32,000 nucleotides of DNA from Synechococcus sp. A15-24. GTDB taxonomy: Bacteria; Cyanobacteriota; Cyanobacteriia; PCC-6307; Cyanobiaceae. Positions 1 through 32,000 of the stretch are shown piece by piece (position 1 is the stretch's first letter; each line of letters starts with the position of its first letter). The notes below the pieces were generated by a model. It did not search any database and had not been told where the DNA came from. It saw only the letters and a list, made by a program, of their open reading frames with translations. Made by a program: the position numbers and the translations under genes. The stretch lies in contig NZ_CP047960.1 in the NCBI RefSeq assembly GCF_014280195.1, positions 1,830,001-1,862,000 on the forward strand. The letters run 5' to 3'.

Positions 1-1992
1 CTGAGCATCTCGATGCAGTGGAGCCAGGTAGCCCCACCACTGTTGGAATCGCTGGAAATGGACCGGCTGCGCTTCCCGGAGATCTATGAGCGCCGGGCCG
101 CCCGCTATCGGCTGGAGCCCTACCGGCTCAAGCTCAGCTACATCCTTGAACGGCTGGAGCTCACGCTGCAGCGCAACCATCAGATGTCAGAGGCTGGCTG
201 GCAGTCGCCGCCGGAACCTGCCACCACAGCGCCAACCGATGGGATCCCGGGCCATGAGGCGCTGCACTACACCGACATCAATCAGTTCCGCAGTGATCTG
301 GAACTGATCCGCAACAGCCTTGTCAGCACCGAGCTGAGCTGCGAACAGCTCGACACCCTGCTCAACCAGGTCCACATCTTCGGGTTCTCTCTAGCGAGCC
401 TGGACATCCGGCAGGAGAGCACCCGCCACAGCGACGCCATCGATGAGCTGACCACCAACCTGCAGCTTCCCAAGGCCTACGGCGCCATGGAGGAATCTGA
501 GCGGGTGGCCTGGCTGCTGGAGGAACTGCAGACCCGCCGGCCTCTGATCCCCGCGGCGGTCGAATGGTCCGAAGCCACCGCCCAGACCTTTGCGGTGTTC
601 CAGATGCTGCATCGCCTGCAGCAGGAATTCGGTCAGCGGATCTGCCACTCATATGTGATCTCCATGAGTCACACCGCCTCCGACCTGCTGGAGGTGATGC
701 TGCTGGCGAAGGAGATCGGCCTGGCGGACCCGCAGGCCGGCAAGGCATCGCTGCTGGTGGTGCCTTTGTTCGAAACGGTGGAAGACCTGCAGCGGGCCCC
801 CGAGGTCATGGACGGCCTGTTCCAGAAGCCGATTTACCGGAATCTGCTCCCCAGTGTTGGCGTCCAGCGACAGCCCCTGCAGGAGCTGATGCTCGGGTAC
901 TCCGACAGCAACAAAGACTCGGGCTTCCTCTCCAGCAACTGGGAGATTCACCAGGCGCAGATCGCCCTGCAAACCCTGGCCAGTAGCCATGGCGTGGCCC
1001 TGCGGCTGTTCCACGGCCGGGGTGGATCGGTGAGCCGCGGCGGTGGCCCGGCCTACCAGGCCATACTTGCTCAGCCCAGCGGCACACTGCAGGGCCGGAT
1101 CAAGATCACCGAACAGGGTGAAGTGCTGGCCTCCAAGTACGGCCTGCCGGAACTTGCCCTCTACAACCTGGAAACCGTCACGACGGCGGTGGTGCAGAAC
1201 AGCTTGGTGACCAATCAGCTGGATGCCACCCCGAGCTGGAACCAGTTGATGAGCCGCGTGGCCAAGCGCTCCCGCGAGCATTACCGGGCCCTGGTCCACG
1301 ACAACCCCGATCTGGTGGCGTTTTTCCAGCAGGTCACCCCGATCGAGGAGATCAGCAAGCTGCAGATCTCCAGCCGTCCGGCCCGCCGCAAGACCGGCGC
1401 CCGGGATCTCTCCAGTCTGCGGGCAATCCCCTGGGTGTTCGGCTGGACCCAAAGCCGGTTCCTGCTGCCGAGCTGGTTCGGTGTGGGCACCGCCCTGGCG
1501 GAGGAGGTCAACGACGACCCTGAGCAACTGGACCTGCTGCGGCGACTGCATCAGCGCTGGCCGTTTTTCCGGATGCTGATCTCCAAGGTGGAGATGACGC
1601 TGTCCAAGGTCGATCTCGACCTGGCGCACCACTACATGAGCAGCCTCGGCAACCCGGAGCAGCGCGATGCCTTTGAAGACATCTTCAAGGTGATCGCCGA
1701 TGAATACGGCCGCACCCTGAAGCTGGTACTTGAAATCACCGGTCAGAGCCGCCTGCTTGGGGCCGATCAGAACCTGCAGCTGTCGGTGGATCTGCGCAAC
1801 CGCACCATTGTTCCCCTGGGCTTCCTGCAGGTGGCCCTGCTGCGGCGACTGCGGGATCAGAACCGCCAGCCCCCCATGAGCGAATCCCCTGGAACGCCGG
1901 AGGATCGCCGCACCTACAGCCGCAGTGAGCTGCTGCGGGGCGCATTGCTCACCCTTAATGGCATCGCCGCCGGCATGCGCAACACCGGCTGA
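1..1992 (+). CDS. ppc: phosphoenolpyruvate carboxylase, C-terminal ~660 aa (5' end outside window)
   Basis: Frame is open to the window edge. PEPC signatures [13 protein letters not shown] and [14 protein letters not shown] are present, with the C-terminal [10 protein letters not shown]. Confidence 0.93.
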
Positions 1993-1996
1993 TCCC

Positions 1997-2470
1997 TTGC
2001 TTTCGTTCCTTCAGCAGCCCAGTGTTCCTCAACTCCCCGAGGGATACCGACTCGAAACCGGTGAGGTGCCATCTCCGGCAGCCATCAACCGACTGCTGGC
2101 GTCCTGCCAGGAATCCACCCACCCGGAAGAGCTCTGGCCCAAGGCGATGGAGCGCAGCCTGTGGCAAATCAGCATTCTTGAGGAGTCCACGGGAGAGCTG
2201 GTGGGATTCGTGCGGGCCACCAGCGACATGGCCCTCAACGCCAATCTCTGGAATCTGTCCGCCCTTCCGGGACCGGATCAGGGCCGGCTGCTGACGGTTC
2301 TGATGCATCGAGCCCTGCACATCCTGCGGCGAGACCTGCCTGGCTGCAGCCTGTCCGTCTCCGCGCCGGCGATGTCGCTCGAAGCGCTGAAGGGTCAGGG
2401 GTTTGTGATCGACCCCAGTGGCATCCGGGCCATGGGGTTGAGGCTGAAATCAACCTCTGGAACTGACTGA
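1997..2470 (+). CDS. small conserved protein, possibly GNAT-type acetyltransferase fold; start uncertain
   Basis: Codon-biased ORF in host-like GC. The track start at 1925 overlaps ppc by 68 nt, whereas an in-frame TTG at 1997 lies just after the ppc stop. The GNAT call rests only on weak motif resemblance (ELVGFVRA...QGRLLTVLMHRAL). Confidence 0.4.
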   Translation: MLSFLQQPSVPQLPEGYRLETGEVPSPAAINRLLASCQESTHPEELWPKAMERSLWQISILEESTGELVGFVRATSDMALNANLWNLSALPGPDQGRLLTVLMHRALHILRRDLPGCSLSVSAPAMSLEALKGQGFVIDPSGIRAMGLRLKSTSGTD

Positions 2471-2473
2471 ACA

Positions 2474-2547
2474 CGAGCATGGAGGGATTCGAACCCCCGA
2501 CCCTCAGAACCGGAATCTGATGCTCTATCCAACTGAGCTACATGCCC
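2474..2547 (-). tRNA. tRNA-Arg (anticodon CCG)
   Basis: The reverse complement folds by hand into a cloverleaf: acceptor GGGCATG/CATGCTC, D arm GCTC/GAGC, anticodon stem TCAGA/TCTGA with loop TTCCGGT, and T arm GGGGG-TTCGAAT-CCCTC. Confidence 0.9.
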
Positions 2548-2632
2548 ACTGGCCTAAGTGAGGTAACAGCAGGAGACCGCCCGACAGGCCGGCCCGTTGT
2601 CAGTACCTTACCCAAACGCCGCTCTGTGACCC

Positions 2633-3751
2633 ATCCGGCTCCAAACGCTCCAGCTGCAGGGGTTTCGGAACCACAGTCAGCTGTCGCTGGAGCTGACCCA
2701 GCCGCGGTTGCTGGTGATCGGCCCCAACGGCATCGGCAAATCAAATCTGCTGGAGGCGGTGGAGCTGCTGGGCAGCCTGCGCTCGCATCGCTGCAGCCAG
2801 GACCGTGACCTGATCCAGTGGGAGGCACCGCGGGCCCTGCTGCGGGCCGGCCTGGATGATGGCGATCAGCTGGAGCTTGAGCTGCGTCGCCAAGGGGGGC
2901 GCCAGGCCCGTCGCAACGGCAAGACTCTGGATCGCCAGCTGGATCTGATCGGTCCTCTGCGCTGCATCGGGTTCAGCGCCCTCGATCTGGAGCTGGTGCG
3001 GGGGGAACCGGCCCTGCGGCGGCAGTGGCTCGACCGGGTGGTGCTGCAGCTGGAGCCCGTCTACGCCGATCTGCTCGGCCGCTACAACCGCCTGCTGCGC
3101 CAACGCAGCCAGCTCTGGCGTCGTGGTGCGCAGACCAGCCCGAACCAGCGGGACGCTTTGCTCGATGCCTTCGATGTGCAGATGGCCCTGATGAGCACGC
3201 GCATTCATCGCCGCCGCCAACGGGCGTTGCGGCGCCTGGAACCGATCGCGCGCCGTTGGCAGTCGCACCTCAGTGCCGGGAGCGAGGAGCTGGAATTGCA
3301 CTACCTACCGGGCAGTCGACTCGATGCCGAGGAAGCGGAGGAGCCATGGCGACTGGCCATCGAAGAGCAGCTGCGGCGGCAACGGCCGGAGGAGGAACGG
3401 TTGGGCAGCTGCCGGGTGGGGCCCCATCGCGATGAAGTGTCCCTGCAACTGGGGGGAACACCGGCGCGGCGGTTCGGATCATCGGGCCAGCAACGCTCGC
3501 TGGTGCTGGGGCTGAAACTGGCGGAACTGGAACTGGTGACCCAGCTGTTCGGCGAGGCGCCGCTGCTGCTGCTGGACGACGTACTGGCGGAACTCGATCC
3601 CACCCGTCAGCACCTGCTGCTGGAGGCGGTGGGGCAGGAGCATCAATGCCTGGTGAGCGCTACCCACCTGAGCGGCTTTGAGGGCGGCTGGCGAGAGCAT
3701 TCCCAGATTCTCAATCCTGGAGACCTGAGTCCAGGGGTGGAGATCGGATAA
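2633..3751 (+). CDS. recF: DNA replication/repair protein RecF (start codon unresolved)
   Basis: Walker [14 protein letters not shown], signature SSGQQRSL and Walker [13 protein letters not shown]. The conserved N-terminus [12 protein letters not shown] lies upstream of the first canonical start offered by the track (TTG 2708). There is an in-frame TGA at 2627-2629. Confidence 0.85.
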
Positions 3752-3781
3752 TCTGCTTTGCTGTTTTTCTCTGATCGCCTG

Positions 3782-4237
3782 ATGGAGCAGACCCTGTCTG
3801 ACCTGCATCCCAACCCGGGATGGGGGGACACCCAGTTGCAAGCCACCGACATGGTGGGCAAACACTGCATTCTCGAGCTCTACGACTGCGATCCTGCCCG
3901 GCTCGACGACGAAGCATTCCTGAGAACCACCATCACGACAGCAGCGAAACGTGCTGGTGCCACCCTTCTCAATCTGATCACCCACAGCTTCGAGCCCCAG
4001 GGCGTCACGGGACTGGCCCTGCTGGCGGAATCGCACATCTCCATCCACACCTGGCCCGAGAGCGGTTATGCCGCCGTGGATGTGTTCACCTGCGGTGACC
4101 ACACGATGCCGGAACAGGCCTGCGCCGTTCTGCGGGACGAACTGCGGGCCCAGCGCCATGCCCTGAGGAGTTTTCGAAGGGAAACACCGGCGGCTGTGGC
4201 CGACACCGTGCGCGAACCGATCCAGCTGCCTGGCTGA
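3782..4237 (+). CDS. speH: S-adenosylmethionine decarboxylase proenzyme (small class 1 type)
   Basis: [33 protein letters not shown] includes the E-S self-cleavage site. ATG 3782 is in frame; the track start at 3758 is TTG. Confidence 0.85.
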
Positions 4238-5104
4238 TCAGAGGCCGCGGTTGAGCTTGCCGCTCACCAGGCCCTCCAGATCCAGGCTCACAGAAGTGAA
4301 CCCCAGGTCCAGCAGGCTGCTGACCAGGGGTTCTTTTGCGTTCAGGGCCAGCAGATCATCCAGCCGATCACGGGGCACCTCGATGCGCGCGGAGAGGCCC
4401 TGGCTGCGCACCCGCACCCTGGGGAACCCTCGGGCCAGCAACCAGGCTTCCGCCTGCCCGACCCGCTTCAGCCGCTCGGCGCTGATGCTCTCGCCGTAGG
4501 GGAAGCGGGAGGCCAGGCAGGGCTGGGCCGGCTTGTCCCACCAGGGAAAACCGAGGGCTGATGACAACTGGCGAATGGCGGCCTTGTCGATGGCCAATTC
4601 CGCCAGGGGGGAGCGCACCCCAGATTGCCGGGCCGCCTCAATGCCGGGGCGGTGGTCACCGAGATCATCCAGATTCACCCCATCCACCACCAAGGCACCA
4701 CCGGCGGCGGCAGCGATCGGCTGCAGGTGGTGATGCAGTTCCCGCTTGCAGGCAAAACAGCGGTCGGAAGGATTGCTGCTGTAGTCGGGATCGTTGAGCT
4801 CACGGGTTGGACACTCCTGATGGCGGATGCCGATCCACTGCGCCTGCGCCCGCGCCTCCTCCAGCAGATGGGGAGCCAGGGCCTGCGAGACCCCCGTCAC
4901 CGCGACAGCGGCATCACCCTTCTGTTCATGGGCGATTGCGGCCACCAGGGTGCTGTCCACACCACCGGAGTAAGCCACGCACAGGGCATCGTGTGAAGCC
5001 AGCCAGGTGCGCAACTGCTGGAGCAGATCGGCCTGCCGCGACGGCAAAGGTTCCTGCAGCCGGAACATCAGCGGAACAACCCGGTCGATCTCGGTAGGCT
5101 CCAA
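4238..5104 (-). CDS. PP-loop superfamily ATP-utilising enzyme (LarE/TIGR00268-like sulfur transferase family)
   Basis: PP-loop motif VAYSGGVDSTLVA followed by conserved cysteines (CFACK). Confidence 0.65.
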   Translation of the reverse strand: MEPTEIDRVVPLMFRLQEPLPSRQADLLQQLRTWLASHDALCVAYSGGVDSTLVAAIAHEQKGDAAVAVTGVSQALAPHLLEEARAQAQWIGIRHQECPTRELNDPDYSSNPSDRCFACKRELHHHLQPIAAAAGGALVVDGVNLDDLGDHRPGIEAARQSGVRSPLAELAIDKAAIRQLSSALGFPWWDKPAQPCLASRFPYGESISAERLKRVGQAEAWLLARGFPRVRVRSQGLSARIEVPRDRLDDLLALNAKEPLVSSLLDLGFTSVSLDLEGLVSGKLNRGL

Positions 5105-5121
5105 CTGTAAGAGCCGGGACC

Positions 5122-6270
5122 ATGCCCCGAAGCATCGGCATCGTGACGGCGGCGGACAGCCGCGAGCGCAGCCATGGTCAGCTGCACATCTATGACGGTG
5201 AGGGCAAGGGCAAGAGCCAGGCCGCCCTGGGAGTGGTGCTGCGCACCATCGGCCTCGGCATCTGTGAACAACGACGCACTCGGGTGTTGCTGCTGCGCTT
5301 CCTCAAGGGTCCAGGCCGCGCCTACGACGAAGACGCCGCCATCGAAGCGCTGCAGCAGGGTTTCCCGCATCTGATCGACCACCTGCGCACGGGCCGTGCC
5401 GATCACTTCACCGCTGAAGAAGCCACCCGCTTCGATCGGGAGGAAGCCCAGCGGGGCTGGGTGATCGCCAAAGGAGCCATCGCCAGCGCGCTCTATTCGG
5501 TGGTGGTGCTGGATGAACTGAACCCGGTGCTGGATCTGGGGCTGCTGGACGTGGAGGACGTTGTCAACACACTCAGGCAGCGGCCGGAGGGCATGGAAAT
5601 CATCGTGACCGGCCGCGCGGCACCTGCACCCTTGGTGCGGGTGGCGGACCTGCACTCCGAGATGCGGGCGCACCGGCGGCCAGGGCTGGAGGAGGATCGG
5701 GTGATCCCGCTCAACATGAGCAGCGGCATCGAGATCTACACCGGCGAAGGCAAGGGCAAATCCACCAGCGCCCTCGGCAAGGCGCTGCAGGCGATTGGAC
5801 GGGGCATCAGCCAGGACAAGAGCCACCGGGTGCTGATCCTGCAGTGGCTAAAAGGGGGCAGCGGCTACACCGAGGACGCCGCCATCGCCGCGCTGCGGGA
5901 CAGCTATCCCCATCTGGTGGATCACCTTCGCTCCGGCCGTGATGCCATCGTCTGGCGCGGCCAGCAGGAACCGATCGATTACGTGGAAGCGGAACGGGCC
6001 TGGGAGATCGCCCGCGCTGCCATCTCAAGCGGGCTCTACAAAACCGTGATCCTCGATGAACTCAACCCAACGGTGGATCTGGAGCTGCTGCCGGAGGAGC
6101 CGATCGTGCAGACGCTGCTGCGCAAACCGACGGAAACCGAAGTGATCATCACCGGCCGCTGCAAAAACCAGCCCGCTTATTTCGATCTGGCCAGCATCCA
6201 CTCCGAGATGGTGTGCCACAAGCACTACGCCGAGCAAGGCGTGGACCTCAAGCGAGGAGTGGATTATTGA
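5122..6270 (+). CDS. cobO: cob(I)yrinic acid a,c-diamide adenosyltransferase-like protein with two tandem CobA/CobO/BtuR domains
   Basis: Two parallel halves each carry the P-loop (YDGEGKGKSQAALG and YTGEGKGKSTSALG) and the VLDELN motif. The C-terminal HKHYAEQGVDLKRGVDY tail is typical of CobA-type enzymes. Confidence 0.75.
   Translation: MPRSIGIVTAADSRERSHGQLHIYDGEGKGKSQAALGVVLRTIGLGICEQRRTRVLLLRFLKGPGRAYDEDAAIEALQQGFPHLIDHLRTGRADHFTAEEATRFDREEAQRGWVIAKGAIASALYSVVVLDELNPVLDLGLLDVEDVVNTLRQRPEGMEIIVTGRAAPAPLVRVADLHSEMRAHRRPGLEEDRVIPLNMSSGIEIYTGEGKGKSTSALGKALQAIGRGISQDKSHRVLILQWLKGGSGYTEDAAIAALRDSYPHLVDHLRSGRDAIVWRGQQEPIDYVEAERAWEIARAAISSGLYKTVILDELNPTVDLELLPEEPIVQTLLRKPTETEVIITGRCKNQPAYFDLASIHSEMVCHKHYAEQGVDLKRGVDY
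6225..6270 (+). repeat. attL-like direct repeat, the functional last 15 codons of cobO
   Basis: The 46-mer CTACGCCGAGCAAGGCGTGGACCTCAAGCGAGGAGTGGATTATTGA matches 11923-11968 at 39/46 positions in direct orientation. Confidence 0.85.
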
Positions 6271-6281
6271 GGCCTCGTAAG

Positions 6282-6302
6282 AGTTTGTACGAAGTTTGTA
6301 TA
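6282..6302 (+). promoter_or_regulatory. left-end tandem motif AGTTTGTACGAAGTTTGTATA (candidate integrase arm-type site)
   Basis: 19/21 identical to 11854-11874 in the same orientation. Further AAGTTTG(T/G) copies occur at 6461-6468 and 6776-6783. Confidence 0.5.
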
Positions 6303-6741
6303 CCGGAATCACTTACACAAATCCGCGAAACAGATAGCACCCGATTGATTCTCAATAGGAGAGAGTTTATTGAGAAAAGGTCTTCGGTTCGGCTTCAAAT
6401 GAACGACCGCTTATCCGCGATAGTCACCACACCACAGCCACATCAACCGATCTAGGGAAAAGTTTGTAGGGACGAACTCGATCGGTTTGAACTAAGGCCT
6501 GGAAGGCACTGCAGCAAGCCGTAAATGTTTCAAGTGGTAAGCCCTGCCTGGAGCGCTAGCTGCTGCTGCAAGGCCGTCTAGCCGTGCTGCTGAGCCTTGG
6601 ACGAAGGGGCTATGGGGGTCAATCAGCACCTTCGTATATACGTAATGACCTCTCAGAAATTTGTCTTGTTTGTTTGAGACTCCTAAGAAAAATGCATTGT
6701 CTTGTTCAATCCTACAGAACTACTGACTTATTCAAAAATCC

Positions 6742-6770
6742 TTGACCAATTAGCACTAGACAACTAATAT
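6742..6770 (+). promoter_or_regulatory. sigma70-like promoter candidate for the LRR-RTX gene
   Basis: TTGACC (6742-6747), a 17-nt spacer, then TAATAT (6765-6770), about 23 nt upstream of ATG 6793. Confidence 0.4.
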
Positions 6771-6792
6771 TAGAGAAGTTTGGTTTAATCCA

Positions 6793-8127
6793 ATGACATT
6801 TAGTTTTACTTTTGACAGTGCCACTGGTCACGTAACTATTGCCGAAGGGTCATTCAAATTACCTGCTAGGGCTTTTAAGGGCCGCAAGGAAATTAAAAGC
6901 GTAACTATTCCAGGCTCTGTCCTCTCAATTGGAACGGAAGCGTTTAGAGGCGGCAGTCTGAATAAAATAGTTATTCCTGAGCGGGTAACTACTATTGACC
7001 TTAAAGGATTTTATGAAAATAAGCTGAATGAGGCGATTATTGGTGAGTCTGTCAACTCGATTGGCGACTACGCGTTTTATGGAAACCAACTTAAAAGCAT
7101 TGTCATTCCCAATAGTGTTACTTCGATAGGTCAATGGACGTTTGCTCGAAATCAGCTATCTGAGGCTAACATTGGTAATTCCGTCACTTCAATTGGCGGC
7201 GGGGCGTTTTATGATAACCAGTTGACTGAGGTCGTAATTGGTGACTCTGTAACCTCGATTGGCAGAAGGGCTTTCCAGCAAAACGATTTGACCAATATTA
7301 TAATACCTGATTCTGTCACTTCAATTCACAGCTGGGCGTTCAAGAACAACAATCTAACTGAGGTTTTAATACCTGATTCTGTTACTTCAATTGGCTCCGG
7401 GGCGTTCATTGGCAACAATCTAACTGAGGTTTTAATACCTGATTCTGTCACTTCAATTAGCAGCGGGGCGTTCAAGAGAAACAAGCTGACTAAGGTTAAA
7501 TTGCCATCAATATTCAAAGACAATCCTCCACATAAAGCATTTGATCTTGGAGTGGAATTTAGCTATTCCGGTGCTGTTGAGCCGACACCTGAGCCAACTC
7601 CAGCTCCTGCACCTGAGCCAACACCAGCTCCTGCACCTGAGCCAACTCCTGAACCTAACGACAATGACTACATTCTACCTACTACAAGAAATTCAATTGC
7701 TGGAACAAACAAGAACAACAAGCTCAACGGTACAAAGTCAAATGATTTTATCCTTGGACTTAGTGGTAGAGACAAAATAAACGGCAAGAATGGTGATGAC
7801 ATCCTTGAAGGTGGCGATAGTAATGACATCCTCAAAGGATCAAAAGGTGATGACTATCTCTTGGGTTCCAAAGGCGATGATGTTTTAATTGGTGGGCGAG
7901 GTGCGGATGTCTTTAAGACATCCAAAGGTGTTGATATAGTTAATGATTTCAGTCTTATACAAGGAGATCGTATTGGTCTATATCAAGACACTATTTATGA
8001 CGTCATTGATGATGTTGATGGAACTCTGATAAGAGTTACTAACAGTATTCGGATGCTTCTAGTAGATCAGGACTATGACGAGTTCTTGGCAGCAGGAAAC
8101 GACGCCATCGCCAGGATTGCTGTCTGA
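6793..8127 (+). CDS. leucine-rich-repeat (BspA-like 22-23 aa units) protein with PEPTPAPA linker and RTX-type Ca-binding nonapeptide repeats
   Basis: About 9 units of the type IPDSVTSIGSGAFxxNxLTEV, a linker EPTPEPTPAPAPEPTPAPAPEPTPEP, and five consecutive nonapeptides GKNGDDILE GGDSNDILK GSKGDDYLL GSKGDDVLI GGRGADVFK. Confidence 0.8.
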   Translation: MTFSFTFDSATGHVTIAEGSFKLPARAFKGRKEIKSVTIPGSVLSIGTEAFRGGSLNKIVIPERVTTIDLKGFYENKLNEAIIGESVNSIGDYAFYGNQLKSIVIPNSVTSIGQWTFARNQLSEANIGNSVTSIGGGAFYDNQLTEVVIGDSVTSIGRRAFQQNDLTNIIIPDSVTSIHSWAFKNNNLTEVLIPDSVTSIGSGAFIGNNLTEVLIPDSVTSISSGAFKRNKLTKVKLPSIFKDNPPHKAFDLGVEFSYSGAVEPTPEPTPAPAPEPTPAPAPEPTPEPNDNDYILPTTRNSIAGTNKNNKLNGTKSNDFILGLSGRDKINGKNGDDILEGGDSNDILKGSKGDDYLLGSKGDDVLIGGRGADVFKTSKGVDIVNDFSLIQGDRIGLYQDTIYDVIDDVDGTLIRVTNSIRMLLVDQDYDEFLAAGNDAIARIAV

Positions 8128-8205
8128 TTACGGACAGAATATTAACCCCGTCGCCAGGCGAGTTGAAGTGAATCAGATCATTAGAACCAGAAGTAAATAG
8201 CTAGG

Positions 8206-8439
8206 TCAAATATCAAGCATTGGTCGCTGCTTTGCCTTAAATTTTCTAGTCGCATAGTTAAAGGTATTGTCGATGATGTCTTTTAGTGCTGGGGACATCG
8301 GTGGTTCGTAAGGTCGTTCATATCTAGGCCTTGGAGAAATACCTTTACTGAAATCTTCACATCTTCCTAGTGAATTGTCAGCCCACTTTTTGAATTCCTC
8401 AACCTCTTTTTTGTAGGAGTCAGACATTGGGTTATTCAT
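8206..8439 (-). CDS. hypothetical 77-aa protein (island)
   Basis: ORF in low-GC DNA. Its ATG overlaps the stop of the upstream ORF by 4 nt (ATGA-type coupling). Confidence 0.45.
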   Translation of the reverse strand: MNNPMSDSYKKEVEEFKKWADNSLGRCEDFSKGISPRPRYERPYEPPMSPALKDIIDNTFNYATRKFKAKQRPMLDI

Positions 8440-8648
8440 TTCTTTGAATCCTTCGTATTTTTGTCGATGAGGTCTAGCAATGAAGGTAGACCAGGTTGTT
8501 GTTGTGGCTTGTTCTGTTCCTTGAGACCCAATTGCTTGAGTCTGACTTGTTCACGTAGTTGATCTAGGTATGTCTGCATTTTCAGATTGTTATTTTTTGG
8601 TAGCTTGTAGTTGTGGTTGAACACCTTTTCGGTCTTCCTCGTACTCAT
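8436..8648 (-). CDS. hypothetical ~70-aa lysine/glutamine-rich protein (island)
   Basis: Starts at internal ATG 8648 (MSTRKTEKVF...). The track ORF upstream of this ATG reads as an out-of-frame shadow of the neighbouring ORF. Confidence 0.4.
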   Translation of the reverse strand: MSTRKTEKVFNHNYKLPKNNNLKMQTYLDQLREQVRLKQLGLKEQNKPQQQPGLPSLLDLIDKNTKDSKK

Positions 8649-8952
8649 CGTGCCAAACCCAGGCCATCCAACCCATACGCCTGGCCTCTTCCATCCGGTA
8701 CCTAAGACCAGTTCGTAATCGTGGCATCGGTCCATAAATATATGGATTCTTATCAAGACCAAACTCCAGCCACCAACCTTGGTTATTTGGAAGGTTCTGA
8801 GGTGGGCTACATACCTTGCAGGATCGATCCACTGCCGTCTTGGCTGTCTTGGTGTCTATTCCCGCGTTGACGTACGTTGTGGCTCCACAGGACTGGCACT
8901 CAATGACTGTCCTTTTTCTGTTGTCTACATAGATTTCTTTAGCTGATTTCAT
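8590..8952 (-). CDS. hypothetical ~120-aa protein with CxxC...CxxC zinc-ribbon-like motif and Trp-rich C-terminus (island)
   Basis: CQSCG-(22 aa)-CKVC. ATG 8952 (MKSAKEIY...) is preferred over the track start at 9009. Confidence 0.5.
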   Translation of the reverse strand: MKSAKEIYVDNRKRTVIECQSCGATTYVNAGIDTKTAKTAVDRSCKVCSPPQNLPNNQGWWLEFGLDKNPYIYGPMPRLRTGLRYRMEEARRMGWMAWVWHDEYEEDRKGVQPQLQATKK

Positions 8953-9010
8953 TATTTGATTGGGTATTAGTTCACCTACATCACGAAGGACGTAGGAGAC
9001 TAATACCAAT

Positions 9011-9056
9011 ACGAACTATTGGAATCGAACCAATACGAGGTCACCAGACATTCGTT
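9011..9056 (-). other. tRNA-like fragment (T-arm plus acceptor-like helix), not a complete tRNA
   Basis: The minus strand reads ACGAA-N16-ATTGG-TTCGATT-CCAAT-AG-TTCGT. The T-loop consensus GGTTCGATTCC is present, but no D or anticodon arm can be drawn. Confidence 0.4.
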
Positions 9057-9069
9057 GAGCTAAACATAC

Positions 9070-9092
9070 CCATCCAAAAGGATGGCTTTTTT
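9070..9092 (+). terminator. intrinsic-terminator-like hairpin with T tract (plus strand)
   Basis: CCATCC-AAAA-GGATGG followed by C and TTTTTT. There is no plus-strand CDS within about 940 nt upstream. Confidence 0.45.
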
Positions 9093-9169
9093 ATGACATG
9101 TGATTTAGATGAACCAGTGCACCCAATCTGGTTGCTAACGGCCAATCACCTCCGTTAGCTAAGACAACC

Positions 9170-9192
9170 AACAGGTAATGCTCCTGTTTTTT
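9170..9192 (+). terminator. second terminator-like hairpin with T tract (plus strand)
   Basis: AACAGG-TAATGCT-CCTGTT running into a T6 tract. Confidence 0.35.
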
Positions 9193-9543
9193 GTTCGCTT
9201 GAAGGTTGTTGTATCCATACAGCATGAATAGTAATATCAAGATGTCCCTTCAATGGACATTGTGATATTCAGATTCAAGCTCGGCGAAAAGATCAAGTAA
9301 ATCTATTTATTTAACTTGTTGTTTGTTTTGTTCATCCAGTAAACAAAGAGTTGATAAGTAGAAACAAAAAGCGTTTCCAAAATCAACCAGGAGTTAGTAC
9401 AAGTTAAAGACAATGTGTCTTGTGGTTAACTTGTCTTTAGGCGGTACTTACAGAATGTCCGTCTCGCTGCGCTCGACCTGGACATTAATAAATGGGAAGG
9501 ATGTCTTCCCCAAAGGTACAAAAGCAACAGTCCCCCCTTCTCT

Positions 9544-9568
9544 TCCCCCTGTATAAGGCAGGGACCGC
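9544..9568 (+). repeat. solitary iteron-like copy downstream of the wHTH gene
   Basis: TCCCCCTGTATAAGGCAGGGACCGC matches the consensus of the 10089-10200 array. Confidence 0.6.
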
Positions 9569-9606
9569 TCTAAACCCAGGTGGGGACTGGTGTCTTAGGG
9601 TTACCT

Positions 9607-10014
9607 CTAACTTGCCTGCTTAGCCCTATCAGAAGCAGTGGCTGTGAAAAATGACATGGCATGTCTTACTGCATCAATCATGTCAGGGTGAACCACACGA
9701 TAAATCCGATGTTTACTACCTTTAGATGACGGCATTAATCCTTCAGCCTGAATAAAACCGTTGTCAAGGAGCAAATCAATGGCATTAATTACCTTTGCTT
9801 TCCCCATATGAAGTGTTTCAGCAATCGCCTTGTGTGACCAATTTGTTGTGCCACCACAGTCTCTACGATCTTTCCATTTCCTGTACATTCTTTTGTCATA
9901 TCGTAGATCCTGATACGCAGATTGATACATCAGGCTATACACAGCTACTGCTGCATAGCCCAATTTTGCTACTTCGGTAATTGGAGGCACGGTGTCTTTA
10001 AGAATAACTGTCAT
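9607..10014 (-). CDS. winged-helix/HTH DNA-binding protein (candidate iteron-binding initiator or regulator)
   Basis: HTH-like segment NWSHKAIAETLHMGKAKVINAIDLLLDNGFIQ followed by a wing-like SSKGSKHRIYRV. The gene is flanked by iteron-like repeats. Confidence 0.6.
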   Translation of the reverse strand: MTVILKDTVPPITEVAKLGYAAVAVYSLMYQSAYQDLRYDKRMYRKWKDRRDCGGTTNWSHKAIAETLHMGKAKVINAIDLLLDNGFIQAEGLMPSSKGSKHRIYRVVHPDMIDAVRHAMSFFTATASDRAKQAS

Positions 10015-10088
10015 TTAGATAATACTTACTTGTGTTCTATTTGGAACGCTTTAGTTGACTAGGTTGTGATCAGGCTCGGAGCGCTAGA

Positions 10089-10200
10089 TCCCCCTATATA
10101 AGTGTCGGATCGCTACTTCCCCCTGTATAAGTTAGGGATTGCCAGATCCCCCTGTATACGGTAGGGATCGATCGTTCTCTCTGTATCAGAGCCGTTTTGC
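10089..10200 (+). repeat. four tandem iteron-like repeats with an exact 29-bp period
   Basis: Copies start at 10089, 10118, 10147 and 10176: TCCCCCTATATAAGTGTCGGATCGC, TCCCCCTGTATAAGTTAGGGATTGC, TCCCCCTGTATACGGTAGGGATCGA, and the degenerate TCTCTCTGTATCAGAGCCG. Confidence 0.8.
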
Positions 10201-10436
10201 TGGATGCGGTAGCACTTTTAGAAGTTTCTATTGATCACCATGAATCTGTATTCGTCTTTCCTTACCTAGGAGCGAGTGGTTTGGTGGCTATTTAATTGTC
10301 CGTTGTGGGTATCCGGAGAGCCGCTGAGAGATGCTTTGGTGATTGTGAATAAGGGATTCATCGTTCGTGCCATTTGAGGCAGGTTGTAGGCGATCCTGAG
10401 TGGAGCAAATTATCAACTAGAAGTCCGTTAGTCATG

Positions 10437-11816
10437 TCATACATATTGCATAACTTCTTGTCCTCTTCCTCCAGACTTTCCAAACTCAAATTCAGTAAGC
10501 TCCTTAGCCTTCACAGCCATATCAAGACGTGCGTAATACCTCTCGCAAACAGCAACGGTATGACCAGCAAGCTTGGCAACGTCATAGATGCCTTTACCTT
10601 GAAGGATAAGGTTGCATATATAAGTGCTCCGCAATGAATACAAGGTGTAGTTGCGATCACTGAAGACATAAGGCTTCAGCGGCTCGTCCATCAACTTCAA
10701 CATATCTGTCCAAGACTGACCCATATACTCTCGTGAGTAAGGCTTCATCTCATGGTAAGGGTTGCCAAAAATGTATGTCTGGTCAGTTACTTCGACACCA
10801 GGACAATGCTTCGCAATGTACTCCTGCTGATACTGCTTCCAATCTTGTAGCTGCTTGTGGACACCATTAGCTGGCACAGTCCGCTGTCTACCTGTCTTGG
10901 ACTTCTTCACGTAGATCACGCTGATCCAGCGGTCAACACGCTTGCCTTCTGACTTCGAGTCCCGACCGACGTTCACTGAGTGGACATCACACCAGCGCAG
11001 TTGATTCAGCTCAACCATGGGTCGCAGCCCACAGTTACGAGCGATGATCACCCAGTGATAGAAGAGGCGATTTGAATAGTGACCTCTGTGATTGGGATTC
11101 TTCTCTGCTCTTTCACAGTTGCGCTTCAATGCAGCCAGAATTTTTCTCCAGTTAGATTCGTCCAGGGGAGGATTAGCATCGAGGTCACTGTCTGTGATTT
11201 TGATTTTTGGAATTAACTTCTTGTAGTCAATTTCCTTGCGCAGCAAGTTCTTGACACGCATAAAATTATCAACAAAGTCTTTGATAACTACTAGCTCTAG
11301 CTTTCTGGTTGACTTAGCTGCAGCCTTTCGCCAAACGGGATAGTCATGAAAGGTCTCCGTTTCTATGTGCTGTGAATGTGAGCATCCCTTCTCCCGCAAG
11401 TAGGGGAGCATGTGCATCCGAAGCGTTCTCTGCTTGTTCTCGTAGGTGTTGTGAGCAAGCAGACCAGCCTCAACCTTTGCGTGCTCACTCGCCAAGAACT
11501 CGTCAACACATCGTTTGATCTCCCAGGTCCTCAGACGAGCACGTACTGGCGGCACAGAAACAGCAGGAGCACCTGCATGCCTGACGACCTCTGAACCCTT
11601 TGGAAAAATCGACTCGGTTTTCCTAAGAGCCGTGTAGGCATCGATGCAGCCATCCAGTGCCTCCTCGATCGTTTCGGCGCCTTCGATCAAACGGGACCTG
11701 TACCTCTTGGTCCCCGGGATCAGCTCGCGGAAATAGAACTTCTGCGGCTCGCCCAAATAAGAGAAAACCACGCCCTTGCCGTTCAGGGCTTTGGCCTTCT
11801 CAGCGATCTTCGGCAC
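10437..11816 (-). CDS. tyrosine recombinase / phage-type integrase (large, ~460-475 aa); start GTG 11816 or TTG 11864
   Basis: Box I-like IIARNCGLRPMVELNQLRWCDV and box II-like LYSLRSTYICNLI...LAGHTVAVCERYYARL, with Arg, His and the terminal Tyr. Confidence 0.85.
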   Translation of the reverse strand: MPKIAEKAKALNGKGVVFSYLGEPQKFYFRELIPGTKRYRSRLIEGAETIEEALDGCIDAYTALRKTESIFPKGSEVVRHAGAPAVSVPPVRARLRTWEIKRCVDEFLASEHAKVEAGLLAHNTYENKQRTLRMHMLPYLREKGCSHSQHIETETFHDYPVWRKAAAKSTRKLELVVIKDFVDNFMRVKNLLRKEIDYKKLIPKIKITDSDLDANPPLDESNWRKILAALKRNCERAEKNPNHRGHYSNRLFYHWVIIARNCGLRPMVELNQLRWCDVHSVNVGRDSKSEGKRVDRWISVIYVKKSKTGRQRTVPANGVHKQLQDWKQYQQEYIAKHCPGVEVTDQTYIFGNPYHEMKPYSREYMGQSWTDMLKLMDEPLKPYVFSDRNYTLYSLRSTYICNLILQGKGIYDVAKLAGHTVAVCERYYARLDMAVKAKELTEFEFGKSGGRGQEVMQYV

Positions 11817-11853
11817 GACCAAGCTCCTGACGAACTGCCAGAAGACTAGCCAA

Positions 11854-11874
11854 AGTTTGTACAAAGTTTGAATA
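11854..11874 (+). promoter_or_regulatory. right-end tandem motif AGTTTGTACAAAGTTTGAATA (candidate arm-type site) overlapping the integrase 5' end
   Basis: 19/21 identical to 6282-6302. It lies 49 nt inside the right att-like repeat and over or just upstream of the integrase start. Confidence 0.5.
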
Positions 11875-11922
11875 ACGGGCCTAGATCAGGCCAAAAACCC
11901 TGCTGCAACAATGCTTTACCGC

Positions 11923-11968
11923 CTACGCCGAGCAGGGCGTGGACCTCAAACGGGGGGTTGACTATTAA
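11923..11968 (+). repeat. attR-like direct repeat, the displaced copy of the last cobO codons (YAEQGVDLKRGVDY*)
   Basis: CTACGCCGAGCAGGGCGTGGACCTCAAACGGGGGGTTGACTATTAA. Homology to cobO begins at the Tyr codon, and the copy is followed 9 nt later by the convergent moeB stop. Confidence 0.85.
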
Positions 11969-11977
11969 TTCAATGGG

Positions 11978-13111
11978 TCAGTAGCGCGGCACGGCCTGAT
12001 CCACCTGCACGGACCAGGCATCGATGCCCCCATCAACGTTGGTGGCCGTGATGCCCTGCTGAGCCAGCAGCTCCACGGCCTGGGCCGAACGGCCGCCGAG
12101 TTTGCAGTGCACGTAAAGACGCCTGGACTCCGCCAACCCGCGGATGCGGTCGATTGCCTCGCCGCTTTTGATCGAGGCCAGGGGGATCAGCACGGCCCCA
12201 GGAATCACAGCCACCTCGGCTTCAGCTGGATTGCGCACATCCAGCAGCACCAGATCATCGGCCGAGCCATCCAGCAGCGACTTGAGCTCGATCACGCTGA
12301 TGCTGTCCATGGAAGATGCCGTCGGTCGGCAGAACTGCTGGTAGTCAATCAAGCCATCGATCGCCGGCCGCTCCGGGTCACGCCGCAGCGTCAGCTCGCG
12401 AAACCGCATCGTGAGGGCATCCACCACCAACAGGCGGCCATCCAGGCTGCGGCCGATGCCCGTGATCAACTTGATCACCTCCGTCGCCTGGATCAAGCCG
12501 ATCAGGCCCGGCATCACCCCCATCACCCCCGCTTCCGCACAGGACGGCACCTGCTCCATCGGCGGTGGCTCCGGCAGCAGATCGCGGTAGTTGGGGCTCT
12601 CCGGCGTGCGGTTGAACACCGATGCCTGGCCGTCAAAACGCTGCACCGATCCGTAGATCAAGGGCTTTCCCTGCAACACGCAGGCGTCATTCACCAGGTA
12701 CCGCGTCGGGAAATTGTCCGAGCCATCACACACCAGGTCGTAACCGGCAATCATCTCCAGGGCGTTCTCCCGATCCAGCATCTGCTCATGCAGCTCCACC
12801 TGACAGTGGGGATTGAGCTCCTGCAGCCTGTGCGCGGCGGAGCGCCCCTTCGATTGGCCGAGCCAGTCCATGCCATGGATCACCTGGCGTTGCAGGTTGG
12901 ATAACTCCACAACATCGCCATCGACGATGCCGATCCGGCCGACACCGGCGGCAGCCAAATACAGCAACAACGGAGAACCCAGCCCACCGGCCCCCACACA
13001 GAGCACGGACGCCGCCTTGAGCCGCTCCTGTCCGGCCTGGCCCACCTCCGGCAACATCAGGTGGCGGGCATAACGGTTCCGCTCCTCCCTACTCAATTCC
13101 TCAATCGACAT
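11978..13111 (-). CDS. moeB: molybdopterin-synthase adenylyltransferase (ThiF/MoeB E1-like) with C-terminal rhodanese domain
   Basis: Nucleotide-binding VLCVGAGGLGSPLLLYLAAAGVG, a ThiF-family core, and a rhodanese active-site loop HCKLGGRS. Confidence 0.85.
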   Translation of the reverse strand: MSIEELSREERNRYARHLMLPEVGQAGQERLKAASVLCVGAGGLGSPLLLYLAAAGVGRIGIVDGDVVELSNLQRQVIHGMDWLGQSKGRSAAHRLQELNPHCQVELHEQMLDRENALEMIAGYDLVCDGSDNFPTRYLVNDACVLQGKPLIYGSVQRFDGQASVFNRTPESPNYRDLLPEPPPMEQVPSCAEAGVMGVMPGLIGLIQATEVIKLITGIGRSLDGRLLVVDALTMRFRELTLRRDPERPAIDGLIDYQQFCRPTASSMDSISVIELKSLLDGSADDLVLLDVRNPAEAEVAVIPGAVLIPLASIKSGEAIDRIRGLAESRRLYVHCKLGGRSAQAVELLAQQGITATNVDGGIDAWSVQVDQAVPRY

Positions 13112-13613
13112 CGATCGGCACCGGCCGCACCTGCCGATCCTCCTCCAGCCACCAGGCCCGCAGCCCCTGCTGAGCCGAGAGGATCAGCATCAGCTGGTGG
13201 GGGACGCCGCGACAGCGATCCGCCGCCGATGGAACCGGCGGGCTGTGGGGGTGGGAGTGGACCACACCGATGACCCGTAGTTGGTGTTGCCGGGACCAGC
13301 GCTGAGCCGCCAGTTGTTCGCGGGGGTCGAACAGAAAATTGCTGTCCCGGCCAGGTGTCTCACCCGCTCCCCACGGATGCAGATCCGGCTGTCGCCCCCA
13401 ACGGTTGCATCCAGGCCAGACGTGATCCAACCGCAGCGAGCTGCCCTCGCCCTGGGATCCGATCAACAACGCGCAGCCTTCCTCAGGCCAGCTCGCCAGC
13501 AAGGTGCGCTCCAGAATCGTGAGGCAACCAAAACGCAGCAACAGCTTGGATGGCGCAATCAACGAAGCGCCGATACGCTCTGCAGACCGTATAGACAGTT
13601 CTGTCGGTTCCAT
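13101..13613 (-). CDS. Mov34/MPN/JAMM-family metalloprotease; start uncertain (ATG 13613 or a downstream TTG/CTG)
   Basis: JAMM motif HSHPHSPPVPSAAD preceded by the conserved PEEGCALLIG Glu. Overlaps moeB by 11 nt. Confidence 0.75.
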   Translation of the reverse strand: MEPTELSIRSAERIGASLIAPSKLLLRFGCLTILERTLLASWPEEGCALLIGSQGEGSSLRLDHVWPGCNRWGRQPDLHPWGAGETPGRDSNFLFDPREQLAAQRWSRQHQLRVIGVVHSHPHSPPVPSAADRCRGVPHQLMLILSAQQGLRAWWLEEDRQVRPVPIDVD

Positions 13614-14004
13614 GAGTGACGCCACCACCGAAGTTAAGGACCCCGCGACCGACGCGACCCCTGCGGTGGAAGCGTCTGCAACGAGTACCGAAGACACCAC
13701 CTCGTTCACCGAGCGCTACAGCGAAGTGCTGGGCAAGGTGAATGACACCCTCGACCAGGTCGACTGGAACCAGATGGGTCGCATCGGCAAGATCGTCGGC
13801 ATCTTCGCTGCGGTGATCGTTGCTCAGATCCTGATCAAGGGCATCCTCGACACGATCAATCTGCTGCCTGTGGTGCCCGGCCTGCTGGAGCTGCTCGGCG
13901 TTGTGGTGGTGGGCCAGTGGAGCTGGAGAAACCTCACCACCAGCGACAAGCGCAGTGCTTTGGTGCAGCGGGTGCAGTCCCTGCGTCAGGAATACCTCGG
14001 CTGA
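13612..14004 (+). CDS. CAAD-domain / CurT-like thylakoid membrane protein
   Basis: Acidic N-terminus, then two hydrophobic helices. ILDTINLLPVVPGLLELLGVVVVGQWSWRNL resembles the CAAD/CURT1 core. Confidence 0.6.
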   Translation: MSDATTEVKDPATDATPAVEASATSTEDTTSFTERYSEVLGKVNDTLDQVDWNQMGRIGKIVGIFAAVIVAQILIKGILDTINLLPVVPGLLELLGVVVVGQWSWRNLTTSDKRSALVQRVQSLRQEYLG

Positions 14005-14008
14005 AGTC

Positions 14009-14899
14009 TTAATTGATCGATCGAGCCAGGCGCTTCAGGCAGTCCTGGCTCTGAGAGACGTAACTGCCTCCAAACAGGTTGGCGTGGTTCAACAGGTGAT
14101 ACAGGTTGTAGATCTCGACGCGCTCCTCCCAACCTGAGCGGTGCGGCAACACCTCGTTGTAGGCCCCATAAAAAGTTGCGCTGAAGCCGCCAAACATTCT
14201 GGTCATGGCCAGATCCACCTCGCGATCGGCCCACCAGCTGGCGGGGTCGTAAAGAGCACCGCGACCATCGTTCAGAGCCCCTGCATTGCCGCCCCACAGG
14301 TCTCCGTGCACCAGAGCAGGGCTTGGAGCATGGCCCTCAATCCGCTGACGCAGGCCAGTCAGCAACCGATCCAGCCACTCCTCTGAGAAAGAAAAATCCC
14401 TGGCCAGGGCCAACTGGGGCCGCAGCCGCAGCTCCACAAAGCAGGCACCCCATAGATCCCGCCATCCCCCCGGCTGGGGGCCTGCGCCGATGTAGCCATC
14501 CCGATCCCAGCCGAATCGCTGGGGCGAAGCCGCTTCCGATGCCTGATGCAGCAGTGCCAGGCCACGACCCAGGGCCCGCTGATCGCGGCCGCTGAGCTCC
14601 AGCCAGGGCAGCAGCAGCACCGCTCCGCTGGGCAGGGTTGCCAGATCCAGCGGTTTGGGCACCACCAGCCAATCCGGATCGGCATGGGCATGCAAGGCCT
14701 CAAGCGCCTCGGCCTCCACCTCAAACAGGGCCATGGCCTGGGGGTTGCCGCTTTTGGCAAACAGCCGCTCGCCGTCCGCCAGGGTCAGGCACCAGGCCTG
14801 GTGGATGCAGCCGCCCCCCACCGCACGCACACCCACCAGCTGGCGGCCCGGCAGTGGTCCAGTGGATGCCACCAACTCCTGCTGCAGTTGCGGGTGCAT
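14009..14899 (-). CDS. fructosamine/ketosamine kinase family protein
   Basis: [34 protein letters not shown] and [19 protein letters not shown] 14899 (MHPQLQQ) is preferred over the track start at 15052. Confidence 0.8.
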
Positions 14900-14949
14900 C
14901 GCCGGGACGGATCGCTTGTTGCCAGCATGCACCGGTACAAGGGTGCGCT

Positions 14950-16452
14950 TTGACGTCAACCGGTGTGATCGTGATCGGTGGCGGCATCGCCGGGCTAACC
15001 GCAGCGGCGCTGCTGGCCAAGCAGGGGCTGCCGGTGACGCTGCTGGAGGCACATCACCAGCCGGGGGGCTGTGCCGGCACCTTCCGCCGAGGGCCGTGGA
15101 CCTTTGACGTGGGCGCCACCCAGGTGGCCGGGCTCGAACCGGGCGGCAGCCACGCCCGTCTGCTGCAGCATCTGGGCCTGCCCCTACCGGAAGCCGAGAT
15201 CCTCGATCCTGGCTGCGTGGTGGACCTCGGGGATGGCTCCGAGCCCATCCCCCTCTGGCATAACCCCGAGCGCTGGAACGCCGAACGCCGTCGCCAGTTT
15301 CCCGGCAGCGACGCCTTCTGGCGCCTCTGTGAGCTGATCCATCGCAGCAACTGGGGCTTCGCCGGTCGTGATCCGGTGGTCACGCCGCGCTCCCTCTGGG
15401 ACCTGCGCCAACTGGTTTCCGCCCTGCGCCCGATCACCGTGGCGTCGGGTCTGCTGACGGGCCTGACCATGGCCGACCTGCTCGGCCTTTGCGGTTGCGG
15501 CGACGACCCGCGCCTGCGACGGTTTCTCGACCTCCAGCTCAAGCTGTATTCCCAAGAGCCCGCGGACCGGACCGCAGCGCTCTACGGCGCCACGGTGCTA
15601 CAGATAGCCCAGGCACCCCTGGGGCTCTGGCATCTGCAGGGCTCCATGCAGGTTCTCAGCGATCAGCTGGTGCAGGCGATCGAAACCCAGGGCGGCCGCG
15701 TGCTGATGCGCCATCGGGTCACCGCCCTCGAGCCCACCGACCAGGGCTGGCGGGTGGTGGTGGACAGTCCCACCGGCCGTGATCAGATCCACATGGCCGC
15801 CGATCTGGTCTGCAGCCTGCCGCCCCAGTGCTTGCTGGAGCTGATCCCCGAGGCCGTGATGACCAGGGGTTACCGGCAACGCCTGAGCCAGCTGCCGGAA
15901 CCCAGTGGCGCCCTGGTGCTCTACGGCGCGGTGCGACGGGAGGTATTACCCAGCGCCTGCCCGGGCCATCTGCAACGGGGATCCCACGATCCAGGCTCCC
16001 TGTTCGTTTCGATCAGCCGCGAGGGTGACGGACGGGCACCGGCGGGTCAGGCCACCCTCATCGCCAGCGTGTTCACCCCCACCGCGGACTGGTGCAGCCT
16101 CGAGGAGGAGCCGTACCAGGCCCGCAAAAGCGAGTGCCTGGACGCCATGCGACGGGAGCTCAACCACTGGCTTGATCTGCAGCCCCAGGACTGGTTGCAC
16201 GTGGAATTGGCCACCCCCCGGGGATTCGCCGGTTGGACCGGGCGACCGCGGGGGATAGTGGGGGGACTCGGCCAGCATCCGAGCCGCTTCGGACCCTTCG
16301 GTCTGGCGGGCCGCTCGCCGATGGCAGGGCTCTGGCTCTGCGGCGACAGCCTCCACCCCGGAGAAGGAACGGCAGGCGTCAGCCTTTCAGCCCTCAATGC
16401 CTGTCGGCAGCTGGTGGCAGCGCGCGGCGGCGAGCTGCAGCTCAGGGGTTGA
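14950..16452 (+). CDS. FAD-dependent oxidoreductase of the phytoene desaturase/carotenoid isomerase (CrtD/CrtISO-like) family
   Basis: Dinucleotide-binding [36 protein letters not shown] and C-terminal [18 protein letters not shown]. The TTG 14950 start is inferred. Confidence 0.7.
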
Positions 16453-17341
16453 GTTCAGCCGAAGCATCCAGGAACCCGGGACGCAGGTGCTGCGTTCGGG
16501 TCAGCTCCTTGTGCAGCTGATCCCAGTTGGTTTTGATCACGGCATCCTCCAGCTGCTCGAGACTCCAGCGGTAGGCCGCCAGGGCCTTGAGCACCGCCTC
16601 ACGGTTGCTGCTGGCCATGGCCACCCCTAGGTCGGGGTTGCCGCCACCGACGCGGCTGGTGTCGGCGAAACCACTGGAGGCCAGGGCCTGGGCCAAGGTG
16701 CGGATCTCAGGGTCGCGTTCATCGCCGGCGGCCCGCAACAGAGCAGCGCTGACCAACACCGGCATGTGGGAGATCAGGGCCACCGCCTGGTCGTGTTGGG
16801 CGGCGGCGGCCGTGAACCAACGGCTGCCGAGTCGCCTGGCCAGGTCTTCCACCACCGCCAGTGCCGCCGCATCGGTCTTGACATCCGGAGTGGCAATCCA
16901 GGGGCGCCCCTGGAACAGATCGCGCTGGCCTGCCTCCACCCCGGCCTGCGCCGTTCCCGCCATGGGGTGGCTGGCCACAAAACGTGGGTGACGGCCGTTC
17001 CACACCTCCAGCACCGGTTGTTTCACCGAACCGACATCGGTGACCACCGCCTCAGCCGGCAGGGCCTCCAGCAATTCCGAATTCGGCCTGAGCAGCGCCG
17101 GAATCGGTAACGCCAGGATCACCAGGTCGCAGCAGGCCAGGCAGGCGGGATCGGTGCTCACCGCGCTGACCAGTCCCCGCTCCATCGCCCGTTCTGCTGT
17201 TGAAGAACGGTGGACCAGGCCTTGCACCTTGATGCCCTGAGCGCGCAGATCCAAGCCAATCGATCCACCGATCAGGCCCAGACCGACGATGCCAACGCAG
17301 CCCGAATCCACACCCATGCCGCTCAACGGTCCTGTGTCCAT
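16442..17341 (-). CDS. tyrA: prephenate/arogenate dehydrogenase
   Basis: N-terminal [17 protein letters not shown] Rossmann motif and the SHPMAG motif. Confidence 0.8.
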
Positions 17342-17399
17342 GTTGGTCGATCGATTGCGATGAACCGTTTGGGCATCGAACTCTGCGTATGGTTCACTG

Positions 17400-18845
17400 A
17401 TGCTTGAAGCCCAGGCCCACAGTCACCTGAAGACACTGCTGCAGCAGGGTGAATCGAACTGGCCCCATCACCTGACCCTCAGCCGGCTGGTGGGTCGCAG
17501 CCTGAGACGTGGCGACAGGACCCTGCTGCGTCTGGCACCGAATCAACGGGAACGCTGGTGGCTGGGGCTGCTGATGCCGCTGTGTCTGCAACCCAGCAGC
17601 GCCGTGCTCGTGCTCACAGCGCAACAGCGGCAGCGACTGCTGCAGGTGGAACGTCCGCGCCTGGCCCGCCAGGGATTCCGACTGGCCTGCTGGGAGGGCA
17701 GCACCCCGCCGCCGCAGGATCAGCTCTGGCTGCTGGACCATGCCGGCATGATTCAGGCTCACCGCAATGACCTGCTGGGTGATCGTCAGTTGCTGTTGCC
17801 AGGCATCGATCAGCTCAGCGAACAGCTGCGGCGGTGCATGGCCATCCGTTTGGATGCAAGCCACTGGGAACAGTTGCGTCTGGCCCTACCCCAGGCCGAA
17901 AAGCCATTGCTGGAGTTGCATGAACGGCTCAGCAGACAACTGTTCCGGGAAGCGCCACGGGTTGACGCCTGCATTCGACTGGACAACAGCGCCTGCCAGA
18001 GCCTGCGGGATCTGCTGGGGGTGATGGGGCCCTGTCCATCCCCCTGGTCTGAATTGCTGGCCTGCGATCCCCGCGAGTGGGGCAACTGGGCCGAGCTGGA
18101 TCACACGATGCTGCAGTGGAGCTGGTGCCTGGAACCACTGGAGCCCCTGCAGCAACTGCAGGGGCTGCTGAGCCAGCGGCCGACGCTGATGCTGAGCGAC
18201 AGCGGGGACAGCGCCCGGCTGGAACAGGAACTGCAGGAGGCGAATGCCTCGCCCACGGTGACCGCGGTGCTGCGGGAGGCCGAACTGGAGGAGCCACTGC
18301 CGTTGTTTGCCCCCAGGCGTCAGCCCTTACCGAACACGGAGATCTATGCCGAGCATCTGCTGGAGCAAAGCCGGCGACTGATCCTGGGTCGCCCGGGCCT
18401 CACGGTGCTGCTGCTCGACGACCCCAGCCTGCGCCGTTCCCTCACGGCATCGCTGGCCGCCGAATTCGGCACCCGAGTTCAGGATGAGTGCACTGCACCG
18501 GAAGTCAACGGGGTGATCAGCGGCAGCTGGAGCTGGTGGTTGCAGCACCTTGACCAGTTGCCTGAGCCGGAGCAGATCATCATCGGCCTGCTGCCGATCG
18601 CCAGCCTCACCAGCCCGATCACAGCCGCTCGGGTGGAACGGTTGAAATCCCAGGGTGCGGACTGGTTCCGCTCCCTGCTGTTGCCGGAAGCACTGCGCCA
18701 GATCCCTGCCGCAGTCGCACCCCTGCGCCGATCTGGAGGCAGGCTTGCGGTGCTGGATGGCCGCCTGTGGGGGCGGAGCTGGGGCGATCAGGTGCTGCAA
18801 CGGCTTGAACCCTGGCGACCGCTTCAACGTCTTCTGCCTGACTGA
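17400..18845 (+). CDS. DinG/Rad3-like helicase-related protein with no recognisable P-loop
   Basis: C-terminal IIIGLLPIASLTSPITAARVERLKSQGADWF...RLAVLDGRLWGRSWG resembles DinG motifs V-VI. There is no GxxxxGK[ST] anywhere in the 481 aa. Confidence 0.4.
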   Translation: MLEAQAHSHLKTLLQQGESNWPHHLTLSRLVGRSLRRGDRTLLRLAPNQRERWWLGLLMPLCLQPSSAVLVLTAQQRQRLLQVERPRLARQGFRLACWEGSTPPPQDQLWLLDHAGMIQAHRNDLLGDRQLLLPGIDQLSEQLRRCMAIRLDASHWEQLRLALPQAEKPLLELHERLSRQLFREAPRVDACIRLDNSACQSLRDLLGVMGPCPSPWSELLACDPREWGNWAELDHTMLQWSWCLEPLEPLQQLQGLLSQRPTLMLSDSGDSARLEQELQEANASPTVTAVLREAELEEPLPLFAPRRQPLPNTEIYAEHLLEQSRRLILGRPGLTVLLLDDPSLRRSLTASLAAEFGTRVQDECTAPEVNGVISGSWSWWLQHLDQLPEPEQIIIGLLPIASLTSPITAARVERLKSQGADWFRSLLLPEALRQIPAAVAPLRRSGGRLAVLDGRLWGRSWGDQVLQRLEPWRPLQRLLPD

Positions 18846-18888
18846 CTCACCCGCTTTAGAGCTGAATAAGCTGAAGTGACGACAGCTT

Positions 18889-19143
18889 GTGGGGATGGGA
18901 GAAGCTCGCCGACGGTCGGCCCAGGGCCTGCCACCACGCCAACCCAAGAAGGGTGCGTCCCCGAAGGACACCTCCCCACGGATCGTGTCCTGGATCCCCC
19001 TGACCCGGAATCAAGCCCAGCAGTTTGTGGCGGTCACCACTCGTGGGGCATGGATCGGCATCGGCGCAATGGTCGTGTTCTGGGTGACGGTGCGCTTCAT
19101 CGGACCTGCCGCGGGCTGGTGGACCCTGGCGGACACCCCCTGA
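18889..19143 (+). CDS. small membrane protein (basic N-terminus, one or two TM segments)
   Basis: ORF with host-like codon bias and a hydrophobic stretch AWIGIGAMVVFWVTVRFIGPAAGWW. Confidence 0.45.
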   Translation: MGMGEARRRSAQGLPPRQPKKGASPKDTSPRIVSWIPLTRNQAQQFVAVTTRGAWIGIGAMVVFWVTVRFIGPAAGWWTLADTP

Positions 19144-19214
19144 CACCCCTTCCAGACAGGGACACACAGAAGCTGAAGAGAACCTTTAGCCTGGGTCTTG
19201 CTTAGGACTCAGGC

Positions 19215-19571
19215 ATGTTCCCCCGTCTCGCCGAGCACTACCGCTCTGTGGTTCAGGATCTCGTGATGAGCCTGCAAGCACTGGCCTCCGGCCTGAAAGC
19301 CTGCGGCATGACCGCCAGTTGCTACTCCTGCGGTGATGGCGAGGATGCCCATGGCGCGTCGTTCGTCTCCGACCTCGGCGATGGCCACGTGGTGCGTTTC
19401 CTCGTGTCCGATTTCGGTATCAGCTGGGTGGAGTCCCGCAACGGCCACGAGCTGGTGAAGCTGGAAGGCGCCGAAGCCATCCAGGAACTGCAGCGAATGA
19501 CCGAAATGCTGCACCAAAGCCGGGGTGCGGACAGCACAGCAAGCCAACTGTCCGCTCCATCCCCGGCCTGA
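19215..19571 (+). CDS. conserved hypothetical protein (118 aa)
   Basis: ATG-initiated ORF filling the gap before recA. No motif recognised. Confidence 0.45.
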   Translation: MFPRLAEHYRSVVQDLVMSLQALASGLKACGMTASCYSCGDGEDAHGASFVSDLGDGHVVRFLVSDFGISWVESRNGHELVKLEGAEAIQELQRMTEMLHQSRGADSTASQLSAPSPA

Positions 19572-19572
19572 G

Positions 19573-20700
19573 TCAGGCCGCCGCCTCATCCGCCGAGGCC
19601 TTCGGGGCCGCGGCCGCTGCCGTGCGAGCCGCTGCTGCAAGCGGTTTCATCGAGTTGGCCTTCACTTCAGATCCCTCGGTGAGCTTCTGACGCACGAGCT
19701 GCTCGATCGTGATGGCGGCTTCAGGGTTCTCTTCCATCCAGGTGATGGTGTTATCCCGCCCCTGGCCGATGTTGTCGCCCTCGTAGCTGTACCAGGCTCC
19801 CTTGCGGATCACCACACCGGTTTCTTCCGCCAGATCCAGCAGACAACCGAGGGTGCTGATGCCGCGGCCGAACAGGATGTCGAACTCAGCGATGCGGAAC
19901 GGCGGAGCCACCTTGTTCTTGGCGACCTTGACCTTCGCCCGGATCCCGAATTCCTCCGTTCCTTTCTTCAGCGTCTGGATCCGACGGATGTCCAGTCGAA
20001 CGGAGGCATAGAACTTCAACGCATTGCCACCCGTGGTGGTTTCAGGGTTGCCGTAGGTGACGCCGATCTTGAGGCGCAACTGGTTGAGGAAGATCACGGT
20101 GCAACCGGACTTGCCGATGTTGCCGGTGATCTTCCGCATCGCCTGACTCATCAGACGAGCCTGACTTCCAACCGCCAGATCTCCCATCTCACCTTCGATC
20201 TCAGCCCGCGGCGTCAGGGCGGCCACTGAGTCGATCACAACGATGTCTACCGCCGCTGAGCGCACCAGCTGATCGACGATCTCCAGCGCCATCTCGCCGG
20301 TATCTGGCTGGGACACCAGCAGATTTTCCACATCAACGCCGAGGGAGGCGGCGTAAACCGGGTCGAGGGCATGCTCAGCGTCGACGAAGGCAGCCACACC
20401 GCCGCGCTTCTGCACTTCTGCGATGGCATGCAGGGTGAGGGTCGTCTTACCGGAGCTCTCCGGTCCGTAGATCTCAACCACACGTCCCTTGGGGTAGCCA
20501 CCGCCAAGGGCCAGATCAAGGGTGAGGGCACCGGTGGAGATGGTTTCCACCCGCATCCGGGAGGCATCGCCAAGGCGCATGATCGACCCCTTGCCGAAGT
20601 TGCGCTCGATCTGGCCAAGCACCAGATTCAGCGCCTTGTCGCGCTCGCCGGAGGAACGGGGATCGGAACCGGAAGCGGCGGATTTCATCTCTGCAGGCAT
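19573..20700 (-). CDS. recA: recombinase RecA
   Basis: [13 protein letters not shown] Walker [10 protein letters not shown], the [13 protein letters not shown] region and a C-terminal acidic/Ala tail. Confidence 0.97.
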
Positions 20701-20764
20701 GGAAGCAACCTGAAACTAAGGAACGAGAGATCCAATGCCACAGAAGCGCCGAATCGTCTCAGGT

Positions 20765-20778
20765 AGTACAGACGTACC
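20765..20778 (-). promoter_or_regulatory. LexA-box-like palindrome upstream of recA
   Basis: The minus strand reads GGTACGTCTGTACT, matching the cyanobacterial LexA consensus RGTACNNNDGTWCB at 14/14 positions, 65-78 nt upstream of the recA ATG. Confidence 0.5.
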
Positions 20779-20786
20779 CTAACGGA

Positions 20787-21536
20787 TCAGGGCCATTGCG
20801 CCAGGGGGGTCGCCAGTCGATCCGGGTCAATCAGCTGGATTCCATGCGGGAGATCCTCGCGATCAGAAGGCTTGAGATATCCCCAGCTCGCCAGCCAGCA
20901 CGGCAGCGACTGAAGACCATCGGTGTCTCGCACCGTCTCGAGGGTGGCACGGCGATCCTCGACAAAACCTGCCAGCACCCGTTCACGCTGGAGTCTCAGC
21001 AGCACCTCCGGCTTGGGACCGGCCTCCCGTCCATCCAGCCGCCAGGGCCTGAGCCCAAGGCTCTCCAGCAACTCAGCGGTGAACGCTGCCGTCTTGGTGG
21101 TGAGCACGGCCCAATCCACGCCCTCCTCCTGGAACGCCTGCAATCGATCCACGAGATCGGGAAAGGGTTGATGCAAGCCAAGCCAGGCCGCACGATCCGA
21201 GCTGACAGCCTGCTGCCGCGTCTGGTCCAGGGCCTCCTGCAGTTGAGACGCGGCCCAGCCGCGCCGCTCCAGGGCCATGGCCTGCTCAGCCTCGTAATCC
21301 ACAACCCAACGCTCGGGATCGAGCTGAGGCATTTCAGCGGCCAGTAACACCATCTCCCAGCCGTGATGGACCCAGGGACGTAACCGCCGGAAACCCTGCG
21401 GCACCGCATCAGGCCCGAGCCCCTGCGGCTCTGCATTGAGCCGCTGGGCTGCCATCCAGGCACTCCACCAGTACTCAGCCATGCCATCGACGATCACACC
21501 GTCAAAGTCGAAGACAAGAAGGGAGTGTGCCGTCAT
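20787..21536 (-). CDS. HAD-superfamily hydrolase
   Basis: N-terminal LVFDFDGVIVDG (DxDG motif I). Confidence 0.65.
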   Translation of the reverse strand: MTAHSLLVFDFDGVIVDGMAEYWWSAWMAAQRLNAEPQGLGPDAVPQGFRRLRPWVHHGWEMVLLAAEMPQLDPERWVVDYEAEQAMALERRGWAASQLQEALDQTRQQAVSSDRAAWLGLHQPFPDLVDRLQAFQEEGVDWAVLTTKTAAFTAELLESLGLRPWRLDGREAGPKPEVLLRLQRERVLAGFVEDRRATLETVRDTDGLQSLPCWLASWGYLKPSDREDLPHGIQLIDPDRLATPLAQWP

Positions 21537-21546
21537 GACGGAAAAA

Positions 21547-21618
21547 CTGGGCCGCTAGGATTCGAACCTAGGAATGGCGAGACCAAAACCCGCTGCCTTA
21601 CCGCTTGGCGACGGCCCA
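21547..21618 (-). tRNA. tRNA-Gln (anticodon TTG)
   Basis: Hand-folded: acceptor TGGGCCG/CGGCCCA, anticodon stem GCGGG/CTCGC with loop TTTTGGT, and T arm CTAGG-TTCGAAT-CCTAG. Confidence 0.88.
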
Positions 21619-21708
21619 ATGATCCGGGCGACTCCGTAATCGAACGCGCTCCGGTTAGGAAATAGTTACCCACATCAGGCTCACCTTCGTCAATCCACCG
21701 TTGCCTGG

Positions 21709-23340
21709 TCAGGGGGGGAACACACGCAATCGGCATTGTTCGGCCTGGCCGAAGACATCACTACGCAGCCGGTAACGCTCCACAAGATCGGCCTGCATCC
21801 GGCGCACCCGCTCGGATCGCGGCAATAGTTCCACGGGCCGGCCCTGCGGCATCACCACCTGCTCCACGGCCAACCGACACTCCTCGAGGCCCGCCAGTTC
21901 GTCGTCCTGGCCGTCCCCGGAAACGGGACCTGGCTCCTCCTGATCCATGCCCTCGCGCCGACTGAGCAACCGTTCCAGCGCACGCTCCACCTGGGGCAGT
22001 GTGTCGGCCTTGATCACCAGGATCGGCACCTTCAGCTCACGGGCCTGCCGCCGCAGCGACGGCTGACGCCCCAGTCCCTGACGGATGCTCAACACCACAT
22101 CCGCATCGGAGAGATCCTCCACCACCTGCACGGGCCATCCATGGCGCCGGGTCGACTCGTCCACCAGTTGCGGTGTGATCCCGCAACAGAGCACCTGGAG
22201 GTCGTCGCTGGCGGGATCGACCTCCTCCTCTGGGTCGGGTAACGGTGGTTCAGCGGGCGGTGGCATCGGCACAGCCGCCAAAGCAGGCCGACTCTGCAGC
22301 CCAGGCTGTGCCAGCAGGCGAGGACGCCGCTCGTCCGGTGGATCCACCAACCGAACAGCGCCGTCGGCTGCCAGCTCCCGCTCCTGGATCCGGGGCGGGA
22401 GGCCGCGCAGCAACTGGTCCACCGTGGAGGCCACATCCGTATGCACCGCCCAGCGCTGACGACTGTGCATCTCCACCGCCACGGGGAACGTGGGCTCGGC
22501 AGCGCGCTCGAGCACCGTCTTCTGACTGCGCCGTCGCCGGGCTTCATCGTCCCCGAGGGTCACCGATTGAATGCCGCCCACGAGATCGCTGAGTGTGGGG
22601 TTCTTGATCAGATTGGCCAGGGCATTGCCATGGGCCGTGGCCACCAGCATCACGCCCCGTTCGGCAATCGTGCGGGCCGCCTGGGCCTCCAGCTCCGTCC
22701 CGATCTCGTCGATGACGATGACCTCGGGCATGTGGTTCTCCACCGCCTCGATCATCACCTGATGCTGGTGTTCAGGCCTGGCCACCTGCATCCGACGGGC
22801 CCGACCGATGGCGGGATGGGGGATGTCGCCGTCACCGGCGATTTCGTTGCTGGTGTCGATCACCACGACCCGTCGTTGCAGGTCATCCGCCAGCACGCGC
22901 GCAATCTCACGCAAGGCGGTGGTCTTTCCGACGCCTGGGCGCCCCATCAGCAGCAGGGACTGACCTCCATCCAGCAAATCCCGAACCAGGGCCACGGTGC
23001 CGAAGACCGCACGACCGACCCTGCAGGTCAGGCCGACCACATCCCCCCGGCGATTGCGGATGGCGCTGATCCGATGCAGGGTCCGCTCGATTCCGGCGCG
23101 ATTGTCTGCACCGAAACAACCCAGCCGAGCCACCATGGCGTCTAGGTCGTCGCGGGTGAGGGCAACCTCACCAAGGGCCACCGCCTGGCCGGGGTAACGC
23201 GCCTCAGGGACACGTCCCAGATCCAGCACCACCTCGAGCAGCTGGTCCCGGCGCTCTGGCGGGCGAAGAGCGTCACGCACCGGATCGGGGAGCAGAGCCA
23301 ACAACCGCTCGAGATCGTCTGTGATCCGTTGTGTGGTCAT
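21709..23340 (-). CDS. ycf45: Ycf45-type AAA ATPase with C-terminal R3H nucleic-acid-binding region
   Basis: GRPGVGKTTALREIARVLADD, VVVIDTSNEIAGDGDIPHPAIGRARRMQV, VMIEAVENHMPEVIVIDEIGT and TAHGNALANLIKNPTLSDLVGGIQSVTLGDDEARRR. ATG 23340 is preferred as the start. Confidence 0.85.
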   Translation of the reverse strand: MTTQRITDDLERLLALLPDPVRDALRPPERRDQLLEVVLDLGRVPEARYPGQAVALGEVALTRDDLDAMVARLGCFGADNRAGIERTLHRISAIRNRRGDVVGLTCRVGRAVFGTVALVRDLLDGGQSLLLMGRPGVGKTTALREIARVLADDLQRRVVVIDTSNEIAGDGDIPHPAIGRARRMQVARPEHQHQVMIEAVENHMPEVIVIDEIGTELEAQAARTIAERGVMLVATAHGNALANLIKNPTLSDLVGGIQSVTLGDDEARRRRSQKTVLERAAEPTFPVAVEMHSRQRWAVHTDVASTVDQLLRGLPPRIQERELAADGAVRLVDPPDERRPRLLAQPGLQSRPALAAVPMPPPAEPPLPDPEEEVDPASDDLQVLCCGITPQLVDESTRRHGWPVQVVEDLSDADVVLSIRQGLGRQPSLRRQARELKVPILVIKADTLPQVERALERLLSRREGMDQEEPGPVSGDGQDDELAGLEECRLAVEQVVMPQGRPVELLPRSERVRRMQADLVERYRLRSDVFGQAEQCRLRVFPP

Positions 23341-23363
23341 CACGGCATCCCCCGGACCCGCTT

Positions 23364-24410
23364 CTAGCAGGGGCGTTCCATCCCTGGCCGTCGCCGCCAT
23401 GGCTCCACCAAAGAGCGGGCCAGGTTCAGCCCAGCCCGCCAGCCCTCGGGCCAGTGACGCAGAGACGTGCCCTGGGCCTGCGCCTCGTGAATCAAGGGCA
23501 TCAGCAGACGACGAGCCATCCCCCCGAAGGCGACGCCTGCAGGGCGCTCCTCAGGCCGCAACAGCTGCACTGTGCTGGCATTGGTGCCGCCGGCCAGCTG
23601 CAGCGGTCCGGGCGGCGCCAGCGGCTGCATCCTGCGCCACAGCTGCACCGCGACCCGGGCCGCTCCGGCTCCCACATCACCACTCATCGGGCGTCCATCC
23701 AGCTGCCAGAGCGGGCTGAATCCCCAACGGCGCAGGCTGCTGTGTCGTTGCCACAGCTCCTGGCCAAGGGCAGCGGGAGTCAGCGCATGGCCCTCCAACC
23801 CGCAACTGACGGCCAAACGCTGCAGCGGCACTCCGGCGACGGCCAGCTGCGCCAACAGGGTGTCAAAGGCCTCACTCCGTCCCGGAGCGGTGTGTACTTC
23901 CACCGCATCGGGGCGCATCGACGCCAGCAGCTCAGCGATCGCGTCGGAGCTGAGGCGGTGGTCACGCTCTTCGATCAGACCGAGCGGACAGCTGGGTAGA
24001 CAGCGACCACAGCCATAGCAAAGGCGCTTATCCACCGCTCCCACCGCTGCGATCGCCTCCGCAGGGCAGGCCCGCTGGCACGGTCGCGGACAGTCGGCCG
24101 GACAACGGGCGGGATCAAACCAAGCCTTGCGGAAATGGGCGTCACGGCCATCGCTGACGCTCACCATCAGCCAAGGCCGTGCCATGCCGAGCTGGTCGAG
24201 CCACTGCAAGCCCTGACGAGCTGCTCTCACCACGGCCGAATCAGCGGCAACATCAACGCAATCAATGCCTGCTGCTCCGTACACAGCACAGAGATCCGCT
24301 ATCGCAGGCAGGTCCTGGTTGCTGGCACCACAGATCAACTTGACCCAGTGGCCACGACGCAGAGCGTCGTGAGGACTCAGCTGGCCAGCAGGCCGCTCAT
24401 CGGCTGCCAT
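23364..24410 (-). CDS. ldpA: LdpA-like iron-sulfur protein (two Cys clusters)
   Basis: [20 protein letters not shown]...[10 protein letters not shown] followed by [14 protein letters not shown] and [12 protein letters not shown]. Confidence 0.6.
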
Positions 24411-24838
24411 CGCAGGCTCCTGGCTCCACCCATCTCCACGATGATGCGCAGGCGTGGTTCGCGACTGCAGAGATCGCAGAGAGAGCGCAGTTCTGATTGC
24501 GAGAGCACTTGCCCCTCAAGAAGCCAAAGCGCCACCTGGGCGTCACCATCGAGCAGATCACCCAGCTGCGGCACCACCTCCTGGACCTCACCGACAGCAG
24601 CACCACGACCGACGCTTTGATGTCCCAGATGTGGGGGACGGATGCCGTGCTTCTGCGTCAGGAACACCTCCGGATCGCCCAGGCCACGGGCTGACCAGAG
24701 TCGAGTGCGATAGCCGGCACCGCGCAACCGTCGCAACAACCTGGTTTCGGCACCGCCTTCCAAAGGCGCATGAACGGCCAGACAACCATGGGCTTCGAGA
24801 TCACGGCGGAATGTCCGGCCGGTGAGAAGCAGAGGCAT
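24377..24838 (-). CDS. ndhN: NAD(P)H-quinone oxidoreductase subunit N
   Basis: [45 protein letters not shown]...[26 protein letters not shown] 24838. Confidence 0.8.
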
Positions 24839-25214
24839 GGCTGCAGGATGGCTGGTCGAGAGTCTGGCAGCCAAAGGCAAGAGCAGGGAAGGGAGGTCTG
24901 ACGCTGCTGTATGTTCTTTGTTTGTTCTGCGTTTCTGTGCCCGTCCGCTAGCCGGGCCTCCAGTCGGCAGAACAGACCCCGCGATTGCGCAGGGTCCTCA
25001 GGCCAGTGCGGGTCCTCCGATCCGCCGGGAAACTTCCAGAGCACCTCGTGCACAGGTCAGTCCCAGCCTCGCTGAATCGACCGCTAGCCCCATTCGAGAG
25101 ACGTTCCTTCCAGGATTCTTCGCTCGAACCACGTCTGCGTCCAACCGATCAGCAAACCACGCCCCATCCGGGTCACCGGGTGGTGCTAGTCCCGCTGGCG
25201 CTTCCTCCCCACTC

Positions 25215-25871
25215 ATGTCAATTGGCATTCTCGGGAAGAAGCTGGGCATGTCCCAGTTCTTCGACGAGCAGGGCAGAGCCGTCCCCGTCACCTTGATCGA
25301 GGCCGGTCCCTGCCGCATCACCCAACTCAAAAGCAGCGACATCGATGGCTACGCCGCGGTGCAGATCGGCTTTGGCGACACCCGCGAAAAGCTGATCAAC
25401 AAGCCTGCCAAGGGTCACCTCAACAAAACCGGTGAAACACTCCTCCGCCACCTGCGTGAATACCGCGTTGATGGCCTGGACGGTTTCGAATTGGGCGGAT
25501 CGATCACCGTCGGTGATTTCGAAGCCGGCCAGAAGGTTGATGTCAGCGGTGACACGATCGGCCGTGGTTTCTCCGGTTATCAGAAACGCCACGGTTTCAG
25601 CCGTGGACCGATGACCCACGGTTCCAAGAACCACCGCGAGCCCGGTTCGATCGGACCCGGCACCACACCTGGTCGCATCTACCCCGGCAAGCGCATGGCC
25701 GGTCGCTACGGCGGCAAGAAGATCACCACCCGCGGCCTGACCATCCTCAAGGTGGACAGCGAGCGCAACCTGCTTGTGGTGAAAGGGTCGGTCCCCGGCA
25801 AGCCGGGCGCCCTGCTGAACATCCGACCCGCCCTGCGGGTGGGTGCCAAGCCCGCCAAAGGAGGACAGTGA
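25215..25871 (+). CDS. rplC: 50S ribosomal protein L3
   Basis: [33 protein letters not shown]. The track ORF extends spuriously upstream to 24822. Confidence 0.97.
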
Positions 25872-26506
25872 TGGCTGACTGCGTGATTCGCGACTGGCAG
25901 GGGAAGGAAGCCGGCAAGGCGACCCTCGATCTGAAAGTGGCCAAGGAGACCACGGCCAACGACCTGATGCACCGTGCGGTTCTGCGCCAGCAGGCCCACG
26001 CCCGTCAGGGAACCGCTTCCACCCTCACCCGATCCGAGGTGCGTGGTGGTGGCCGCAAGCCTTACAAGCAGAAGGGAACCGGCCGAGCCCGTCAGGGTTC
26101 GATCCGCACACCTCTGCGCCCCGGCGGCGGCATCGTCTTCGGGCCGAAGCCCCGCACTTACAACCTTGCGATGAACCGCAAGGAACGTCGTCTGGCCCTG
26201 CGCACCGCGCTGATGGCCCGCGTTGAAGACGTGACGGTGGTGAAGGACTTCGGCACGAGCCTCGAAGCCCCCAAGACCAAGGAGATCACGGACGCCCTCG
26301 GCCGGCTTGGCATCGCTGCCGACGCCAAGGTGCTGATTGTGCTCACCGAGCCTTCCGATGTGGTGCGCCGCTCCGTGCGCAACCTCGAAAAGGTGAAGCT
26401 GATCGCCGCCAATCAGCTCAACGTCTTCGATCTACTCCACGCCAACGCCTTGGTGCTCGGCGAGGACGCCCTTGCAACCATCCAGGAGGTCTACGGCGAT
26501 GACTGA
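25868..26506 (+). CDS. rplD: 50S ribosomal protein L4
   Basis: [34 protein letters not shown]. Start is GTG 25868 or ATG 25871, overlapping the rplC stop. Confidence 0.96.
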
Positions 26507-26801
26507 GCGTTTCCAGGGCCGCCTGGCTGACGTGATCCGTCGGCCGCTGATCACCGAGAAGGCCACCCGGGCCCTCGAGTTCAACCAGTACACCTTCGAG
26601 GTGGACCACCGCGCCGCAAAACCCGACATCAAGGCCGCCATCGAGCAGCTCTTCGATGTGAAGGTGACCGGCATCAGCACCATGAATCCCCCCCGTCGCA
26701 CGCGTCGGATGGGTCGCTTCGCCGGCAAACGAGCCCAGGTGAAGAAAGCCGTGGTGCGCCTGGCGGAGGGCAACTCGATCCAACTCTTCCCTGAGTCCTG
26801 A
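26499..26801 (+). CDS. rplW: 50S ribosomal protein L23
   Basis: [28 protein letters not shown] 26499 overlaps the rplD end by 8 nt. Confidence 0.95.
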
Positions 26802-26816
26802 GGGGTCTGAATCGTC

Positions 26817-27680
26817 ATGGCAATCCGTAACTTCCGCCCCTACACCCCCGGTACCAGAACCCGGGTGGTCACCGACTTCAGTGAGGTCACCGGCCGCAAG
26901 CCGGAACGGTCCCTGGTGGTGTCCAAACACCGCCGCAAGGGCCGCAACAACCGTGGTGTGATCACCTGCCGCCATCGCGGTGGCGGTCACAAGCGGCTGT
27001 ACCGCGTGGTGGACTTCCGCCGTAACAAGCACGGCATCACCGCCAAGGTGGCTGCCATCCACTACGACCCCCATCGCAACGCCCGTCTGGCGCTGCTCTT
27101 CTACGCCGACGGCGAGAAGCGTTACATCCTTGCTCCGGCAGGGGTTCAGGTGGGTCAGACCGTGGTCTCCGGACCCGACGCCCCGATCGAGAACGGCAAC
27201 GCCATGCCGCTGTCGGCCGTGCCCCTGGGTTCCAGCGTTCACTGCGTTGAGCTCTATGCCGGCCGCGGTGGCCAGATGGTCCGCACCGCCGGTGCCAGCG
27301 CTCAGGTGATGGCCAAAGAAGGCGACTACGTCGCCCTCAAGCTGCCTTCCACCGAGGTGCGCCTGATCCGCCGTGAGTGCTACGCCACCCTCGGTGAAGT
27401 GGGCAACTCTGAAGTCCGCAACACCAGCCTTGGCAAGGCCGGTCGCCGCCGCTGGCTGGGGCGTCGTCCCCAGGTTCGAGGCAGTGTGATGAACCCCTGC
27501 GACCACCCCCACGGTGGTGGTGAGGGTCGGGCACCGATTGGCCGCTCCGGCCCGGTGACCCCTTGGGGCAAACCCGCCCTCGGTCTCAAGACCCGCAAGC
27601 GGAACAAGCCCAGCAACCGATACGTGCTCCGGAAGCGTCGCAAGACCTCCAAGCGGAGCCGTGGCGGACGCGATTCCTGA
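26817..27680 (+). CDS. rplB: 50S ribosomal protein L2
   Basis: [18 protein letters not shown] and [14 protein letters not shown]. Confidence 0.97.
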
Positions 27681-27715
27681 TGCCAACCATCGTTTTGCCG
27701 CTTGCTTAAACCGCT

Positions 27716-27991
27716 ATGGGACGTTCACTCAAAAAAGGTCCGTTTATTGCCGACAGCCTGCTTCGCAAGGTTGAAAAGCAGAACGACACCGACGACAAGT
27801 CCGTGATCAAGACCTGGTCTCGAGCCTCCACGATCCTGCCGATGATGATCGGCCACACAATTGCCGTTCACAACGGCAAGTCCCACGTGCCGGTGTTCAT
27901 CACCGAGCAGATGGTGGGTCACAAGCTGGGGGAGTTCGCTCCCACCCGCACCTTCAAGGGCCACATCAAAGACAAGAAAGGAGGCCGCTGA
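27716..27991 (+). CDS. rpsS: 30S ribosomal protein S19
   Basis: [16 protein letters not shown]...[26 protein letters not shown]. Confidence 0.97.
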
Positions 27992-27995
27992 CGCC

Positions 27996-28361
27996 ATGAC
28001 CACGTCATCCACCACGGCCCCGATTGCACAGGCCCACGGACGCTTCATCCGGGGCTCCGTGTCGAAGGTGCGCCGTGTTCTCGATCAGATCCGAGGTCGC
28101 ACCTACCGCGACGCCCTGGTCATGCTCGAGTTCATGCCGTATCGCTCCACCGGACCGATCACCAAGGTGCTCCGGTCCGCTGTGGCCAATGCCGAGCACA
28201 ACCTGGGTCTTGATCCCGCCTCTCTGGTGATCTCCAGTGCCAGTGCCGACATGGGACCGTCCATGAAGCGCTACCGCCCCCGGGCTCAGGGTCGCGCTTT
28301 CCAGATCAAGAAGCAGACCTGCCACATCAGCATTGCTGTGGCGGCTCAGCCCGATTCCTGA
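27996..28361 (+). CDS. rplV: 50S ribosomal protein L22
   Basis: [32 protein letters not shown] 27996. Confidence 0.95.
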
Positions 28362-28381
28362 CCCCCGAGGACTCTGACCCA

Positions 28382-29110
28382 ATGGGACACAAGATCAACC
28401 CAACCGGTCTGCGCCTGGGGATCACCCAGGAACACCGGTCTCGCTGGTACGCCTCCAGCAAGAGTTATCCGGCCCTCCTTCAGGAGGACGATCGGATTCG
28501 CAAGTTCATTCACAAGAAATACGGTTCTGCTGGCATCAGCGATGTGCTGATCGCCCGCAAGGCCGATCAGCTCGAGGTGGAGCTCAAAACCGCACGCCCC
28601 GGCGTGCTGGTGGGCCGCCAGGGCAGCGGAATCGAGGAACTCCGTTCCGGAATCCAGAAGACGGTCGGCGATCGGAACCGCCAGGTTCGGATCAATGTCG
28701 TCGAAGTGGAGCGCGTCGACGGTGACGCCTTCCTGCTGGCTGAGTACATCGCCCAGCAACTGGAAAAACGTGTGGCGTTCCGCCGCACCATCCGCATGGC
28801 CGTCCAGCGCGCCCAACGCGCTGGTGTTCTCGGCCTGAAGATCCAGGTGTCCGGCCGCCTCAACGGCGCCGAGATCGCCCGGACCGAGTGGACCCGAGAA
28901 GGTCGCGTTCCCCTGCACACCCTGCGGGCTGACATCGATTACGCCACCAAGGTGGCCAGCACGACCTACGGCGTGCTGGGCATCAAGGTGTGGGTCTTCA
29001 AGGGTGAAGTGCTGGGCGACGAAGCCCCGCAGATGCCGGTGGGGGCTTCCCCTCGCCGTCGGGCCAGCCGTCGGCCCCAACAGTTCGAAGACCGCTCCAA
29101 CGAGGGTTGA
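28382..29110 (+). CDS. rpsC: 30S ribosomal protein S3
   Basis: [24 protein letters not shown]. Confidence 0.97.
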
Positions 29111-29126
29111 ACAGGAGGCCTGAACC

Positions 29127-29603
29127 ATGCTGAGTCCAAAACGCGTCAAATTCCGGAAAATGCAGCGAGGCCGCATGCGCGGCGTCGCCACCCGGGGCAA
29201 CACCATCGCCTTCGGTGAATTCGCACTGCAGGCCCAGGAATGCGGCTGGATCACCTCGCGCCAGATCGAGGCCAGCCGTCGCGCCATGACCCGCTACGTC
29301 AAGCGTGGCGGCAAGATCTGGATCCGGATCTTCCCGGACAAATCGATCACCATGCGCGCCGCCGAAACCCGGATGGGTTCCGGTAAGGGCAACCCGGAAT
29401 TCTGGGTGGCAGTGATCAAGCCAGGTCGCATCCTCTTTGAGATGGGCGGTGCCGAAATCACCCCCGAAATCGCCAAGGAGGCCATGCGTCTGGCGCAGTA
29501 CAAGCTGCCCGTGAAGACCAAGTTCATCGCTCTTGATGAACAGCAGAAGCAATCGGCTGCGGAAGCGCCGGCTGCTGCTGAAGCCGTCAACGTGGAGTCC
29601 TGA
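29127..29603 (+). CDS. rplP: 50S ribosomal protein L16
   Basis: [19 protein letters not shown]. Confidence 0.97.
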
Positions 29604-29605
29604 CC

Positions 29606-29815
29606 ATGGCCCGTCCCAACGCCGCTGAGGTCCGCCAGCTGTCCGATGCGGACATAACTGAACAGATCGATGGTCTTCGCCGCGAACTGTTTCAGCTCCG
29701 CTTCCAGCAGGCCACCCGCCAGCTGGCCAACACGCACCGTTTCAAAGAGGTCCGCATCAAGCTGGCCCAGCTGATGACGGTGCAATCGGAGCGTCAGCGC
29801 TCCGCCGCGTCCTGA
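29606..29815 (+). CDS. rpmC: 50S ribosomal protein L29
   Basis: [17 protein letters not shown], plus position in the operon. Confidence 0.93.
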
Positions 29816-29832
29816 TCCCCCTCTCTGTACCC

Positions 29833-30144
29833 ATGGCAGTCAAGGAAAGGGTCGGCACCGTCGTCAGCGACAAGATGGAAAAAACGGTGGTGGTGGCGGT
29901 GGAAAGCCGCTTCCCCCATCCCATCTATCAAAAGACGGTCAGCCGCACCACCCGTTACAAAGCCCACGACGAAGACAACTCCTGTCGCGTCGGAGACCGT
30001 GTTCGCATCACGGAAACCCGTCCGATGAGCCGGCACAAGCGCTGGACCATCGCCGAGGTCCTGAGCCACAGCCCGAAAGCTGACAAATCAGCCGAGAGCG
30101 CTGCTCCAGCACCTGAGGCTGCGGCCAAGGAGGTGAGCGAATGA
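29833..30144 (+). CDS. rpsQ: 30S ribosomal protein S17
   Basis: [20 protein letters not shown]...YKAHDE. Confidence 0.95.
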
Positions 30145-30506
30145 TCCAGCAGGAGAGCTATCTGAGCGTCGCCGACAACAGCGGCGCCAAGCGCATCCAG
30201 TGCATCCGTGTGCTGGGCACCAACCGTCGCTACGCCCACGTGGGCGATGTGATCGTTGCCGCCGTGAAGGACGCCATGCCCAACATGGGCGTGAAGAAGT
30301 CCGATGTGGTGAAAGCCGTGGTGGTTCGCACCAAGGCAACCCTTCGCCGCGACACCGGCAACTCCATCCGGTTCGACGACAACGCAGCGGTGATCATCAA
30401 CGCTGACAACAACCCCAAAGGCACCCGCGTCTTCGGACCGGTGGCCCGTGAATTGCGCGAGCGCAACTTCACGAAAATCGTGTCCCTCGCTCCGGAGGTG
30501 ATCTGA
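30141..30506 (+). CDS. rplN: 50S ribosomal protein L14
   Basis: [30 protein letters not shown] overlap with rpsQ. Confidence 0.97.
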
Positions 30507-30508
30507 CC

Positions 30509-30865
30509 ATGGCCACCGCAACCAGCAAGGCCAAGCCCAGCGATCGCATCAAGATGCGCATCCGCAAAGGCGACACCGTTCAGGTGATCGCCGGCAAGGA
30601 CAAGGGCAAGACCGGCGAGGTGCTGCGCACCCTGCCCAACGAGAACCGCGTGATCGTGGAAGGCGTCAACATGCGCACCCGCCACGAGAAGCCCACCCAG
30701 GAAGGTGAGACCGGACGCATCGTCAATGAGGAAGCATCCCTGCATGCCTCCAACGTGATGCTCTATTCCACCGCCAAGAAGGTGGCCAGCCGCGTCGAGA
30801 TCGTCGTCGAAAAGGACGGCAGCAAGAAGCGCAAGCTCAAGAAAACCGGTGAAGTCCTCGACTGA
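30509..30865 (+). CDS. rplX: 50S ribosomal protein L24
   Basis: [22 protein letters not shown]. Confidence 0.95.
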
Positions 30866-30906
30866 ACCCGACTTCTGACCAAGCCCAGAAGCACCCCACA
30901 TCCCCC

Positions 30907-31446
30907 ATGTCACTCAAGAAGCGCTATAGGGAGACCATTCAGCCCAAGCTGCAGAAGGATCTCTCCCTCACCAACATCCACGAAGTCCCCAAGGTGGTGA
31001 AAGTCACCGTCAACCGGGGCCTCGGCGAAGCCGCCGCCAACGCCAAGTCCCTTGAGGCCTCGGTGAACGAGCTGGCACAGATCACCGGCCAGAAAGTGGT
31101 CGTCACCCGTGCCAAGAAGGCAATCGCCGCCTTCAAAATTCGCCAGGGCATGCCGATCGGTTGTGCCGTCACCCTGCGCGGTGACCGGATGTATGCGTTC
31201 CTGGAGCGCCTGATCAACCTGGCGCTGCCCCGCATCCGCGACTTCCGCGGGGTGAGCCCGAAGAGCTTTGACGGGCGCGGCAACTACACCCTGGGGGTGC
31301 GGGAGCAGATCATTTTTCCTGAGATCTCCTTCGACAAGATCGATGCCATCCGTGGCATGGACATCACCATCGTGACCACCGCCCGTTCAGACGAAGAGGG
31401 CCGGGCCCTCCTCCGCGAGATGGGAATGCCGTTCCAGAGCAACTGA
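30907..31446 (+). CDS. rplE: 50S ribosomal protein L5
   Basis: [16 protein letters not shown]...[27 protein letters not shown]. Confidence 0.97.
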
Positions 31447-31465
31447 GCCCTCCCCGTCGACACCT

Positions 31466-31867
31466 ATGGCCAACCACGACCCAATTTCCGACATGCTCAC
31501 CCGCATTCGCAATGCGAGTGAGAAGCGTCACGAGACCACCAAGATCCCTGCATCCCGCATGACCCGCAGCATCGCCAAGGTGCTGCAGCAGGAGGGCTTC
31601 ATCTCCGAGATCAGCGAACAGGGCGAAGGCGTGCGCACCGAACTGGTGCTCTCCCTCAAGTACAGCGGCAAGCACCGGCTGCCCACCATCCGCTCCATGC
31701 AGCGGGTGAGCAAGCCAGGTCTGCGCATCTACAAGAACACCCGTGGCCTGCCCAAGGTCCTCGGCGGTCTTGGCGTTGCGATCATCTCCACCTCCAAAGG
31801 TGTGATGAGTGATCGCGATGCCCGCCGCGAGGGCGTCGGGGGCGAGGTGCTCTGTTACGTCTACTGA
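31466..31867 (+). CDS. rpsH: 30S ribosomal protein S8
   Basis: [19 protein letters not shown]. Confidence 0.96.
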
Positions 31868-31881
31868 TCCGGAGCTCAACC

Positions 31882-32000
31882 ATGTCACGCATCGGCAAAA
31901 ATCCTGTTCCCGTACCCGACAAGGTGACCGTCTCCCTCGACGGCCTCACCGTGAAGGTCAAGGGACCGAAGGGCGAACTGGAACGCACCCTTCCTGATGG
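31882..32000 (+). CDS. rplF: 50S ribosomal protein L6, N-terminal fragment (continues past window end)
   Basis: ATG 31882 translates to [39 protein letters not shown]. It is missing from the ORF track because it is truncated. Confidence 0.9.

Follow-up and report, generated by a model that had tools for sequence, protein, structure and literature searches.

A probable small integrative element at the 3′ end of cobO in marine Synechococcus and its synonymous replacement of the gene end

Introduction

Marine picocyanobacteria are thought to be poor in classical mobile elements, and their genomic islands are explained mainly by tycheposons targeting tRNA genes. Phage 21 and e14, which occupy icd in E. 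coli, use a tyrosine integrase and carry in attP a diverged, coding-equivalent gene end. ICESt1 and ICESt3 are inserted in the 3′ end of a protein gene, fda, and bring conjugation or mobilisation modules with them. The cyanophage P-SSP7 and the HTVC019P-type pelagiphages are integrase-bearing T7-like podophages with tRNA-derived att sites. Tycheposons, as described, use seven tRNA/tmRNA genes as targets and have primase, helicase or polymerase genes as hallmarks (bioRxiv 10.1101/2020.12.28.424599).

Here, we present the analysis of a window of 32,000 nucleotides (the whole stretch of DNA under study) from a marine Synechococcus, A15-24 or a nearly identical strain, in which positions 6271-11922 very probably represent a small integrative mobile element that entered the 3′ end of cobO in the manner proposed below. 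Gene-restoring insertion as such is well known; the cobO target, the integrase family and the host group are apparently undescribed in this respect. A description of a cobO att site was not found in the literature, and the P-SS2 paper mentions cobO solely as a phage-borne gene. As with phage 21 and e14, the target is a conserved metabolic gene, entered at its 3′ end; the gene remains functional and its native end is displaced. Unlike in these two cases, the host belongs to another phylum, target and integrase family are different, the surrogate comprises only about 10-11 codons and is wholly synonymous, and the 5.65-kb island is not a phage. With ICESt1 and ICESt3 it shares a 3′-terminal coding target and a short direct repeat that keeps the reading frame, but conjugation and mobilisation modules are absent from it.

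Results and Discussion

Boundaries and composition of the insert

The locus comprises the following features:

5122..6270, plus strand: cobO, two-domain ATP:corrinoid adenosyltransferase of 382 aa, a vitamin B12 gene and the insertion target
6225..6270, plus strand: attL core, left part host, joined to an element-derived tail
6283..6301, plus strand: P′ arm repeat GTTTGTACGAAGTTTGTAT with tandem AGTTTGNA half-sites, putative Int arm-binding site
6793..8127, plus strand: cargo gene, BspA-type leucine-rich-repeat protein of 444 aa with a linker rich in Pro and Thr and, at the C-terminus, RTX Ca-binding repeats
8206..8439, minus strand: 77-aa ORF in the backbone conserved with L039
8590..9009, minus strand: conserved backbone gene, 139-aa ORF, zinc-ribbon-like CxxC...CxxC
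9010..9606, minus strand: non-coding backbone of about 600 nt, candidate origin or regulatory region
9607..10014, minus strand: winged-helix (wHTH) DNA-binding protein of 135 aa, putative iteron-binding replication initiator or regulator
10078..10189, minus strand: iteron array, four copies of a unit of about 29 nt containing CTTATACAGGGGGA (minus-strand reading)
10437..11816, minus strand: tyrosine recombinase (integrase) of 459 aa, likely GTG start at 11816 with AGGAG upstream
11855..11873, plus strand: P arm repeat GTTTGTACAAAGTTTGAAT, between int start and core
11923..11968, plus strand: attR core, native end of cobO in its displaced position, not translated, with the moeB stop 9 nt away
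11978..13111, minus strand: MoeB-like ThiF/rhodanese adenylyltransferase gene, convergent, right host flank

The insert between cobO and moeB (6271-11922; 5,652 bp) has a GC content of 0.447 (44.7%), compared with 0.647 at 1-6224 and 0.644 at 11969-32000 (about 64.5% overall), in agreement with the drop to low GC described in an earlier note on this DNA. It is bounded at the cobO 3′ end by a direct repeat of 46 nt (6225-6270 and 11923-11968). Recomputation returned 39/46 identity and the peptide YAEQGVDLKRGVDY-stop from either copy, as the note had it; about 8e-8 such repeat pairs are expected by chance across the window. The note had placed all seven differences at third codon positions, which is correct for six of them. 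The remaining one, TGA versus TAA, affects position 2 of the stop codon and is silent as well.

The distance of 9 nt given there from the right copy to a convergent moeB stop fits the gene at 11978..13111, the product of which matches Pfam ThiF (6e-79) and Rhodanese (3e-13) and reaches 547 bits against NCBIfam PRK07411, under the cut-off of 633. CobO is identical to WP_186497684.1 from Synechococcus sp. A15-24, matches Pfam CobA_CobO_BtuR (PF02572) twice (8e-88) and scores 778 bits against NCBIfam PRK07413 in an alignment reaching residue 382 of 382. tRNA genes are absent from the insert junctions and their surroundings, the closest in the window being tRNA-Arg (2473-2548) and tRNA-Gln (21546-21619). 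The island gave no credible match in an Rfam search, and a PADLOC search detected no defence genes.

The integrase

The tyrosine recombinase that had been recognised just inside the right copy corresponds to ORF 10437..11864, a maximal frame extending to a TTG codon. Close homologues (90-92% identity) have the same length of 459 aa as the product from the likely GTG start. The protein matches phrog_1 (5e-17); with Pfam PF00589 it scores 22.6 bits, which falls short of the gathering score. Across 23 homologues, residues R281, K323, Y409xxR412, H435 and Y444 show little or no variation, and the predicted catalytic set R..K..(Y)xxR..H..Y is intact.

Among 1.84 billion clusters at 50% identity, an exhaustive phmmer search recovered only 350 related ones. 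By sequence comparison, the integrase is a member of a small, divergent family. The only named Prochlorococcus matches were strains MIT 1201 and MIT 1318, and the abundant tRNA-targeting integrases of tycheposons are therefore not detectably close to it. Genome contigs scanned with the integrase yielded a single remnant (L001). There was no match in a tblastn search of the 50,697 deposited phage genomes of INPHARED, and nothing useful in a scan of IMG/VR with the integrase profile. An excisionase was not recognised in the island.

att cores and arm repeats

The element-derived tail of attL reads ...CAA GGC GTG GAC CTC AAG CGA GGA GTG GAT TAT TGA. This right part resembles the attP of the relatives L008 and L038 (..AAG CGT GGA GTG GAT TAT TGA/TAG) and not the attB of empty sites, to which the attR core is identical in sequence. 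As read from the two cores, the final 10-11 or so codons of cobO are now supplied by the element. The crossover most likely falls within 6225-6239, a position derived from the identity blocks of two elements only; the left end is preferred because it suits both the window element and L039. The identical block of 14 nt, GGCGTGGACCTCAA, was considered as the crossover site and dropped, the identity block of L039 being the left 15 nt only.

Just inside each core copy lies a second repeat absent from the earlier note, GTTTGTACRAAGTTTGWAT (6283-6301 and 11855-11873), with two matches against 0 expected by chance. Its copies look like arm-type sites, and equivalent paired repeats surround the core in L002, L004, L035, L037, L038 and L039. 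Viral contigs scanned with the arm repeat gave one match, on the T4-like contig L006, which was judged to be chance; scanned with the att core they gave none.

attP in unintegrated relatives

Contigs L008/L009, L038, L037 and probably L035 are of uniformly low GC and carry attP in unintegrated form; it lies between arm repeats, on the strand opposite to int and 60-110 nt upstream of that gene. These forms come from relatives with integrases 67-92% identical to that of the window, and the closest (L035, 92%) extends just 10 nt beyond the core. All eight distinct element-borne tails encode QGVDLKRGVDY-stop, and the differences among them are without exception synonymous. In L037 the part to the left of the tail contains an in-frame TAG, but this part would not be translated after integration. 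That attP holds a coding-equivalent replacement for the displaced cobO end is strongly supported by these tails; since it encodes the same peptide by synonymous codons and its homology to cobO stops at the stop codon, CobO would be left unchanged.

Empty sites and alternative occupants

Empty sites had been proposed as a check. All 22 metagenomic loci with the pattern of cobO tail and moeB stop proved to be empty cobO|moeB junctions without int. Two come from close relatives: L027 is 100% identical to window positions 11923-12000 (attR plus flank; cobO 96.7% at the nucleotide level) and L021 98.7% (cobO 96.5%). The same site is polymorphic within about 4% host divergence. It holds another element variant in L004 and a 0.9-kb remnant with ParA only in L002; in L003 it looks empty.

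A sibling element (L039/L040/L041) has an int/rep backbone 88-94% identical to that of the window element (89.7% for L039 over 8252-9211), with an S8 peptidase-RTX gene instead of the LRR-RTX gene in the cargo slot of L039. It occurs in two distinct host flanks with the same attL sequence. Between L039 and the window, host flanks and element backbone diverge alike (about 94% identity), so that for this pair an old insertion, inherited vertically in part of the clade and later lost elsewhere, is conceivable. Taken with the attP of relatives, the empty sites, the alternative occupants and the two host backgrounds uphold the central proposal of the earlier note, a site-specific integrative element with a synonymous CobO tail in its attP. 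The island is a real element and probably still mobile, its present-day activity being what we infer.

Backbone and cargo

The 139-aa protein, whose homology begins at residue 20, shows 75% amino acid identity to L008/L009 302-628 and 51% to L001 6822-7121; it has no family match in Pfam, PHROGs or NCBIfam, and the 77-aa ORF has none in these or in PADLOC. In the non-coding backbone, positions 9111-9210 are conserved with L001, 9393-9451 form an AT-rich hairpin region, and a single iteron copy occupies 9544-9570. For the 135-aa protein, an AF2 model (pLDDT 76) was compared with the PDB by Foldseek and resembled wHTH regulators, DnaD-N and staphylococcal RepA-N (E ~1e-3 to 2e-2); a weak match to phrog_391 ("replication initiation O-like") was also obtained. 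It has 306 homologous clusters, and the L001 homologue (71% identity) itself lies beside similar iterons. The TATACAGGG iteron motif is also arrayed in L001, L007 and L010; in the latter two, the 135-aa protein had no detected homologue next to the iteron-like arrays.

Primase, helicase and polymerase genes were not found in the island with Pfam, PHROGs or NCBIfam. What had been called a replication-like module therefore comes down to the iteron array and the winged-helix protein, and these might tentatively be given a replication role, the modelled fold being generic (Foldseek E ~1e-3). The cargo protein matches Pfam LRR_5 (1.7e-57) and HemolysinCabind (1e-14) and, in part, NCBIfam adhesin_HupY-like, and is likely to be a secreted surface or adhesin-like protein. 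Capsid and conjugation genes were absent from the island in Pfam and PHROGs searches.

Proposed mechanism

In our model, a tyrosine recombinase of the lambda Int style, with arm-type repeats either side of the core, would join attP to an attB of about 46 nt spanning the final 15 codons of cobO. Strand exchange would take place towards the left end of the homologous stretch, in the region of CTACGCCGAGCARGG. Downstream of it, approximately Gln-Gly-Val-Asp-Leu-Lys-Arg-Gly-Val-Asp-Tyr-stop would be read from element DNA, and the native tail would be moved 5.7 kb off, beside moeB. The backbone (int, iteron array, winged-helix protein, non-coding region and zinc-ribbon-like gene) probably serves to maintain or replicate the circle after excision, and a single slot adjoining attL holds exchangeable cargo, here the secreted-type LRR-RTX protein. 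The exact cleavage positions and the vehicle of transfer between cells are parts of the model that we infer.

Alternative explanations

An immobile ancient island, flanked by a repeat from local duplication of the gene end, would agree with the fact that an excision product or circular junction of the window element itself was not observed, but is hardly credible in view of empty sites in close relatives that match attR exactly, different inserts at the same point, the same element in two host flanks and the existence of free attP forms. A reading as a decayed temperate T7-like cyanophage, formerly lysogenic at cobO and reduced by internal deletion to int and a few flanking genes, draws on L008/L009, which carry an integrase at 68% identity, a homologue of the 139-aa protein at 75% identity and a cobO-mimicking attP. 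In L008, a T7-type RNA polymerase (RNAP; phrog_414, 1e-144) is encoded 1.5 kb downstream of int, its best named relatives being from Synechococcus podophages (28%). Like P-SSP7 and HTVC019P-type phages, L008 has int beside attP and upstream of this polymerase; those phages use tRNA-derived att sites, and the window integrase is without detectable similarity to the 50,697 deposited phage genomes. We regard such a decayed phage as very unlikely: phage structural, DNA polymerase and RNAP genes are absent from 6271-11922 (Pfam, PHROGs), the island has its own iteron/wHTH module, common to L001 and L039-L041 and missing from L008, and the sibling elements are equally small, with cargo alone exchanged. 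In L008 both strands carry genes, and its int and RNAP lack relatives in IMG/VR and INPHARED (an IMG/VR scan with the RNAP gave nothing useful); it is therefore only a putative phage.

A PICI-like phage satellite, sharing its int-attP module with an L008-type helper phage and mobilised by it, would explain why int, the attP design and one backbone gene recur on an RNAP-bearing contig, and would suit the small size, the own putative origin and the homologues abundant on short marine contigs. We consider it rather improbable, given that PHROGs, Pfam and PADLOC searches came back negative for terS and for capsid, packaging and interference genes, that a regulator pair was not recognised either, and that no helper phage was identified. 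The cobO-specific int-attP cassette is common to the mini-islands and the T7-type-RNAP-encoding L008, and it is conceivable, if unlikely, that an unknown lineage of temperate podophages lysogenises marine Synechococcus at cobO and that the islands are its satellites or derive from it. If so, lysogeny in marine picocyanobacteria could be tested with a defined attB/attP pair in a cultured host, A15-24. Membership in the tycheposons as strictly defined (Hackl et al.), the tyrosine-recombinase cargo family of Prochlorococcus and other marine hosts, likewise appears unlikely. The island shares with them a small layout of integrase, putative replication module and exchangeable cargo without capsid or conjugation genes, a marine picocyanobacterial host, a patchy distribution among close relatives and one reused site where remnants are left; the preprint also reports recombinases of the same integrase clade that are not tRNA-associated (bioRxiv 10.1101/2020.12.28.424599). 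It targets a protein-coding 3′ end and not the defining tRNA/tmRNA sites, has iterons and a wHTH protein only in place of the hallmark primase, helicase and polymerase genes, and its integrase belongs to a small family. Of the tycheposon likeness drawn in the earlier note, only the sense of "works like" can be kept.

Significance and related elements

The preferred reading, an integrative element that restores cobO, would represent a second route to islands in marine picocyanobacteria, in which a compact, divergent integrase family enters the ends of conserved protein genes, cobO and rpsD, without damage. Elements of this family would shuttle secreted RTX-type surface or enzyme proteins among strains, and the cobO site is empty, occupied by a variant or remnant-bearing in close relatives. 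Since the likely host is a cultured strain, excision, integration and transfer are directly testable. The attB of about 46 bp and the compact int-attP cassette could become a site-specific integration tool for Synechococcus.

The related elements of Prochlorococcus MIT 1201 and MIT 1318 belong to the same integrase family (45-48% identity), are low in GC, contain TATACAGGG-type repeat arrays and involve no tRNA; their int lies at the end away from the body of the target gene. They differ in size (about 10 kb) and in cargo, and a homologue of the 135-aa wHTH protein was not detected in them. In MIT 1201 the insertion is at the 3′ end of rpsD and follows the tail-sparing design seen at cobO: YYSRKV-stop occurs twice, and the terminator stays with the native copy. 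In MIT 1318 it lies in a ComM-like Mg-chelatase gene, which is truncated (...EFPRKV-stop) and not restored.

A low-GC island bounded by copies of the cobO 3′ end

The island between cobO and moeB (6271-11922) shows a GC content of 44.7% versus about 64.5% in the flanks on either side, which confirms the sharp drop described in the earlier note. The following features were annotated.

Features of the locus (window positions)
5122..6270, plus strand: cobO, two-domain ATP:corrinoid adenosyltransferase
6225-6270: left att copy (attL)
6793..8127, plus strand: 444-aa cargo protein with BspA-type leucine-rich repeats (LRR), Pro/Thr linker and RTX calcium-binding repeats
8590..9009, minus strand: conserved 139-aa ORF with two CxxC motifs, followed by small ORFs
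9010-9606: non-coding stretch of about 600 nt without credible ORF
9607..10014, minus strand: 135-aa protein, winged helix in the predicted model (pLDDT 76)
10078-10189, minus strand: iterons, four units of about 29 nt with CTTATACAGGGGGA; fifth copy at 9544-9570
10437..11864, minus strand: tyrosine recombinase (int), maximal ORF; likely GTG start at 11816, giving 459 aa
11923-11968: right att copy (attR)
11978..13111, minus strand: MoeB-like gene (ThiF and rhodanese), right flank, convergent on cobO

CobO has the same protein sequence as WP_186497684.1 (marine Synechococcus sp. A15-24) and is matched by the NCBIfam model PRK07413 to its very last residue. As previously noticed, the last 46 nt of cobO recur as a direct repeat next to moeB with 39/46 identity, and either copy encodes YAEQGVDLKRGVDY-stop; within the window, the chance expectation for such repeat pairs is about 8e-8. 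The claim that all seven differences are at third codon positions holds for six of them, and needs a trivial correction for TGA/TAA, where the stop codons differ in their second base. The moeB stop indeed lies 9 nt beyond the end of the right copy. A second repeat, GTTTGTACRAAGTTTGWAT, which is absent from the earlier note, is located just inside both att copies (6283-6301 and 11855-11873; two matches observed, none expected). No tRNA gene is found at the junctions. The host flanks contain tRNA-Arg(CCG) at 2473-2548 and tRNA-Gln(TTG) at 21546-21619, and the composition profile of the window reveals no low-GC block adjoining either gene.

Empty and occupied cobO sites

Metagenome contigs were scanned for the pattern of a cobO tail, up to 30 nt and a moeB stop. 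All 22 matching loci carry cobO directly followed by convergent moeB without an integrase, and represent the empty alleles that the earlier note had proposed to look for. Two of them, contigs L027 and L021, come from close relatives and have cobO genes with 96.7% and 96.5% nucleotide identity to that of the window (CobO 99.5-99.7% at the amino acid level). Their junction, CTACGCCGA(G/A)CAGGGCGTGGACCTCAAACGGGGGGTTGACTATTAATTCAATGGGTCAGTAGCG, is identical to the right copy of the window plus its flank, and therefore the right copy is the displaced native cobO end. Judged by sequence, the copy now joined to cobO bears foreign codons.

Contigs with an identical CobO protein show differing states of the site: contig L004 harbors a different element variant downstream of the cobO stop, L002 a 0.9-kb remnant (2964-3900) with only a ParA-like gene between att-like copies, and L003 an apparently empty allele, the contig being broken off by a Nextera adapter. 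This transposase adapter (CTGTCTCTTATACACATCT...), left in the public assembly, directly follows the cobO stop at 1784-1828. In L002, the tail specified by the right att-like copy is another one (QGVDLKHGMKY-stop), and 12 nt are missing from the left of its core; this copy does not qualify as a canonical attR.

Contigs L039, L040 and L041 have a sibling element at the cobO site. Identity to the window is 88-94% for its int, winged-helix and backbone genes. It carries a 748-aa S8-peptidase-RTX gene in place of the LRR-RTX gene, and has an extra 247-aa gene. As L039 and L041 share an identical attL and differ in their right flanks (TTCAATGGG versus CCCAATCGG), they represent the same element in two host backgrounds. 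The cobO divergence among all these site-bearing hosts is within about 4%. The displaced native tail in attR reads GVELKRGVDY (Asp to Glu) in L039 as well as in L041, through a polymorphism of the lineage or through relaxed constraint on this untranslated copy. Fragmented cobO and moeB gene calls in L039 suggest that this contig contains frameshift errors.

The attP of unintegrated relatives and the exchange region

Contigs L008/L009, L038 and L037 are of low GC throughout, with integrases 67-70% identical to that of the window; L035, probably another such contig, has one with 92% identity. All of them encode (H)YAEQGVDLKRGVDY-stop opposite the int strand, 60-110 nt upstream of the int start. 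Paired AGTT-type repeats are located on either side of this tail-coding sequence, in L035 only in part, where the contig ends 10 nt beyond the core and the int-side repeat alone is visible. The eight distinct element-borne tails show synonymous differences only, and their homology to cobO extends precisely to the stop codon. The attP core of L037 has an in-frame TAG in its left half, as the codon preceding the tail-coding part, which fits with this region being untranslated after integration.

The attL and attR of the window are identical at repeat positions 1-12 and 14-27, and in L039 identity is limited to positions 1-15. A single exchange region compatible with these two elements would be the left 15 nt or so (6225-6239). 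Integration would then supply about the last 10-11 codons of cobO from the element, and excision would restore attB with the cobO tail ...AAACGGGGGGTTGACTATTAATTCAATGGG. The empty sites, the other occupants and the attP of relatives support the proposal of a site-specific integrative element with a surrogate CobO tail. The island is a real integrative element and is probably still mobile.

In L037 (TARA, ERR599266), the int-attP cassette has a plasmid-like form, with ParA, attP, int and a serine resolvase (PF00239) side by side at 318-3370. Its ParA is related to that of L002.

Gene content and comparison with known elements

From the right end, the minus strand reads arm repeat (11855-11873), tyrosine recombinase, iterons, 135-aa gene, non-coding stretch, 139-aa ORF and small ORFs. 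The GTG at 11816 is the likely int start, and the resulting product has the length of the closest homologues. The integrase is below the Pfam gathering threshold and matched PHROG integrase families at 5e-17; the residues R281, K323, Y409-x-x-R412, H435 and Y444 are kept in 23 homologues. The model of the 135-aa protein matches generic winged-helix regulators, DnaD-N and staphylococcal RepA-N (E ~1e-3 to 2e-2), and because its gene adjoins the iterons, we regard it as a putative replication initiator. The stretch at 9010-9606, for which Rfam gave nothing, could represent an origin or a non-coding RNA. Within it, 9393-9451 is an AT-rich hairpin region, and a patch at 9111-9210 has 78% identity to L001, a related island of Synechococcus sp. 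AG-683-B21. In the cargo gene, three tandem 24-nt units (7586-7657) encode the PEPTPAPA-type linker joining the LRR and RTX parts. Searches with Pfam, PHROG, NCBIfam and for defence genes gave no primase or helicase, and nothing related to packaging, conjugation or defence.

Gene-restoring integration is a classic mechanism, known from phage 21 and e14 in icd. The island would use the same mechanism, shows every sequence-level feature of it and joins a known type of element; cobO as attachment site is apparently undescribed, as no description was found in the literature. The suggested likeness to tycheposons stands for the cargo-carrying mode of working. However, published tycheposons have a tRNA/tmRNA target and primase/helicase/polymerase hallmarks (bioRxiv 10.1101/2020.12.28.424599), both of which the island lacks.

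The integrase family and related islands

The integrase family is small. Of 1.84 billion clusters, 350 were matched at E<=1e-3 in an exhaustive phmmer search. No relatives were found among 50,697 phage genomes, and IMG/VR contained a single match (25%). The L008 (also L009) contig combines the cobO-mimicking attP (2461-2510) and a 68%-identical integrase with a T7-type RNA polymerase (5478-7880), whose best matches are Synechococcus podophages at only 28%. Its genes are located on both strands, and no relatives turned up in IMG/VR or INPHARED. Either a temperate podophage or an RNA polymerase-bearing plasmid-like element is conceivable, and this coupling raises the possibility of a link between the cobO int-attP design and temperate podophages.

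Named family members come from two Prochlorococcus strains. The MIT 1201 island (L007) is 9.7 kb long, of low GC, and located at the rpsD 3′ end with a perfect 19-nt bounding repeat; the YYSRKV tail is duplicated and the native terminator stays with the displaced copy. In MIT 1318 (L010; 8775-8797 and 19189-19221), a 10.4-kb island with a 20-nt bounding repeat lies within a ComM-like Mg-chelatase gene, which is truncated. The similarity between its core ...CGCAAAGTT and the core ...AGAAAGGTT in the rpsD tail of MIT 1201 suggests a secondary-site insertion.

Arrays of the TATACAGGG(G) motif are common to four islands: the window (10078-10189 and 9544-9570), L007 (15737-16037), L010 (17126-17566) and L001 (5281-5520). 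Among the latter three, a homologue of the 135-aa protein is present only in L001; the 306 clusters homologous to this protein derive mostly from short marine contigs. In L001 (3152-4646), a C-terminal integrase-family remnant directly follows a different, intact 443-aa integrase and precedes iterons and homologues of the winged-helix and 139-aa genes, an arrangement suggestive of insertions in tandem or in succession at a different site.

Follow-up and report, generated by a model that had tools for sequence, protein, structure and literature searches.

Marine Synechococcus and T7-like podoviruses are among the ocean's most abundant host-virus pairs. For one of these phages, Syn5, the promoter of the phage RNA polymerase (RNAP), ATTGGGCACCCGTAA, has been defined experimentally (PMC3950665). 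The Syn5 genome holds exactly two copies of this sequence: one, at 4929, is inside the RNAP gene, and the other follows the TerL stop by 6 nt, at 44797.

Satellites of the PICI, SaPI, P4 and PLE kinds are integrase-bearing islands that couple their expression to the arrival of one specific helper phage; P4, for example, has promoters responsive to the transcription factors of its helper. A second class of related elements, the tycheposons of Prochlorococcus (Hackl et al.) and Synechococcus (Grebert et al. 2022), have an inward-facing tyrosine recombinase at one end with a short conserved module beside it, variable cargo and att repeats, the recombinase of the Synechococcus tycheposon-like insertions lying at the distal end beside an att remnant.

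We describe here an island of about 5.7 kb in a 32,000-nucleotide stretch of the Synechococcus sp. A15-24 genome (contig NZ_CP047960.1; hereafter the window), in which a tandem array of 29-bp repeats precedes the gene for a small winged-helix (wHTH) protein. A preliminary description, made from the sequence alone, had taken these repeats for iterons. We consider it probable that they are copies of the promoter for the single-subunit, T7-type (Syn5/P60-like) RNAP of marine Synechococcus podoviruses, and that the island is a phage-RNAP-responsive, tycheposon-like element. It shares with the tycheposons all of the features listed above, the distal recombinase of the Synechococcus insertions included, but it is integrated in the 3' end of cobO, not in a tRNA or tmRNA gene, and has no helicase or primase module; arrays of phage-RNAP promoters are not mentioned in the main text of the tycheposon preprint. 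The PICI-like satellites likewise resemble it in carrying an integrase and, if our reading is correct, in the coupling of expression to a particular helper, which would be a T7-like podovirus. Unlike in those satellites, however, the coupling would use the helper's own RNAP promoter rather than anti-repression or activator proteins, and the island lacks a pri-rep/ori module, a capsid gene, a recognised terS and cos.

The island and its repeat array

The GC content of the island is 0.39-0.49, against 0.60-0.71 in the flanks, and its ends are marked by a 44-bp direct repeat, the copies of which lie 5,698 bp apart and are 86% identical (Table 1). No tRNA adjoins it. In a metagenome contig from a related locus (L009), the cargo end is joined to the integrase via a single att core flanked by both copies of the arm-type sites; this is an attP junction, and would correspond either to a circular form or to a tandem copy. 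Among the related-locus contigs compared, none had terminal overlaps showing circularity. The earlier proposal that the island forms a circle after excision thus agrees with the junction in L009, while its corollary, replication of that circle from iterons, finds no support (see below).

Table 1. Features of the A15-24 island, in window coordinates
Feature	Position	Strand	Basis
attL core, the last 44 nt of cobO (corrinoid adenosyltransferase; gene 5122-6270)	6225..6268	+	direct repeat D5; GC drop begins here; L009 junction
Probable integrase arm-type sites, AAGTTTGTAC twice, adjoining the att core	6269..6306	+	direct repeat D7 with 11841-11878; putative integrase binding
Cargo gene, BspA-type LRR and RTX calcium-binding repeat protein	6793..8127	+	Pfam LRR_5 1.7e-57, HemolysinCabind 1.1e-14
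77-aa ORF	8206-8439	-	ORF families common to 6-7 loci
108-aa ORF	8436-8762	-	ORF families common to 6-7 loci
Zn-ribbon protein gene	8590-9009	-	ORF families common to 6-7 loci
Phage-derived non-coding block	9337..9606	-	73% identity to L128 1304-1537; multiple alignment with six phages
Fifth copy, S-RIP2-type putative phage-RNAP promoter GCGGTCCCTGCCTTATACAGGGGGAAG	9542..9571	-	best window match, 33.6 bits, phage-only matrix
Gene for 135-aa single-domain winged-helix protein	9607..10014	-	AF2 model, homologues, PHROG matches
Host-type promoter region of the wHTH gene	10019..10049	-	consensus conserved in 43/43 loci
Tandem array, four putative phage-RNAP promoter copies, 29-bp period	10078..10203	-	TRF and phage-only matrix; all read into the wHTH gene
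S-RIP1/L128-type unit (30-nt window)	10087-10116	-	24.9/25.0/19.3/10.8 bits for the four array units in turn
Array unit (30-nt window)	10116-10145	-	phage-only matrix
S-RIP2-type unit (30-nt window)	10145-10174	-	phage-only matrix
Degenerate unit (30-nt window)	10174-10203	-	phage-only matrix
Tyrosine integrase	10437..11864	-	PF00589 (weak), phrog_1 5e-17, phrog_216 9e-17
Second copy of the probable arm-type sites, overlapping the integrase gene start	11841..11878	+	D7; junction alignment
attR core, displaced copy of the cobO 3' end	11923..11966	+	direct repeat D5; L009 junction

A related island (L001) has other cargo, an S8 peptidase-RTX gene, at the same site. The three small genes between 8206 and 9009 lie downstream of the putative promoter copies and are co-oriented with them. 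Domain searches of the island ORFs detected no primase, helicase, polymerase, terS or capsid-gene domains, which bears out the earlier statement that no primase, helicase or polymerase is encoded. The Zn-ribbon gene was considered as a hidden replication function and rejected, the family (139 relatives) being real and conserved but having no Pfam domain. The gene is found in Synechococcus MIT S9508 too, on an unrelated island with neither a wHTH gene nor an array.

Four iteron-like repeats in exact 29-bp phase, the last of them degenerate, and a fifth behind the wHTH gene in the same orientation had been reported, and all were recovered at exactly these places. By inspection of the sequence, the units TCCCCCTATATAAG, TCCCCCTGTATAAG and TCCCCCTGTATACG and the degenerate unit TCTCTCTGTATCAG begin at 10089, 10118, 10147 and 10176 (start-to-start distances of 29, 29 and 29 bp), and the fifth copy, TCCCCCTGTATAAGGCAGGGACCGC, occupies 9544-9568, 38 nt past the stop codon of the 135-aa ORF. 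TRF reports the array at 10078-10170, with a period of 29, 3.2 copies and a score of 109. Exact matches to the pattern TCCCCCTRTATAMG number 4 in the window; allowing up to two mismatches raises this to 5, as compared with a shuffle expectation of 0.19, and 5 was not reached in any of 100 shuffles. All five copies have the sense orientation of the wHTH gene (minus strand).

The gene-plus-repeat arrangement recurs when related elements are searched, and the repeats are conserved in them: arrays of 2-8 units precede wHTH homologues in about 30 related loci, and the core is found 104 times in 18.8 kb of upstream sequence from 45 loci as against 19 times in 152 kb elsewhere that were scanned on both strands. 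Spacing between units has its mode at 29 bp (range 26-30), about 26 of every 29 bp are conserved, the positions critical to a promoter are nearly invariant, and every array unit in these roughly 30 array-bearing loci is in sense orientation relative to the wHTH gene. Copy number varies from 2 to 8 even among near-identical elements. Place and orientation are kept where the proteins share only 51-75% identity and where three different integrase families precede the wHTH homologues. The downstream, fifth copy is kept in the closest clade only, and in four loci (L023, L044, L036 and L038) the wHTH gene is intact and the array is unrecognisable or its copies are degenerate.

Several other interpretations of the units were discarded. 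A hairpin of RNA or DNA within each unit (TCCC...GGGA) is not supported by covariation of the putative paired positions across 101 distinct units, and comparison with the lambda ori sequence showed that the likeness to lambda iterons (ATCCC...GGGAT) is one of style only. The array is also not an integrase arm site or a site for an RDF (Xis/Cox-like), since it lies 1.8 kb from the att core, its motif is constant across the three integrase families and the arm repeats flanking the att sites are of a different, unrelated sequence.

Homology to cyanopodovirus promoter sites

An island-type sequence of 20-30 nt is found exactly twice in each of a series of T7-like Synechococcus podoviruses (S-TIP37, S-RIP1, S-RIP2, S-CBP4 and two IMG/VR contigs). 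In the four cultured phages the exactly repeated sequence is 13-21 nt long, occurs on the gene strand only, includes the island core TATACAGG and lies once at 3-7 nt after the TerL stop and once at 552-815 nt into the RNAP gene, in homologous codons; these are the same places and codons as those of the Syn5 promoters, the assignment as promoter being experimental for Syn5 and made by positional and structural homology for the other phages. Within a given phage genome the two copies vary together. A scan of IMG/VR with a single unit gave two podovirus contigs (L128 and L079) with two hits each, which follow the same two-promoter rule. The hosts of the phages are Synechococcus WH7803, WH8101, WH8109 and CB0101, which fits the host of the island, whose flanking proteins are identical to those of Synechococcus sp. 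A15-24.

Homology between the island units and the two-copy phage sites extends over some 26-30 nt. The approximately 26 conserved nucleotides of a unit comprise, from the upstream end, a specificity block (...GATCCGACAC / ...GGTCCCTGCC) that differs from one phage lineage to another, then T(A/T)TA and then the initially transcribed CAGGG(A/G)GA. The units thus resemble the Syn5/P60-type promoters in their sequence (by comparison with the sites of S-RIP1, S-RIP2, S-CBP4 and S-TIP37), in their orientation to the downstream genes, in the start region of TATA plus CAGGGAGA and in the hairpin that follows. They differ from these promoters in being chromosomal, in their tandem arrangement (2-8 copies at a period of 26-30 bp) and in the mixing of variants from several phage lineages within one array.

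To a position matrix built from the 12 phage sites alone, with the island units left out, the four best matches among all positions on both strands of the window are the island copies at 9542, 10116, 10087 and 10145. Their scores run from 33.6 to 19.3 bits, and the best score in each of 200 shuffles of the island has a mean of 6.8 and a maximum of 19.2 bits. The 12 nt upstream of the TATA, which played no part in collecting the units, match one of six phages with at most three mismatches in 46 of 102 island units, where 0.35 would be expected from shuffles, and single arrays mix units that match different phage types.

The non-coding block downstream of the wHTH gene has its homologue in the spacer between TerL and thyX of the T7-like cyanopodoviruses, with which it shares the order TerL 3' end, promoter, initially transcribed sequence (GGGGGAAGAGAAGGGGGGAC in the island) and hairpin. 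A fossil of the TerL 3' end lies at about 9570-9605, the fifth copy has 20 consecutive nucleotides identical to the S-RIP2 site after TerL, and a terminator-like hairpin (9494-9510) follows this copy by about 30 nt, an arrangement that the phages share.

A phage in which such a promoter recurs many times per genome was also sought, and this idea was rejected. In the Oinezvirus-like phage AP013546 the motif does not recur, and a scan of IMG/VR for adjacent unit copies found only a collagen-like coding repeat. A comparison of the AP013546 RNAP gene with the stretch that precedes its wHTH homologue found no sequence in common.

The winged-helix protein and alternative readings of the array

The AF2 model of the 135-aa protein (pLDDT 77.8) has the topology H-beta-H-H-wing, and the original call of a winged helix is confirmed by this prediction. 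The family is small and closed, with some 130 clusters at 50% identity. The 135-aa protein itself has no Pfam match, and members of its family reach only weak HTH_36, TrmB and NirdL matches. The family's sole consistent annotated PHROG matches are to the DNA-binding domains of replication initiators (O-like, DnaD-like), phrog_270 being reached by 28 and phrog_391 by 26 of 50 members (best E-values 2e-7 and 4e-8), with the O-like profile matched in its DNA-binding-domain part only (positions 32-104 of 298). Matches of the family to Lrs14, Sta1 and MarR regulators in NCBIfam (Sta1/Lrs14) and PDB profiles are equally weak, and no Rep_3, Phage_rep_O or RepA model is reached in Pfam or NCBIfam. The best structural neighbours in BFVD are the N-termini of phage HTH or replication-initiator proteins of 200-350 aa. 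Taken together, these comparisons suggest a distant similarity to the DNA-binding domains of O-like initiators. No homologue was found in 72,556 plasmids, no TerS family among the PHROG hits of the 50 members and no TerS among the top 50 structural matches in PDB or BFVD. Homologues do occur in Oinezvirus-like temperate T7-like phages, where they lie behind direct repeats of about 30 bp and are placed directly upstream of TerL in 8 of 13 IMG/VR loci, as also in AP013546, and further upstream in 4 more; the gene order wHTH-terL is known from these phage homologues only, the island having no terL.

The wHTH gene also has a promoter of its own, with a -10-like TATTAT at 10019-10024, 4 nt before the ATG, which suggests that the mRNA from this promoter is leaderless. 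A palindrome, GTGTTC-N6-GAACGC, lies at 10032-10049, and the consensus AAGyGTTCCAnATAGAACACAAG is present in 43 of 43 loci, those without an array included. This palindrome is better conserved than the units and, by eye, bears no clear similarity to them; a search of the phage genomes did not locate it at any meaningful place. It is more likely than the array units to be the autoregulatory site.

The preliminary description had proposed an initiator-plus-origin module of the Rep/O type, in which the wHTH protein would bind the 29-bp repeats as iterons, melt the adjacent DNA and recruit replication proteins of the host or of a helper, the excised circle then replicating as a plasmid. In basic replicons of the pPS10, pSC101 and P1 types, direct repeats are followed by a promoter palindrome and this by a small DNA-binding gene, a layout that the island resembles. 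Repeats upstream of a small winged-helix gene with one copy downstream, a promoter palindrome and an O-like domain similarity are all features that it shares with lambda O/ori, the RepA replicons of pPS10 and pSC101 and P1 (RepA, oriR plus incA); the PHROG matches, the BFVD neighbours and the existence of the attP junction point the same way. We nevertheless regard this account as very improbable, since the homology of the units to phage RNAP promoters covers their full length. A period of 29 bp is a further difference from the replicons named. Across 21 intergenic regions, no block with an AT content of 75% or more consistently adjoins the arrays, and DnaA-box-like 9-mers are found in only 4 of the 21 loci, at scattered positions. 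The protein is a single winged helix with no second WH or helicase-loader domain to recruit a helicase, it belongs to none of the initiator families and matches transcriptional regulators just as weakly, and no plasmid carries a homologue; the palindrome does not resemble the unit, and some lineages have lost the array and keep the gene. What can be retained is that the repeats are conserved, functional-looking cis-elements tied to the wHTH gene of a small integrase-bearing island. Reliance on a phage, the island carrying no replication genes, can also be retained; the route through iterons and an initiator finds no support. Should the resemblance of the wHTH protein to origin-binding domains reflect a role in replication, which it keeps alive, this would be of the T7 type, promoter-primed and phage-driven. 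In T7, the RNAP promoters phi1.1A/B and phiOR serve as origins of replication, the concatemer junction adjoins the right-end promoter region, and laboratory plasmids with a T7 origin and this junction are replicated and packaged by T7. As an extension of the promoter reading, the promoters and the captured TerL-end region might allow the phage replisome, terminase or both to copy and package the excised island, making it a true satellite. It is exactly the right-end promoter region behind the phage TerL that the island has copied, the two phage sites, one in the RNAP gene and one at the right end, have their parallels in the T7 primary-origin and phiOR regions, and both the circular junction in L009 and the position of the wHTH homologues relative to TerL and to direct repeats in the Oinezvirus-like phages would suit such a role. 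We think it unlikely, though not negligible: no island sequences were found in IMG/VR, the wHTH protein has no TerS counterpart among PHROGs or the top Foldseek matches, the cyanopodoviruses already own a gp18-like TerS, and a unit of 5.7 kb would need to be packaged as a 7-8-mer. With the phiOR/concatemer-junction plasmids the island would share a right-end phage-RNAP promoter on a non-phage replicon; it differs from them in being natural and in that no junction or terminal-repeat homology was identified in it beyond the TerL-thyX spacer.

The array might alternatively act chiefly as a binding site, with the wHTH protein occupying promoter-like units on the island and the phage and so blocking or titrating the phage polymerase, or as a sponge for the polymerase itself. 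An island may carry up to about nine promoters to the two of a phage, the conservation of each unit is more than a 15-bp promoter needs, and the Oinezvirus-like homologue is preceded by a sequence ending in ...GCGTAAG, which resembles (by eye only) the ...CGTAAG end of the Syn5 promoter and has direct repeats behind it. On the other hand, no evidence was obtained for binding of the units by the wHTH protein, the bases conserved beyond such a promoter match the initially transcribed sequence of the phages, and strict sense orientation is needed by transcription and not by a sponge, so that we give this reading little credence. Least of all do we favour a relic, that is, podovirus DNA captured by illegitimate recombination, its promoter amplified by slippage and without function today. 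The TerL fossil adjoining the fifth copy, the unstable copy number and the degenerate copy in the window would all be expected of one, whereas the persistence of place and orientation across diverged proteins and three integrase families, the near invariance of the promoter-critical positions and the tracking of several phage lineages by the units would not.

A candidate sensor of podovirus infection

If the units are stacked promoters for a phage RNAP, as we favour, the island appears wired to switch on upon infection by a T7-like phage. In the uninfected cell the wHTH protein would be expressed solely from its own host-type, probably leaderless, palindrome-bearing promoter. Once a cognate podovirus infects and makes its RNAP, the array would fire and the minus-strand genes of the island would be transcribed; on the excised circle this transcription could run on into the integrase. 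The island would then be a satellite or a defence island of T7-like cyanophages. Both initiation by the phage polymerase at the units and the function of the induced genes are here inferred from the sequence.

Some observations sit less easily with the promoter reading. The phages carry single copies and lack the 29-bp tandem stacking, in which neighbouring promoters might hinder one another. A terminator-like hairpin stands close behind the fifth copy, in some elements the wHTH gene is intact and the array unrecognisable or degenerate, and the model leaves the binding target of the wHTH protein unexplained. The island-type protein and arrays were not found among the viral contigs of IMG/VR, a collection that may omit small elements without viral hallmark genes, and there is thus no evidence of encapsidation.

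On a wider view, which we put forward tentatively and would not yet back as the likelier outcome, the island would be a minimal element that parasitises T7-like cyanophages or defends against them. Its multi-specificity RNAP-promoter arrays, with up to eight copies to the two of the phage, could detect infection and turn on the island genes, compete with the phage for its polymerase, and serve as T7-type origins from which the phage replisome amplifies the excised circle. Among natural satellite-like elements it would be the first to be keyed to a phage RNAP of the single-subunit type, and this in a cultured, globally abundant phototroph.

Apart from the island itself, the present comparison extends the rule of two promoters per genome, known from Syn5, to four more cultured cyanophages and supplies candidate promoter sequences for their polymerases. 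Since A15-24 and the cognate phages are in culture, every step of the proposed mechanism is testable. If it is true, a chromosomal copy of the promoter used by the RNAP of the infecting phage would be a very direct sensor of infection, with lineage-specific variants and variable copy number, and would represent a new wiring principle for phage-inducible islands. It would also predict an arms race between the RNAP and promoter specificity of the phages and the arrays of the islands, and would offer a ready explanation for the concerted divergence of cyanopodovirus promoters within each genome.

Layout of the island and its repeat units

The two 44-bp direct repeats mark the boundaries of the island, between which (~6270 to ~11920) the GC content is 39-49%, against 60-71% in the flanks. 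No tRNA was found adjoining it. The MoeB and CobO proteins encoded in its flanks are the same, residue for residue, as in cultured Synechococcus sp. A15-24. Read from right to left, the island comprises the integrase, the array, the winged-helix (wHTH) gene, a non-coding stretch of ~600 bp, three conserved small genes (one of them for a Zn-ribbon protein) and an LRR-RTX cargo gene oriented opposite to the other island genes listed. The Zn-ribbon protein belongs to an abundant marine family without known domain and has a relative in Synechococcus MIT S9508 (locus L068, 8001-8375), on a different island without wHTH gene or array.

Features of the island, in window positions
Feature	Position	Strand	Remarks
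Left att repeat	6225-6268		3' end of cobO (corrinoid adenosyltransferase gene); one of two copies of the 44-bp direct repeat
Left AAGTTTGTAC tandem repeats	6269-6306
Zn-ribbon protein	8590-9009
AT-rich non-coding stretch	9300-9460	minus	After the phage-derived block; several inverted repeats
Segment collinear with phage TerL-thyX spacer	9337-9606
Fifth copy of unit	9544-9568		38 nt beyond wHTH stop codon
TerL fossil	9570-9605		~35 nt including stop codon; between wHTH stop codon and fifth copy
wHTH gene	9607-10014	minus	135-aa ORF
GTGTTC-N6-GAACAC and -10-like box	10019-10049	minus	No Shine-Dalgarno
Array units (starts on the plus strand)	10089, 10118, 10147, 10176		75-186 nt upstream of wHTH gene; last unit degenerate
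Tyrosine integrase	10437-11864	minus	Faces inward; rightmost gene
Right AAGTTTGTAC tandem repeats	11841-11878
Right att repeat	11923-11966		Second copy of the 44-bp direct repeat

The AAGTTTGTAC repeats lie on both sides of the att core in its attP form, are unrelated to the array units and are probably arm-type sites of the integrase. In L009, a 98%-related element (contig OZSS01003329.1, 3597-5516), only one 44-bp att core lies between the cargo end and the integrase; such a junction is of attP type and indicates that the element is present either as an excised circle or as a tandem copy or insertion. The AT-rich stretch matched no Rfam family at the gathering threshold; the related island L001 carries a perfect 16-bp stem, GTTGATAAGTGGAAAC...GTTTCCACTTATCAAC, at 6600-6680, the counterpart of which is degraded in the window.

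The four array units and the extra copy behind the wHTH gene were found where the preliminary description had placed them, with the exact 29-bp period, and Tandem Repeats Finder reports a period of 29, 3.2 copies and a score of 109 for the array. The 14-nt pattern has four exact matches, and five with up to two mismatches, against 0.19 expected. The logo of 103 units contains ~26 conserved positions, composed of RATCCS, three to four weakly conserved positions and YKTATACAGGGRGA. A hairpin within each unit was considered and rejected, the putative pairing being without covariation.

In marine metagenomes, 306 close relatives of the wHTH protein were found, all of them devoid of Pfam domains, and when 1.84 billion representatives were searched with a profile, only 130 clusters emerged, nearly all of small proteins. 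Among ~50 loci compared, including Synechococcus single-cell genomes, the wHTH gene in nearly every case follows a tyrosine integrase gene immediately and in the same orientation, the integrase belonging to one of three different families. The gene-plus-repeat arrangement recurs in these related elements, where it had been suggested to look for it, as 2-8 tandem units between the two genes, with a period of 26-30 bp and always in gene-sense orientation. Unit number varies among near-identical elements: six in L009, seven in the related island L010, four in the window and only two in L001 (4316-11310), an island of another Synechococcus that is 92%-related and occupies the same cobO/moeB site. 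The cargo of L001 is an S8 peptidase with RTX repeats, unlike that of the window; the backbone is common and the cargo swapped.

Two-copy sites of podoviruses and their counterparts on the island

A scan of IMG/VR with one unit, CACKTATACAGGGRGA, gave ~100 single matches, a count judged consistent with chance, and two contigs with two matches each, both of them T7-like cyanopodoviruses. In each, the stop codon of the large terminase gene (TerL) is followed after 12 nt by one copy, and the RNA polymerase (RNAP) gene contains the other; the copies of one contig have at least 20 nt in common, while the sequence differs between contigs. The cultured phages S-TIP37, S-RIP2, S-CBP4 and S-RIP1 likewise each hold a lineage-specific exact sequence of 13-21 nt with (T/G)TATA(CAGG), present exactly twice, both times on the coding strand: once at 3-7 nt beyond TerL and once within the RNAP gene, 552-815 nt from its start. 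The experimentally determined promoter of Syn5, whose polymerase has only two promoters (PMC3950665; PMC11880802), reads ATTGGGCACCCGTAA and occurs at 4929, in the RNAP gene, and at 44797, 6 nt after TerL. Since the sites occupy the same two places, and those within the RNAP gene fall on homologous codons (…IQGETP… vs …KQGDIP…), the Syn5 promoter has its positional homologues in the two-copy sequences of the other phages; experimental promoter support is confined to Syn5, the others being candidates by position. Such concerted divergence of two copies is what would be predicted for a co-evolving polymerase-promoter pair. One of the two IMG/VR contigs, L128, also carries a partial tRNA-Leu-like sequence after its phage integrase (6840-6890), which is likely the phage attP and is unrelated to the cobO att site of the island.

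A position matrix was built from 12 phage sites only and scored over both strands of the 32-kb window. Its top four positions there are 9542 (33.6 bits), 10116 (25.0), 10087 (24.9) and 10145 (19.3), where the best score averages 6.8 bits over 200 island shuffles and never exceeds 19.2; the degenerate unit ranks sixth. The fifth copy has 20 consecutive nucleotides in common with the S-RIP2 site. Over the 12 nt upstream of TATA, which were not used for unit collection, 46 of the 102 island units differ from one of six phages by at most three mismatches, against 0.35 expected, and variants of the S-RIP1, S-RIP2 and L128 types are mixed within single arrays. Four parts are present in the segment collinear with the phage TerL-thyX spacer: ~35 nt from the 3' end of TerL including the stop codon, the promoter, GGGGGAAGAGAAGGGTGGAC as the initially transcribed sequence, and a hairpin that is conserved. 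The island has evidently, to judge by its sequence, captured a phage segment of TerL end and promoter, and we consider it very probable that its units are homologues of phage promoters; that the array is a non-functional relic seems extremely unlikely.

The winged-helix protein and other readings of the array

In the AlphaFold model (pLDDT 77.8), the 135-aa ORF folds as a classical winged helix to which two short helices are added at the C-terminus. Its sequence reaches none of the Rep/O models in Pfam and NCBIfam, and its PDB matches are generic winged helices only. The annotated PHROG matches of the family are almost all DNA-binding domains of replication initiators; among 50 members, phrog_270 is matched by 28 (best E 2e-7), phrog_391 by 26 (4e-8) and phrog_678 by 24 (1e-6), and no TerS family by any. 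Among viral structure predictions, the protein comes closest to the N-terminal parts of phage HTH/initiator proteins of 200-350 aa; taken together, these matches mark it as a free-standing protein related to an origin-binding domain. This distant kinship with O-like domains, and an analogy of layout, speak for the earlier reading of the repeats as an iteron origin served by its initiator, but no accessory hallmark of such an origin is present: the 21 intergenic regions show neither a consistent AT-rich block beside the arrays nor recurrent DnaA boxes, and we hold this reading to be very unlikely.

No tie between the wHTH protein and the repeats is found. A strongly conserved palindrome, AAGyGTTCCAnATAGAACACAAG, precedes every wHTH homologue, including those without an array, and is more widespread than the array. 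Between it and the start codon, at only 4-12 nt from the latter, stands a -10-like TATATA or TATTAT, an arrangement that suggests a host-type, probably leaderless and autoregulated promoter. The form of this element in the window is conserved in 43 of 43 homologous loci. For a dimeric winged helix the palindrome would be a more natural putative binding site than the units, and a role of the array as decoy or operator for the wHTH protein appears improbable. A T7-type origin or packaging role, which would extend induction by a phage polymerase rather than replace it, is unlikely to a lesser degree. It is favoured by the captured phage right-end region and by temperate T7-like marine phages resembling Oinezvirus (AP013546.1, 30667-31633; IMG/VR loci L054-L066), in which a wHTH homologue of 130-141 aa is the first late-arm gene, upstream of TerL. 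Upstream of this homologue lie a GC palindrome, CACCCCCCATGGGGGGTG, a sequence whose last bases, ...GCGTAAG, are similar to those of the Syn5 promoter, one to four direct repeats with a period of ~30-35 bp, and TATCTGT near the start codon; the homologue may act there in origin binding, packaging or regulation. Against such a role stand the lack of similarity to TerS and the absence of island DNA from IMG/VR.

Proposed induction by a phage polymerase

The overall model we favour, of an island induced by a phage RNAP, is likely from the sequence comparisons. The array would consist of stacked phage-RNAP promoters directed at the wHTH gene and at the small genes that follow it. In uninfected cells, activity would be limited to the host promoter under control of the palindrome; once a cognate podovirus infects, its polymerase would transcribe the island. 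Given the high processivity described for the Syn5 RNAP (PMC3950665), transcription on an excised circle could reach the integrase.

The island matches the general definition of a tycheposon-like island and differs from tycheposons in that its target is a protein gene and it has no replication module. It would work like phage-inducible islands, without the defining features of a PICI (a pri-rep/ori module; a terS, cos or capsid gene). A literature search found no paper on phage-RNAP promoters in cyanobacterial islands.

For the phages, the two-promoter rule of Syn5 is extended to S-TIP37, S-RIP2, S-CBP4 and S-RIP1, giving candidate promoters for their polymerases, such as TCCCTGCCTTATACAGG for S-RIP2 and GTAACCACGGGTGTATACAGG for S-CBP4. 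For the island, induction could serve mobilisation, interference, T7-style promoter-primed replication or titration of the phage polymerase, an enzyme with only two promoters on its own genome.
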